NCBI GenBank assembly: GCA_964247055.1
Contig: OZ176060.1
Coordinates: 434,001 to 498,000, forward strand
Source: Paragordius varius
Lineage: Eukaryota; Animalia; Nematomorpha
Length of the DNA stretch: 64,000 bases
Direction: 5' to 3'
Shown: positions 1 through 64,000 of the stretch, one piece after another
Numbering within the stretch: the first letter of the stretch is position 1
How the letters are laid out: each line of letters begins with the position of its first letter
The notes under the pieces: model-generated
The model's input: the letters and a program-made list of their open reading frames with translations, nothing else
Databases searched by the model: none
What the model was told of the DNA's origin: nothing
Program-made: the position numbers and the translations under genes

Positions 1-817
1 TTTTGATAAAAATGTTTTTAAGCTAAAAATGTTTAATAAAAAGGATTTACTAAAACAAGGGTGTCCAACTAAATGCCTTCGCGGGCCGCATTTTTAACTC
101 AAAAAGACGTTTTTCATTCGAAATATATACGGGCATTCACATAATATAAGATTGCAAAATACAAACACAATATAAAAATTTTTTACCAATTTAATAGATC
201 CATTCATAATAATACGTAAGAAATATGATTATTACTAGGATTTTGTGGGCATATTTTTGCATATGGATTTCCAAATTTTTTGCGGCCCGCACAAAGATAC
301 TCGGAAGGCCGCCTTAGGCCCCCCAAATGTTAAATAATTTATTAGCGTTAAATTTTTTTTAAGATCCTATATAAAGTGTTAAATGACCTTTGTGACAAAA
401 ATGGTATATTTTTATAAATTTTAATTTATCCATAACTATAGATTTTTTAAGTTAGCCGCATCATCGATAAAATAAAAAATATTATCTAAACTCAAATTCC
501 AAAAATATGACATTTAAGAATAAGTCATTAATGATTGTGTATGGAATATAATTAAAAAAACTGTCAAAATGTGTTTTAACAAAAAATAATATCCTAATAT
601 TACGCTAATAATGGTTAAAAGTTGTATTCTTATTTTGATATTTATCATCAAAAATAAAACCGTTTTTATTGACTGGGAAAACGTTTTTTTTGAGTGGGAA
701 AATGTTTTTATTGACTGGGAAAATGTTTCGATTGACTGGGAAAACGTTTTGATTGACTGGGAAAACGTTTCGATTGACTGGGAAAATGTTTCGATTGACT
801 GGGAAAACGTTTATTTA
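1..817 (+). mobile_element. Right-hand part of a non-autonomous TIR element (21-bp minisatellite TIR family), cut by the window start
   Basis: Colinear with 52390-53255 (shared GCGGGCCGCA, GATACTCGGAAGGC and TAAGTTAGCCGCA blocks, then a 21-bp array). It ends at ...GTTTATTTAGA, missing the terminal CTGGGAAATGG, directly against the next element. Confidence 0.75.
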
Positions 818-970
818 GATACCATTTCCCAGTCTAAATAAACGTTTTCCCAGTCAATCTAAACATTTTCCCAGTCAATCGAAACGTTTTCCCAGTCAAT
901 TGAAACGTTTTCCCAGTCAATAAAAACGTTTTCCCAGTCAATAAAAACGTTTTCCCAGTCAATAAAAACG
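661..970. repeat. Two head-to-head arrays of a 21-bp minisatellite (GTTTCGATTGACTGGGAAAAC) forming a long hairpin
   Basis: About 7 units on + (661-808) and about 7 on - (822-970). The inverted match extends to about 575 and 1060. Confidence 0.95.
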
Positions 971-2104
971 GTTTTATTTTTGATAATAAATATTAAAACA
1001 AGATACAAAAATAACTTTTAACCATTATCAGCGTAATATTAGGATATTATTTTGCAAAAAAACAATATTATTGCAATATTCCACTACACAATCTTTCTAC
1101 TTATCTTTGAAAGCTATATTTTATTAGCTGGATGAGTATTTGATGGTTTTTGAGATATTTTTAGAAAATTAATAATTTATTTATTTTATCAATCGTTCGC
1201 ATTAATATTCGGGGCTAACCTAAAATATCTAAAGTTTCGGATTGAATTATAAAATTTAAATGTATTTTCAACTCTTTACAATCAAAAAGGAAACCTTTCA
1301 ACTTTGTCCTTGATCAAAATACTGTTTTAAATAATTTTACGATGAAAAAGTTGATTTTAATGAAAAAATATATTGGATAAAATACAAATACAAAATTGAT
1401 TTTTTGTCCCCGTACAGTATGTTGAACCCAATCGAAATGGCATTTTCAAAAATGAAAAATTTTGTCCGTCAAAATATTATATTAAATAATATGAATGCGA
1501 ATGTCGAATTAGTGAATCTGATAAAATTGGCAGCGGGCTCCATAACATCGGAGGATAGTTGAAAATGACAAATATGGTAAAGGCGGCAGCCGCTTTACTA
1601 TATATGTGATCTTTTTATAACATATACAATAAATGAAAATCATTTTTAATATATTATCTCAATTTGTCTCTCTAATAAAATCAAACAATGATTGATTTAT
1701 TCAGGTTTGTACAGTAATAGTTCAACTTTTTAAAAATAAGTCATTAAAGATTGTGTGGTGGAGTATATGGGAAAAATTGTCATTCAATGTTTTTTTGCAA
1801 AATAACCTAATATTACGCTGATAATGGTTAAAAGTGTATCTTGTTTTGATATTTATTATCAAAAATAAAACCGTTTTTATTGACTGGGAAAACGTTTTTA
1901 TTGACTGAGAAAACGTTTTTATTGACTGAGAAAACGTTTCGATTGACTGAGAAAACGTTTCGATTGACTGAGAAAACGTTTCGATTGACTGGGAAAACGT
2001 TTCGATTGACTGGGAAAATGTTTCGATTGACTGGGAAAATGTTTCGATTGACTGGGAAAATGTTTCGATTGACTGGGAAAACGTTTATTTAGACTGGGAA
2101 ATGG
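822..2104 (+). mobile_element. Internally deleted Tc1/IS630-type DNA transposon with ~300-bp TIRs containing 21-bp tandem arrays
   Basis: TA|CCATTTCCCAGTCTAAATAAACG at 820-844 and CGTTTATTTAGACTGGGAAATGG|TA ending at 2104-2106. TA flanks on both sides and a transposase fragment inside. Confidence 0.88.
1310..1610 (+). pseudogene. C-terminal fragment of a Tc1/IS630-like DDE transposase
   Basis: Frame starting at 1401 reads FLSPYSMLNPIEMAFSKMKNFVRQ, matching the LPPYSPxLNPIExxFSxxKxxVR motif. Disrupted upstream and downstream. Confidence 0.85.
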
Positions 2105-5100
2105 TATATATTGGTAACACATTCAGTAATATATTAATTGTAAACAAATAGCTTTTAGGAGAAAAATTAAGGTTTTAAAAAAGTATGGTTGTCTAGAAAA
2201 AAATATTTGTCTTTATATTTTTACCTTTGTCCGTTTAGTTTTAGTTTTTAGTGTATATCATAGTGCTTTTGGCCTTCACGATTAATTTAATATATTTACA
2301 CTTTTATTGTAATCGTTTAATATCAGAGTATGCGCCCATATGTTAATAAAATTTTTTTATAAAGGTAAACGCTATATATTAAAAAATATCAGTAAATTAT
2401 GTCATGAACTACGTATAAGCAAAACAGTCTTTTCCAAACATTTTAAATTTTGGATGAAGGCCTCGAAAGTCACATTTTCTCCTTAAAATCGGATAGATCG
2501 CTTAAAATAAAAAATTTCTGAGCTGATAGATACGTTTAACATTATCGAATTTGATATATATCATTTTTTTGTTATGATTAAATTTATTTTTACTATTGAC
2601 ATTATTCATATATAATTTTTTCATGAACTGTTGACTTTCTTTATGAGAAAATTCTTTTTAACAAATTAAATATGGATATTTGCGTAGTAATAAAGGAATT
2701 TGTTCTCCTACAAAATCATTCATCAACAGGTTTTCGTTGGATTTAATAATGTCTTGAACTTTACTGTTAGGCCTATTAGATAAAGTTGAGAATTTATTTA
2801 AAGAGGTTATGAATCATCAGAAATAAAATCATCAATTCAAATCAAATAATTAAAAAACGATAAAATATCTATTTTTGATCAAATTTAATGAAGCAAGGAA
2901 AATTAATAAACCATTTAGCGTTTGTTTAATTATTAGCAGTACCGTATATTTATTGCATTAAATAAATGGCATATTTTCATAGTATCATTTAAGTTACTTC
3001 AAGGCTCTTGGAATACACTTAACTTACTAATAATTCAATAAATATTTATTCTTTATAAGAAGTAATAGGCACTTCTTCACTTTTATGAAGGTAATATATA
3101 TTTATAATTATCAATTATATAAAATAACACCCTTTCCTATAAAGCTGTTAAAGTCACCTAGATATTTTGCCTATAAATAACTATATCTTTAAAATCTCCA
3201 AATTTTTAATTATAAACACACAACCCATCTAGGATATTAGCGACTATGTCCCTCAGTAAGTTATGTGTATCAATAAAAATTTATTCTCCCTTTTAGGATC
3301 AAGTAATTATATATAAAAAGGTGCATATACATAAAAACCGAAATTACACACACAAAACGTTAAAATTTAAAGACAAATATTTTTTTTTTATGAGACTACC
3401 ATACTTTTTCAAACCTTCATTTTTCTCATATAAATTATATAATTACAATTATAAAATATATAATTCATTCTATAATATGCAATTTTAAAACGATGAGTTA
3501 TATTTACAAAAATGAAGTATGGTTGTTTTTTACAAAAAATTTGTTTATATTACGTTTTGTCCGTATAATTTTAGCTAATACTGTACATATATAGGTATAC
3601 AATTATTACTTTTTCATTTGAAAAATTGTACGGGCAAACAGTAAACATATAAAGACAAATATATTTTTTTTAAACGACAAACATACTTTTTTAAATTTAA
3701 ACATTTTGAATCTTTATCGTTTTTGGTATAAGGAAGTAAAACACACTATTATATAAATTATAACGACAATTTATTGGGGAAAAATCAATGTTTGAAAGAA
3801 TATGGTTGTCTTTTAAAAAAAATATGGTTGTTTTATGTTTTTACATTTTATCCGTATATTTTCAATCTTTAAAGTAAGAAACATTTTAAACGAAATTGTA
3901 TATCGTTTTACCGTATAAATGTTAGATTGGTTGATTTCCATACATGTTACAAAAATCAAAGTTTTATAAATATACATATTGGGTACTATGAGGAGCTAAA
4001 TGATCAAAAATTTATAAGAAATTGATACCAATTTATATCTGCTCGCTTAAGTTGCAATCAAAACATAACTTGTACACGAAAAGAAGTGTTAAAATTTTGT
4101 CTCTTACTAAAACCGTATAAAATGATTAACATTTTAACTATCCTTTTATTAACCTTAAACCAAACCATGACTAAAAACAACAACAGTGGCATAAAATAAA
4201 AAAGTAAAAAAAAGGCCATATAAAGACAAATATGTAAATTATATAACTACAATCATTAATATACAGTTGAATGTTTCACCAATATTTCATACACTAAATT
4301 TAAACAACATGGTTATTTACTCATTGTAGTGCATTAGAAAACAGTTTATTGCGAAATTAATATTATTAAAAAAAGGTTGTAATAATAAACGTTAACCATC
4401 AAATATAAAAAATGTGCAATTGAGGGGTAAAGTGTTTTATAGGAGGCCATTTTACTTTAAAACAAATGTTAATTTTGTTATAAAAAACATGGTGGCGAAA
4501 AAGTTTGAGATCAAGGTGTCTTTAGAATTTTACATTTTTACAAATTTAAAGAGTGTATATATTTAAATTTAGCCCAGTATTATATATATCTGAGGGATAC
4601 AAAACTACCTCAATAATTAGTAATAAATAACAGATATATTATTCACTTTTTTTAAATAGGAGGGCATTTTACTTATTTAATGAAAACGGAATTATTCCAT
4701 TTTTATGATAATTTATTTTTTTATCGAAATAAAAATTAAAGTATTTTGCGATCAAACCGGTGAAAGATTTCACCAAACCTTAGTGTTTTAAAAAATAATT
4801 TAATTTTAAACAAAATTCATCAAAAATATATTATAAAATGTATAAATAAGCTAAAGAAAAAAATATTTTCTTATTTTGTCTCTATGTGTTTTTATTGGTG
4901 CCCTATTTGATTTTTTACAGAAAAATAACCAGGAAATAATGTGCGCCGTCTACTTTATAAAACAAAGCCATTTTATGCACAGTAGCGTATGATATAAAAC
5001 AAATTTTGTCTATAAAGTAAACAAATTTAATGTTCAAATTATAGGAAAATGCATATTTCACACCGTATGTTGTTTTCAACTCCGACATTACTATATTGTA

Positions 5101-5539
5101 AATAGGCTAAAATTAGTGAAATGACCAAAGTGGGTACTGTATATATTCCATGTTTTTCTATCCATATAACATATAGGTCTTACGGTTTAATCTGCGTCAC
5201 ACGCTTTTTTGATTTACATAATTATCAGTTACCTTTCGGCCGATTACATTTATTAAAAACCGTTAAGCTCTAAGAAAGTAAAACTATAAAATATTTGCAT
5301 AGATATTTATAAATTATAAAAAAACATTGGCGACATAGTTGATTATTTCAGTAACATAAGTATAACAAAAAAATAAAATTTTATGAAAATGTAATATATT
5401 ACGATATTAAAAATATATTTATTTAAAAACATGGAAAAAACCATAAATAAAAATTACAAAATGATCATATAATTGGACACATATTAGGAAATATATTTGT
5501 TATTGCCTTTGTTTCCTAAACTCCCATGTTTATCTTAAA

Positions 5540-5850
5540 TGATATTAATCCATTTTCATAAATAGATGGCAAATATTGAATAAAATTACATTATTTTAGA
5601 ATTTTGTTTAATATTAATATCTAATTGATAATTTTTACATGCTTAATTATAGAATTAGGTTCGCTTTCAAATTATAAAAAAATTGTGATATAAAGCCATT
5701 AATGTGCTAAAAATGTAGGTAAGTTGGCCGTATCTTCGTTTAGGAAATCATCATTCTTTAACAAATTATTTTTAATTTTTGACTATTATTGGTCTTAATG
5801 TAAAACAAACAGAAGGTAAATAGTTTTATTGATAGTCAAAAGAAAAATAT
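5540..5850 (+). repeat. Dispersed repeat family H (AAATAGATGGCAAATAT ... AACAAACTATTTT)
   Basis: Homologous copies by eye at 12245-12490 (-), 29060-29560 (+), 44235-44524 (+), 51620-51927 (+) and 53300-53409 (-). Confidence 0.75.
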
Positions 5851-5928
5851 TATTATAATTGTTTTATATCAATCATAAAGTATATTTCATGTCCGAATTA
5901 ATTTACCTGAAAGTCACTCATTACTATT

Positions 5929-5950
5929 TATATATATATATATATATATA
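5929..5950. repeat. (TA)n microsatellite
   Basis: Visible TA run. Similar runs at about 8655-8673, 40349-40366, 42535-42570 and 50608-50632. Confidence 0.9.
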
Positions 5951-6099
5951 TTTGAAATCAATTTAATTTTATTTTTTAAAAGATTTATGATTTTAATTAA
6001 ACCGCGATAAGTTTTGAATTATTACCTATAATTAGTATGCTTTTACTTGTTGGTTTTTTGTTTTATTGTTAAATACTTATGGTAATTATACAAATATTC

Positions 6100-7130
6100 A
6101 GTTAGTTAAAATTGATAGACCCACAAAACGTAAAATAAAGTCAATAATTTTTTTCTAAGTGCTTTAAATTAATTTTTAAATATATCATTGGTTAATATTG
6201 CAAAGTAGCAAAGGTTTATGCTAAACACAATCATTACATATTTCACAATTGTAACAATACAATTTTTATGCCAAAAAATGTTTATAAAATGGATATCTTT
6301 TAAATAATTCTTTATATTTTTACGTTTTTTGCCGTATAAGTTTGATATTTACTGAATCATGGAAGAATTCCCTTTATGTTGCTATTGATACCCAAATATG
6401 GACAAAAAACATCAGTCTATATATTCCTGTCTCCTAAAAATGTTTATATTTTTTAGGATGGTAAAATGTAGAATAATTGAGAGAATTTCGCATAATATAA
6501 AATGTAATTTATATCAAAATAATCGAATTCATATAAATTTAAATTATTTTTGCGACTTTTATATGCCAATTCTAGCATTTAAATGAATTACACAATAAAA
6601 TAATATAAATTTCCAACATATTAAACAAGATATAATGATAATTGAAATGTATTTTAATAAAAATATTTAGAAGAAAATCAAAACAATTTTTTCAGTCATG
6701 TACTTTGTTATTGGTGAGTCAACATTGTAACATAACTTTTTATACATTCCTAATGAACTATCTTTGATCTAATTACAATATATATTAAATATAAACATTA
6801 AAAAGATGGCATATACTTAACAACAATCTGTATATAGATTTAACCTTTTAGATTTATCTGCTATAATAAAATATATGCGAAAATGATCATTCACTTAGTA
6901 TATAGGTTTTAACAAAATTTCTATGATGGTAATTTACCAAATAAATATTGTTAGCGATAATACATACAAAATTATACGAGTAAACTAATGGATATAATAT
7001 TTGCATAGTACAAAAATATAAAATACTACAATTTTTATTATTATAAAGATAATTAATAACACATAAAATACTGCTCGTAGACTACTTGTTGTCGTGAATT
7101 CGCCTTGAAGGACCAAATATCAATTTTTTC
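6100..7130 (+). repeat. ~1-kb block duplicated at about 49840-50870
   Basis: Colinear matches, e.g. TATGTTGCTATTGATACCCAAATATGGACAAAAA and TTTATGCTAAACACAATCATTACA present in both. Confidence 0.8.
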
Positions 7131-8887
7131 TCAAAATGACTCAGCGTTATATTTTTTATCAGCTCGTGCTAAAACAATTAATTTATATCCTCTTCCTAAA
7201 GGCTTTTTTCTTAAATTATAAAATTGAAATATAAAAAAAAATTATTCGATAGGAAAAGTATCAGGAATATCATAGGGCTTTTGGTTTTGATCTTCACGAC
7301 TGATTTAACAAAATTACACTTTAACTGTAACGGTTTATTAACAGAGTATGACAAAATTTGCGCACATTATGTTAAATATATTTTTTTTTGATAAAGGTTT
7401 AACGGTTCATTTGTAAATATCAGTAAATTTTATCATAAATTACTTATAAATAGACAAACAGATATTTCAAATATTTTAATTTTTTGATATAGACCCCGAA
7501 AGTCCCAAATTTCATCGCTCTTCATAAATCAGCCAGTTATTTTAAAATAAACTCCAAAATGCTGAGATTAATTTTCGGAGGTGTGATTGAAATGTTTATA
7601 ATTATCAATATATATATGAGTTATCAAGATTTAAAAAGCATGGTGTTTTTTAAAAAATATTTGTCTTTATATTTTTATAATATATATTAGCAATCATATA
7701 ATTTATCTTGAGGGCGTAATGGAACTGTAAATGATATATATTAACCCGTGAACATATTTTTTTAGGTTAAATTTGTTTTAAGGGTGTTGAAATGTTTCGA
7801 AAGTGAATTTAAATTGTAAATGGTATATAATTAAATTACAATATGAGTAAGTATATATTGCTATTATTACCAAATAGCAAATATATACAACAAAGAAGCA
7901 GTATTATTGACCTATAGTTGATTTTTTCACTTTTCATTATTATTAGCTAATAATAATTTTCTTTGACTATTGACAATAATTAATGACTTTTAGCAAGGTA
8001 TATACTCATACTGTAATAATTTTTTCAAATATTGATTTTTATGATTTTCTAAAATAAAACGAATTAATATTTTATGAATTTAAATACTATTATTAAAATA
8101 AATCTTTTAAATCAAACAAATTTCATGCATTTAATTTACAGAAATGGATATAACTTTTTTATATCACTTCTAAGGGTTAAAACCAAAAGCATTATGAGAA
8201 TCCTGATACATTTTCCTATCAGAATGAATACAGTAAAAATGAAAATTATACTATGGGCAAAACGTAAAAATATATTGTCAAATGTTTTTTTCTAAAAAAC
8301 ACAACCCCATACCTTTTTAAAACTTAATTTATCCTATAAACAACATTTATTACAGAAAATAACATATGACTATGTTATCAATTTAAATTTCTTTATAATA
8401 GCTAGAATTAAAAAATAATCAGGAGCATATAAAGTAGAATATGAAATATTGTGTTAAATTGAAAAAAATTTGACTTTCATCTGAAGTTTTGTATTTATTT
8501 TGATAAAAATAAAAATATAAGGAATATTTTCTTTACAACAGCTAATAGCCCTCGCTTACAATCAAAAAACTGGAGAGAAAATATACCTTTAGAAAAGCAA
8601 TAAATCGACAAAGTTTTTTTCAAAAATAATAAATTAAGGATGATAAGAAGAATATATATATATATATATATATAGGGATACCTATGAACAAAAATATATT
8701 GATAAAATTGAACATAATTGTGTTATTATATAAATTATAATTCAGCTTAAATTATATAAATTTATTATGAATTTTCGATTACTACAAGTAATCTTTGTCA
8801 AACGTAAAAATTAAAATATAAAAATTTAAAGTATGAAGTAAAAATATTTAAGGAGATATGAAACTAAATATTGATAAAAATTGAGCA

Positions 8888-9870
8888 TTATTGTATTAAG
8901 TTGTAATTTAAAAGAATATATCGAGAGACGAATTCAAATGGTGCAATGACTATATCTTTTCTTAATTCAGCCTTATTTTTTATCATATTACAGTAAAAAT
9001 TGAAATTATACGAAAGGACAAAACTTAGAAATATAAAGACAAATATTTTTGAATATAAAAGATAACCATACATTTGAATCTTAATTTATATAATAATAAC
9101 TCATTGTTTTAAAAACTATAAAAAAAGATATAAATTAATATCAGAATCAATTTCAGTATCATACGATTGTAATTTAATTATTTTAATAGGATAAATTAAG
9201 AGGTTTGAAAAAGTATCATTTATTGTCTTTTACAATAAAGAAATTTGTCTTTTTACGTTTTGTCCATAGTATACCTTTAATTTTTACTGTAATATTTACG
9301 AATAATCTCTTTCGTTTTTAGAGTGTGCTATAATTCAAGGGTGCCCCCACAACGTTTGAAATAATAAAAAACTTCGTCAAATTAACCGGAAAGTGAAACT
9401 ATGAGGTAACCATACTTGTCAATCTTAATATTGTGTGCATCACCCGAACATAATTAATCTTGAGGGTAAATTTGAATTATTCAAGGGTAAATATGAATTC
9501 AAGGGTGAATTTGAATTATAAATGGTTTATATTAGCCCAAAAACACATGATTATTGTTTCAAGGGTGAGTGAATTGTAAATGGTATACTATTGTTAAATT
9601 ACAGTATGAATCAGTATATATTGCGAAAAAGTTTTTATTATTGCCAAATAGTGAATATACTGCTACCACGAGATGTCGAGTCGAAGTCTTGAAAAGTCTT
9701 GAAGAGTTTGATTTTCGGCGAATATTAGTCAGGTATTGGATGTGGGGACATTTTTGTTTAATTTGACGTACTATATTATAGCGTGTCTCGAATGTTAATT
9801 AAACGACTGCTATTGGGGCAGAACCCAATATAGCTCTAAATTAAATTTGGTTAAAAATTTGGCTTTCTAC
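8888..9870 (-). pseudogene. Decayed RLE endonuclease domain of an R2-group (NeSL/Utopia-like) non-LTR retrotransposon, interrupted by a MITE
   Basis: Minus-strand translation fragments: RHAYNIVRQIKQ, FAENQTLQDFSRLRLDI (cf. SENQAIDSSRLRPDL), AHNIKIDKY (KxxKY motif), ISNVVGA, then LRKDIVIA beyond the MITE. Many stops and frameshifts. Confidence 0.7.
8991..9289. mobile_element. MITE family A (Tc1/mariner type, ~100-bp TIR starting CAGTAAAAATTGAAATTATACG)
   Basis: TA|CAGTAAAAATTG ... TAATTTTTACTG|TA. At least 15 whole or half copies in the window (e.g. 2150-2250, 3340-3870, 8225-8340, 13445-13540, 32490-32830, 35943-36020, 42570-42870, 43200-43653, 45785-45870, 48375-48650). Confidence 0.85.
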
Positions 9871-10336
9871 TTGTCGAATTTGAGAATTAGATCAAAGCAA
9901 GTAATCAACGCTTATTCCTTTTCAGGTTAATGAATTTTATTACATCAAATATTTATATTTATATGCAATTTGCGCAAAAAGTTAGTTTTATGGTTTTATG
10001 ATGATGGTTTTTAAAAGTATTTTTTTATCAAATATAAACACATACGTAGGATTATAAAAATTAAAGGAATAAGCCATCTACTTATTAGTTTATATCATAA
10101 TCAAGTCGTTGTTTCTCCAACATAAGCTAGCTTCTTCCAAATTCTCTAGCGAGAAATAACTTGCGATCAAGACAGTCGTCTATGGTCATCGATTGAGTTA
10201 AGTTTAAGTCATGACTGATATTTTCCCAATCACATAATAATTGCATTGCCGTTTGGATGACAGAAAATCTATTTTTTTTAATTTCCAACCAACCATTTGA
10301 GCGTTCAATATGGCCCCTATACCTGAGACGTAATTA

Positions 10337-10646
10337 CAGTAAAAATTTAAATTATACGGGAAAAACGTGATAAAGACAAATATTTTTTTTTAAAAATACA
10401 ACCAATCTCATACTTTTTAAAACCTTAATTTTTATCACATATAAGCTATTTAGCGTTATAACTCTAAAATATAGAATTGATTGTATTAGTAATATATATC
10501 TCTATTTCACTTACTTTGCCATTTAAAAAAATGAGTTATATTGACATAAATTATCAACATTTAAAAAGGTATGGGGTTGTCTTTTAGGGAAAAAATGTTT
10601 GTCTTTATACTTTTACGTTTTGTCCGCATGATTTCAGTTTTTATTG
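10337..10646. mobile_element. MITE family A copy
   Basis: TA|CAGTAAAAATTTAAATTATACGG ... CCGCATGATTTCAGTTTTTATTG. Inverted arms with a heterologous spacer. Confidence 0.8.
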
Positions 10647-10654
10647 TTGGGCCT

Positions 10655-12238
10655 GGGGAAGTTACAAGGGAGAAGAAAGTAAAAATATTAATATATGTAT
10701 AAAAGATAAAATAAATAAAAAATAAAATATATATATATATAAAATATTACAATGATGCATTCGTTGGGTTGTTGTCTGTGAGGGAATTTTGACCGCTCAT
10801 AAACATGTGGTACATATCGGATGAGGATTTTATTGTATTGGTAACTATTGATTTCTTAAGTTGGGTAGGGCATCGGAACCTGATCTTCTCAAAAAGAACA
10901 TCGTTTTTCGAATACCAGGAACCGAAACTCCCTACGACAATGGAAATGACTTGGGTGTTGCTGTATGTTTCCTGTAAGTGTTGAGCCATACAGCTATACT
11001 TCATTATTTTATTGTTGAATGCCGTTTCGAACGATTCTAGCCTGTTTCCAAACGGCACTGTGGGATCAATGATAAAGCAATCAGTGCCATTTGTTACAAT
11101 GAGGTCAGGGCGTAGTCTCGACGAATCGATGGCTTGATTTTCACTTAAGATCTTGAATTTTGATGGGAGGTTGTCTTTAATCAGGTCCACTATGATGTTG
11201 TGTCTTTTGGTTATTACATTATCATCTTTGAGGCAATGGTTTAAAACATGTGCTTGGGTTTCTTTAGATTTGCCGCAACGACGGCACATTTGTTCAGACG
11301 TCCTGAGACGCGCATTTTCGTTGGTAGGAGATTGAGACGCGCTTGATGGATGAAATTCCAGTCTTTAAAACGAAGATCCTTATTATTGTATAGGAAGTGG
11401 TGACTGACCTTATCATCAGCAACGCACTCCATCACCAGACACCCTGCAAAGCAAAATGATGTAGCTCAGTATTCATTAATTTTCGTTTATAAAATTGAAG
11501 GTTAGAAACAACAGCTAAGCGATTGTCTTGGGAGATTTTAGAGAGCTCTGAAATTATTGTAGGCTGAAAACAATCATCAAAAGACCAAAAAATTTGATTC
11601 AGACGCCATTCTCACTATTGTTTAAATGTTTTGGTATTTATTAGCTGGATTTGAGACAAGAGGTTTCTCATAACCAGATAAATACTTGCCTAATTGATCG
11701 GGAGTTATAGAATCTAATCGAACCTTACAACGAAAGCTAGCCGAAAAGTTCCTCGAGAGCAGAAACTCTTATAGAAAGATCTAAGCTAGTAAGTAATTTA
11801 AAAGCGGAATCCACACGAAATATATTAATGTCATCTGGGAATAGGGGCATCCCTAAGGCGCCCTTATTACGAGAGCCAAAAATATAATTGTTAGTGGCAT
11901 CTCTTGGAAGATTTAATATTTGTTTGAACACTTTAGTTAGTTTTTTATCTAGATATTCACCTGTAACCATTTTAAGCTCATTATTTCTCAACTGGTGAGA
12001 AATAGTGGGATAGAAAAAAGTTTTAATAGCGTCTAGCTTTTGCCAAGGGAGGAGGCTAGAACTATGAATTATCCACAATTTCCGTAGAAGGAACGGGATT
12101 TTAAGGAACTTGAGACCTACAAGCTTTCCAAGAAATTTAACAAACTCACCTTGACAGATTGAGGGAACAACAACTTCACCAATCTTAAAAACAGGACTAC
12201 AAGAAGCAATAGAAATACTATTGCACAAGGGTCAATGG
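10655..12238 (-). mobile_element. 5'-truncated, frameshifted NeSL/Utopia-like non-LTR retrotransposon (RT C-terminus, CCHC knuckle, RLE)
   Basis: KFLGK and SLLPWQKLDAIKTFFYP (end of RT and thumb); LRFKDWNFIHQARLNLLP; CRRCGKSKETQAHVLNHC; RHN; RPDLIV..IIDPTVPF..KIMKY..VGSFGSW. Stop at 10747 then an AT-rich 3' UTR shared with 53499-53593. Confidence 0.92.
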
Positions 12239-12599
12239 TTTGCCAAAAATTAAAAATAGTTTGTTGAAGAAAAAAGTCTTGACCAACGATGATAAAATCA
12301 GGACTTACTAACATTTGTATTTAATTAATGGCTTTATATAACATATTATTTTTTATAATTCAAAAGCGAAACTACTCCGATAATTAAGCATATTAATATA
12401 ATAAATATCTTGGTATATAAAATAAAATTAAAAAATTATATATATTGTAATTTACTTGCCATCTATTTATATAATTGGATAAAATCATCTGTTAACATGG
12501 ATAAATATATTAATTTTAAAATTTTCCGTTTTTTGATATTAAGCAGCCAACAAAAGCGAGAACTTAAGCGCTTTGATTGCAGGAAATATATTAATTAAT

Positions 12600-13450
12600 T
12601 GTTAATCAATTACAAACTATAGTAAAATTGAATTATATATACAAAACGTAGGATATTTTTTTTGAAAAAGACAATCAAATTTTTTATTTTCAATTTCGAT
12701 ATTTTTAATTGTAAATACATAATTCATTGCATTACCAATTTCTTATCTATTTCAAACTTTGCAATTTGATAAGAAGTTATATTTTAAAATCAGGTTTAAT
12801 AAAGTACAGCGGGCTAATAAAATACATTTTACACTTTCACGTTTTGCCCTTATAATTTCAATTTTATATGAGATATTATTATGGGTTAGATTATATCTTG
12901 ATATATATCATTTTTATTTCTCATATATTGTTTCTATGTTTTCGTTTATATATAATAAACTTTTAGTTATAGTATGAATTTTATAATAGTAAATCATTTC
13001 CTATGCAATTTAGTTAAATTTTTATATTTCATGCTATCTTATCTAAAATAATACCTATATCACCAAAAAATTTTTAAATTATTTTAATCTCATTTTTAAT
13101 TTGTAATTAAATATTTTATAGTAAAAAGATTAAAACGTAATCGACAAGATTTAAGCTGATAATTATTTACATTGAAAAAGCGTGGCACACCGATTAAATT
13201 ATAAAGCCTATTTGTTATATAGATAGAAATACTTAAAGTATATACAATACCCATTAGATTGTTGGCCACTTCACATTATTTTAGGCCATTTGGCATTACA
13301 GTAACGTGTGATAAAAAACAAACGGTGTGAAATAAACATTTTTCTATTTTTATTACATTAAAATTGTTTATTAATTCAGGGAAAAGATTTGTTTTATATC
13401 ATACGTTAATGTGCTATTTGGTCAACAATAAAATGATTATAGAGTAAAAA
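12600..13450 (-). repeat. Dispersed ~1-kb repeat (family B-associated), inverted relative to 17550-18400 and 46930-47520
   Basis: Shared blocks such as AACAAATAGGCTCTACGGTTTAATC and AAACATAGGAATAAGAAATATTAAAAATGA (reverse complement here). Further copies near 5100-5500, 27640-27950, 28375-28800, 43390-43500 and 43860-44000. Confidence 0.75.
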
Positions 13451-15948
13451 TTGAATACGGACAAAGCGTAAAAATATAAAAGTTATTTTTATTAAACAAC
13501 CATACTTTACAAAATCCATTTTTTTCTGTAAAAATTATTTAATTAGAAAGATTGTATTACTAATTCAGCGCTATTTCACAATCTGCAAAGAAAACAATCA
13601 GTTACTAGGAAAATTTCGTCTTAATCAGGAAATTTGGAATCTCACTATTAAGATTTCGCTTCATTTATAGGTTAAAATTAATAAATTATTATTAAATAAA
13701 GAAAACATAAAGGTATATTTTTCGAGCAATAAACAACCCTCAACAATGAGTGACCAATATAGCTTTTTCTCTATAATTTATTAAATATCTAATAATACAC
13801 ATTTACCGATAATCATATACCCCTATGCTTTATAAGCTGTTCGTGTAGCGACTCTTAGCTTTTCTCATAAATAAGAAAATATAAATTTTTGTCTATATAG
13901 AATATTTCATTAACCTCTTCAAAATGGCACAACTAAATATAAATATACCATAAGCTAAAAGTGTTTTTATATAGTTTCTTTAACATTACATGTTCGTCCG
14001 CCGAGATTTCGCAAAAATAATTAATATAACGAAATATTAAGTACGGCATGTAAATGATTAGAGAATCCATAATTTGCAGAAAACGCTGATAAAATCCCAG
14101 TAAAATTGGATGTTAATAATCCTATTGGTAAAGAATAGAAAAATCATTATATTGTGCTTGCATTTAGAGCACAATGTTTGAAAACTAATAAAATATTTCT
14201 AAACACTCATATTTCCAATGCAGCCGACTAAATACTTAAATCAAAAATTCGGCACGCGAGGGTATTTCTTTTGGACATCCCTGTGCTAATTATACTATTT
14301 TTTTAAATATCAAAAATCTAATTTTAGCGAAATTTTTATCAAAAGTTATTTGAAGCTTACTCTATATTCTATTTTGAGCATGATGAAAAAACACTTTTTT
14401 TCAAATTTAATGAAGCCAAAAAATATCCCTCTGATTGTTTTAATCGCCTTTAATTCAAGTTAGTTATAATTGTACTTACAACTAAACTAAATTCAAAAAC
14501 AACCTAACTTTAATCAACATTCTGAGGTTATAATAATGTTTTACCGAAGATAATTTATCATATCTTAAAGCACATATTTCTGCTTAAAAATCATTATTAA
14601 TTTTCTCTCTAAAGTTTTGGTAGAATCAATTTTTACTGTATTAAAAAAATATTTTATCTAGATTATTATAAATATAACTTTGTATAGTAATATACTCACA
14701 TCACTTGTAAACATTATGTTAGGGTCAGTTATTTTTTAAAATATAATTTCTCAATATTATCAAATTTATAATATCAATTTATTCGAATTCACCCAAAATT
14801 CTTTGGCTTTAAAATTTTATTTGCTTGGAAACATATAATTTTGAAAATTAAAATATTTTTTAAAAAAGAACGGTTTTCATACCCTTTATTTTGCGATTCC
14901 AATAATTTAAAATTTTAAATATTTTATACTTTTAATTATTTAATTATTTATGAAAAAATATTTACGTCAATAATTGATTGACAATTAAAGAAATAATTGA
15001 TTATTTAGCAAAATCATTCCGAATTAAATAATATGTAAAAAAATATATAATTTAATATATAATTAAAAAAAATTAAAAATATAATATTTTTAAAATATAA
15101 AATAATTGAAAAAACTTTGATTTAAATATAAAATGTTTAATTTTTTAACGGTTTTTTAAATTGTCTGCTTTTTATTATTCAATAAAATATTCAAATTATT
15201 TGGAAAATGGGTAATTATATATTTTTTTTAATTTTATTTTTATTAATATTACAAATATTTTAATTATTTTATTTTATTATTTACATATATATTATATTTT
15301 TATTAATTTTAATATTATTATTCATACTCTAATTTTTAAAAATAATACAATATTTAAAATAAAAATTGTAAAATTGTTTAATGATTATATTTTTTGTGAT
15401 TTAATTTAATATTTAACCTTTTTTAATATATTAGCATATTAAAGATATTTATAAATTATAAAATTTAGATGATATTTTTAGATTATTTTTTATTTTAAAA
15501 TTTTGCAATTTATTATTTTTTATTTTGATATAATTATTATTACTAATAATTTATTTAAAAATCATCATATATATAATTTCAAAAAATATATATTTAAATC
15601 AAAAAATTAAATTCCATCTATACCATTATTAATCAAATTACCTCATGTAAAAATTTAAGTACATTTTAATTAGATAATTGATAAAATTATTTAAACTGAT
15701 TTAATAATAATTCTAGTTTTTTATATTTATAGTATTTTTCTAATCTTATTTTATCACGCTTTTCTTGAAAAAATATTATGTTTAGATTTTAAAATTTTAA
15801 TATTAATTTATAATGTCCTTTAGTGTTTTACAATTACCAATGATCCAGCTTTATAAGCGACTTACAACCTTAGATGATTACAGATTATTTTACATATTTT
15901 TTTTCTTAAGTCTATAGAGTTTATCTTTGCAAAGTTACTCAAATATTA

Positions 15949-16202
15949 CAGTAAAAATTAAAATTATACGGAGAAAACGTAAATATATAAAGACAAATAT
16001 CAAAATATCTCTAATTCTAACTTGGCAATTCTAAACCGTGATTTTCAAGTAAAAAATCAAGATTTTAAAAGTATGTGGTAACACAATCTATTATATATTT
16101 TACAACTGGAAAATAATTAATGCTAAAAAAAGTATAGTAATCTTTAATAAAAAATATTTGTCTTTATATTTTTACGTTTTGCCCGCGTATCAATTTTTAC
16201 TG
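15949..16202. mobile_element. MITE family A copy
   Basis: TA|CAGTAAAAATTAAAATTATACGG ... CAATTTTTACTG. Confidence 0.8.
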
Positions 16203-19200
16203 TCTTAAGAATAAATTTTATTTTATTTTTTAGTAAGTTTAATTACAGTTCATATGCAAAGTTAATCATTAATAATCAATTTAACTTGATTTTAAACATT
16301 TTTTGATCTATATCTTTTCGTCTCGTCATTTATATATTTTTTATAAAAAAATAAAACATACATTTTAGATTTCGGCGACTCAACTTACAAACTTTGGTGT
16401 GATCTTGATACTAAGCTTTATAAAGTAGAACTAAAAAATCAACAAGAAACGTATATTGATGATCCATCTAAACCGGCCTCATTTCTTAATTTGTTGGAAA
16501 ATGAAGATTTTACAAATGATGATTTACGGACAATTCTGAACGCTTCTTTCCATAACCTTTGTTATTTAAGAGAACATAAAAGCGAAAATATCTTACAAAA
16601 TAATAATTTAGACTATGAAAATAAAAATTATACCAAAACCAACAAAGATACCCTAATTAGTGATTTGGTAGGAGAACAGACAGAACCTTTAGATCTTTCG
16701 CTGAAAAAACCTCCAAAAAGTATAAAAAAAATTACTCCGGTGTGCGACAGTAGTGATTCCAATGATATAAGCATGAATGATATGAACAAGCTATTTGATG
16801 ATAACAATAATAATCGAAAACCTAATGAGTCCCTATACACTCATTTGGAGAATTGTTATCGATGTATTCAATGTGATAAAATTTATAAGGACCAACATGT
16901 TTTAGCCAGACATATTCGTTCTGTTCATGAACAAGCTAAATATCCGTGCAAAATTTGCAAAAATATTTTCTAAAGGTAATCTCGCTAGGCACATTAAGTC
17001 GGTTCATGAAAAAATTAAACATTGTCTGATTTGTAAAATTAATATTTCTCAAAAAGGCAATCCTGCAACACATATTCAATCTGTTCGTGAACAATTAAAA
17101 CATTTATGTCCCATTTGTAAATACGAGTTTTCACAGAGAGAAAGTCTTGGAAGGCACAAATCTGTTCATAACAAATTAAAAATGAATGTTCAATTTGTGA
17201 AAAGAAATAACCCGAAAAAGTATATCTTGCAAAACACATTGAATCTGTTTATAAATTAAACATCATTGCAAGGTTTATTGCCAATTAGACTAATAAACGC
17301 ACTCTTACCAGGCATATTAAAATATAAATTCTCATTTGTAAAGATTATCCAAATTTAATACATCAAAATTTTACATAATAATTTAGTTTTAGTTTTATCA
17401 TTCTTGTAAATAAAATATATTGAAATTCATTTATTTCATTGAGTCACTTGCAAAATTGATTCAATTTTATTTAAACGGATAAAATACTAGGCATGTTATT
17501 TAACCGGTCAGTAATATTTTCTGTAGATAGGCATTAAAAACATTACACACTTGGTTGGCCAATTAGCAATACAGTATAGCAAACATATAAAACAATTTTT
17601 GTTATAATAATAAATAAATTTAAAATATTTAAAATAATTAAAAATAAAGTAAAATATAATAGGATAAAAATATACTATTTTCGGTATTTCTTGTAAAGTT
17701 ACTAATTTAAATTATTTTTAATTAAAATTACATAAAGCAAATAAATAAGTTTAATGTTGTAATTATAGGAAAAACCTTTATTTCACACCGTTTGTGTACT
17801 CACACCTTACTGTATTGCCAATTGGCTAAAAATAATGTAAAGTGGGCGACAATAAATTGGGTACTGTATATGCTCTAAGTTTATTTATATAATAAATAGG
17901 CTCTACGGTTTAATCAGTCTGGCCAGCTTTTTCAATCTAAATAATTGTCAGCTTAAACTTTTCAGCCTCTTACGTATAGTTGTTTGAAAATCGCCGACTA
18001 AGAAATTAAACTTTTAAAAAATATTTGCATAAAAATCCTAAGATTAAATAAATAATTAAAAAATTTGGCGATATAGGATATAGTTCAGTAAAAGTGAACA
18101 TCTAAATATAAATACAAAGTTGTATATAAAATAATTTTCGCTTTATTGATTCTTCAATAATAGTATAAGGTCTATTTTTGATAGATTAAACATAGGAATA
18201 AGAAATATTAAAAATGAAATATACCCATATATTCAAACTACAATAATATTTCATATACATTTGAAATTCGGACAAAATTAAAATGTTAAAACAAACTTTT
18301 TCTAAAAGAGTGTTTTTCTTTATGAATCAAATTTAAATTTGAAATAGACATATGAATGATTAATTATGCAGATAGAAGTAGGATATTTATAAGAATTTGT
18401 TTTTTCGTTTTTTCTGTAAAATTTATAGTTTAATAAATATATCAATTATATTGAATAAGCTATCAACATATACAAAATATTGTTAGTGTTTACAAATTTA
18501 AAATCTTTTGTAATGATTAAATTTGAGATTACCTAATATTATTTTAAGATTTATTAAGACTAACGTGTATATTATATTATATATATAATATACTTATAAT
18601 ACGGACAAAACACAAAATATGAAACAACTATTTTTTTAAAACTTTGTCCTTTAAATTGAAAAGTATAAAAAAGAGATTATATTAGACATCAATTATTTAT
18701 TTCACTATTATAATTAAACTTATAATAAAAAACCTGTTAAATGAAAAATAGTATTTTTTAAAAAATTATCCTTATATTTTTACATGTTGGTATAATTTAT
18801 CTGTAAATCGATGGTTTATAAACTATCAAATTTATATTTAAAAAAGTAAATATCATTTAAGTGCATATTACATTTTTATTGGGCGCAAATATATTGTAAA
18901 TAAATTAGAGATTAATTAACTTTGGATATGCTATAAATTGTTATATAATAATGGGTTCTTACGTTTGCTTTTTTTACACCCGTTTTTTCCTGAATTAAAA
19001 TTGCCTAAAATACTGCTAGTAAAAATTTAATATAATTTTAATCACTTTATTATAATAAATTAACAGAATAAGTCTAATTCATTTTATTAATAATTTTTTT
19101 ATTGGATATTTTACATAAGTATTGTTTTAAATTTTATGGCCACTTAAAATTTTACCAAGTTCCGAATTCAAATATGTTCTCTAATATATACTTTGTTTAT

Positions 19201-19203
19201 ATA
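16130..19203 (+). repeat. ~3-kb block (MITE end, zinc-finger gene and downstream repeat) duplicated at about 45790-48350
   Basis: Colinear similarity across the ZF gene and from 17840-19200 to 46925-48350. Confidence 0.8.
16369..17330 (+). pseudogene. C2H2 zinc-finger protein gene with PLDLS motif (copy 1, frameshifted in the finger array)
   Basis: Acceptor TTTTAG at 16368, then an open frame 16371-16973: FGDSTYKLWCDL...EQTEPLDLSLKKPP...CIQCDKIYKDQHVLARHIRSVHE. About 5-6 further decayed fingers of type CxxC..LxRHIxSVHE follow. Confidence 0.85.
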
Positions 19204-19681
19204 CAGTATGCATTTTAATGTATGTTAAGTAATTTTATTGCCTGCCGAATAACATAAATGGTTTATCAAAAGCGTAAAATACTGACCCACAAAATTATTT
19301 CGCAGTACACATATGAAAGAAGATTGACGTGAGAATTAACATAGGCCTTAATTTGATGGATATTTTGTAATGTTAAATTTTGAGAATATTATAGCAAATT
19401 ATGTTAACATTTGTAATATTGTTGTTACGTATTTAGATGCGGAATTTTGTGGGTTTTTATCTTTGATAAATTAATAAATAGTAAAATACGTATTTTAAGA
19501 TATTTTATGTTAATTATTTTTATTAATAATAAATATTTTTCACATGCTAAATACCTGTATTAATCAATATTAGTATTATAATTTTATATACTTGTTATTA
19601 CTAATAACACAGGTAAATATATATTTGTGAAAATTTAAATATATTTTAGATTTGACTTTTATGTTTTGCATTATTTTTATC

Positions 19682-21965
19682 AGGTAAAAATTGCGGTTTT
19701 TAATAAATTTCCTAAAAATTTAGTTTTTTTTTGTTTTTTAGGTTTTGCATTGATAGTTGTAAATAATTACTACATATTTTGGACATTATAATAAATAGAG
19801 GTAAAAATTGCGGTTTTTAATAAATTTACTAAAAATTTAGTTTTTTAGGTTTTGCATTGTTAGTTGTAATTAATTACTACATATTTTGGACATTATAATA
19901 AATAGAGGTAAAAATTGCGGTTTTTAATAAATTTACTAAAAATTTAGTTTTTTGTTTTTTAGGTATTGCATTGTTAGTTGTAAATAATTACTACATATTT
20001 TGGACATTATTATAACAAATAAAAATTGTGGTTTTTAATAAATTTGCTAAAAATTTAGTTTTTTTTGTTTTTTAGGTTTTGCATTGTTAATTGTAATTAT
20101 TACTACATATTTTGGACATTATAATAAATACAGGTAAAAATTGCGGTTTTTAATAAATTTGCTAAAAATTTAGTTTTTGTTTTTTAGGTTTTGCATTGTT
20201 AATTGTAATTAATTACTACATATTTTGGACATTATAATAAATACAGGTAAAAATTGCGGTTTTTAATAAATTTGCTAAAAATTTAGTTTTTGTTTTTTAG
20301 GTTTTGCATTGTTAATTGTAATTAATTACTACATATTTTGGACATTATTATAACAAATAAAAATTGTGGTTTTTAATAAATTTGCTAAAAATTTAGTTTT
20401 TTTTGTTTTTTAGGTTTTGCATTGTTAATTGTGATTAATTACTACATATTTTGGACATTATAATAAATACAGGTAAAAATTGCGGTTTTTAATAAATTTA
20501 CTAAAAATTTAGTTTTTTTATTTGTTTTTTAGGTTTTGCATTGTTAATTGTAATTAATTACTACATATTTTGGACATTATAATAAATACAGGTAAAAATT
20601 GCGGTTTTTAATAAATTTGCTAAAAATTTAGTTTTTGTTTTTTAGGTTTTGCATTGTTAATTGTAATTAATTACTACATATTTTGGACATTATTATAACA
20701 AATAAAAATTGTGGTTTTTAATAAATTTGCTAAAAATTTAGTTTTTTTTGTTTTTTAGGTTTTGCATTGTTAATTGTGATTAATTACTACATATTTTGGA
20801 CATTATAATAAATACAGGTAAAAATTGCGGTTTTTAATAAATTTACTAAAAATTTAGTTTTTTTATTTGTTTTTTAGGTTTTGCATTGTTAATTGTAATT
20901 AATTACTACATATTTTGGACATTATAATAAATACAGGTAAAAATTGCGGTTTTTAATAAATTTGCTAAAAATTTAGTTTTTGTTTTTTAGGTTTTGCATT
21001 GTTAATTGTGATTAATTACTACATATTTTGGACATTATTATAACAAATAAAAATTGTGGTTTTTAATAAATTTGCTAAAAATTTAGTTTTTTTTGTTTTT
21101 TAGGTTTTGCATTGTTAATTGTGATTAATTACTACATATTTTGGACATTATAATAAATACAGGTAAAAATTGCGGTTTTTAATAAATTTACTAAAAATTT
21201 AGTTTTTTTATTTGTTTTTTAGGTTTTGCATTGTTAATTGTAATTGATTACTACATATTTTGGACATTATAATAAATACAGGTAAAAATTGCGGTTTTTA
21301 ATAAATTTACTATTTATTTGTTTGTTTTTTGGGTTTTGCATTGTTAATTGTAATTAATTACTACATATTTTGGACATTATAATAAATACAGGTAAAAATT
21401 GCGGTTTTTAATAAATTTACTAAAAATTTAGTTTTTTTTGTTTTTTTAAGTTTTGCATTCTTAATTATTACTAATTTTTAAGTATTTCAGACATTTTAAT
21501 CAGGTAAAAATTGCGGTTTTTGACAAATTTAGTAAAAATTTAGTTTTTTTTGTTTTTTATGTTTTGCATTCTTAATTATTAATAATTTTTAAGTTTTCAG
21601 ATATTTTAATCAGGTAAAAATTGCGGTTTTTAATATGCTAAAAATTTAGTTTTTTGTTTGTTTTTTAGGTTTTGCAATGTTAATTGTAATTAATTACTAC
21701 ATATTTTGGACATTATTATAGATACAGGTAAAAATTCCGGTTTTTAATAAATTTACTAAAAATTTAGTTTTTTTTTTGTTTTGGGTTTTGCATTGTTAGT
21801 TGTAAATAATTACTACATATTTTGGACATTATAATAAATAGAGGTAAAAATTACGGTTTTTAATAAATTTACTAAAAATTTATTTTTTGTTTGTTTTTTA
21901 GGTTCTGCATTGTAAATTATACATAGTCTTGAAATATTTTTACATACTATAATAAATACAGGTAA
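19682..21965 (+). repeat. Tandem array of a ~106-115 bp unit (about 20 copies) inside the left TIR
   Basis: Unit AGGTAAAAATTGCGGTTTTTAATAAATTT...TTTTGGACATTATAATAAATAC. About 3-4 inverted units in the right TIR (about 25730-26095). Confidence 0.95.
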
Positions 21966-22239
21966 AAATCAATGTTTTTCGGTTTTATATGTAATTACAA
22001 ATACCAACCAATATGAAAAATTATTTATATTCACAACATCTATATATAGATGCAAATAAAATATATTTATATTTAGAGGTTTAATAAATCGATAATAAAG
22101 ACCTACTATTAATTAAATCATATACTAAGCTCCAAAATGAATAAGAAGCATATTATTTTTAATTATAAATAAATTTATTTATATATAATAAATCATCATA
22201 AATCATAATTCAATGTTAGCATCATCGAGCTTTATGTCG

Positions 22240-22840
22240 ATCTATATCAACATTGTCATTGATCGTCTTGTATGTTAGATTTGCTACAATTTAATGATTA
22301 ATATCATCAATTATTATAATTGGACAATTGAATATTGAAAACACTGATTGCAATAGTGTGGGATCTTATTATAAGTAACAGTATAATTTAAACACTTGTT
22401 CGATATTCTTTATAATCCGGGTGATCATCTAAATAAAAAAAAGATTAGTGGGTTTTTAAAATTTTATATTTACTATCTCTTTTTTATGAAATATAACAAA
22501 AATACCTGATAAAAGACTCAATTTTCATCCAAAAGATTACTGGAAAACGTGGATAAAATTAAGAATATTTTACCATCATTCTTTGGGATGATTATATCAG
22601 CTAACATAAAAGAGAGATGAGTTTTTATGGAATTTAATAAAATGATATTACTGTTCCTACAATCGCTTTCCTGGATTCCATAACAGTCGGAGCTAACACC
22701 AATTAAAATAAAAAATAAATTAACCTTTATAAAATTGGAAAAATATTGTTTTATAAAAAAGAAAATAAAAAATGTTATAAATTTTTCCATCTGCATTTTC
22801 TTTATAAGAGCCAAAACTAAAAAACGAATCCCTTTCATAG
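22240..22840 (-). pseudogene. Decayed inverted paralog of exons 1-6 of the transposase gene
   Basis: The reverse complement aligns with 22925-23620, e.g. GATTGTAGGAACAGTAATAT vs GATTGTAGGATCAGTAATAT, TATCAGGTATTTTTGTTA in both, AGATGATCACCCGGAT vs AGATGATCTACCGGAT, ATTAAATTGTAGC in both. Confidence 0.85.
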
Positions 22841-23008
22841 TCTTAACAAAAAATACGAATTTGATAAAATTTTCTTCTTCGCACTCATACCATGCCAGAA
22901 AAGCTTAGGCGCCTTGTCTTCATAGTGTAGGGAATTTTTCGTGCTGTTTTGGTTGCTAAAAAGAAATAAAAGAAAACTGTAAAAAGATCATTTTTAATTT
23001 TTTTTATA

Positions 23009-25115
23009 ATGAAAAAAGTCAATTTTTGCAAATATTATGAAGGTAAATTATTTTTATATTAATTAGGGGATTCTAACAATGATAATGTCTTAGCTCCCAA
23101 CAGTATTTCGGATTGTGACAGCTATGCCCAGGAAAATGATTGTAGGATCAGTAATATTATTTTATTATTTTCTTTAAAAACTCATCTATCTTTTTATATA
23201 TTTTAGCTGATATGATCGTCCCAGAAAATGATGGTAAAAAAATCATAATTTTTCAGGATTATCCACATTATCCAGTGATCTTTGGGATGACTACAGTCTA
23301 TTATCAGGTATTTTTGTTAATATTTCATAAATAAGAGATAGTGATTATAATTAAATTTTATATAGATGATCTACCGGATGATGAAGATTTTAGAACAAGT
23401 GCATTAAATTATAAATTTATAGATAATAGGACCCCAACACTTTTGGAATTAGTGGTGTCGAAATTAGGTCACTGTCCTCCCATTATAATTACACACATAA
23501 ATAATGATTCATTTTACACTAAATATGACAATAAAAAAAAGGAAGTCGAACCTAGAGGTATCATAATTTATGTTAATTAAATTGTAGCTAATAATTCACA
23601 CCAAGCAGGATGTAGCTATATTTTAGGTTTTTATAAATTTGTATATTGTATTAATTATATATTATAAATATTTAAATTTAATCAAAAGTTGATGATATTC
23701 CTTTCAATAACAATAATTATTTGGAGAGCACTCGTGTCGTTCCTAATATATCAGATGATGAAGGTATTTAAATTTTCATATTTAAGATAATCCCACGCCT
23801 AAACAAATATATCAACCAAATTTTTATTCGGGTGCTGAAAGACATTTAATATGCAATATTAATTCGGGAAAAAATAATGGTATATTAATTTTTTATTAAA
23901 TTCTAAGAAATTCGAAAAACGCAGAATGATAAAAAGGCGAAACTATTAAGTGATATAGATGTCCGACAATTTTTTATGGATGAAAGTATTTTTTATTTAA
24001 TTTTAGCTGTTTCTATTATGACATTCGACTCTCCTGTACCTAGACGCACTGCTACGAGTAAAAACATAATTTATATATAGATCGATCATTTTGGACTGCA
24101 GAGAAATTAGAAACTGCTCGATTAATATTTAACGACTCTATTAATCATGGGGTCAGTAGTAAAAAGCTTGTAGAGCGCATTAGAATGAGTCAAACGAGTA
24201 TTAATAAGATCAGAAGGATACTAGCCAGAGGAGATGAGCTTGTAGTTGTAAAAAGAGGGAGGTGTACGTCGAAAAATAATCATATAGCTCACAAAGCTAT
24301 AAGAAAGAAAATTAATGAGTCTCCTGATTTCACGCAACAGTATCATAAATTGTTTGCCAGATAAATTATAAATGTCTTTATCTTCTCTCCGAAAACGTTT
24401 CAAAGAGATGGATGTCGTAAAAAAGCATCCTTATCGTGAACCTATCGCACGTAATATGCCCGAAAATATAGAGGCGAGGTATTCAACATATTTTTTGACT
24501 CTCTTTTAAAATTTTATTATTTTAGATATCATTTTGCACAAGAAATGATGCCTGTAAGGGCTGAAGATCAAGTGTATCTGGATGAATGCTTATTTGTCAT
24601 GAATAGAAACAGAAAATGGGTTTGGGTGGGAAGAAATGGGAATGTAGTTCTTAAAGTATTAAAAAGATCCCGGAATATTTCGCTCATATGTGTTATTGGG
24701 CTAAAAGGCGTGTTGGCCTATGAAATATGCGATGGCGCTTTTAATGGCCAAAAATTTTTAGATTTTTACAAACTGTTTTATTAAAATTAAGTAATAATCA
24801 AATTATAATTATGGACAACGCGCCAATTCATCACGCCAGAATTTTGAATAGTTATAAAAATAAAATTAAATATTTGCCACCTTATAGTCCCCAAATCAAT
24901 CCCATAGAACTTTTTTTTCCCAATTGAAAAGTAAAGTTTATAAAATAAGATATTCAAATTCTTCGGAATTAAAAATAAATTTAAAAGCCTGTCTAGATGA
25001 ATTTCCTAATAAAGATTTTTATAGATACTTTTTACATAACAGTTTAGCATTGAGAGAGTGTCTATTAAAAAAACCCATGGTATCAGAAAATATTGGATGT
25101 AAAGGCGAAAATTAG
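23009..25115 (+). pseudogene. Multi-exon Tc1/IS630-like transposase (DD30E) with a ~241-aa N-terminal extension, lightly decayed
   Basis: Predicted exons 23009-23042, 23067-23150, 23207-23233, 23257-23307, 23366-23557, 23588-23626, 23689-23763, 23787-23879, 23908-23985, 24007-24057, 24081-24478, 24526-25115. Catalytic motifs VYLDE (D 24581), IMDNAPIH (D 24814), LPPYSPQINPIE (E 24907). Lesions: frameshift plus TAA near 24340-24371 and two -1 changes in T runs near 24770 and 24915. Confidence 0.85.
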
Positions 25116-25469
25116 TCAAATTGTATGAAAACAGTTAAATATTTTTATTTTTTTATATTTTAATTTTTGCCCTTTAAAGGTAAGATTTAGCCTTTCACAT
25201 AAACTTCATCACATATACCGGTGAGAATATAAGGTGGCATTTATATTTTTATAACTATTTTTAAATTTACATAATTTTTATCAATATTTATTTTATGTAG
25301 TTGAGTTTTTTTCGAATTTAAAAATTTTGAACCTATGAAGCAATATTAGCGTTTTATATACACACACCCTTTTAGCCCAATATTTATCTTTACCTGTCTT
25401 ATTTGTATTAACATATACATATATGTTATTTTTATATTACATTATAAATTGGATTTCCCATATAATGCC

Positions 25470-26563
25470 TTCCAACATTTTGATTTATATTATGATTTAT
25501 TTTATATAAATAAATTTTTTTATATCTAAAAATAATATGCTTCTTATTCATATTTTTTGGGTAATTCGAAAATATCGGCTTAGTATATTTTGTGTGATTT
25601 AATTAGTAGAGGGTTTTATTATCGATCTTTTAAACCTCTAAAATTTTTAATAAATTTTATGTGAATATAGATTATTTTTCATATTGGTTGGTATTTGTAA
25701 TTACATATAAAACCGAAAAACATTGATTTTTACCTGTCTTTATTATAGTATGTGAAAATATTTCAAGACTATGTATAATTTACAAGGCAAAACCTAAAAA
25801 ACAAGAAAAAACTAAATTTTTAGTAAATTTATTATAAACCGTAATTTTTACCTGTATTTATTATAATGTCCAAAATATGTAGTAATTATTTACAACTAAC
25901 AATGCAAAACCTAAAAAACAAAAAAAAAACTAAATTTTTAGTAAATTTATTAAAAACCGGAATTTTTACCTCTATTTATTATAATGTCCAAAATATGTAG
26001 TAATTATTTACAACTAACAATGCAAAACCTAAAAAACAAAAAAAAAACTAAATTTTTAGGAAATTTATCAAAAACCGCAATTTTTACCTGATAAAAATAA
26101 TGCAAAACATAAAAGACAAAAATCTACTTAAATTTTCACAAATATATATTTACCTGTGTTTTTTTAATTAGTAATAACAACTATATAAAATTATAATACC
26201 AAGATTAATTAATACAGGTATTTAGCATGTTGAAAAATATTTATTATTAAATTTAGGAATAATTAACATAAAATATTTTAAAATACGTATTTATTTATTA
26301 ATTTATCAAAGATAAAAACCCACAAAATTCCGCATCTAAATGCGTAACAACAATATTACAAATGTTAACATAAATTGCTATCATATTCTCAAAATCTAAC
26401 ATTACAAAATCCATCAAATTAAAGCCTATGTTAATTCTCACGTCAATCCTCTTTCATATGTGTACTACGAAATAATTTCGTGGGTCAGTATTTTACGCAT
26501 TGGATAAACCATTTATGTTCGACTGGCAATAAAATTACTGAACATACATTAAAATGCATACTG
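25470..26563 (-). repeat. Right long TIR of the 7.36-kb element
   Basis: Reverse complement of 19204-22220 with most of the tandem array missing. Confidence 0.9.
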
Positions 26564-28090
26564 TAAAACTATTCAGATATATTTTAACCATTTTACTATA
26601 ATACGGTTTAAAAAAATTAACGAAAAAAAATAGCGGCGAAAAGTTGAGATGTTATAAATACTAAAAGGGATATTTTAAATATTGACCCAGTAAAAATATT
26701 ACTTAAGGTACAATATTAAATGCGAGTATGAAATTACGCCAAAAGTTTATGATATATTAATAAAATATTTATTTATAGCCAAAAATTAAAAATATCTGGG
26801 AGACTTTAATAGCCACATTGGCGATAGTGTGGTATTATATATTTGAAAAATATTTAATGGTTATACACTTTATGGATATAAGAATGTTGCTATTTTTAAC
26901 CCTGTAAAGAATAAACTTTTAGTTAAATCATTTAAATTATAATTAGTCAAGGGTTTGAACTAAATAGTTAATCCATTTATAAATACACCATCTATATAAT
27001 TACTTTTTAAAATAACCGGCCTCCAATTGTTAAAATAAAACAGGCTAAATGATCTTTCAATGGTTTGTAGAAAAAATGTGTTTCAGAAATGTTTTATCCT
27101 TAGTATATTCTATAAGCTTCTATTAATGTACATATACAGGGATGATGTTCAATAACTAAAACATTTATATTATAAGTTGGGCAACATTACGAAATTTCAG
27201 ATAAATTGAGTTATAACTTCAAACAGCTCCCTGATTTTATATTGACGTTTTCACATTCCGAATATATACATAAAAATCAGAATTTATTAATTCTAAAAAT
27301 TTTATAATTAAAGTTTAATTGTTAAAACTCTCTAGAAGGTCATAATTTTAATTAAACGTAAAATATGATTGTTATTATTAATACAACTTTGACGTAATGT
27401 TCTATTTATAAAGCATTCGATTGGAGATGATGTTCTGATATTTAACAAAAATTGATATAATTAAACATTTTTCTATTCCTTTTCCACCAGCTTCAAGGTG
27501 GGCGTCCTTATATGGTAATAGAAGAAGATATTCCAATAATTTAAAAACAATATAATCTATCTATAAATATATCAACTAAAAATATGTAAAACATGTAAAT
27601 GTCTTTTATATGAACAATGTGATTTGGTAAATACTCTAGGTTTTCCATAGAAGAAATAGGGTTTACGGTTTAATTGACTTACACTTAATGTAAACCCTTA
27701 TTATAAAAATGAATAAATTAAAAAATATTTTGGTGATTCAGGTGAAAAATTAATAAATATTTAACCAAATTATATATTAAATGAATAAAACTAAAAAGAA
27801 ATCCGCTCTATTACTACAGTGTATTGTTTACAAAATACATAGAAACAAGAAATAAAATTTAAAAATAAAATCTAGATATACAGAAATATCTCATATTTTT
27901 TGGAAAGATAAGTAAAGATATAACATATTGTGCAGTCAAAACACTCAGCTTCTTGTGAAGGTTGTAATTATTCGTTATCAAAAAAATTATCTGTTTTTTA
28001 AGATGGCATATATCTATATGCCTGTACGCTTTTTATGTGATTTATTTAATAATTTTTAATGACTAATAGGACTTTTGTTTTAAAGCTATA

Positions 28091-28374
28091 CAGTAGCGTA
28101 TGATATAAAAAAATTTGTCCATAACTTATTAAAAATGAAATTTGAAACATAAAAAAATCAAAAGTAAAGTAACATATAATGGAATATAAATACTAATTTC
28201 GTAAATAAAGTTATTTATTCAAATTATTTATTAAACAATTTCCAAAAATTTAATAAATAATTTAATTTTATGGAAACAAATGTTTATTTCACGCCGTTTG
28301 TTTTTTACTCATACGATACTGTATTGCCATTGGCTAAATATAATGTGAAGTAGGCAACAATAAAGTGGGTACTG
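28091..28374. mobile_element. MITE-like family B (ends CAGTA... / ...AATAAAGTGGGTACTG|TA)
   Basis: TA|CAGTAGCG ... GGGTACTG|TA. Copies at about 4979-5140, 13245-13430 (-), 17550-17866, 43656-43860 and a right end near 46945. Confidence 0.7.
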
Positions 28375-29059
28375 TATATACTCTAAGTTTTCTACACTAA
28401 CAAATAGTCTCTACGGTTTAATCAGCGTGTAGCGCCTTTTCAATGTAATTGTCAGTTTAAACTTTACAGAATATTACGTTTTATTCGGTTCAAAAAAACC
28501 GTTAAGCATTAAGAAACTAAAACTATAAATATCAAAAACTTTAAAAATATATAAATAAATAATTTAAAATTTTTCAGCCACAATATATTTTATTCTAAAA
28601 AAATACCATATACACAAACTTATATATAAAATTCGTTGAATTAACAAAAAAGCAAAATATTTACCTAAGATATTAAGGTGCTTATTTGTAAATAAACATA
28701 GAAATATGAAATTAAAAAATAAAATGAAATCCCAGATTAAGACCTAATTATAACTCAAATATAATTACAATTATACTGATAACGTATAGTATAAAAAAAT
28801 TTTATTTCAAAAACCTGCTGAACTTTTTTAAACATGATTTTTTGACTCTTTGTTAAAAACTTAAAAAGTTTGAAATAGAAATGTAAATTGGTAACGGAAA
28901 TGAAATATGTATTTACAATTAGAATTATATATATGTAGAAGTATGAAAAAATTAGGTTGTCTATGTAGAAAATTATCCTAAGTTTTGTCCGTATTTTTAA
29001 TTTTTACTTTATTTATACAAAGTTTTGATAAATAATTTTTATTTCTAGAATCAAAACAT

Positions 29060-29560
29060 AGCTGCTCATCTAAATTAATTAATCTGATTTCATAAATAGA
29101 TGGCAAATATATTGAGATGATTTTCCCCTTTGGTAACTGTCAATATTAAGGCATTAATTGAAAATATTTAATATGAGAAAATTGTCGGATTAATATCCCT
29201 CTCGAATTATTAAGGAAATGTCATATAAAAACATAATTAATAAAATTATATGTGAGTGTGCTTTTATCATCGTTTGTGAAGTCCTCCTTTAACAAACTAT
29301 TTTAATTTTTGGCTAACATTACAATTAACATAAAAAAACACTTTTAAAAAGAGGTAAATATTATTGATTGAAAAAGGAAAATGATTAAATATATTGTAAT
29401 TGGTTAATATTAATCATATAAATTTTTAAAAGTCCTCACCCGTACAAGATATGTTTTATAGAAAAAATAAAAACGAAATTAGGAGGTTATATATTTGTTG
29501 TAGTTTTTGTTTTAAACATTTTCAATATTAGGCGCATATTAGTGTTGATTATTTATAATT
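29060..29560 (+). repeat. Family H copy with the unoccupied site TAAAAAAACACTT (29331-29343)
   Basis: The left part matches 44235-44524 and the right part matches the reverse complement of 53300-53409. Confidence 0.8.
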
Positions 29561-31940
29561 AAAATGATTTAATCAATACATTGGTATTTAGTTTTGTACT
29601 ATATTACATATTAAATTTATCCACAAATTTATTTTATTAGTTATATAATAATACTTCCCTTTCTGTTTATGATGCCCGAATAGAAATATAACAGTCTATT
29701 CAAAGAAAATGTTTTTTTCGCGTTTTTAAATTTTTAATATGATATAATATGTTCTTTTAATAAATGGTGTAATAACATACCATTACAAATACACAATATA
29801 TTATCAAATAATTTAAAAAAATAAAAATGATGGTTTTTTATTTAAAATATATATTGAATAAAAATAAGATTTTGTTTTATTTGTGTCTAGAAATCTAAAA
29901 ATTATTTTTCATTCATACTCCTTTATTGGGTCAATTATCATTCCAACATAATATATTTACATTTTTAGAGTGTTTTGTTATAATAAATTAAAAATAGGTT
30001 ATTATTAAAAACATATAAAGAAAATTGGCATATTCTTAACACCATTTCATATTTTTTGAAATGAAAATACTACTAAAAAATTATCATAAAACCATAAAAA
30101 CGAAAACTAACTTTTTAGGTAAAAATTTATATATATATTTATTAGATGTATGAAAATTTATTTTTTATGTAATAACCGTTGACTACTTGCTCTGAACTAA
30201 TTCTCAACTTCAAACAGAAGAAAGTCAAATTAATTAAATTTAATTTAGCTATACATTATTTTATAATTTACTTTACGTAAAATACATATGTGCATTTTAG
30301 AGTGGAATATATTGTGATTTCATTGTAAAACGCGTTATCTTTCACTTTAGCAAGTGAATAGTCAAATTATTTAATAATGTGTGCGTATATAATTAATATA
30401 ATAGAAATCGCTGAAAGTTGAAACAATTATAATATTCTTTATATATTTTTTTTCGTTAATCTATAACATTATTTACCTTGTTACATTTTTTATATAATTT
30501 TAAGACATTTATTTAAAAAATTTTACTAATGAAGAATAAAAAAAGTTTACTTATTAGATTATAGCTGTATATAACATATCTATTAAAATAATTCAAAAGC
30601 CAATTTTAATGTAAAAAAAATAACAATTAAATATTAACTTTTTAAATTAAATATTTTATTTCAATATATTTGCCGTGTATTTAAAAAATCGTATTATTCC
30701 ATTAACAATTAAAAAACTTTCTAAATTATTAATATTTTTTGAAAGAAATATCAAGTGTTTCCACAATTAGTTCATATGACATCCGGATACATTTTCAACC
30801 GAAATTCCAAATGTTAACGATCTCTGATTAGTTTTCTTTAGACATTCAAATCTACGCTTTAAGAAAATGGTAGAGTATTTTAGTTTAAAATTCACCACAT
30901 TATCAAACGGAGATAAAACGGAAATGTATTCGAAAATCTTTTATCCAATATCATCGACATTTTTAAAGGCATCATTTCGGATTAATTCAAATATAAAAAA
31001 TGTTTTAAATCACTGTTATTTAATTGATTTAAAAAAAGCGATATTGCATCAAAAAGCAAGTTCTATAAGAATTCTAGAAATCTCTCGTCACAGTTAAATA
31101 AATGCTGTAGTAAAAATTGTCATGATCTTTAAATCAGGACCACTTAACCGTATCTGTATTAACTAGTTAACCATGTCATTTATTTAACTAAACGCAAAAT
31201 TTCAGCGCCATCTTGAAATATATGTCCATTATTAACAACCTGGTATGCATAATCCATAAGTTAGATTATAAAAATCTTTGCCAAGAGCTACAAATCCATT
31301 TTTTACTTTAATCATCTAATATCCGTCGCAAGATGTACAGTTAATTATCCAGTGTAAATTTAATAAAATAAAAAATGTAAATTTAGTATTTGTACACTAA
31401 TTGTGGCAACCAGAGCTCTTGTGTATCACCATTATATTGATAAAATTAAGATTTTATATGTAAATTACCCAAAAATATTTATTTTTGTAATCTTTATTTT
31501 AAAATGGCTTGTGCTAGTCACCTCAAACTTTAATTATAAATATATAATTTGTGTAATCAATCTTTTTATGCGTACCCGCATGAAAATTTCTCCATAAAAA
31601 TTAGCCCGAGGGAATAAAAGTTGGCCGCCCCTTATTTAAAGGTACCAAATCAATTATAAAGTGGTTTTCATTGGATTTAATAACGTTTTGATCTTCGCTG
31701 TAAGGCTGATTTGATATAGGTTGTTGAGTTTTTCTTTCTATCTTCCCATAATTAAAAAAGATTATGAATCATCATAAGTGAAATCCTCATTCTCCAATTA
31801 ATTAATTAGATAACATATATAATAAATCTTGTTTAGAATAATTGGCTTAAACTACCTTAATCTAATTGAAAAAATATTTATTCCTTACAGTGTGTAAATA
31901 GGCATTTTCACTTTTATGAAGTTAATAAATAATTAATATA

Positions 31941-32213
31941 CAGTAAAAATTGATATTATGGGCAAAAAACGTAAAAATATAAAATTTTTAATAAATATAC
32001 TTATTCAAACCTTAATTTATCCTATTAGAAAAATTTAATGTCAATCTCATAATACATATATTACTTGTGTTATTTTAAATCTTCATTTCCTACTTTATAT
32101 TTTGAAACAATGAGTTATCGTTATAAAAATTAAGATATAAAAAGTATGGTTGTCTTTTAAAAAAATATCTTTATTTATATTTATAATTTTTGTCCGTATT
32201 TCAATTTTTGGTG
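31941..32213. mobile_element. MITE family A copy
   Basis: TA|CAGTAAAAATTGATATTATGGG ... TCCGTATTTCAATTTTTGGTG|TA. Confidence 0.75.
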
Positions 32214-34559
32214 TAATATATAAAAATAAACTATCTGAACGTTAACGCTTGCTATCTCCAACAAAACTCAAATTTTTGACTGTAAATAAATATTTCTTTA
32301 ATTGTTTAATTAACAATAATTTCAATTTAATTATTTTAAAACGTTCCTAAAATCTGAATTTGACCCTATACGCCCCCTCAAGTAAGTTATGAGCACTCAG
32401 AAAAACTTATTCTATATTCTCCTGTAATAATAAATAAAAAAGCGCATATATTATATACTAGGTATAAATAATTGCTTTCCCATTTGTAAAAATTGTAAAT
32501 ATAGAAAAATCATAAACATATAAAGACAAATATATCTACAAAGTAATTATTTTGAATATTCTTTATCGTATTTGGTTGAAAAGTTGGGGGGATGTATACA
32601 CCTAATATTATACAATAAATTGGCAAAAATTAACTTTTCAATGAAAATGATTGTCTTTAGGAAAAAAACACTTGTTTTGATATATATACGTTTGGTGTGT
32701 ATATTTCAGTTTTGGTATATACCTAAAACGATTATTTATAAAAATATTAAATTTACAAAGTATGGTTTTTTTGAAAGATATTGTTTGTTATTTCCTTTTA
32801 TCTGTATATTTTAAGTTTTTATTGTAATTAACATTACTTTCTAAATTAAATAACATTAATTAAATTATTAATAGTAATGTTAGGTTACTGAGAATCACGC
32901 ATGAAATTTCAACTGATAAAATGTGTTTTTTTAAAAAAATTCCCAAAAATGGCACACATAGGGAAAATTAATTAAAAGAAATAATAAATTTTTAGTATTT
33001 TTCTTGAAAATTATGTTAATATATACAAGATTTTTCATTTTAATAAATTTTAGAAATTATAATGAAAACCCATTTTATATTTTAGTTCTCAATTTGAGTT
33101 TTATATTGTTTTTAAAAACTTAAAAAGATTGTGGCATTAATAACTGACTAATACGTAAACTAATAATATTTATTATTGAAAAAAGAGAATATTAATTAAT
33201 TAATATTAAAGTTTTAGATTTTATAAACTGTCCATTTTCGCTTTTAATTTTTTGGAGACGATATTTTGGGGGCATTTCATAATGAAGCTTAGTAAATAGA
33301 CTAGTTTTAAGTGTTTTGCTTAATAAAATTATTAATCTCTCTAGGTATTAGATAAAAATAGAATTCACACTAAACCTCTAGAAATTCAGATAGTTCCAAA
33401 ACACAATACAAACAGTTGATAAAATTAAATATATTTCCGGTAATTTACAATAATAGAAACTATCGTTAATTTATCTTTTCCCTTAATAAACACTGTTTGC
33501 GTGCTGTATTTACGGTTTAAAGTAATTAAAGAACAAAATAGCGACGAAAATGTGGGTTTATTTAACAATTATAGTTGCTCTAAAATTTCATCCTAAAAGG
33601 CATATTTTAAAAGGAGCCCCGTGCTAAAAATATTTATTAAGATATTAAATTATTAAGAGGCTTTGGGGCCATGTGAATAAGCCTTCCTCATCCTGTTGAA
33701 ATGGAGGAATTTTTGAGCCTGGTTTTTTTCAGGATTAAGGTTATTTCAAAAGCCGATATCTCGCGAACTAGGAAGAATTTTGGAATCTGAAAACTGTATG
33801 AGCCTAAATAAAGTAAATTTAATATATGTATATGGTAGGTTATGGAAATTTTGTGACATATATTTTCGGGAGATGCTTGTTTAAGATTATAATGTTTTAG
33901 TGCTTTATTTTTATATATTTAGGCAAGAAATGATAGTTAGTTCAAGTTTATAAGCAGGTTCAACTGAATATTTAAAAAATCATTGTATAACTACTGATGT
34001 GTTTTTTCAAGAATTTAGAATATATCAAATAATTTTTTCCTCACTTAAAACCATTCTAAATGGTAACATCATCAGGAATACTATCGATTATATTTAAATT
34101 TGGTTTGAATTCAGTAATATATATTTCAAAAACCATAAATGACGAAAATGAGTTAGCAAAGTTTATATCAGAAGATCAACACCTCATATCGAATAGCCAT
34201 CAGACAGGAGTAGATCGGAGAAACGAATTAATTTGACATATGTTTATTAATAATTTATTTTTACACAAAAAGTAAGTATATTTTATAAATATTTAAATAT
34301 TGATCATTTCTTGGCTAAAGCCTTCCAGACCTTAAGCTTTTCATCATTGCTAAATTTATTTACGGTTTCATAAAGATGCACGGATATATAATAATATAAA
34401 CAACACTTTTTAATAAGACCCACATATAAATCGCGTGTAAAACTGTTTTCATCATATTGATAAAAATTCAAAACAGGCTTTCGCCATTGCTAAATTTATT
34501 TACGGTATTTATAAAGATTATATATACATATATATGATGATAAGTATATTATATTTTTT

Positions 34560-35560
34560 AACTTTATAAAAGGAACAAAAGGTAAATATTGATACCTTGC
34601 AAAGAATAAATATTTATTTAAACACAGTTATTTATTTTTGCCCCTTATATATATACATAATTATATTTAGTCAAAAAATATGCCATCTCTTTAATTAATG
34701 TAAAGGTTTACGACTCTGCCATTTTCAATTTAAAATACATGCTAAATTCTGGATTTTATAGGTTTGTTTGTTATTTGATATAATTTCTCCGAATATTGTT
34801 ACTCGTTTTTTTAAATTAATTTTGTAGAAAGGATATAAAAAAGCTTTCAAAAAACTTTTTTCATATAATTCAATCGTGATAAACATTTGAAAAGGTAGAG
34901 AATTTTAATTATAAAAATTTGTTTGCTTGCAAATTATTCGGATTGTAAAAAGATTTATGGATACAAACAGATCTAATCGAAGTTCTGAGGTGATTAAAAT
35001 GTTTAGCATCATTACGTGGAAAATGTGTTTTTATAATATCTTAAAACTCTTTTACACTGTTTCCATCATACCTCAATTATAGTATGAAATACGTTTCAAC
35101 GAAATTTTTCTAAAAATTAAATTTTAAAAATTTTGCATTATTTTATAAATTTTTTTAGAATTAAATTTTAACATATATATAAGTATCGCGCAATCCTGAC
35201 ATTTTTGCGTTTATTTTAAAAGGAGTAGCCCATTTTGGAAGAGCTAAAAAATTTGGGACTTTCACAGATTAAGTCTAAATAATAAAGTTTTTTTAAAATA
35301 TCGTTTTGCTTTTTATATGTTGTTTATGATATATTTTAATGATATTTTTTAAATTATCAGTTAATTTTTACTAAAAAAATTTTATTACAAAATGTGCTCA
35401 AATTTTGTCATTTTCTGTTATAGAACACTCACTACAAAAGTTTAAATAACTTTCTTATATTACTCGTAAGGCCCAATACCAAAAGAAGCACCATGATAAT
35501 CCTTAAACATTTTTTCCCGAGTATATATATTACATTTGATTTGTGAGACATTGAGTTATT
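34560..35560 (+). repeat. ~1-kb block duplicated at about 41430-42420 (fragment inverted at about 53900-54060)
   Basis: Colinear, moderately diverged matches (ACACAGTTA..TTATTTTT, ATATGCCATCT, AAAAAATTTGGGACTTTC). Confidence 0.75.
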
Positions 35561-35759
35561 ATCAATAACTATTGTTAACATATTTTTTAAAATAAAAAAT
35601 TTTGCTTTTACTAAAAAATTTTATTACAAAAAAGTGCGGAAATTCTGCCATTTTCTGATAAAGATCACTCACCATAAAACTGTTAATAATAACTTTCTTA
35701 AATCACTCGTAAAAGCAAAAACCAAAAGAAGCACCATAATAATCTTGACACATTTTCCT

Positions 35760-36760
35760 AATATAATACATGTATCATCTGTTCACATAAATATATTTTG
35801 TATAAAAATTATGATTTTCGCAAATGATATATATTTAGATTAATGTTATTTTATGAAGTTTTGCAAATGCATCTTTAATAAAATATTTGATATGCTATTT
35901 AACCGCTCTGTTCTGGACCTTTTTTTTGTAGAAAAAAAAATTACAGTAAAAATCAAAATTATACCGTCAAAACCTAAAAGTATAAACATAATTTTTTTTT
36001 TCTTTAGGACAACCATAATTTTATCTTGATTTCTTGATTAATTATAACTGATTGGCCTAAACTGCAGATTGTAAAATAGAGTTTAATTCGTAACAAATCT
36101 TTTTTTTACAAATAATTTTATAAATATTCACCTTTTTTACTTTAATACCATTCGCACTTTAAAAGTGTCCTTGAACACTTCAAGTTAGTCCTTGAACCTT
36201 TCAGGTTGATCTTGAACATTTAAAGTGGGTCCTTAAATACTTGAATTTAGTCATTTGACTTTTATCTTTTGTTTTTAATTTTTATCAATCAAATCGTTAA
36301 TCATTCATCTATTTATCGTTTTTAACTTATTTTCTAATACTAACATAAATATTAAATCAATATCAACTTTTAATAATTGAAAAACCGTATATCTTTATTA
36401 TTTTCTTTAAATTTAGGATATTTATAAGATGTTAACACCTAATTAAAAAATATATAAGTTTGCTGAGTTATTATTTTCAATTTCGAAGACAATTAAAAGT
36501 CAATAATTTTGTTGAATGGAAAAAATAGTTTGAGATAAAAAAGTGGTTTTTAAATAAAAAATTTTATATTTGAATAATATGAATAAAAAGGTAGGTTAAA
36601 AATCATAAAATACATTAAAATATTTTAAGGACCAACTTGAAGTGTTCAAGGACACTCTCGAAGTGATGGTATATGATAAGCATAACATATTCATATATAA
36701 TACTAAACTATAGCCAATGTGTTTAGATCACCTCATAATATATATTTCTGGTTAAATATA
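35760..36760 (+). repeat. ~1-kb block duplicated in inverted orientation at about 59210-60210
   Basis: 35760-36130 is near-identical to the reverse complement of 59840-60210. The remainder is clearly homologous but more diverged. Confidence 0.9.
36148..36669. mobile_element. MITE family C (TA-flanked, TIR CCAT...AGTGTCCTTGAACACTTCAAGTT)
   Basis: TA|CCATTCGCACTTTAAAAGTGTCCTTGAACACTTCAAGTT ... AACTTGAAGTGTTCAAGGACACTCTCGAAGTGATGG|TA. Paralog at 59295-59818. Confidence 0.75.
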
Positions 36761-37142
36761 TATATATTTTTAAATTAATTATCTAAACTAATTCAAATTT
36801 TTAAAAAGGAACTAAGGAGATTAAATGTTTTATTATGGCTATCAAAACTAGCTATTTTATCTAAAATATGTAACATATACCCCAGACACATTGTAAAAAC
36901 CTATTATAATAAAAATTAATTGATTCAAATGAAATTCTAAGGGTTAAACAGGCAAAAATTTTAGTTTAGGAAAAACAATCAAGATATTACACATAGGAGA
37001 GTTTAAAACCCAAAAGTTTAGTTTACACAAATAAGTTGTATATATTTTGGCATTTGTTTCGTATGAATATTTTCAAACATACTTATAAAATTTCAAATTA
37101 ATCAATTAGACTTAATGGAAAATAAAATATAATAATCTATAA

Positions 37143-39629
37143 CAGTGATACTCAAACCGCGGCCCGCGGGCCGCATGCTAAGGGTGCTTTAAAATTGCCC
37201 TATGACCATATTGATACTTATTTTTTTTATTCATGTGTTTTTAAAATACACATAAACGAATTTTCGCTTATTTTAATATTAATTTATTTCTTTAGATTTA
37301 ATTTTGGTAATTTTTATATTTTACCCAATTCAAAATGTATAAAAATTTCCATATAGTAAATGGTTTCAAAATTTTGGCACACGGTGTTTCTCTTTGTGTA
37401 TTCTATTTTCTTTTCTATTTTTCGTTGTAAAGCAAGCCTTTCACCCAAATTTGCAGATACATATTCTTTTCATTGCTATTCTGCATCATTTTATATAACT
37501 CATTCCAATAAAATCAAATCAACATCATTAAATTTCGACCTGTTTTTTATAACATAATTTAAATTATATTCCTATTTTTGAAAAAAATTTACATAATATT
37601 TACTAATAAATTCAAGAGATAATATTTAAACATAAATTCAAAGGATGACATCTAATGCTAAGTAAAATATCCGATGAAAATCGCTCCTTTAAAGAATGTG
37701 AAAAAAAATTATTTGTCGTTTTAAATATAATTGTTGTTACCTGCCTTATATGTAAGGACAACATAATTATAAAAAAATACAATATTGAAAGAATTTTACA
37801 ATCCATTTTTTCTCATAAATTACCACAAAATCAAGAGGAAAAACGAAAAATATAAAAAGATTAAGGAATTATACCAGAAAAAAAAATCTATTATCATAGC
37901 TTTCTCCCAGGAAAAAGTTTAATTAGCTTCGTATGAAATTTGTTATATTTTAGGAAAAAATATGAAACCGTTTATTCCCAACTAAAAGAATGTCTAATAA
38001 ATGGTTGCACTTTTTTATTTGATAAATTACATATAAAGATCAAATCATGAGGCATATTAAAAAACTTCAACTTTCTGCAACATGTGCTCGACGCATTGAA
38101 GATATGTCTAAATATATTTTTTAAAATACATTATTGGCTCTGAAAAACTGCAAATATTTTAGTAATGCTATTGATTCTAGCATTGATATTAGTACAACAC
38201 CTCAATGTGGGCTCTTCGTAAGATTTTGCAACGACAACATAATTAACGATAAATATTTAAAATTTATACCAATGAATAATACCACGAAAGGAAGTGATTT
38301 TCTCGAAATAATTAACACTCTTTTCGATAATAATGGTATATCTATGAAAAATTGGTTTTGATCTGCACAGATGGCTGTCCCTCTATGATTGGAATAAAAA
38401 AAGTATTTATTACTCTTTTGAAAAACAAATATAATTTGCAAATATTTGATCCTTTCAGTGCTTTATACATCGGCAAAAATTGGTTTCGGTGTAAAAGATA
38501 AATCACTCAATTCAGTAATTAAAACGGTTGTGGATATATTTAACCACATCCGTGGCAGAGAATTCAACCGCCGTAAATTCAAAAACCTTCTAAAAGTAAC
38601 CCACAGTGAGTTTGATGATTTTGTACACCGCTGTAAGATGGCTAATGCAAAGTATTAAATAGATTTTTTGTTTTAAGACATGAAATTCTATTGTTTATAA
38701 AACATAATAGAAAGTTTGACGATAGTGACAAATGATGAGTTTAGCCTAACTTTGCGATATTATTTATATACTTTGTATATGTTAATACTAGTCTTCAAGG
38801 GTGCAAAATAATAACCCAATTTGCTAATTAAATATTTGCTTTTAAGGAAAACCTAATAATGTATTAACAAGATTTTATTAATTAAACACTTCTATGTATT
38901 CCAACACTAAAAACTATTTAGGAAGAAAATATGGAATTAAGCGCGGAGATTAATTTAATTATAGAAAATTATTTAACATTTTTATCTAAAGAAATGAAAT
39001 TCAGATTTCAAGAATTAAGAAATATTAAAAATTGCTTAAAACTGATATGGATATATTTAATGTAAACAACTTGAGCATTTCGGTTTTGATCAGGCGCATA
39101 TCATTGAAAAATTTGTAGACTGTAAATATGATTCCAATTTGGAGGCTATATCAAGGCTAATCGTAGAGAAGAAAGATATGTAGAGTTTTGGCAAGATTTG
39201 CCAAATATATGAAAATATAAAAAAATGTGCTCAAGTTACCCTAACTGTTTTTCCCTCAACTTACACGTTTGAGACGGCATATTCAAAAATAGAGTGTATC
39301 AAAAATACATACAGAAATAGCTTAATCGATGATCATATGGACGACGTATTAAGATTGGCCTGTCATGAGGCGAAACTAAATTTGTCAAAAATTTTTGGTT
39401 ATTTCAAAATAAATATAGTTATCAAAATATTTTAATTTTTTAAAATAAAAGGTGCAAAACAAGTTTTAGCTGGATTTACATGCGATCCTCGTAAATTTAT
39501 TGTGCTGATTTAGAGTATAAATATGTGCATATGTGTCAAATAGCTATGGAATCCATTATAAGGTTTATGGCCCTCGAAAAAAATATATATTTTATTTGGC
39601 CCGTCAGATTTTTTTGGTGAGTATAAATT
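37143..39629 (+). mobile_element. Decayed hAT transposon (Buster/Charlie/SPIN-like, GTF2IRD2-type transposase)
   Basis: Left end CAGTGATACTCAAACCGCGGCCCGCGGGCCGCATG; degenerate right end TTTGGCCCG...TGAGTAT. Fragments CLICKD..KKYNIER, ASYEICYILGK, YFSNAIDSSIDISTTPQCGLFVRF, TTKGSDF, TDGCPSMIG, TVVDIFNHIRGR, FPSTYTFETAYSKI..IKNTYRNSL. Many frameshifts. Confidence 0.9.
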
Positions 39630-39639
39630 CAATTCTACA

Positions 39640-40210
39640 GTAATATTTTCGAATAATCTTTCGTTTTTGAAGTGTGCTATGATTCAAATGCGCCCACCGA
39701 TTGGGATAAGGAAAAACCTCGTCAAATTAACCGGAAAGTAATACTGTGATGTGACGATATTTTTCAATCTTAATATTGTATGCTTCGTGGTCTATGGGGT
39801 TGAACCCGTTCTCGTATTATGTAACTATCAGATGAATGATAAAAACCTTTTTTTGCCCCATGTTACTAAGAGATATCTAGTCAAAGTCTTGAATTTGATT
39901 TTAGGCGGATATTAGTCGGGCATTGGATGGGGGAATATTTTTATTTGATGTGATGACGCGACTGTAAAATTTTCAAATAATCTTTCGTTTTTGGAGTCTG
40001 GATAAGGCACTTGTTGCCAACTGCCACTAAGAGATTGGGTCAAAGTCTTGAAGAGTCTTGAAGAGTTTAATTTTCGGATATTAGTCGTAGAATAAATGTG
40101 AGGTTTTGTTTTATTTGTCGCACAATGTTAGCCTGTCTCGCAAGTTAATTAATCTACTACTGTTGGGGCAGAACCCAATAAAGCTTTAAATTAGGTTTGG
40201 TTAAAAACTT
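39640..40210 (-). pseudogene. Two partly duplicated RLE-domain remnants of the same family as 8888-9870
   Basis: DNA similarity to 9292-9880. Fragments NIVRQIKQNL, LISEN*TLQDSSRL*PNLLVAVGNKCLI, YENG..HEAYNIKIEKY and VGAFES. Confidence 0.75.
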
Positions 40211-40214
40211 GGCT

Positions 40215-41270
40215 TTCCTTTTGGTTGAAGTTGATTACAATTTATTAAATAAATAATATAAATATTTTAAATACATTTGTAAAAGAAAAGGCAAATACTG
40301 GATATACATATAATACGTAGCAAAGTTAATACTCATTGTGAAAAAATGATATATATATATATATATTAATAAGAGGAGAAAGAAGACAAAGCGTGAATGG
40401 GATATTGCAAAGGAAACATATCACATATTTTGTTGTTATATAAATGCTTAGTGTTTAAATAAATAAATATGTATGAGTTATAAGGAGTAACAAGGAGGGA
40501 TGGAATGGGAGATTGCATAGGACTAATTTTGACTGAACACGGTGGCTGATTGACGGCTGAGGCAACTAAGGGAATTTCAGGTTGAGGTTGAACGTTTCTG
40601 CTGATGAACAGATGGTAGATGTCGCAGGAGGCTTTGAGAACTTCTGCGGTGAGTTCTTGCTTAAAACGGGTAGGGTATTTTAAACCAAGTGCATCGGAAA
40701 GCTTGTCATTTCGGGGGTACCAGGATCCTAGAGCTCCTATCACAACTGGGATAATTTCAACGTTAGAATATTTTTCAGAGAAGGAGCATATCAAATAATC
40801 TTATTTTGTGAGCTTGGTGTCAAATACGTCGTCCAAAGATGATACTCTGTTCTCATAGGGGATTGTGGGGTCGATAATGTAACAATTGGTATTTTCAGTT
40901 ATCACTAGGTCGGGTCGTAAGTTTTAGTCATCAACCTTTTGAATTTAAAATATAATAGAGAGTATTTTGAATATGGATTTAATATACTCTACAACTTTAT
41001 TGTGGCGCTCGGTGACAATACCTGTGTCTAACACTCAGTGATTTATTACATGCGATCCAGATTGAATCCGGTTCTTTCACCTTCTGCAAGATGTATAGTC
41101 AAACCTTCCCGGTTTGCTGTTAAGAGGGAGAAGGTTCAGTCTGGCCCTATGAATAAATCTCCAATCCTTAAACCTCAGGTTTTTGCCTGAGAATAAGGAA
41201 TGTGAAGATTTATCCAAGGCCACACATTCCATTATTCTTCCTTGGTTTAAAAAGAAAAATAGGAGTCTTC
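40215..41270 (-). mobile_element. 5'-truncated NeSL/Utopia-like retrotransposon, second subfamily (knuckle and RLE, decayed)
   Basis: NQGRIMECVALDKSSH..LRFKDWRFIHRARLNLLPLN..CRR*..HVINH*..ERHNKVV; LRPDLVITENTNCYIIDPTIPYENR; VVIGALGSWYPRND. Confidence 0.88.
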
Positions 41271-42526
41271 TTGGTTATTTTTTGAAAAAAATGGAATTAA
41301 TTTAGATGATTAAATTATTAGAAATTTTTTTTTATTTAGCCAAAAATTTATTTATCTGAGGTGACTTAAATCCACTGATCGGTAATAGATTAGTAATATT
41401 ATTATGATTATAATCTTATGCTTCCTAACTTTAGAAAAGTAAAAAAAGGGTATTTATTTACACAGTTAATTTATTTTTACCCCTAATTATTATATAATTT
41501 GTTTCATAGTTAAGAATATGCCATCTGTTTAATTTAAGGGTAATATACGGCAATATGCCATCTGTTTAATTAAAGTAAGGGTAATATACGGCTTTGCTAT
41601 TTTCAATTTAAAATACTTGCTAAGATTTAGATATAATAGGTTTGCTTGTTATGTAGTATAATCTGTCTGAAAATTGTTACCCGTTTTTTTAAATTAATTT
41701 TCTGGAAAGGGTATAAAAACGCTTTAAGAAAAACTTTTTCCAAATAATTCAATAGTAATCAACATTTCCAACAGTTAAGAATTTTAATCAGAAAACTTCG
41801 TTTGCTTTCAAATTTTTGGGATTGTGAAAAAAATTATATACAACTTCAAATAGATCTTTTAATGGAAATTCTGCCGTGATAATGTTTAACATCATGCAAT
41901 TATTTAGAAAAAGTGTTTTATATTATCCTAAATAGACTTTTTCGATCATACCTCAAAAATAGCATTAAGTACGCTTTAACAAATAAAATTAGATTTTTAA
42001 AAATGAAAGTTGTAAAAATTTTTTATAAATATAGTCAGTATCATAATTTATAATTTAAATGTGTTATCGGCGTTTATTTCAAAGGGACTAGCCCATTTAA
42101 GAAGCGTGAAAAAATTTGGGACTTTCGGAGCCACATCTTATAAAAAATTCTAAAAATTCAGTTTTGCTTTTTAAATTTAAATTATGGTATAACCAAAATT
42201 ATGTGCGCAAATTATGAGTTTATCTGATATTGAGAACTCACAAAAGAAACAATTTTCTTATATCACTCCTAAGAGCTTAACCAAGAGTATTATGTTAATC
42301 CTGATATATTTGCTTATCAGAATAATTATATTACATTAGGATTTTTGTGGGAAACTGTTATTATCAATAACTATAACTGTTACAATATTTAAATTAGCTG
42401 TTAACTTTTAATAAAAACTTCTTATTAAAGAAGAGTGGGCAAACCACAAAAGTATAAACAACTTTTTTCACTTGTAAGGGCTAAAATCAAAAGAAGCATT
42501 ATGAAAATCCTGATATTTCTATCAGA

Positions 42527-42565
<39 letters not shown>

Positions 42566-44521
42566 TATATACTGGAAAATTGAAATTATACATATATATA
42601 CATTCAGGAATTGAAATCATACGGACAAAATGCAAAAATATCAAGGCAATTTTTTTTCAAACGACAACCATACTTTTTTAAACCTTAATTTATCCTATTA
42701 ATAACAATCTTAAAATATATTATAGACTGTCCAATTAACATTTCTATATTATACTTGTAAGTTAAAAACAATGAATTATATAAAATGTCTAGATTAAAAA
42801 AGTATTTTTTTCTTATTAAATAAAGTATTTAAATTTATATTTTCGTTTGTCCGTATAACAATTTTTACTGATATTTCATCAGGTTATTTTATATCCCCGA
42901 TTTTTGACGGAGTGTAATACAAATAATACAAACTATAAGAAATTATACACGATTCTTTATTTACTAATAAATTTAATTTTTAATCCATTAAATATATTTT
43001 TTAGGCAAAATTTTTACTATAGGAAATTGTTCATTTAGAATATATCTATATAGCAAACGTAAGTACCCAATAATATTAAACAATTTATGCTATATTATCA
43101 ATAGTTAACTAATATTCACATTTATTTAAAATATATTTGTGCCTTATAATAACTGTATTATATAGTTACCAAAAGATATTTTTAGCCATCTATTTAAACC
43201 AAAATTAAAACTAATCGGACAAAACAATATAATGACAATTTTTCATAAAAGATAACCATAATTTTTTTAGAATCTATTTTTCCCTATATAAATTAATTGT
43301 GTAACCCATACACAACTCCTATTTCAACTTTGTAATATATAACAATCATGAATTTTCAAATATATTAGGTATCCAAAAGTACATAGTCAACAATAAAGTG
43401 GGTACTGTCTATACTAAGTTTTTCTTTAATTAACAAATAGGCTCTACGGTTTAATCGGGGTTTACGCTTTTTCAATGAAATCAACTGAGGGTTCAACTGC
43501 AGATTGAAAAATAGATTTATTGGTAACACAATCAATTGTGTATTTAACAATTCTAATCATATATACGATAAATTTGATTCTAAATTATATAGTTTGTCTT
43601 TTGAAAAAATTGTCTTTATATGTTCACGTTTTGTCCGTATTCAATTTTTACTGTCCAGTAGTCACTTTATTGATGGCTAATTAGCAATACAGTAGTGTAG
43701 AATATAAAACAAATCTTGTCCATAAATTGATAAACAAAATTAATGTTGTGATATAGGAAAAATATATATTTCACACCGTTTGTTGTTTTTTATTCATATA
43801 TTACTGTAATGCCAACTGGCCAAAAATAATGCGAAGTGGCCAACAATAAAAAGGGTACTGTATATACTCTAAGTTTTCTATCTATATAACAAATAGGCTA
43901 TACGGTTTAATCGCGAGCCACGCTTTTTTATTGTTATCAGTTTGAACCTATCAGCCAATTACGTTTTAATCTTTGAAAGAACGAATCTTAAAATATGTAT
44001 TTGATTGTGTTACCAATATACAGGTCTATATTACGCTTAGTTTAAAACAATTAGTTATATTATGAAGGTTTAGTATGGTTATTTTTCAAAAAAAAATGTT
44101 CTTTTTATATTTTTCGTTTTGTTTCTATTTCAATTTTTATATTTTGACATTGAGAATATATCTCCTGCTAACAAAACTCTTAATTTATTGATTTTGGCTA
44201 AATTTTTATATAAGGAATATTTTAATTAATAATTATTCATGCTAACAAATAAATTTATCCGATTTTATAAATAGATGGCAATATATTGAAATATATCTCT
44301 CTTTGAAGAATGTCAATATTAGACTTAAATTGATAATTTTTAATATGCTTAATTATTGTCTTATTCGTATCGCTCTCGAATTATTTAAAAAAATGTCATA
44401 TAAAAACATTAATTTAATAAAATTGTAATATATTCTGCTTTTATCATCGTTTGTGAAGTCCTCATACTTTAACAAACTATTTCTAATTTTTGGTTAACAT
44501 TACACTTAATATAAAAAAACA

Positions 44522-44553
44522 CTTCGGCCTCTTGGCTAAGATCAAAGTGTCGT
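44522..44553 (+). ncRNA. U2: 5' fragment of U2 snRNA (not a full gene), attached to a retrotransposon 5' end
   Basis: CTTCGGCCTCTTGGCTAAGATCAAAGTGTCGT matches the U2 5' end (CUCGGCCUUUUGGCUAAGAUCAA(A)GUGUAGU). The match stops in the branch-point pairing region. Confidence 0.85.
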
Positions 44554-45715
44554 CCCTTCTTACCTTAAATTCTTAATAAAATTAATTAAACTTGATCTTA
44601 TGCCATCTTTTATACTTTTACAAAATTTAACTATCCTTCTTTAATTCATTGCACTTTCATACCTTTTTTTGTAATTTTTGTGCCTTTTTAAATCTCTCCC
44701 CCCTTTGGTAAAGTTCGCGCCCCTCTTAATTGTTTCTTGTTTACCCCCTTTTTTAAAATTTCGCGCGCCTCTTAATTGTTTTTTGTTTACCCCCTTTTTT
44801 AAAATTTCGCGCTTTTCCTAACCTTTTTCTAACGGCTTTTTGTTTATTTCCCCCCTTTTTTAAATATTCCCTCCCTTTTGCTTTAAATTCGCGCTTTGGC
44901 CATTTTTTTAAACGGTTTTTGTTAACTTTCTCCATTTTTGTTAATTGTTATTTGAAATTCGCGCCTCTCTTTATTATCTTTTATTCGCATGTTGTTTTTA
45001 CTCTTAATTGTGTGTCTCTGAATTCCCGGCCCCCTTTGGCTATATTAATTATCCGGGTGATTAGGACTTTATTTATTTCCATTCTTTAATCCTTTGATCC
45101 ATCTAAATTTCTTTCCAATATTATACATTGTTTATTTTTATTTTAGATATGATATCTACCAACATTATTAGCTCCAACAACATACAAATCATGTCTTCCC
45201 CTTACAATAAGTGATTATGATAATCGACTAGTGTACTGCAAGACAACCTTCTGCCATACCTCTGTCACCACGGTCAATTCTCAAAGCCATCCATCATACT
45301 GCTTCAACCCGTTCACAGCTCCTACATATGAATTGGCTCTTTCTATGAACTCCAATAGCCATCTATCCGTTCATCCCAAATTTATGTCAACGTGCCCTCA
45401 ACTACCAATCAAGCCAAATCTCCCAGCTCAAACATTAAACGCAAGACCATCCTTGATCTTGACCATCCAGCCAGCAAAATGCTTAAGATAAATAATAATG
45501 ATGATGATAATGATGGCGACCTATTGGAGGTGATGCTACATCAACCTACCCTGCAAGACATAACCCTATCTTTTTAATTTTCACGGCCTGACCATTTCAT
45601 ATGTCCGTTTAAATCTTGTAATCCTCAGTTTCGTTGTAAATCCTGGACTGCTCAGAGACAGTCTCTTCTACGTCATATTACGCTGGTCCATAAAGAACTA
45701 ATCAAAATAGTTAAT
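44554..45715 (+). mobile_element. 5' part of a Utopia-like (U2-targeting) non-LTR retrotransposon: 5' UTR and decayed ORF start with a C2H2-like finger
   Basis: Directly follows the U2 fragment. Pyrimidine-rich UTR with ~45-bp repeats, candidate ATG at 45149, and HFICPFKSCNPQFRCKSWTAQRQSLLRHITLVHKE at 45593-45697, resembling NeSL/Utopia N-terminal fingers. Confidence 0.75.
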
Positions 45716-46058
45716 ATTTGCATTTTTAATATTGCAAAGTATTAATTAGATATATCTACCATCGTTATTAAATAGCTTATGGAGGAAAAATTAAGGTTTA
45801 AAAAAGTATGGTTGTCTTTTGGAAAAAATATATGTCTTTTTATTTTTACGTTTTGTCCGTATAATTTCAATTTTTACTGTGTTAAGAATAAATAATTTTT
45901 TAGTGAGTTTAATTACAGGTCATATTTGCAAAGTTAATAATTAATTATATAATCATTAATATTTATGTCTATTAACTTGATTTTAAACCATTTTGTTGGG
46001 CTGTGTAGATTTTTCATCATTTATAAATTATTTTTTATAAATGAAACATATATTTTAG

Positions 46059-46915
46059 ATTTTGGCGACTCGACCTACAAACTTTGGTGTGATCTCTATA
46101 CTAAGCTTTATAAAGTAGAACTCAAAAATCACAAGAAACGTATATTGATCGATATAAACCGGCCTCATTTCTTGATTTATTGGAAAATAAAGATTTCACA
46201 AACGATGATTTACGGATAATTCTGAACGCTTCTTTATATAACCTTTGTTATTTAAGGGAACATAAAAGCGAATATACCTTACAAAATAATAATTCAAATG
46301 ATGAAAACACCGAAACCATCAAAGATACCCTAATAATTAATTTAATAGGAGAACAGACGGAACCTTTAGATCTTTCGCTACAAAAACCACCAAAAACAAA
46401 AAATAATCAATTTCGACCAAATGTGCATTTTTGCAAAAATGAGAGTGATAATAATTTTAATAATGTAAAGCCTGAAAATATGAAAAATCCTATAGAGCCC
46501 GGGAAAAATGTCTGAATGTATGCAATGTAACAAAAAATATAAAGAGCGGGATTAGTTTATCATAATAAATCTGTTCATGAACGAATTAAACGTGTAAGAT
46601 ATGTTGTAAAATGTTTTCCAGAAGCCATCTTGCTAGGCACATATATTCAGTTCATGAGAAAATTAAACATGAATGTCCGATTTGAAAAAAAGAATATACT
46701 CAAAAATGCTATCTTGCAACACATATTCAATCTGTACATGAACAAATAAAACATCCATGTCCCATTTGTAAATACGAGTTTTCACGAAAAGAAAGTCTTG
46801 GAAGGCACATAAAATCTCTTCATGAACAAATTTAAAGTGAATGTCCGATTTGTAATAAGAAATATGCCAAAAAAAACTATCTTGCAAAACACATAAAATC
46901 AATTTTCCAAAAATA
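46059..46915 (+). pseudogene. C2H2 zinc-finger gene with PLDLS motif (copy 2, multiple frameshifts)
   Basis: FGDSTYKLWCDLYTKLYKVELKN; EQTEPLDLSLQKPP; decayed fingers (HPCPICKYEFSRKESLGRHIKSLHE). Confidence 0.85.
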
Positions 46916-48713
46916 TTGCGAGGTATTAACAATAAAGTCGGTACTGTATATATACTCTAATTTTTCATATAACAAATAGGTTCTACGGTAATCGGCATGC
47001 CACGCTTTTTCAATATAATTGTCAGTTTAAACTTTACAGAATATTACGTTTCACTCGTAAAAAAAACCATTAAGCATTAAGAAATAAATAAAATATTTGC
47101 ATAAAAATTCAAAAATAAGATAAATAAAATGATTTATATATTTTTGGCCATATAGGTGTATATAGTTCAGAAAAAGGGAACTTATAAATACAAAAACAAA
47201 GTTGTGTATATAATAATTTTCACAGATTTTTTGATTCTTTAATAATTGTATTAAAGGTGTATTTTTGGTATATTAAACATAGGAATAAGAAATATTAAAA
47301 ATGAAATATATCCATATATAATTCAAACTACAATAATCTCTCATATACATATAAAATTGAGATTATACAGACAAAATTAAAATGTTAAAACAAACTTTTT
47401 AAAAGTGTTTTCCTTAATAAATCAAATTTAAGATTGAAATAGAGACATGTAATATGGTAATTAATCTATTATGTAATTACAATTGAATTAATAATTATAC
47501 AGATAAAAGTAGGATTTTCATAATAAATTGTCTTTTCGTTTTGTCTGTAAAATTTTAAATTTTAATAACTATATCAAATATATTGAATAACCTATCAATC
47601 TCATATACAAAATATTGTTGGTTTTTAAAAATTAAAATCTGTATTGTAATGTTTAAATTATGTGGTCTAATATTATTTTAAGATTTATTAAGACTAACGT
47701 GTAATTTATATTATATATAAAATAATAATAATTGAAAGTATACGGACAAAACACAAAAATAAATATTGTTTTAAAATTTTTCCTTTTAAATTGAAAAGTA
47801 TAAAAAAGAGATGTATATTGGACATCAACTATTTATTTTACAATTATAATTAGATTTAAGATAAAAAACCTGTTAAATAAAAAATAGATGTAATTTTTGA
47901 AAAATTATCCCTATATTTTTACGTGTCGGTATAATTTAACTGTAAATAGATGGCTTATGAACTTTCAAATTTATATTCAAAAAAGTAAAATTTATCAGTA
48001 AAGTGCATATTACATTTTTATTAGCGCAAATATATTTTAAATAAAATTAGTGATTAATTAACTTTGGATATGGTATAAATTGTTTTATATTAATGGGTTC
48101 TTACGTTTGCTTTTTGTACACCCGTTTTTTCATGAATTAAAATTTTTGCCTAAAATACTTCCTGAAAAAATTTAATATAATTTAAATCATTTCATTATTG
48201 TAATAAATTAACACAATAAGTGTAATTTATTTTAGTAATAATATTTTTATTGGTATTTTATATAAGTATCATTTTTTATAATTTTATAGCCACTATTTAT
48301 CATGTTTCGAATAAAGTTCAAATATTTTCTCTAATAAATACTCTATTTATATAATTCAAATGATATAATTTTCAATTTCAGTTAAAATTAAAATTATACC
48401 GACAAGGGGTAATATCATAAAACCATTTATTATTAAAAGACAATGATACTTCAAATTCTATTAAAATAATTTAATTACAATCGTATACTACATACTTGTT
48501 TATATTAATTTACATCTTTATTTCCTACTTTATAATATAAAAGAATGAGTTATCATTATAAAAATAAAATTCAAAAAAAGTATGGCAGTCTTTTAAAAAA
48601 ATAATTGTCTTTTTATTTTTACGTCTCGGTAGTTTCAATTTTTACTGTACTTCTACCGAATAACTCTAATATCAGGGATAATATTTGTTGATAAAATATA
48701 TCAATATTTTTAG

Positions 48714-49184
48714 AAAATCACAAATTTTTTAGCGGAAAACGCCATCTTTATGGTAAATATTTAACATATTATGGAAATTATTTCTTTTAGCCTACCTTTG
48801 CAATTAGAAGTTATAGTACTTCCTATCAAGCATAAGGTGGCTTTATGAAACGAAAATTTAAAGGGGACAGTGTTTACCACGTGTCATAGTGTGAGACGCG
48901 TTTCGTCCTTTTTGTGGACTCATCAGCCACACATAATGAGCACGGGTAAACACTGTCGTTAAAAGTTTGTATATATACTGAGTATTTTAAAATTTTAAAC
49001 CAATTACAGTTGGTGAAAGAGAAAACAGAGAACTTTAGCCCGGAGAGGGCAACTGATTGTACTTAGATTAAGCCAATTATCATATCTCCTTTTTATCCAT
49101 TAGCCAGGATGGGGCTTATATGAATAAAAAATCACAAATTTTTTTTAGCGGAAAACGCTATCTTTATAGAAAATATTTAACATA
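48714..49184. repeat. ~55-57 bp direct repeat (48714-48768 and 49128-49184) bracketing the ribozyme-containing segment
   Basis: AAAATCACAAATTTTTTAGCGGAAAACGCCATCTTTATGGTAAATATTTAACATA vs AAAATCACAAATTTTTTTTAGCGGAAAACGCTATCTTTATAGAAAATATTTAACATA; offset 414 bp. Confidence 0.85.
48866..48957 (-). ncRNA. Type I hammerhead ribozyme (minimal stem III, Penelope/retrozyme type)
   Basis: Minus strand: ...TGTGTGG-CTGATGA-GTCC-ACAAAAA-GGAC-GAAA-CGCG-TC-TCACAC... Complete core (CUGAUGA, GAAA, GUC triplet), 4-bp stem II, and stem I extended by a perfect 13-bp helix GACAGTGTTTACC/GGTAAACACTGTC. Confidence 0.88.
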
Positions 49185-50606
49185 ATTGTTTTTGAAATAT
49201 TTTATCGTTTAAATATAATTTTTTAAAACTAACTACTTTATAATTTTACATTTAAAAATATTAAATATATTTTAAAACTTATCTTATATAAAATTGTATT
49301 TTATTTTAAATTTTTAATTAATCTCGATAATTTATTAATAATTTAAATAAATCATATTAGATTATGTTGAAAAAACTTTTTTGATAAAAAATTGTATTTT
49401 TAATTACAGTAATAATGTCATTTTTTATTACTGAGAGAAAACAATATAACAATCCTTTGTATTGACATCAATATTATTATTGAAAAAATCTTCTTAGAAG
49501 ATAGCATAATATAAAGCAGGGGGACCAACACGCGCCCCTTCAAAACTTTATGTGCGGACAGCGAAAAATTTGAAATCTATAATTTGCAAAAACTTGTTCA
49601 CAAAATCCAGAAATTTTGATAATTACACTTCTTTATACGAGAAATATTGTTGCCCTCCGTTCTCTTAATCGGAAACGTAAATTTCATATTTTTAAATGTT
49701 TTTAGATATTAAATAGGCAGCGCATATTAGTTTTGAATTTATAATGAAAATGAGTTATATTTATTCACTACTATCTTTGTTTTATTGATAAATTATATAA
49801 TTTCAAAGCAGTTAATTTATTTTATTTCTTAATACAGTTTTAATTGATATACAGACAACTTAAAAATATGAAAACAAATATTTTTTACTAAGTTGTTTTT
49901 TGAGCTCAATATATTAATTCTTTGGTTAAAAATTGCAAAGTAGGTAAAGTTTATGCTAAACACAATCATTACAATTTTCACAATTGCAACAATACAATTT
50001 AAATGCAAAAAATGTTTATAGGATATCTTTTGAAAAATTCTTTAATTTTTTACATTTTGGTGTATAATCATGATTTATACTAATTATAAAAAAACTCCCC
50101 CTATGTTGCTATTGATACCCAAATATGGACAAAAACAGCATTTTAACAAAATATATTTTTCGGATGTTTCTTAAAAATGTGTATATTTTTTATGCGAAAT
50201 TGCTTTTAAAATAAAGCTCGAAGTCATTCAAAATTTAATTAAATGTTTTTCGACTTTTATTTTATGAATTCTAGCTTAATATAAATGAAATACATGGTGA
50301 AATAAACTAAATTTCTATTATAATTGCACAAGATATAATGATAATTCAAAAAAATGTATTTATTTCATAAAAATATCAATATTCAATTTTTTCTGTTATT
50401 GTAAATGGTGAGTTAATATTATAACATATGTTTTTTTACATTCCTAGCGAGTTTTGTTTTAACGAATTAATATATATTATAAATACATACTAAACATTAA
50501 GATGGCATATTCAGCTATTTTATATTCATATTATCTAGTCAACTTAATATCTGATATAATAAGATATATTACGGAAATGATACTGCATATATCAGAAAAA
50601 TAGAGT

Positions 50607-50637
<31 letters not shown>

Positions 50638-51929
50638 TTATGAAGGTAATTTTTATCAAAGATAATCATGACGGTATTTTCATAAACAACTACTATGCTT
50701 CTAAAATAAAAACGTTATTTGAATCCTAAATTTAAATATATTTTCACTACAATTTGTATCCATGCAAAAATATTACTAACATATTTGCATAATTACCAAC
50801 ACATATAATAATACTCGACTACAGCTATCGTGAAATTTGGCTTGAAGCACCAAATAAAGTCAAATTATGTCAAAGATAATAATTAGAATTTACGTAAAAA
50901 TTATGACCTTCTTAACAGTTTTTAACAATTTCACTTTAGTTATAGAATTTTCAATTATGTAAATTTAATTTTTAGGAAAATTTTGTAATTTAATTGCTTC
51001 AGTTATATCTGAACATCCTCCCTTAGTATATGTAAATAAAAAGAAGCTTATGGTTAAGATACTAAGTGTAAAGTAACATTTCTGAAACAACTTTTTTTGA
51101 CATACCATTGAAAGATTAATTTAGCATCTTTCTTTTTACAAATGCATGACCGGTTATATTATAAATTAATAATATAGATGGCGGTTTTTTATAAGGGACA
51201 GCCATATATTTAATATCTTTAACTAAATATAATTTAATTGATTTAACTAAAAAGTTGATCTTTACAGGGTTAAAAATAGCAACTTTCTTATATCCATAAA
51301 GATTATAATCATTAAATATTTTTCAAATATAAATACTATACTATCGCCGATATGGCTCTTAAAGTCTCTTAGATATTTTTAATTTTTGGCTATAAATATA
51401 TATTTCTTTAATATATCATTTTGGGGTAATTTCATACTCCAAGGCCCTTAATAATTTAATACCTTAATAAATATTTTTAGCACTGGGCTCCTTTTCAATA
51501 TATGCCTTTTAGTATGATGCATTTTTTTTACAACATCTCAAACTTTTTCGCCGCTATTTTTTTATATCTTTTAAAATGTCAACCATACTTATTTTTAATT
51601 ATATATATATATATATTCTATCCATGTTAAATCAATTTATCCGATTTCATAAATAGATGGCAAATATATCGATGTATATTTTCCCTTAGGCCATGTCAAT
51701 ATTAAGATTTTTTAATAATCTCATTCTCTGACAAATTATTTTTAATTTTTGGCTAACATTACACATAATATAATATATAAAAAATTAAATATAATGTGCT
51801 AAATGACTGAAAAAATATAATTTATTTAAATATATTATCAATTTTAATGAGATTATCATGTCCGCAATATTCATGATCCTGCAACTCATTCATTAAATTA
51901 TAGGCCGCATTAGTGTTTATTTATATATA

Positions 51930-53268
51930 CCATTTCCCAGTCTAAATAAACGTTTTCCCAGTCAATCGAAACATTATCCCAGTCAATCGAAACGTTTTCC
52001 CAGTCAAGAGAAACATTTTCCCAGTCAATAAAAACATTTTCCCAATTAATAAAAACGTTTTCCCAGTCAATAAAATCGGTTTTTATTTTTGATAATAAAT
52101 ATCAAAACAAGATAGAAAAATAACTTTTAACCATTATCAGCGTAATATTAGGATATTATTTTTTATAAAAAAAACAATTATTGAATGAATATTTTCCAAG
52201 TATATTCCAGTGCTCAATCATTAATGACTTATTCTTTAAAAATTATATTTTTGGAATTTGAGATGTTTTTAAGATAATATTTTTTGATTTATTGATAGTT
52301 CGCATTAATATTTGCCGAACGCTTCTTCTAAACTTTTCGAATTTTTTCATATAAATAATGTAGGAAAAAATATTTAAAAAATAAATTTTTTCGATAAAAA
52401 TGTTTTTGATTAAAAAAAATTAATAAAGATATTAGAAAACAGGGGTGTCTAACCAAATGGCTTAGCGGGCCGCATTACTCAAAAAGCACAGCGTTCCGCA
52501 TTTGATATATTTCATTAATAATTTTTCGATTGGATATAAAACTGTAAAATACAAAAATATAACATTTTTTTTAATTTGTTACCAATTTAATAGACTCATT
52601 CAGAATAATTGAATAAGAAGTATGAATATTACTAAGATTTTGTGGGCATATTTTTGCATATAAATTTCCTAATTTTTAGCGGGCCGCATTAAGATACTCG
52701 GAAGGCTAGGCTAGGCCCCCGATGAACCAAATGATAAATATTATATTAGGGTAAAATTTATGTTTAAGATCCAATATGAAGTGCTAAATAATTAAGATAA
52801 AAATAGTATATTATTTTTAAATTATAATATTTCATCCGTAACTATAGATTTTGTAAGTTAGCCGCAAATAATGCCATCAATAAAAAAATATTATCTTCAT
52901 ATTCCAATAATATAACTTTTAAAGAATAAGCCATTAATGATTAAGTATGGAAGATAATTGGAAAATTGTCATTCAATAATTGTGTTTTTAATTAAAAATT
53001 ATCTCCATATATTACGCTGATAATGATCAAAAGTTATATTTATATCTTGTTTTGATATTTATCATTAAAATTAAAACCGTTTCGATAGACTGGGAAAATG
53101 TTTCGATTGACTGGGAAAACGTTTCGATTGACTAGGAAAACGTTTCGATTGACTGGGAAAACGTTTCGATTGACTGGGAAAATGTTTCGATTGACTAGGA
53201 AAACGTTTATTTAGACTGGGAAAATGTTTCGATTGACTAGGAAAACGTTTATTTAGACTGGGAAATGG
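51930..53268. mobile_element. Non-autonomous member of the 21-bp-minisatellite TIR family with a non-transposase core
   Basis: TA|CCATTTCCCAGTCTAAATAAACG ... TTTAGACTGGGAAATGG|TA. About 6 units in the left TIR and 9 in the right. The core matches 1-600. Confidence 0.9.
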
Positions 53269-53408
53269 TATATATTTATTTATAAACAGCAGTGAGTGTA
53301 ACAATGCGTACCTGATATAAATTTTATAATTTATATTATTAATATATTATTTAATCTATTTTCCTTTTTCAATCAATAACATTATTTACCCTCTAAAAAG
53401 TGTTTTTT

Positions 53409-53882
53409 AAGAACAGAAACAGATATAATTTATTAATATATAAAAATACAATTTAGAATATATGAAGAAAAGTGCTGCGCAACAATATTCAGCATGTGGA
53501 AGTTACATAGGAGTAAGGTAGAAAATAATAATACATCTAAATATATAAAACATAAAATAAATATAAAAAAAGAATATTATATATATAAAAATATTACAAT
53601 AATGCATGGGATGTTGGGTTGTTGTATATAAGGGAATTTCGACCGCTCATAAATATGTGATACATATCACAAGATGATTTGATAGTATTGGTAACTATTG
53701 ATTTCTTAAGTTGTGTAGGGTAACGAAACCTGATCTTCTCAAAAAGAACATCGTTTTTCGAATACCAGTAGCCGAGGCTCCCTACAATAACTAGGATGAC
53801 TTGGGTATTGCTAAGGTCAGTCTCTTGTAATTGATGAGCCATACAGCTATACTTCATTATTTTATTGTTGAAAGCCGTTTCG
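53409..53882 (-). mobile_element. 3' end of a Utopia-like retrotransposon (same subfamily as 10655-12238)
   Basis: MKYSCMAHQLQE..VGSLGYWYSKNDVLFEKIRFRYPTQLKKSIVTNTIKSS, highly similar to 10747-11030. The 3' UTR ends AATAAATTATATCTGTTTCTGTTCTTA (minus strand). Confidence 0.85.
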
Positions 53883-55984
53883 TAGAAATACCAAAGCCAT
53901 ATAATTAATTAAACAGATGGCATAAATTTATAATAATATTTCGTATACTTATAGGAGTGAAAATAAAGTAACTGTCTTTAAAAAAGCATTCTTTGCAAGG
54001 TATAAATATTCACCTATTTTTAGTTTTATCAGGTTATTAAGCATAACATTTTTATCCTATGTATATTACTAAACTATTACTAATATGTCTGTTAAAGTCA
54101 CCTCAGAACATAAATTTTTGGCTAAATATAAATATTTTTTATTAGATAAATCATTAAACTATTTTTTTTTTTAAAACAAATTAATAAGACTAACTCAAGT
54201 GAAAACTCGCCTTTGTCGTATATATTACAGAACAAATTTGATTAATCAAATCGACTAACTTTTATTGAATAAAAAGTTTTTATATGTACCATAGGTAGAC
54301 TTGTTTTACTTAAACATATATAATAATTGTTTCAGTTGAATATTATACTTATATATAGTACAGTATATGTTTATTTTGAAATCATTAGCTTGATATAGAA
54401 AATGCATTTTTAACAATAAATTTTTTAATATAAATATTTATCTAAACACGCTATTCTTTAATTTAGAATAGGGTCATAGTTATTCTTTACTAAATATTTT
54501 TTGCTAAATAATTATTTTTATTTACTAAACTAAATCTTTTTATTCGCGTATCAAAAATCCTTAAACTTAAAAATTTGCTGAGAAACACAGTTTAATAAAA
54601 GTGAGTAATTTCGTAAAATAAACATTTATTTTATAAAAGGCAGTTTTATTAGCAAAAATTACAATATTATTACAAAATATGACGCAAACACTTTTATATT
54701 TTGGAATTTTATAATTTAAAATAATTATTTGATTTTTTATTAAAGAAGGATAGACTTTACTCCATATTTTTCTGTCTTTTTTATGTCAATAAATACTTGA
54801 CTGTTGCTTTTCAAAAAGTTGTGATAACATAAATTTAAATGATTCAAAAATGTTATTTATTAAATATAATTTAAAAAAAATTTAATAACCATACTTTATT
54901 ATTCACATGGATAAAAAATTAGTCAATAAATTTAAACTTATATGAATCATAGCTTAAGTTTAGAAAATTTAATGTTATTTGAAGTAAATGAAAAATATCA
55001 AGTTAATATATTTATTAGTTAAAAAAATATATTATTTCATTTTAGATATTTTTAATCCATAAAAAAATTGAAACAAAAATTGAAATATAAAATAAAACGA
55101 CAGACGATTTCATTTCTTAACGGTTTTTTTAATTATCTGCTTTTTTATTTATTTGTAAAATTTACTTTAAAAAATGGGTATTTATAATAATATTTTTATA
55201 AATATATAATATTTAATTGTTTTTAATTTAAATTATTTTTAAATATCAGATTAACTTTAAGTCTTTATCTTATAAATCCTGTAACATATAAGCCATCTTT
55301 TTTATGTTTAGTATTGTTATGAATAATATGTATATAAAGTTATGTAATGTTAACTGAACAATAACAAATTATGGGACTAAAAAAATAAATAGTTTGGTAT
55401 GCTAAAAATAAAATAAAGCAAAATTTGGATTTTTGTAAAATATTTGTTTTAAATGGCAAAATGTGAATTATAAATATATTTATATTCTACAATTGTAATT
55501 AAAGAGCGTATAGAGGAAAAATTAGTGTTCGAAAAAGTCTGTTTGTATTTCTATTTATTTTTATATTAATTTTTTGATTGTATAATAATTTTCTTATTCT
55601 TATTAATTAAAATAACAGTTCGATAAATATCCGATCATAAAGTATTATAAAATAATTAATATTTTTCACACTAATATTCGCGGCATATTATTTAATTTAA
55701 ATAAACATAAGAAAAACAAAAAATATACGATTCCGGATATATAAATATACTATAATGAATGACCTGCGTATAGATCAATGGCGTACCTGACATAAAATTT
55801 TTAAATAAATAATAAACAATTATAATTAATATATTTTTTTTCGTTAATCTATAACACCCATTTACCTTGTATAATTTTTGATATTATTTTAAGTCAATGA
55901 TCAGCAAAATTTAAAAATTATTTAATAAAAAATTTTACTAGCGAAGATTAAAGCAAGCCTACTTTAGAATATGGCTAAATATAA

Positions 55985-58085
55985 TATTTGTTAAAATAGT
56001 TCGCGTGCATTATTTAAGGTTGATTGTTGTATCAAAATATACATTATGAATATGAATTCTATAATATAAGAAATGAATAATGTGAAGCGCAAGTATTATT
56101 TTAAATACGTATTTAAGCTCAAATAAAAGACCAATGTTTTTACCTATAAGATTATTTTTAAAAACCTGCACATAGACTCTACAAATCAAAAAAGAATCCG
56201 ATTATTTAAGGTTGATTGTTGAATCATAAAGAAGAATTCTATAATATAAAAAATCAATATTGTGAAGCGCAAATATCATTGTAACATGACAAATACGTAT
56301 TTAAGCTCAAATAAAAGACCATTGTTTTTACCTATAAGATTATTTTTAAAAACCTGCACATAGACTCTACAAATCAAAAAAGAATCCGATTATTTAAGGT
56401 TGATTGTTGAATCATAAAGAAGAATTCTATAATATAAAAAATCAATATTGTGAAGCGCAAATATCATTGTAACATGACAAATACGTATTTAAGCTCAAAT
56501 AAAAGACCATTGTTTTTACCTATAAGATTATTTTTAAAAACCTGCACATAGACTCTACAAATCAAAAAAGAATCCGATTATTTAAGGTTGATTGTTGAAT
56601 CATAAAGAAGAATTCTATAATATAAAAAATCAATATTGTGAAGCGCAAATATCATTGTAACATGACAAATACGTATTTAAGCTCAAATAAAAGACCATTG
56701 TTTTTACCTATAAGATTATTTTTAAAAACCTGCACATAGACTCTACAAATCAAAAAAGAATCCGATTATTTAAGGTTGATTGTTGAATCATAAAGAAGAA
56801 TTCTATAATATAAAAAATCAATATTGTGAAGCGCAAATATCATTGTAACATGACAAATACGTATTTAAGCTCAAATAAAAGACCATTGTTTTTACCTATA
56901 AGATTATTTTTAAAAACCTGCACATAGACTCTACAAATCAAAAAAGAATCCGATTATTTAAGGTTGATTGTTGAATCATAAAGAAGAATTCTATAATATA
57001 AAAAATCAATATTGTGAAGCGCAAATATCATTGTAACATGACAAATACGTATTTAAGCTCAAATAAAAGACCATTGTTTTTACCTATAAGATTATTTTTA
57101 AAAACCTGCACATAGACTCTACAAATCAAAAAAGAATCCGATTATTTAAGGTTGATTGTTGAATCATAAAGAAGAATTCTATAATATAAAAAATCAATAT
57201 TGTGAAGCGCAAATATCATTGTAACATGACAAATACGTATTTAAGCTCAAATAAAAGACCATTGTTTTTACCTATAAGATTATTTTTAAAAACCTGCACA
57301 TAGACTCTACAAATCAAAAAAGAATCCGATTATTTAAGGTTGATTGTTGAATCATAAAGAAGAATTCTATAATATAAAAAATCAATATTGTGAAGCGCAA
57401 ATATCATTGTAACATGACAAATACGTATTTAAGCTCAAATAAAAGACCATTGTTTTTACCTATAAGATTATTTTTAAAAACCTGCACATAGACTCTACAA
57501 ATCAAAAAAGAATCCGATTATTTAAGGTTGATTGTTGAATCATAAAGAAGAATTCTATAATATAAAAAATCAATATTGTGAAGCGCAAATATCATTGTAA
57601 CATGACAAATACGTATTTAAGCTCAAATAAAAGACCATTGTTTTTACCTATAAGATTATTTTTAAAAACCTGCACATAGACTCTACAAATCAAAAAAGAA
57701 TCCGATTATTTAAGGTTGATTGTTGAATCATAAAGAAGAATTCTATAATATAAGAAATGAATAATGTGAAGCGCAAGTATCATTTTAAAATGACAAATAC
57801 GTATTTAAGCTCAAATAAAAGACCAATTTTACCTATAAGATTAATTTTCAATCTTTCACATAGACTCTACAAATCAAAAAAGAATTCGTTACGTGCATTA
57901 TTTAAGGTTGATTGTTGAATCATAAAATACTATAATATAAGAAATGAATAATGTGAAGCGCAAGTATCATTTTAAGACAAATACGTATTTAAGCTCAAAT
58001 AAAAGACCAATTTTACCTATAAAATTAATTTTAAATCTTTCACATAGACTCTACAAATCAAAAAAGAATTGGTTACGTGCATTAC
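55985..58085. repeat. 188-bp tandem satellite, about 11 units
   Basis: TTTAAGCTCAAATAAAAGACC recurs at 56112, 56300, 56488, 56676, 56864, 57052, 57240, 57428 and 57616 (period 188). Core units look identical and edge units are diverged. Confidence 0.97.
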
Positions 58086-59294
58086 ATTAGCCGACAAATT
58101 TGGACATTTTTGAACACCACCACTTAAACTTTAAACTTATGACTTCAGTGTTTTAAAACCGAATGTAAAAAAAATTTTTGATCCCGCCAATCAGAATTTT
58201 GAAATATTATAGGTTTTTCAATTTTTCAAAAACCAGATAAAATCGAGAGAAAATTAAATATAACTTTATAATTAAATGTTATTATATTATAAACTTAATA
58301 TCATTTATTAAAGCGTTTTAAACTCTATCTTTTGAATATAAATATGTCATTTAAATATCAGAGAGAAAAAAATAGTACGGACTTAAACGTCAAAATTTAG
58401 TCTTTTTCATTCAAGTGAATTTTTAATACGTATAAAAATTTTTTAAAAAAATACTAAAAAAGGCATTCTAGGGTTTAAACCTTCGGCTTTTAGATAGGCT
58501 ATATTTTTGTTAGTTTTCGTTCTTTCGAGTACTTATTAGGCTTTTTCTCTTAAGTTGGTTCTTACAAAAAATCCTTTATTTATACCTAGTGGATATACTT
58601 TATTTTTTAAAATTATTGGTTGTTTTGTATTTTTAATTTCAGATGGATGTTGTGTAGCCACTTTTAGTAGAATTTACTATTATGGGATTGGACCATTTGT
58701 ATTTACCTAATCTTTTTATTCAATTTAATTGTATAATTTATCTAACTTTATTCTGTGAATTGGTTTGACATGTCAATTTGCCTGGATTTTGCTTGCAAGT
58801 CTCTCTTATCAGGCTTTACGATTACTTATTGTTATCTTTGCACATCTGGCATAATTATAGGATCGCTTGGGGGTTATGCAGAGCTTGTGCCGCCGCCCGG
58901 ATCTATCACACTATACATAAGCCCCTTTTAGATTTTTAATACTTTGGCTCTTAGCTTGTTTAGTATCTTATTTAATGCCTAGAATTTTGTTATTCATGCA
59001 TGGAATATTACTTGTATCGACTTGTTCGTTTAAAAACATATACACACGAGGAATGATTGTTATTTTTAAATTAAATACAAATTTAAAAATTAAATTTCGG
59101 AAAAATCCTATTGGTGGCCTCAACTTTCTTTTTTGTTTTGGCCTTTCCATGCTATTAGGTATCAGAAAATGCAAAAATAATGGGGTGGTGCAAAACCTTG
59201 TTGAGCAGTGTATTTAGCCAAAAATATATATTATGAGGTGATCTAATTGGCTATAGTTTAGTAGTATATATGAATATGTTATGCTTATCATATA

Positions 59295-59818
59295 CCATCC
59301 TTCAAGAGTGTCCTAACACTTCAAGTTGGTATTTAAAATATTTAATGTATTTTGTGATTTTTTAACCTACCTTTTTATTCATATTATTCATTTAATATAA
59401 ATTTTTTATTTTAAAACCACTTTTTTGTCTCATATTATTTTTTCCATTTAACAAAATTATTGACTTTTAATTGTCTTCGAAATTGAAAATAATAACCCAG
59501 CAAACTTATATATTTTTTAATTAGGTGTTAAAATCTTATAAATATCTACAATAATTTATAGAAATTAATAAAGATATACGGTTTCTCAATTATTAATAGT
59601 TGATGTTGATTTAAAGTTTATGTTAGTAATAGAAAATAAGTTAAAAACGATAAAATAAATGAATGATTAACGATTTGATTGACAAAAGGTATAAACAAAC
59701 AAAAAAGTCAAATGACTAAATTCAAGTATTTAAGGACCCACTTTAATCTTCAAGGATCAACCTAAAATGTTCAAGGACTAACTTGATGTGTTCAAGGACA
59801 CTTTTAAAATGCAAATGA
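59295..59818. mobile_element. MITE family C copy (inside the inverted duplication)
   Basis: TA|CCATCCTTCAAGAGTGTCC ... GTTCAAGGACACTTTTAAAATGCAAATGA|TA. Confidence 0.7.
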
Positions 59819-60204
59819 TATTAAAGTAAAAAAGGTGAATATTTATAAAATTATTTGTAAAAAAAAGATTTGTTACGAATTAAACTCTATTTTACAATCT
59901 GCAGTTTAGGCCAATCAGTTATAATTAAGAAAATCAAGAAATCAAGATAAAATTATGGTTGTCCTAAAGAAAAAAAAATTATGTTTATACTTTTAGGTTT
60001 TGACGGTATAATTTTGATTTTTACTGTAATTTTTTTTTCTACAAAAAAAAAGGTCCAGAACAGAGCGGTTAAATAGCATATCAAATATTTTATTAAAGAT
60101 GCATTTGCAAAACTTCATAAAATAACATTAATCTAAATATATATCATTTGCGAAAATCATAATTTTTATACAAAATATATTTATGTGAACAGATGATACA
60201 TGTA

Positions 60205-60830
60205 TTATATTTTAAAGTGTTCATTAATGTACATTTTTAATGTGCCTGGCAAGATTGTATTTTTGAGTATATTACTTTTTACAAATCTTACATTTATATG
60301 TAATTTTTTCGTGGACAGATTGAACGTGTCTTGCAACATCTGCTTTTCCGGTAAATTCTTTTTTACAAATCGGACATTCATGTTTAATTTTCTCATGAAC
60401 CGATTTAATGTGCTGAGTAAGATTGCTTTTGTCAGAAAACAGCTTTGAACAAATGTTGCACAAATATTTAATTTGTTCATGAACATAATGAATATGTTTG
60501 GCTAAAACATATTTACCCTTAAATATTCTATTATATTGAATTCGATAACAATTCTTTAATTTTTGAGAGTTTAAGGACTCAATATGTTTTGCATTATTAT
60601 TGTTATCATTAAAGAGATCGTATTATGCATTCTTATATCATTGGAATCAATATTGGAAATACTGAGGTAATATGTTTTGTACTTTTTGGTGGTTTCAGCG
60701 AAAGATTTAACTCCGTATGTTCTCCCACCAAATTAATTATCAAGATATTGTTGATTTCGGTACCGTTTGAAAATCTTTGCTGATTTGTTGAGTATTTTTA
60801 CTTTTATTTCTTTTGGATAACAAAGGTTAC
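60205..60830 (-). pseudogene. C2H2 zinc-finger gene (copy 3, more diverged, 5'-truncated)
   Basis: Minus strand: GEHTELNLSLKPPKS; CNICSKLFSDKSNLTQHIKSVHEKIKHECPICKK...ADVARHVQSVHEKITYKCKICKK. Confidence 0.85.
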
Positions 60831-63800
60831 GAGTCATCAATGCTCTTCATAAACCAACTTAAATAAATTAATAGCATATTTTTATAAAAAAATGATAAAG
60901 TAATATATTTTTGACAAAAATGTATCCAAGTAACAAACAAATGAACAAATTTACCATTTTTCGTATTTTTAATGATATTATGACCGTATAAATTTCCATC
61001 AATTTGATGGCATATTTTCGTAACTAATCTTTATATATAGTTTAAAGTTCTTGGCATAAACTTAACTTAATCTAATTGAAAAAATATTTATTCTTACAAG
61101 GTGTAAATAGGTATTTTTTTTATAATGTTACGAAAGATAAAAGTATTTAATAATTGTCGAATATATAAAAATTTACTATCTGTTTTAGAGTTTGATTCTC
61201 CAACAAAACTCAAATTTTAGACTATAAAAAAATATATTTCTTTAATTATTTAATCAGAAAAAAGTTTAGATTAAATAAACCTTCCTAGAATGTTACCTCG
61301 TACGCCCCTCACCTAAGGTATGGGCCCTGGAAAAAAAACTTAATCTCTTTTTTTCCCTCCAGTAATAATATTTAATAAAGCGTATATATATATTTATTGG
61401 TGTAAAATTAATGCTTTCCTATTTATAAAAAATTGGGCAAAACATAAAAAAACATTTATTTTTTAAAGACAAACAACTTCGAATACTCCTTATCTTATTT
61501 GGTGGAAAAATAGGGAGAGAGATGTAAATCGTATTTACACACAATCTTATAAAAATGGAAAATGGTGACTTTGTGAACTGTTTCCGGAAAACCGGTATAC
61601 CCATTTAAATCCAAATGTCAAAAATATATTCATTAATGAATGCCCCGACAATAGCTTCGTTTTTTTTGAATTAGGCTCCCAGTTCGGGTCCACCCCGTGT
61701 AAAAAACGGGTTTTTTTGAAAACAGAAGTCCAGAAAAATCGTGTCTTTGAGACAATTTTCCGGAAAACGTGTTGGACCATTCGATTTCAAATATGATTAT
61801 TTTTACTTTTTTTCGATTGCGCCCAACCTAGGCGGCTTACTTTTTTAATTTAGGCGCTTTTTTCCCCGTTCCCCCCGTAAAACGTCATTTTTCAAAAAAA
61901 TAAATAATTTTGTGCCCAGGGTATTAGACAGTTAAAATTCACTGATGATTCGAGTTATTCTCTGTTAAAAGGCAATAATTTTTGTCGTGTGTTTCTTTGA
62001 TTTACAGAAAATTTATGAAGACATATGAGCTTATCAAAAGCTTAAAATATTATCCGTTACTAGGTAAAAATTAAGGTCTTTTTTATTAGCCGTTGAGGCC
62101 TTTATGCCTAAAAATAGGCCATCATAAAACAATTATTTAGTCTTGAGGTATTTTTAAATAATCCATGAGATGATGGTTTTAAAAATGTCCAAATATTTGC
62201 CCTATAAAGCAAAGAATTCAGCGCTTTTGAAAAACTTAAGAGGCCATACGACTTTAATTTATACATTTCTGTGGAATTTGTATGATATCATTCTTTCCTT
62301 TAAAAAAGGACCACAAATGATTTACTTTTTATATCCCTTAATCCCAACTGTGTGAACAACGAAAATGTTAAAATAATTCCAATAATAGTTGAATACTAAC
62401 TTTAATAAGGGACAGTTTAAATATGGTCATTTTAGAGTCAATATTTGAGCCTATGCAAAAACCCGTAAAAGAATAATAATTTAAGACATTCTTTTGATTA
62501 AATATGTTTTTTTTCATGTCCCTTACCACTATTTATTGCAAATTATTAAGTTAATTATTGAAGAGAATATGCAACGCGAAGCGGCCAGCTAGTTAAAAAT
62601 ATATTTCTACAGAAAATGTAGTATATTTGTATTCATTACTAAAAAGATATGGAAAATAAATGTGACGTATCTTATCTATCTTTGAATGTAAATTAAACAA
62701 AAGTATATGTAATGATAGAATCATAATCATATTTGTCAACCACATACTAAATTTATATTTAATTATAGCAATAAAAGTACAGTTTATTTTTTAGAAGAGA
62801 TAGGTTTATTAAAATGGGCATTTAATATTAAAAATTCATTTTACATGCCAAACTTTTACTTAGCGGAAAATCACAAAATAAAGATATCCCGATTAAAATA
62901 TTTTTACTATCTTTCATGCTATCTTCTAAATGTTTTTTTTAAATATTCATGTTAAAAAAGAATTAACAGATTGTTTTCTCTGATAAATAAAAACAATCAT
63001 TAGAAATATTTGCATAAAATTCTACGTTATCAAAAATAAATATTTTATATTTTTTATGATAATTATAAAAATTAATCTAAATCACAAAACATAATCAATC
63101 CGTCGTTATTATTAATAAATAAAGTTTGGTAATTGTAAAAAGTATCACTATTTAGTAAGTTCGCGTTGAAAGTAAATCAAAATTAATATGTAATATTTAT
63201 TAGTTAAATAAATTATTTAAATTATTAATAAATAAAACCGTAATTATTTAAAAATATTTAATATAACCTTCAAAGGTAAATTATAATTATATATAAAATT
63301 TAAAAATATTAAATAATTATTTTATTTTAAAATGTTTTAAACCCAAAATTAAAAATAATTTAAATATTATGAAATGAAACAACAGACGATTATATCAACA
63401 GTTTTTTTTTAAATTGTCTGTTTTTTGTTTATTCGAAAAAATATTCAAATTTATTTGAAAAATGGGTATTCATATATTATCAAATACTTTCAATTAAATT
63501 TATTTATTATATCATATTTTATTTAATTATATATTTTTTGTAATAAAATGTAAAAATAATTTGTTAAAAAAAAATATATATATAAATCGTGAAAATTAAA
63601 TTCCTAATCTATTTAATGTTTTAACAAATACTCATCATAAAACATCAAGTTACCTAATCTTAATATTAATAAACGTTTTTATTAAAATAATTGGTAAAAA
63701 TATTAAATTGGGTATAATAAAATATTCTTTATCATTTTTAAAACAACTCCGCTTTTTTTGAGAAAAATATTAAATTATTTTTAAACTTTTAATTAATCTT

Positions 63801-64000
63801 CCATATAATAGTTGTTTCATTTGTGGGGTAAGTTGTCTTGATAAAAATAAATTTATTACTAATCCGCGACTTTCTGCAACCTTTTATTAATATTAGATAA
63901 TTTTTATTTTAAGTCAAAATTTTAGATTAAATCTAATACTGGTAAAATCCAAAAACGTACAGATATAAGGGAAAAAAATATCTAACAGCCATACTTTATA

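Follow-up and report, generated by a model that had tools for sequence, protein, structure and literature searches.

A Tc1/IS630-type DNA transposon in the 64,000-nt window analysed here raises the question of whether a series of very small exons at 23009–24080, separated by GT–AG mini-introns, is genuine, and whether these exons belong to the transposase gene into which they lead. The element lies on the forward strand at 19204–26563 (7,360 bp), and CAGTATGCATTTTAATG... stands at each of its ends, one inverted relative to the other. It is flanked by TA target-site duplications, read directly at 19202–19203 and 26564–26565, which sit directly outside its identical CAGTATGC... ends. The termini are of the CAGT type and the terminal inverted repeats (TIRs) are long, their arms (19202–20019 and 25739–26565) being ~90% identical in inverted orientation. 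A subterminal tandem array with a period of 113 (345) occupies 19685–21969 in the left arm, in ~19 copies, and the same array recurs at 25726–26090 in the right arm as 3.1 copies of 118 bp. The TA duplication, the TIRs and a DDE_3-type domain with a D, D, E triad identify a member of the Tc1/mariner–IS630 group. The DNA is 24% GC, in a very AT-rich genome, and tRNA and Rfam scans of the window returned no matches.

The transposase part of this copy is broken. Its DDE_3 catalytic region (24526–25115, forward strand) was identified with Pfam, which matched 24766–24924 (E = 6.4e-11; 42.7 bits against a cut-off of 28.6) and a collinear weaker piece; the region is spread over three frames and closes with a stop at 25113–25115. 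The catalytic triad reads D 24581–24583, D 24814–24816 and E 24907–24909, with 30 residues from the second D to the E. Upstream, exon 11 (24081–24478, forward strand) holds the putative N-terminal bipartite HTH region, whose pattern is readable by eye and matched no Pfam HTH family. Between the two lies intron 11 (24479–24525, forward strand; 47 nt, phase 2, 17% GC). Exon 11 carries a frameshift near 24340–24350, a frame-1 TAA at 24362–24364 and a TAA at 24369–24371 in the homologous frame, and the DDE region is shifted at a T4 run (24776–24779) and a T8 run (24911–24918). The HTH/DDE part carries a nonsense codon and three or more frameshifts, so that this copy is unable to make the fusion protein: it is a fossil. 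Further introns that would rescue the transposase frameshifts were considered and rejected, since every candidate either measures 17–19 nt or removes the IIIMDNAPIHH and NPIE motifs.

Upstream of exon 11, the exon–intron model was rebuilt exactly from the ATG at 23009, and all features described here are on the forward strand. The ten GT–AG introns, all in phase 1, and the nine internal exons, all multiples of 3 in length, agree with the initial annotation in every size. Exon 1 (23009–23042; 34 nt) begins with this ATG and is the weakest exon (21% GC); intron 1 (23043–23066; 24 nt) runs from GTAAAT to TTAG. Exon 2 (23067–23150; 84 nt) had been described as ending in CCCAGGAAAATGAT. In the rebuilt model this motif lies 9 nt before the end, and it becomes terminal only with an alternative donor at 23142. 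Intron 2 (23151–23206; 56 nt), exon 3 (23207–23233; 27 nt), intron 3 (23234–23256; 23 nt) and exon 4 (23257–23307; 51 nt) follow. Intron 4 (23308–23365; 58 nt) could be replaced by a 28-nt alternative (23308–23335) that also keeps the frame, and exon 5 (23366–23557; 192 nt) holds an optional candidate intron at 23399–23422 (24 nt, phase 1).

The second half of the series comprises intron 5 (23558–23587; 30 nt), exon 6 (23588–23626; 39 nt), intron 6 (23627–23688; 62 nt), which has the sole GTT donor and a 41-nt alternative starting at 23648, exon 7 (23689–23763; 75 nt), intron 7 (23764–23786; 23 nt), exon 8 (23787–23879; 93 nt) and intron 8 (23880–23907; 28 nt). Exon 9 (23908–23985; 78 nt) contains an in-frame ATG at 23976. 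Intron 9 (23986–24006; 21 nt) is a multiple of 3 in length and stop-free, so its removal is not needed for an open frame; exon 9, intron 9 and exon 10 (24007–24057; 51 nt) form a single one. The canonical transposase start (MTFDSPVPRRTAT) is a further in-frame ATG, at 24018 in exon 10, and intron 10 (24058–24080; 23 nt) has to be removed if any Met is to be joined to the HTH exon. The introns thus fall into two size groups, seven of 21–30 nt and three of 56–62 nt. Splicing them out yields the acidic segment of 241 amino acids, free of stops, that had been reported. Its in-frame join to the HTH region also held, but the claim that it runs on into the DDE domain did not, the open frame closing at the TAA at 24362–24364, 93 codons into exon 11.

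Both dinucleotides, GT and AG, occur often in DNA of 24% GC, and the model could be a pure artefact, a stop-free path picked by eye through non-coding transposon sequence. Besides the manual choice of sites, three results are in keeping with this: three transcriptome assemblies gave no RNA contig on 22250–25450, even at 80% likeness, which is not proof of absence; exon 5 found no homologue; and the exons of an inverted paralog, described below, appear free of constraint. Chance paths are nevertheless rare. Starting from a given ATG, a stop-free GT–AG path of equal length was found in 2 of 300 dinucleotide shuffles (0.7%) and in 13 of 516 window controls (2.5%). As a control set for composition we used 670 equally stop-free GT–AG paths from 20 other loci of the window. 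The exons are 33% GC and the introns 12%, with A exceeding T in exons and T exceeding A in introns; this gap of 0.21 compares with 0.009 ± 0.036 in the controls. G occupies 27%, 13% and 11% of codon positions 1, 2 and 3, respectively, and is highest or tied highest at position 1 in every exon. The resulting G excess (0.155, against 0.007 ± 0.066 in the controls) was not attained in any of 5,000 sets of open stretches drawn from the window. Nine of the ten donors begin GTA (a share of 0.9, against 0.22 in the controls). None of the 670 control paths reached the observed G excess, GC gap or GTA-donor share, and one kept a single phase.

The same introns also emerged without reference to splice sites. 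A blind segmentation into AT-rich blocks recovered all ten, with 12 of its 13 blocks lying inside them, and 8 of the 13 blocks began exactly at G|TA, compared with 12.8% in the window (P = 5e-5). The selection bias of which the initial annotation had warned therefore does not account for the pattern, and with no control path near the observed codon-position, GC-contrast, donor or phase values, a pure artefact is strongly disfavoured, to the point of being highly improbable. We conclude from the codon-position, GC-contrast, donor and phase statistics, together with the blind segmentation, that the region is a real or recently real exon–intron mosaic. The low GC content and the tiny introns had also suggested a ciliate code (TAA/TAG = Gln), which we rejected, as the model is coherent under the standard code.

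A real mosaic may still have been read with the wrong introns. Some of the proposed introns could bypass frameshifts or stops in a decayed multi-exon coding relic, which would thus have been partly repaired by eye, its true introns being fewer or different. Suspicion falls first on the introns of 56, 58 and 62 nt, on exon 1, which is weak, and on intron 9, which the frame does not need. We enumerated 10,080 valid paths through 23009–24080, using 8–12 introns and with alternatives at most positions, and found no full path when introns were limited to 20–35 nt. The neighbouring transposase, with its four lesions, is a further point in favour of this reading. Formal GT–AG paths cross even that broken transposase, at the cost of its catalytic motifs, so the existence of a path proves little by itself. 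Against it, all ten introns stand out as discrete blocks of 8–17% GC, nine of them begin GTA, and the path of the initial annotation is near the best of all by composition, ranking second in GC contrast among the 10,080. Intron 8 is present in every valid path, and all paths hold a G excess of 0.09–0.17. On balance we regard a relic repaired in this way as quite unlikely.

The uniform phase has a partial cause in base composition. Among the valid paths, 26% are all in phase 1. Seven of the ten donors follow a G, a base that is scarce in this genome and found chiefly at codon position 1. For G|GTA donors ~54% in phase 1 would be expected, and the placement of G explains the single phase of the ten introns only partly. 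With all ten introns in phase 1, skipping of any internal exon would in principle leave the frame intact, as had been pointed out.

We turn next to the relation of the small exons to the transposase. The region 23009–24080 probably, though by no means certainly, consists of genuine small coding exons and GT–AG mini-introns that form part of the transposase gene of the 7.36-kb Tc1/IS630-type element. The introns would be removed by the host spliceosome. Splicing would place an acidic extension of ~228 amino acids, with no confidently predicted fold, before the canonical N-terminus at Met 24018. The residues upstream of this Met are rich in Asp and Asn, and alone have a pI of 4.5 and a net charge of ~−16. 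A long isoform would start at ATG 23009 and a short one might start at an internal ATG; extension and transposase may once have been one protein. Counting against an extension, the in-frame ATG at 24018 gives an N-terminus of normal length for Tc1/IS630. Four lesions in ~1 kb of transposase also lead one to expect ~3 in the extension, some of which could be hidden by flexible intron choice.

In an alternative reading, the exons and mini-introns are real but constitute a separate upstream coding unit, which could be another gene belonging to the element or a fragment captured from a host gene, with the transposase starting at ATG 24018 or 23976 and the in-frame join being incidental. The canonical N-terminus lies just before the first HTH, the prior probability of a join in frame is only ~1 in 3, and the extension looks intact next to a broken transposase. 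It also showed no similarity to any transposase in the searches run (Pfam and those with exon 5). In run X3, moreover, the part of the element that holds exons 1–2 is ~10-fold more abundant than the transposase. On the other side, no stop separates exon 9 from the transposase start, the open frame through intron 9 being continuous. The exons adjoin the transposase directly, on the same strand and within the TIRs, and depth in run X3 did not point to any parent gene at ≥80% likeness. We consider a separate unit unlikely and retain the reading of a single gene with an N-terminal extension.

Protein-level searches added little on either part of this predicted gene. Exon 5, the sole piece of the extension submitted, had no homologue in a word-indexed search and gave an uninformative result in a protein atlas search; AlphaFold2 modelled it with a mean pLDDT of 56. 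The word-indexed search with the DDE piece returned no candidate, and an exhaustive search of 1.84 billion representatives with the HTH piece returned one match, a spurious helicase. Exact look-ups of three open reading frames found nothing on record.

Within the element, the 5' part of the transposase gene is duplicated head to head. The inverted copy (22331–22774, reverse strand) is a decayed paralog of exons 1–5 and introns 1–4 with 75% identity, its homology ending at 23465 in exon 5, and no further copies were found in the window. The paralog has lost the ATG and carries indels in its exons that are not multiples of 3. All 4 donors and 2 of the 4 acceptors are retained in it, so the reported conservation of splice sites holds for the donors and half the acceptors. 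However, its introns, taken together, are better preserved than its exons (85% versus 74%), which accounts for the kept GT and AG sites, and changes are only slightly more frequent at third codon positions than at the others; we saw no constraint on the paralog exons. Introns 1–4 would be older than the inverted duplication, now 25% diverged.

Exons 5–10 and the transposase are approximately single-copy by depth in run X3, which also contains a contig identical over 24208–24468. Among the differences listed in other copies in that run, 5 of 11 are synonymous, a weak hint of coding. The origins that the initial annotation had proposed for the exons found no backing in these data. For exon duplication, the exon–intron units form no repeat family and share only splice-site-like matches of 14–30 nt. 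For exon capture, exon 5 lacks a homologue and no parent copy at ≥80% likeness showed in the depth of run X3. Alternative splicing is likewise unsupported, none of the three RNA assemblies having a contig on the locus. With no repeats among the exons, no homologue of exon 5, no RNA contig and no exon constraint in the paralog, all three proposals lack support.

Compared with known systems, the element combines familiar termini with an unfamiliar gene. Tc1 and Tc3 of Caenorhabditis elegans are Tc1/mariner–IS630 (ITm) DNA transposons; to our knowledge, members of this group are almost intron-free, with zero to two introns, and their transposases begin a few residues ahead of the first HTH. The present element shares with them the TA duplication, the CAGT-type termini, the TIRs, a putative N-terminal paired-like HTH region followed by DDE_3 and a single gene between the TIRs. 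It departs from them in its 11 predicted introns within 1.5 kb, its ~228 predicted extra N-terminal residues, the short spacing of 30 residues from second D to E, its very long TIRs with tandem arrays of 113–118 bp, and the internal head-to-head duplication of the 5' part of the gene, in a copy that is broken. A literature search on intron-rich Tc1 genes and on introns in genomes of the hairworm type found no paper.

A broader reading, which we offer tentatively and hold to be unlikely, is that tiny host introns have colonized the DNA-transposon genes of this animal at very high density (11 in ~1.5 kb, ten of them in the same phase), that the extra exons are a lineage-specific acidic N-terminal module of Tc1/IS630, and that the locus records recent site- or phase-selective intron gain. 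If so, introns would be readily gained in this lineage, through a process that favours one codon position, and the record would be datable, since transposon families are young and multi-copy. Comparing transposon copies with and without each intron would then offer a direct test of how and when introns arise, which is otherwise hard in animals. Translation of the acidic extension, if it occurs, would give a Tc1/IS630 transposase an accessory region of a new kind. Open-reading-frame scanners and standard gene finders would take such genes for broken ones or overlook their 5' halves, and annotation of this genome accordingly needs a model aware of micro-introns.

Partial parallels exist outside the Tc1 group in the strict sense. 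SETMAR is an immobile host gene that captured a mariner-type transposase. As in SETMAR and other host–transposase fusions, a mariner-type transposase here is predicted to be joined in frame to upstream exons through splicing; unlike in SETMAR, the upstream exons lie inside an element with both TIRs and TA duplications and encode no recognizable domain. The Drosophila P element, a member of another superfamily with three ordinary introns, is likewise a DNA transposon whose gene has several introns, and its splicing decides which protein is made; in the present gene, splicing is predicted from the sequence. Foldback-like elements and Galileo, whose transposase is of the P superfamily, use other transposase families. 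They resemble the present element in their very long inverted arms with tandem arrays of unequal length between the arms, and differ from it in that it has a DDE_3 enzyme and TA duplications.

The exon–intron model proposed for the acidic coding segment ahead of the transposase (the extension, 23009–24080) was reproduced base by base under the standard genetic code, which served for all translations; a ciliate code was suspected at first. From ATG 23009 (exon 1, 23009–23042), ten GT-AG introns of 24, 56, 23, 58, 30, 62, 23, 28, 21 and 23 nt all lie in phase 1 (10/10), every internal exon has a length that is a multiple of three, and the exact rebuild confirmed a stop-free spliced product of 241 residues. 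Some details of the initial annotation changed. A motif placed at the end of exon 2 (23067–23150) sits 9 nt inside it and is terminal only with an alternative donor at 23142. Intron 9 belongs to the model, but it is a stop-free multiple of three and is dispensable for an open frame. The frame, said to continue into the DDE domain, closes at TAA 24362–24364. Exon 11, which starts at 24081 and carries the helix-turn-helix (HTH) region, is followed by a phase-2 intron of 47 nt (24479–24525). GC content across the window is 18–34%, and tRNA and Rfam scans of the window gave no match.

How readily such a path arises by chance was assessed by enumerating all stop-free paths with GT-AG introns of 20–65 nt and exons no shorter than 15 nt. 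Through the real stretch run 10,080 valid paths using 8–12 introns, and none when introns are limited to 35 nt. A path of equal length from a fixed ATG was found in 2/300 dinucleotide shuffles and 13/516 window controls, and with randomly chosen end points the farthest ATG that could be reached was at a distance of 1,074 nt or more in 1.4% of cases. The existence of a path is by itself only moderate evidence; properties not selected by stop avoidance are stronger. GC content is 33% in exons and 12% in introns of the model, and on the plus strand exons are A-rich and introns T-rich. G occupies 27% of codon positions 1, 13% of positions 2 and 11% of positions 3, with position 1 highest or joint highest in every exon; among 5,000 sets of open stretches drawn at random, not one showed as large an excess.

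As a further control we used 670 comparable stop-free GT-AG models, collected at 20 loci elsewhere in the window. None reached the G excess (0.155 vs 0.007 ± 0.066), the exon–intron GC gap (0.21 vs 0.009 ± 0.036) or the share of GTA donors (0.9 vs 0.22) of the real model, and only one was single-phase. All 10,080 real paths retain a G excess (0.09–0.17) and 26% of them are entirely in phase 1, so the statistical signal is independent of the choices made by eye, which yielded the path ranking second in GC contrast. A blind search for AT-rich blocks returned 13, of which 12 fall inside the ten introns; the thirteenth coincides with an optional phase-1 intron of 24 nt (23399–23422). Eight blocks start exactly with G|TA, against a rate of 12.8% for the rest of the window (P = 5e-5). 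From composition, codon position, donors, phase and blind segmentation we conclude that the extension is a true exon–intron mosaic, at present or in the recent past, and pure chance is a very remote explanation. The uniform phase is only partly explained by the placement of G before donors. Seven donors are preceded by G, a base with 54% of its occurrences at codon position 1, and three by A, each with a 34% chance of phase 1; from these base-position frequencies the combined chance of ten in ten is ~5e-4.

A decayed inverted copy of exons 1–5 (22331–22774) matches the reverse complement of 23009–23465 at 75% identity. Introns 1–4 predate this duplication, since they are also found in the copy, which keeps 4/4 donors and 2/4 acceptors. 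It has lost the start codon and carries exonic indels that are not multiples of three, its putative introns are better conserved than its exons (85% vs 74%), and differences at third codon positions are only slightly commoner than at first and second. It is a dead duplicate, uninformative on exon selection; that the exons, which are richer in GC, have changed faster fits neutral decay towards AT. Small deletions left its introns 2 and 3 stop-free multiples of three, and a probably fortuitous ORF of 106 residues in the standard code (22518–22838, minus strand) runs from its exon 2 through to exon 4. A transcript running across the centre of the head-to-head copies (22331–23465; 75% identical, ~450 bp apart) would fold into a long, imperfect hairpin, from which small RNAs directed at the element might arise.

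The surrounding element spans 7,360 bp (19204–26563), with inverted CAGTATGC... at both ends and TA on each side. Translated pieces downstream of exon 10 match Pfam DDE_3 (E = 6.4e-11, plus a collinear weaker piece), with catalytic residues D 24581, D 24814 and E 24907. On the basis of the TA flanks, inverted ends, DDE_3 match and catalytic residues, this is a Tc1/IS630-type DNA transposon. Named Tc1/mariner groups include DD34E, DD34D and DD37D, all with spacings above 30; the 30 residues between the last two catalytic positions here are apparently fewer. The long arms hold a tandem array of 113–118-bp units, ~19 copies on the left (19685–21969) and 3 on the right (25726–26090); a CAGGTAAAAATTGCGG-like motif recurs in every unit and may represent a repeated binding site for the transposase. 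The entire element is an imperfect palindrome: inwards from each end come the terminal inverted repeat, the array and a shared ~250-bp segment (21969–22209 vs 25477–25726), then the 5′ part of the gene, duplicated head to head with its midpoint near 22890; 23465–25477 has no counterpart in the left half.

The transposase of this copy is broken and the copy is dead. Lesions comprise a frameshift near 24340–24350, a TAA in the homologous frame (24369–24371) and frameshifts at a T4 run (24776–24779) and a T8 run (24911–24918). The first two are present in a second data set, because a contig of read set X3 is identical to the locus over 24208–24468; the latter two could be assembly errors. Formal GT-AG paths also cross the broken transposase, but they delete its catalytic motifs. 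That some of the ten introns only bypass decay lesions is, in our judgement, improbable.

We lean towards reading the 23009 locus as the fossil of a long-isoform transposase gene with a spliced acidic extension. About nine small exons would encode ~228 acidic, Asp/Asn-rich residues (extension pI 4.5, net charge about −16), and removal of the host-type mini-introns would join them to a canonical transposase N-terminus. This N-terminus would start at the in-frame ATG 24018, within exon 10 (24007–24057), and would require the 23-nt intron 10 (24058–24080) to reach the HTH exon. That the exons are real and instead form a separate upstream unit seems unlikely. The initial interpretation is partly supported: it stands for a real mosaic in a transposon gene and fails for the frame into the DDE domain. 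Origin by exon duplication or capture found no support in the homology and internal-repeat searches: between exon–intron units there was no similarity beyond splice-site-like strings of 14–30 nt, and exon 5 (23366–23557; 63 residues), the single long piece of the extension covered by homology and fold searches, had no word-sharing relative, no credible atlas neighbour and no confident predicted fold (pLDDT 56). Searched against 1.84 billion representatives, the HTH piece matched only a helicase, spuriously, and the DDE search gave nothing within its length range. The anatomy is real and unusual; its splicing and translation are predicted, and its conservation is putative.

Contigs of X3 identical to the locus have depths of ~3–6. 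Depth is 30–80-fold over 22250–23212 and ~0–9-fold over 23320–25031, apart from local peaks (89-fold at 23962–24068, 35-fold at 24497–24603); this contrast indicates that the 5′ part is common to more abundant relatives and that exons 5–10 and the transposase are approximately single-copy. A sharp peak of 532 at 25139–25245, in an otherwise low-copy stretch, and that at 23962–24068 suggest embedded short dispersed repeats. Five of the 11 differences listed within exons of other X3 copies are synonymous, a weak hint of constraint. Three RNA assemblies labelled as the same species gave no contig on 22250–25450 down to 80% likeness, which is not proof of absence.

Other repeats also occur in the window. 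ORFs at 16491–17259 and 46180–46515 (both plus strand) share nearly the same first ~80 residues (M-L/E-ENEDFTNDDLR...), followed in the former by C2H2 zinc-finger-like repeats; the pair has the appearance of a further gene or transposon protein present in two repeat copies. ORFs at 10747–12228 and 40366–40794 (both minus strand) have a common C-terminal motif (...GSFGSWY/GALGSWY...) and look like pieces of one retroelement family.

What the first reader, a model, noticed from the sequence alone, without database searches (positions are those of the whole stretch)
44235..45715. U2 snRNA fragment plus Utopia-like 5' end inserted outside a U2 gene, in a dispersed repeat
Seen: family H repeat ending TAAAAAAACACTT, then about 30 nt of the U2 5' end, then a retrotransposon-like UTR and an N-terminal zinc finger. 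Upstream is repeat H, not a U2 promoter. Known: Utopia (RLE) and Keno (Tx1) retrotransposons insert specifically into U2 genes around the GUAGUAUCUG region. Inference: a co-transcript starting in U2 was reverse transcribed to its 5' end and integrated off-target, so the element carried part of its own target site.
Basis: partly seen in the sequence, partly recalled or inferred. Interest (0 to 1): 0.8.

Follow-up and report, generated by a model that had tools for sequence, protein, structure and literature searches.

The report
Stray Utopia retrotransposon carrying a U2 head
This is the dead front 1.2 kb of a jumping gene (Utopia type) that normally lives inside U2 splicing-RNA genes; here it landed in an unrelated local repeat and still carries 27 bases of U2 at its front, which suggests it is copied from an RNA that starts at the U2 gene's own start site.

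Summary
Window 44524-44550 is an exact 27-nt copy of this genome's own U2 (nt 9-35). It is followed by the 5' UTR and the first 196 codons, now broken, of a retrotransposon with zinc fingers, reverse transcriptase (RT) and a restriction-like endonuclease (RLE). Coding-intact copies of this element sit in real U2 genes elsewhere in the genome, with the identical U2 nt 35 | element junction.

The DNA upstream is repeat H, not a U2 promoter. H does not end at the junction. Other H copies read straight through it and hold no U2-like sequence, so the U2 piece arrived with the element.

At the same H site, other copies of this family show:
- 3' junctions carrying short U2 3' pieces, in at least 9 decayed loci;
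- two different 5'-truncated 5' junctions.

The window's 5' junction and those 3' junctions overlap by 12-13 bp. A clean stray copy elsewhere has a 13-14 bp target-site duplication.

The best reading is target-primed insertion of a U2-initiated co-transcript into a repeatedly hit secondary site. The piece was later cut off at 45722.

The element is a new Utopia family in a new host. The scan had already found Utopia in this genome on other DNA, including one U2-flanked stray copy. The co-transcript inference is modestly new. Interest is moderate.

The parts
44247..44523 (+). Repeat H, left part, interrupted at 44524. This is the 5' flank of the insertion.
   Evidence: It is 82-90% identical to H copies on C11 and C10. 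Those copies continue uninterrupted past the junction.
44524..44550 (+). U2 snRNA nt 9-35 (27 nt, exact). It may extend to nt 5 with a 2-nt TC gap (from 44521). The 1-4 nt CTT/T overlap with H is ambiguous.
44551..45148 (+). 5' UTR of the family-A Utopia-type element, including a 46-bp tandem repeat at 44699-44812.
   Evidence: It aligns with U2-inserted copies L014, L011, L012 and L031. Tandem repeat.
45149..45722 (+). Decayed ORF start, codons 1-196 of 1265, with the first C2H2 zinc finger at 45602-45691. Homology to the element stops at 45722.
   Evidence: tblastn gives 64% identity with at least 5 stops and frameshifts. Full ORF. RVT_1 lies at residues 571-811 of the intact ORF.
45741..45950 (+). 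Very abundant short repeat (provisional name M) that begins about 20 bp after the break. The remaining two-thirds of the element are absent.
   Evidence: 2609 first-look candidates genome-wide, often in inverted pairs.
53409..53882 (-). The last ~440 nt of a family-A copy plus a U2 3' piece (TCTGTT TCTGTTCTT, 53423-53409).
53268..53408 (-). Repeat H, right part, resuming at AAAAAACACTT. It overlaps the H end at 44512-44523 by 11-13 bp, giving a candidate target-site duplication.
10647..12226 (-). A second family-A piece (reference positions about 3250-4831). It is 5'-truncated and joined upstream to H 26 nt before the 44524-equivalent site (H at 12238-12656).
29072..29414 (+). Uninterrupted H copy in the same window, an 'empty site' around 29331-29343.

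Best explanation
Window 44524-45722 is the 5' 1.2 kb of a dead copy of a U2-gene-specific non-LTR retrotransposon of the Utopia kind (N-terminal zinc fingers, RT, C-terminal CCHC and restriction-like endonuclease).

Shown:
- In this genome the family sits in U2 genes between U2 nt 35 and nt 40, which is the published Utopia/Keno site.
- The inserted U2 genes keep their promoter.
- The window copy has the same U2|element junction but is joined upstream to repeat H.
- H is interrupted at that point, and empty H copies hold no U2 sequence there.

Inferred:
- The template was an RNA started at or near U2 +1 by the U2 promoter and running through the element into downstream U2.
- Target-primed reverse transcription at a nick in H (after CTTAATAT) copied it almost to its 5' end.
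- The cDNA end was joined to H through a 1-4 nt microhomology, leaving U2 nt 9/10-35 as a head and a 12-13 bp target duplication.
- H is a secondary site hit several times by this family, perhaps because it carries TTGGCTAA at the same distance upstream of the nick as U2 does.
- A later rearrangement, next to an abundant short repeat, removed everything after element position about 1190.
For: - Junction: the U2 nt 35 | CGTCC junction is identical in the window and in the U2-gene copies L011, L012, L014 and L031, which have the conserved U2 upstream sequence.
- Insertion site: the 3' junction in U2 genes starts at TCTGTT, which is nt 39 of standard U2 numbering as published for Utopia (PMC4640811).
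- Element type: the ORF has zinc fingers, RVT_1 and CCHC+RLE. The closest relatives (40% identity over RT-RLE) in a springtail and a tick are flanked by U2 on both sides.
- Empty sites: H reads through the site in at least 9 copies with no U2-like sequence. The window's H|U2 junction is unique in the genome.
- Same site, other junctions: the same H site carries family-A 3' junctions with U2 pieces of 0-15 nt in at least 9 loci. It also carries two other 5' junctions, to element positions about 3225 and 4425, within 26 nt of the window's junction.
- Target duplication: the 5' and 3' H flanks overlap by 12-13 bp. The stray copy L039 has a clean 13-14 bp duplication.
- Other U2-headed non-U2 junctions: nt 6 in six old copies and nt 7/8 in family B.
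- Analogy: R2 RNAs keep up to 36 nt of upstream 28S, which is proposed to give uniform 5' junctions (PMC3774820). Here the 5' junctions in U2 genes are uniform within each family.
Against: - No RNA evidence exists; co-transcription is inferred from DNA alone.
- The head starts at nt 9/10, not nt 1.
- The copy lacks its own 3' junction. The matching 3' junction in the window is 8 kb away on the other strand and is more decayed (11.8% against 7.1% from the U2-gene copies), so the target duplication is assembled from two loci, not seen in one.
- The region is heavily reshuffled. Copies that share a 5' junction can differ at the 3' flank, which weakens counts of independent events.
- Trees of the copies are unresolved stars.
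Confidence: 0.72

Rival explanations
1. DNA-level rearrangement. A piece of a genuine U2::element locus was joined to H by breakage and end-joining, or by ectopic recombination, with no retrotransposition of a U2-headed RNA.
For: The region is a patchwork of rearranged repeats. The copy is cut at 45722 and has no 3' junction of its own. The junction is single-copy.
Against: A random break would not fall within 13-26 nt of the H position where other copies of the same family have their 3' junctions and two different truncated 5' junctions. It would also not give an overlap of the typical target-duplication length. The break in U2 lies within 10 nt of the U2 start in three separate junctions.
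Confidence: 0.15
2. Secondary derivative. The window junction arose by deletion or recombination from the older U2-headed copies on C10/C11 (the H' group, U2 from nt 6) and is not a separate insertion.
For: Both are family A, both lie next to H-type repeats, and the divergences are similar.
Against: The two 5' flanks belong to different H subfamilies and end about 130 bp apart. The window lacks the extra A after the junction that most of that group carry. The tree gives no support for grouping them.
Confidence: 0.08
3. Either the reverse transcriptase switched template onto a mature U2 snRNA (as in L1/U6 chimeras), or H is a mobile element that inserted into a U2 gene already occupied by the element.
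For: snRNA-headed chimeric retrocopies are known (PMC4494074). H is a dispersed repeat.
Against: A template switch would join the element to the 3' end or a random internal point of U2, not reproduce the exact genomic U2 nt 35 | element junction. H is not at one of its ends here, since it continues in other copies. No U2 promoter or U2 nt 1-8 lies anywhere in the window.
Confidence: 0.03

Closest known systems
Utopia (U2 snRNA gene-targeting RLE non-LTR retrotransposons; Kojima and Jurka 2015, PMC4640811)
   Same: Domain order is zinc fingers, RT, then CCHC and RLE. The 3' flank in U2 genes starts at TCTGTT (standard nt 39). Several families coexist in U2 genes and disrupted U2 genes outnumber intact ones. 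Occasional insertions lie outside U2, with short U2-like strings such as TCTGTTCTT at the junctions.
   Different: In the paper the U2-like strings at stray insertions are read as residual target preference. Here empty copies of the target show that the strings were imported with the element. A 27-30 nt U2 5' head on stray copies is not described in that paper (no discussion of how Utopia is transcribed).
R2 (28S rDNA-specific RLE element) co-transcript model (Eickbush et al. 2013, PMC3774820)
   Same: The element depends on the host gene's promoter. The RNA keeps upstream target sequence, which is proposed to guide second-strand priming and give uniform 5' junctions. 5' junctions vary when that homology is missing.
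   Different: No HDV-like or other ribozyme was detected in the 5' UTR. Here the U2 start site, only 35 nt upstream, could define the RNA 5' end without any ribozyme. The promoter would be an snRNA-type Pol II promoter, not Pol I.
Keno (Tx1 clade, APE endonuclease), the other U2-specific lineage
   Same: Same insertion site in U2.
   Different: [quoted passage not shown] This element has a C-terminal restriction-like endonuclease.
L1 5'/3' transduction and snRNA/L1 chimeric retrocopies
   Same: Flanking or foreign RNA sequence is carried to a new locus by retrotransposition.
   Different: The carried sequence here is the element's own target gene on both sides, with the native insertion junctions. 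It is not a template-switch chimera.

Membership tests
Utopia | Reverse transcriptase of non-LTR type in one long ORF | tested here: met
   RVT_1 with E 6.9e-38 at residues 571-811 of the 1272-codon frame in a U2-inserted copy. The window copy keeps codons 1-196 only.
Utopia | C-terminal zinc finger plus restriction-like (PD..D/ExK) endonuclease, and no APE domain | tested here: met
   A CCHC motif followed by a PD...D...K-type stretch is visible in the translation. There is a weak hit to a PD-(D/E)xK nuclease family at residues 1114-1211. Relatives annotated R2-like cover 98% of the RT-to-end region. The test is at motif level only, with no structure.
Utopia | One to three N-terminal zinc fingers | tested here: met
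   C2H2 fingers lie in the first ~250 residues. The first one is preserved in the window at 45602-45691.
Utopia | Insertion at the specific U2 site, with the 3' flank starting at standard U2 nt 39 | tested here: met
   The family is met: L011, L012, L014 and L031 have the 3' flank TCTGTTCTTATCAG and the 5' flank ending at U2 nt 35 (paper). The window copy itself is NOT in a U2 gene.
Utopia | RT phylogeny places it inside the Utopia lineage of the NeSL clade | tested here: inconclusive
   No Repbase reference sequences were on hand. Indirect support: the two closest named relatives examined (springtail, tick) are themselves flanked by U2 on both sides.
R2-type co-transcription with the target gene | Element RNA made as a co-transcript from the host gene's promoter | not testable with these tools
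   No RNA data. DNA evidence only: U2 heads starting at nt 6, 7/8 and 9/10 on copies outside U2 genes, and intact U2 promoters upstream of inserted copies.
R2-type co-transcription with the target gene | Self-cleaving ribozyme at the element's 5' end | tested here: not met
   Rfam E-value scans of the 5' UTR of a full copy and of the window found only the U2 fragment. A novel ribozyme is not excluded.
snRNA/LINE template-switch chimera | snRNA joined at its 3' end or a variable point to a variably truncated element | tested here: not met
   The junction is the fixed genomic U2 nt 35 | element nt 1 junction in all copies.

The most novel reading that the evidence does not exclude
Stray copies act as fossils of the retrotransposition template. 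They would show two things. First, Utopia is copied from an RNA that begins at the U2 gene's own start site, so the 35 nt of U2 at its 5' end replace the ribozyme-trimmed 28S leader of R2 as the homology that seals the 5' junction. Second, the enzyme reads a short motif (TTGGCTAA, 16-23 bp upstream of the nick) that repeat H happens to share, which makes H a decoy target hit at least three times.
Probability: 0.3. Interest if true: 0.55.

Novelty: new member of a known kind. Interest (0 to 1): 0.42.

Why it matters
How U2-specific retrotransposons are transcribed, and how they make precise 5' junctions, has not been described in the Utopia paper read here. Stray copies whose empty target sites are available separate 'the target looked like U2' from 'the element brought U2 with it'. 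Here the second holds at both ends.

That points to U2-promoter co-transcripts as the template. It also points to a usable natural experiment on target recognition, because a secondary site shares only a few bases with U2. The element itself, and stray Utopia copies in general, are already known.

Tried and rejected
- Rfam at gathering threshold finds nothing in the window. The U2 piece shows only in a local E-value scan.
- H as a decayed U2 pseudogene is rejected. There is no RF00004 hit in five H copies, and local alignment of H to U2 is no better than shuffles.
- H|U2 as part of an amplified composite repeat is rejected for this junction, which is unique. It is true for the other U2-headed group and for the 3' junction.
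- One insertion split by a simple inversion (44.5 kb half plus 53.4 kb half) is not supported. No element sequence follows 53882, the two halves differ about two-fold in decay, and the 53.4 kb piece shares its 5' joint with a copy at C11:538k that has another 3' flank.
- Trees of the 5' and 3' parts, built to decide between one event and several, are unresolved stars.
- The 3' end of the 12.2 kb copy was not recovered; another repeat cuts it at 10647.
- TTGGCTAA as a sufficient target signal is not supported. Other TTGGCTAA sites in the window match U2 better (16-17 of 23) and have no known insertion.
- A fuzzy-regex scan timed out and was replaced by BLAST.

Full report
**What is there**

The genome's canonical U2 gene (two identical copies, 177.7 bits to RF00004) begins ATCGCTTCTCGGCCTCTTGG and has an extra A in CAAAGTGT. 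Window 44524-44550 reproduces nt 9-35 of it exactly, with both species-specific features. A local Rfam scan sees it as a partial U2 (24.9 bits, E 0.0049). Nothing in the window reaches gathering score.

Directly after U2 nt 35 comes CGTCCCTTCTTACC. This is the same junction found in five loci where the U2 piece is preceded by the conserved U2 upstream sequence, that is, in real U2 genes (L011, L012, L014, L031, L030).

**The element**

In those loci about 4.56 kb lie between U2 nt 35 and the resumption of U2 at TCTGTTCTTATCAG. One open frame of 1272 codons encodes N-terminal C2H2 fingers, a reverse transcriptase (RVT_1, E 6.9e-38), a CCHC motif and a PD-(D/E)xK-type nuclease stretch.

Kojima and Jurka (PMC4640811) define Utopia by this architecture and by U2 flanks that restart at nt 39 of standard numbering. 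That position is the TCTGTT seen here, nt 40 in this U2 because of the extra A.

The closest proteins in the large collection are arthropod ORFs at up to 40% identity across RT to the end. The two I examined, from a springtail and a tick, have U2 matches immediately upstream and downstream of the ORF. I file the family as a new Utopia family. A formal RT tree with reference sequences could not be made.

At least three further families (B, C, D) occupy the same U2 site. Only 18 exact copies of the U2 nt 19-35 word exist in 110 Mb, most of them followed by an element.

**The window copy**

Window 44524-45722 aligns with the reference copy from U2 nt 9 through the 5' UTR to codon 196. The UTR includes a 46-bp tandem repeat. 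The piece differs by 7.1% in substitutions from the U2-gene copies and has at least five stops and frameshifts. Homology ends at 45722. About 20 bp later a very abundant short repeat begins, and the rest of the element is not nearby.

**The upstream flank**

Window 44247-44523 belongs to repeat H, which is confined to contig C11 and the end of C10. It does not. At least nine other H copies continue with TTAAATAGAGGGTAAATAATG and about 75 more conserved bases. None of these uninterrupted copies has anything like U2 at the site. H as a whole is not U2-derived, and the window has no U2 promoter. The H|U2 joint is unique in the genome.

**Evidence that this is an insertion into H**

- The same H position carries the 3' end of family A in at least nine decayed loci, one of them in this window at 53418 on the minus strand. 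There the order is element end, then a U2 piece (TCTGTTCTT, duplicated in part in the window), then H resuming at AAAAAACACTT.
- The H sequence before 44524 ends in AAAAAAACACTT. The two flanks therefore overlap by 12-13 bp.
- A clean 5'-truncated stray copy on C1 has a 13-14 bp target duplication and no U2 pieces.
- Two other junctions join H directly to internal element positions. One is about 3225, at 26 nt before the window's junction point (window 12238). The other is about 4425, at 13 nt before it (L044, L045, L054).

Variable 5' truncation with 5' joints scattered a few bases around one nick site is the signature of repeated target-primed insertion. Random deletions would not start so close to the joint each time. 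I therefore read H as a secondary site hit at least three times.

Caveat: the region is reshuffled. Copies that share a 5' joint can differ at the 3' flank. Trees are unresolved stars. The number of independent events is therefore uncertain.

**The imported U2 pieces**

Empty H copies lack them, so both the 27-nt head and the 3' pieces came in with the element. In crocodilians similar strings at stray Utopia junctions were read as residual target preference. Here that reading is excluded for H.

The 3' pieces vary from 0 to 15 nt among stray copies, as expected if priming starts at different points in a U2 read-through.

Three different non-U2 joints have U2 heads starting at nt 6 (six old copies next to an H-like subfamily), nt 7/8 (family B, nested in another B copy) and nt 9/10 (this window). 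All lie within 10 nt of the U2 start, and none includes U2 upstream sequence.

The simplest explanation is that the template RNA starts at U2 +1 and that the cDNA end is joined by microhomology after losing a few bases. This parallels R2, whose RNA keeps up to 36 nt of 28S that is proposed to give uniform 5' junctions (PMC3774820). Within each family here the 5' junctions in U2 genes are indeed uniform. No ribozyme was found in the 5' UTR. The U2 start site could make one unnecessary. No RNA data were available, so this step is inferred.

**Why H?**

Counting from the 3' flank start, TTGGCTAA occupies positions -23 to -16 in both U2 and H, and 14 of 23 bases agree in register. Only 2.7e-4 of window positions show an in-register run of 8, and 6.8e-4 reach 14 of 23. 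The comparison was made after seeing the motif, and better-matching TTGGCTAA sites without known insertions exist. It stays a hypothesis, at about 0.3.

**Rivals**

- Breakage and rejoining is possible in so scrambled a region, but it does not explain the coincidence with the family's H site or the U2 breakpoints near +1.
- Derivation from the older U2-headed group is contradicted by a different H subfamily in the flank and a joint 130 bp away.
- Template switching onto U2 snRNA is contradicted by the fixed native junction.
- H inserting into a U2 gene is contradicted by H continuing past the site in other copies.

**Relation to earlier notes of this scan**

Other agents had already called Utopia in U2 genes of this genome, and one stray copy with U2 pieces at both ends (C11:~220 kb, my L024). 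I re-examined that copy and agree.

**Verdict**

It is a new family of a known kind in a new host. The mechanistic inference about the template RNA is modest but useful.

Noticed in passing
G000 C3:257-528 kb, C2:11.95-11.99 Mb, C5:12.73-12.79 Mb, and contig ends C4, C6, C8 (L003-L016): U2 genes are clustered, several within 10 kb of contig ends. Most are split by one of at least four element families (A-D) at the same site. Only two canonical intact U2 genes, plus a few variants, were seen.
   Followed up: partly
L038 (C7:4.86 Mb) and L039 (C1:11.51 Mb): Two long stray family-A copies have homologous 3' flanks (CAATCAAA.TATT.AAAC) at the same point. This suggests a second repeat family used as a recurrent secondary site. 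L039 has a clean 13-14 bp target duplication.
   Followed up: partly
L058 (C3:349.0-358.5 kb): A family-B copy headed by U2 nt 7/8-35 abuts an inverted family-B copy, head to head, with a ~110-bp stretch of the inverted copy repeated just before that joint. The origin (nested insertion or rearrangement) is unresolved.
   Followed up: partly
window 45741-45950, 10336-10647 and many other places: A very abundant short repeat (over 2600 first-look candidates genome-wide, often as close inverted pairs, MITE-like) lies next to both breakpoints that cut family-A pieces in this window.
   Followed up: no
window 45786-48353 versus 16112-19203: An old segmental duplication (75-80% identity) within the window. 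The whole window is a mosaic of local repeats shared with C10:3.48-3.60 Mb.
   Followed up: no
window 53883-54100 and C11:538.9-539.2 kb (L055): The 3' 440-nt piece is joined on its 5' side to another local repeat (R). The same joint recurs at C11:538 kb with a different H-type 3' flank and no U2 piece. This could be recombination or re-mobilisation of a truncated copy with 5' transduction.
   Followed up: partly
The Rfam gathering-threshold scan of the whole window returned no family at all. Not examined further.
   Followed up: no
L034 (C4:8.05-8.55 kb): Here U2 nt 1-39 with a normal promoter is followed by a different sequence (family D?) joined after AGTA. That is 4 nt further into U2 than family A.
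   Followed up: no

Follow-up and report, generated by a model that had tools for sequence, protein, structure and literature searches.

A canonical type I hammerhead ribozyme in a dispersed non-coding repeat with insertion marks of Penelope-like elements

A hammerhead-like motif on the minus strand of a 64-kb window (the whole stretch of DNA analysed here, which belongs to a 110.6-Mb assembly of 44 contigs with ~24% GC) had been singled out in a first-pass annotation as an intact ribozyme with a long stem I. The locus raises the questions of (i) whether the motif is a genuine hammerhead, and of which kind; (ii) whether it stands alone or belongs to a repeat family; and (iii) what sort of element carries it, by what machinery such an element may be copied, and how its ribozyme might act.

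A complete hammerhead at 48957-48866

Read directly on the minus strand, positions 48957-48866 hold a complete type I hammerhead within a 92-nt hairpin, which comprises the ribozyme and its extended helix I and is recognised from the sequence reading, from the fold and from copies elsewhere in the genome that are 93–100% identical. All of the conserved core positions (C3 U4 G5 A6 N7 G8 A9, G12 A13 A14, A15.1-U16.1, H17) are present and in order, and the core is surrounded by three helices, of which helix I has the open ends, the arrangement of a type I hammerhead. The catalytic core (48926-48895, minus strand; sequence reading, Rfam alignment and descriptor) consists of CUGAUGA (48926-48920), a 4-bp helix II (48919-48916 with 48908-48905; first pair G10.1-C11.1) capped by a 7-nt A-rich loop (48915-48909), GAAA (48904-48901), the loop 3 sequence CGCG (48900-48897), and U16.1 and C17 (48896-48895). 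Helix III is a single base pair, A15.1-U16.1, capped by the palindromic tetraloop CGCG. Together these residues form the self-complementary hexamer ACGCGU (48901-48896, minus strand), which agrees with the palindromic stem III described earlier and which we propose as the intermolecular helix III of a dimer, on the basis of its duplex energy and of the hexamer ACUAGU of a sister family, which is also palindromic.

The proximal 6 bp of helix I are formed by 48932-48927 and 48894-48889 (minus strand), the second strand beginning directly after the predicted cleavage site. The latter lies 3' of 48895, between 48895 and 48894, the same site that had been predicted in the annotation. Beyond the proximal helix I lie an internal loop, a 4-bp helix with one bulged base and, finally, the distal helix, whose 5' arm (48957-48945) and 3' arm (48878-48866) make a perfect 13-bp duplex by both the sequence reading and the fold, as had likewise been reported.

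The hammerhead motif is confirmed as real and intact in sequence: direct reading, a hammerhead alignment in Rfam and a descriptor search all bear out the core elements, ordered and paired, that the annotation had listed. Since the hammerhead descriptor finds a single match in the window but nothing in 100 dinucleotide-preserving shuffles, and since a generic hammerhead pattern matches 232 times genome-wide versus 3 times for the reversed control, a chance origin of the motif is excluded. Furthermore, the predicted fold of the 92-nt hairpin has an energy of -44.8 kcal/mol (z = -7.1 relative to 200 shuffles). In Rfam the window gave no match in a default scan, whereas a permissive scan of the local 801 nt aligned Hammerhead_HH9 (RF02275) end to end at 34 bits (E 1.1e-6). 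The default scan is empty because this score is below the HH9 gathering score of 52 bits, which even the best copy in the genome (38.4 bits) does not reach; thus, the Rfam check suggested with the annotation recovers a hammerhead model over its full length, but below gathering. The permissive scan also gave a weak miRNA-precursor-like match of the hairpin (mir-2008, E 0.31), which is far below gathering.

Canonical metazoan type I hammerheads have a helix I of 6 bp, a helix II of 4 bp and a helix III of 1–2 bp with a small palindromic loop (PMC4209133). With its 6-bp helix I, 4-bp helix II and internal loop 1, the window ribozyme is therefore, as judged from its sequence and by the definitions of PMC4209133, a canonical type I hammerhead of the metazoan kind and not one of the reduced min-HHRs that typify Penelope-like elements (PLEs). 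The earlier description of a minimal type I hammerhead of the PLE or retrozyme kind holds in so far as ribozymes with such a weak palindromic helix III have been associated with PLEs and retrozymes and are presumed to be cleaved in dimeric form, but the word minimal has to be given up, the architecture being canonical.

A dispersed 416-nt repeat and its insertion marks

The annotation had presented the motif as a single notable ribozyme; it is instead one ordinary copy of a dispersed, ORF-less repeat. The genome-wide copy search proposed there was productive: BLAST with the 92-nt hairpin gave 127 first-look candidates, of which 42 were scored as matches at 93–100% identity, and the 32-nt core with no more than two mismatches is present in at least 66 genome copies (reversed control: 0), 33 of these 66 being exact apart from one loop position.

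In the window, the whole insertion extends over 48711-49195 (~485 bp, minus strand) and comprises 1.16 copies of a 416-nt non-coding unit with a GC content of 34%, as determined by BLAST against other genomic copies and against the tripled unit; conservative homology limits, obtained by BLAST of the surroundings against 29 other loci, are 48704-49184 (minus strand). The insertion is terminally redundant. Its upstream redundant copy (49118-49184, minus strand; direct repeats D7 and D18) represents the partial tandem, or 'pseudo-LTR', and its downstream copy (48704-48768, minus strand; direct repeats and unit mapping) ends at about unit position 60, the long 'tail-bearing' 3'-end class. These terminal repeats are ~65 nt long, lie 414–416 nt apart and are 85–93% identical. 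There is one ribozyme in the insertion, at unit positions 228–319, and no ORF longer than 39 aa; tblastn detected no PLE ORF fragments in the whole 64-kb window, in agreement with the earlier remark that no Penelope RT or GIY-YIG ORF is visible nearby. A candidate 8-bp TSD (AATATTTT, 48703-48710, with its partner at 49196-49203) is not significant alone in AT-rich DNA, where we estimate that ~0.7 such matches are expected by chance. A search of the genome for an empty paralogous site of this insertion found none, and the 60 nt adjoining the insertion are unique sequence.

Other repeats lie in the surroundings. In the left flank, 48540-48650 is a copy of a different repeat of ~110 nt beside the hammerhead insertion; this repeat is very abundant (647 first-look genome candidates, 75–87% identity) and is possibly a MITE-like element. 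Further away, two 21-nt tandem-repeat arrays (51912-52100 and 53032-53297) stand in inverted orientation around ~1 kb. Their arms, of ~160 nt, are 87% complementary, and the whole resembles a foldback or TIR element that has subterminal repeats.

Unit mapping took in 21 arms of the subfamily to which the window copy belongs. The 5' starts of these arms are scattered along the unit, which indicates truncation, and the longest copy class starts at unit positions 388–411 and passes through the full unit, giving partial tandems of 1.03–1.19 units; the full-length copy class measures only ~490 nt. Six head-to-head inverted pairs (L002, L014, L016, L022, L024 and L027) have arms joined within 0–8 nt, and in all six of them one arm ends at unit positions 9–15 and the other at 51–67, a one-sided extension of 36–52 nt. 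TSDs were found in other copies (~17–20 bp in L010, 14 bp in L008, 13 bp in L011 and 9 bp in L022), and none of the copies read has a poly(A) or simple-repeat 3' end. The hallmarks of PLE insertion are strong 5' truncation, pseudo-LTRs that arise from partial tandems, a 5'-truncated copy in inverted orientation at the 5' end and a tail of 30–40 bp, often at one end only (PMC8557442); the tandem and inverted repeats and the tail are unseen in LINE target-primed insertion (Craig et al. 2021, PMC8557442). As the truncation, partial tandems, inverted arms, one-sided tail and TSDs of the copies match these hallmarks, insertion at the family level is of the PLE type. The tandem arrangement of retrozymes is absent from the family of the window ribozyme, referred to in the following as type A: among 66 near-exact type A cores there is no same-strand pair at unit spacing, only inverted pairs.

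The window copy consists of a single arm, and its own insertion marks are the partial tandem, the long end and the weak 8-bp TSD only. Outside the ribozyme, 17 of its 324 sites (5.2%) depart from the family majority; within the ribozyme, 1 of 92 sites does so, where ~4.8 changes are expected (Poisson P ~0.05, our own calculation), so that the depletion is borderline and this copy taken alone is not good evidence of constraint; the earlier suggestion of a recent insertion or constraint is thus a weak one. The window copy is most likely inert and moderately old (~5% diverged), with at most one change in its ribozyme, and with 1.16 units and a single ribozyme it would be unable to release a unit-length RNA alone.

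Constraint, sister ribozymes and Penelope-like elements in the genome

The real evidence for constraint on the ribozyme is at the family level, where a comparison of subfamily sequences points to it. Two subfamilies can be distinguished, the flanks of which are ~76% identical (270–290 nt still alignable), whereas their 92-nt hairpins are 95–99% identical. Within the subfamily of the window copy, 3.0% of the hairpin positions compared (49/1656) depart from the majority base, versus 4.7% of those elsewhere (223/4785; Fisher p = 0.003).

Four copies of the second subfamily (L003-L006, at G000:C10:2883k, C6:7863k, C2:5641k and C1:11675k) are found inside a larger repeat, which is at least 2 kb long and 88% identical between the loci. 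Either an insertion was later multiplied inside another element, or these loci are a segmental duplication.

The 232 hammerhead matches in the genome fall into three types. Type A has the CGCG loop 3 seen in the window. Type B, which is more abundant, has a GUGC/GCAC helix II and a palindromic CUAG loop 3 and often occurs as inverted pairs; at L074 (G000:C1:4310300-4311900) two type B ribozymes stand in direct tandem with a 446-nt period, the one such case, and the type B hairpin is 103 nt long (-38.9 kcal/mol, z -6.1). In type C, a bulged base precedes helix II, and the motif is located in 722-nt inverted repeats that flank a PLE ORF (L075). Among the young type A copies there is no covariation, their stems varying by single changes of which some are wobble-compatible and some disruptive. 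Between types A and B, both partners differ in 3 of the 6 proximal helix I pairs and in 1 of the 4 helix II pairs, and these compensatory changes support helices I and II; the covariation among genomic copies to which the annotation had looked is hence found between the types, for helices I and II, but not within type A. The long distal extension of helix I is rebuilt from unrelated sequence in the two types. Loop 3 differs at two positions (CGCG versus CUAG) and is self-complementary in both families, which matches the prediction of the dimer model.

The identity of the hairpin between subfamilies, so much higher than that of the rest of the unit, and the recurrence of the same architecture from unrelated sequence in type B suggest a further, rather doubtful reading: that the 92-nt hairpin as a whole, distal 13-bp helix and internal loops included, is itself the selected module, with the long helix I possibly serving, in addition to cleavage, as a handle for the RT of a PLE or as a rod switch released by dimerisation.

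PLEs are present in the same genome. [quoted passage not shown] Identity to a second, truncated copy is 99% over the C-terminal 380 aa, and to other copies 92–96%, and the element looks young; an inverted 3' fragment adjoins the ORF. Within 6 kb downstream of this ORF, neither Rfam nor the descriptors detected a hammerhead. Further PLE lineages are 65%, 40% and 31% identical, and many PLEs occur in head-to-head pairs. At L075 (G000:C1:4842500-4847000), a PLE ORF fragment lies between the 722-nt inverted repeats (438-1154 and 3239-3960; 97.8% identical), each of which holds a minimal hammerhead-like core with a bulged base, that is, a type C core. In the 31% lineage, a relaxed scan of L073 (G000:C10:2824000-2832000) found a min-HHR-like motif in both inverted arms (plus strand, 6560; minus strand, 3521 and 6478), in the order CUGAGGA, one bulged base, 5-bp helix II, GAAA. 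Canonical type I hammerheads in small ORF-less repeats and atypical minimal forms in autonomous PLEs therefore coexist in this genome, as has been described by Cervera & de la Peña 2020 (PMC7229834). A type C core is also found ~8.2–8.3 kb from the starts of contigs C1 and C2, where the cores may be subtelomeric.

Origin, possible mode of action and relation to known systems

The motif is very probably the hammerhead of a small, non-coding, non-autonomous retroelement with a 416-nt unit, either an animal 'non-LTR retrozyme' or a PLE-derived element. The analysis directly supports the motif, the repeat family and the insertion signatures, and also that the ribozyme module is conserved and that the genome contains PLEs; from these we infer catalysis, action as a dimer, circular RNA and mobilisation by a PLE.

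The fold energies bear on how such a ribozyme might act. As a monomer, the 1-bp helix III with its tetraloop has a calculated energy of +5.7 kcal/mol, as compared with -7.5 kcal/mol for the ACGCGU/ACGCGU duplex, and the isolated 92-nt RNA favours a rod that buries the core (-44.8 versus -35.0 kcal/mol for the active fold). The unit RNA outside the hairpin is not unusually structured (z = -1.7), the signal of the whole unit being significant only through the hairpin. In newts, axolotl and PLEs, ribozymes that share this helix III are poor at cleaving as monomers and do better when dimeric (PMC7229834, PMC4209133). The helix III energetics, the preference for the rod and this precedent suggest that cleavage may be dimer-dependent and may act on multimeric or trans-paired transcripts from source copies. 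Source copies with at least two ribozymes would be transcribed, and two hammerheads would pair via ACGCGU to form a stable shared helix III and thereby a double hammerhead. The RNA, possibly ligated into circles, would then be copied into new sites in trans by the RT and GIY-YIG endonuclease of an autonomous PLE, and copying of this sort would leave 5'-truncated, partly tandem and often inverted copies with TSDs.

The same insertion marks would be expected if the copies were solo or broken pseudo-LTRs of an autonomous PLE with the same ribozyme, not a separate non-autonomous family. Hammerheads are usual in PLE pseudo-LTRs (PMC8557442, PMC4209133), and a 2026 preprint (10.64898/2026.07.22.740005) relates retrozymes to such pseudo-LTRs. 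We nevertheless regard this origin as unlikely. In a census of PLE ORFs that yielded 59 matches, with 57 of 339 candidates scored, none of the matches listed adjoins any of the 66 type A copies, the nearest found being ~58 kb away; five sampled PLE lineages, taken with their flanks, have only chance-level AT-rich matches to the type A element, and their hammerheads are of a different, minimal form or not recognisable; and a full-length copy of only ~490 nt also speaks against it. Mobilisation by LINEs would instead make the repeat a SINE-like element moved by APE-type retrotransposons, comparable to the hammerhead-bearing Sm-alpha repeats of Schistosoma, and LINEs were left open as possible mobilisers by Cervera & de la Peña 2020 (PMC7229834). 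LINE-type RTs are indeed plentiful in this genome (1712 RVT_1 candidates, many with long open frames), but around 30 LINE loci, over ~1.5 kb on either side of the RT domain, only chance-level AT-rich matches to the element were seen. As, in addition, a poly(A) or simple-repeat 3' end is absent, and inverted head-to-head arms with a one-sided tail are marks of PLEs that are unseen in LINE target-primed insertion (PMC8557442), we consider a LINE-driven origin very improbable.

Least credible of all, in our judgement, is that the host has recruited a ribozyme or hairpin RNA at this locus, for example as an intronic HH9-like processing signal or a small-RNA precursor. The best Rfam model, HH9, is indeed a conserved amniote intronic hammerhead, the hairpin has its weak resemblance to mir-2008, and the ribozyme of the window copy carries fewer changes than expected; however, neither Rfam score comes near gathering, the shortage of changes is of borderline significance, and the window copy is one among many dispersed repeats.

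Taken as a small non-autonomous retroelement, which is the reading we prefer, the element agrees with the animal non-LTR retrozymes (PMC7229834) in several respects: it carries a canonical type I hammerhead; its 416-nt unit falls within their range of 150–450 bp and is non-coding, low in GC (34%) and devoid of LTRs and ORFs; TSDs are present in several copies; and autonomous PLEs with atypical hammerheads coexist in the genome. It differs from them in that it occurs as single insertions of 1.0–1.2 units or as inverted pairs, not as tandem arrays, and in that its RNA outside the ribozyme is not strongly self-paired, whereas retrozyme circles have been reported as 'highly self-paired'. Expression as unit-length linear and circular RNA is a further trait of retrozymes. 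As the RNA outside the ribozyme is not unusually structured and tandem arrays are absent in type A, we place it among PLE-type non-autonomous hammerhead elements, near the retrozymes, and do not call it a textbook retrozyme.

With PLEs and their pseudo-LTR hammerheads (PMC4209133, PMC8557442) the element shares the palindromic helix III and loop 3 (GAAACGCGUC), as well as 5' truncation, partial tandems, an inverted 5' arm, a one-sided tail and TSDs of variable length. Unlike PLEs, it has no RT/GIY-YIG ORF, and the single ORF that characterises them is found neither in the element nor in the window. Its ribozyme, with 6-bp and 4-bp helices and internal loop 1, also differs from the minimal PLE form, which has a long helix II and a bulged base and which is present in the PLEs of the same genome (L073, L075). 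The newt and axolotl satellite hammerheads (HHR_Amex1; Forster et al. 1988), as they are cited in PMC7229834 and PMC4209133, have the same 1-bp helix III with a palindromic tetraloop and are described there as cleaving poorly as monomers and efficiently as dimers; according to these accounts they are tandem satellites of 330–350 bp with tens of thousands of copies, whereas the present element is dispersed, with tens to low hundreds of copies. Alignment to Hammerhead_HH9 (RF02275) is full-length and includes the UUA/UA residues of loop 1 and the A-rich loop 2, but the element scores 34 bits against a gathering score of 52, its helix III is 5 nt shorter, and its context is that of a repeat rather than a conserved intron.

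A core scan of metagenomes identified seven contigs with hammerheads that have the same helix II and CGCG loop; we rejected them as relatives of the element, their helix I being short and unrelated. In three of these contigs (L078, L080 and L082), runs of reverse-complement telomere-like repeats (CACCCT/CAACAC) follow a few tens of nt downstream of the hammerhead, the arrangement described for the telomere-attaching Athena/Terminon PLEs. The metagenome hammerheads, some of them beside Athena/Terminon-like telomeric repeats, show that the core variant is widespread in PLE-related elements.

An element of this kind is already known (PMC4209133, PMC7229834, PMC8557442 and preprint 10.64898/2026.07.22.740005), and as a kind it offers little novelty: the occurrence of canonical type I hammerheads, their helix III palindromic, in small non-coding repeats beside PLEs is well described. 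The value of the family is that it provides a clean natural data set for the PLE-style insertion of an ORF-less passenger, with inverted arms and a one-sided tail. Furthermore, the covariation between two ribozyme families of the same genome is internal evidence for helices I and II, and the self-complementarity of loop 3 in both families is the signature expected of dimer-dependent cleavage. In an invertebrate-like genome, this insertion record supports the recently argued link between retrozymes and PLEs.
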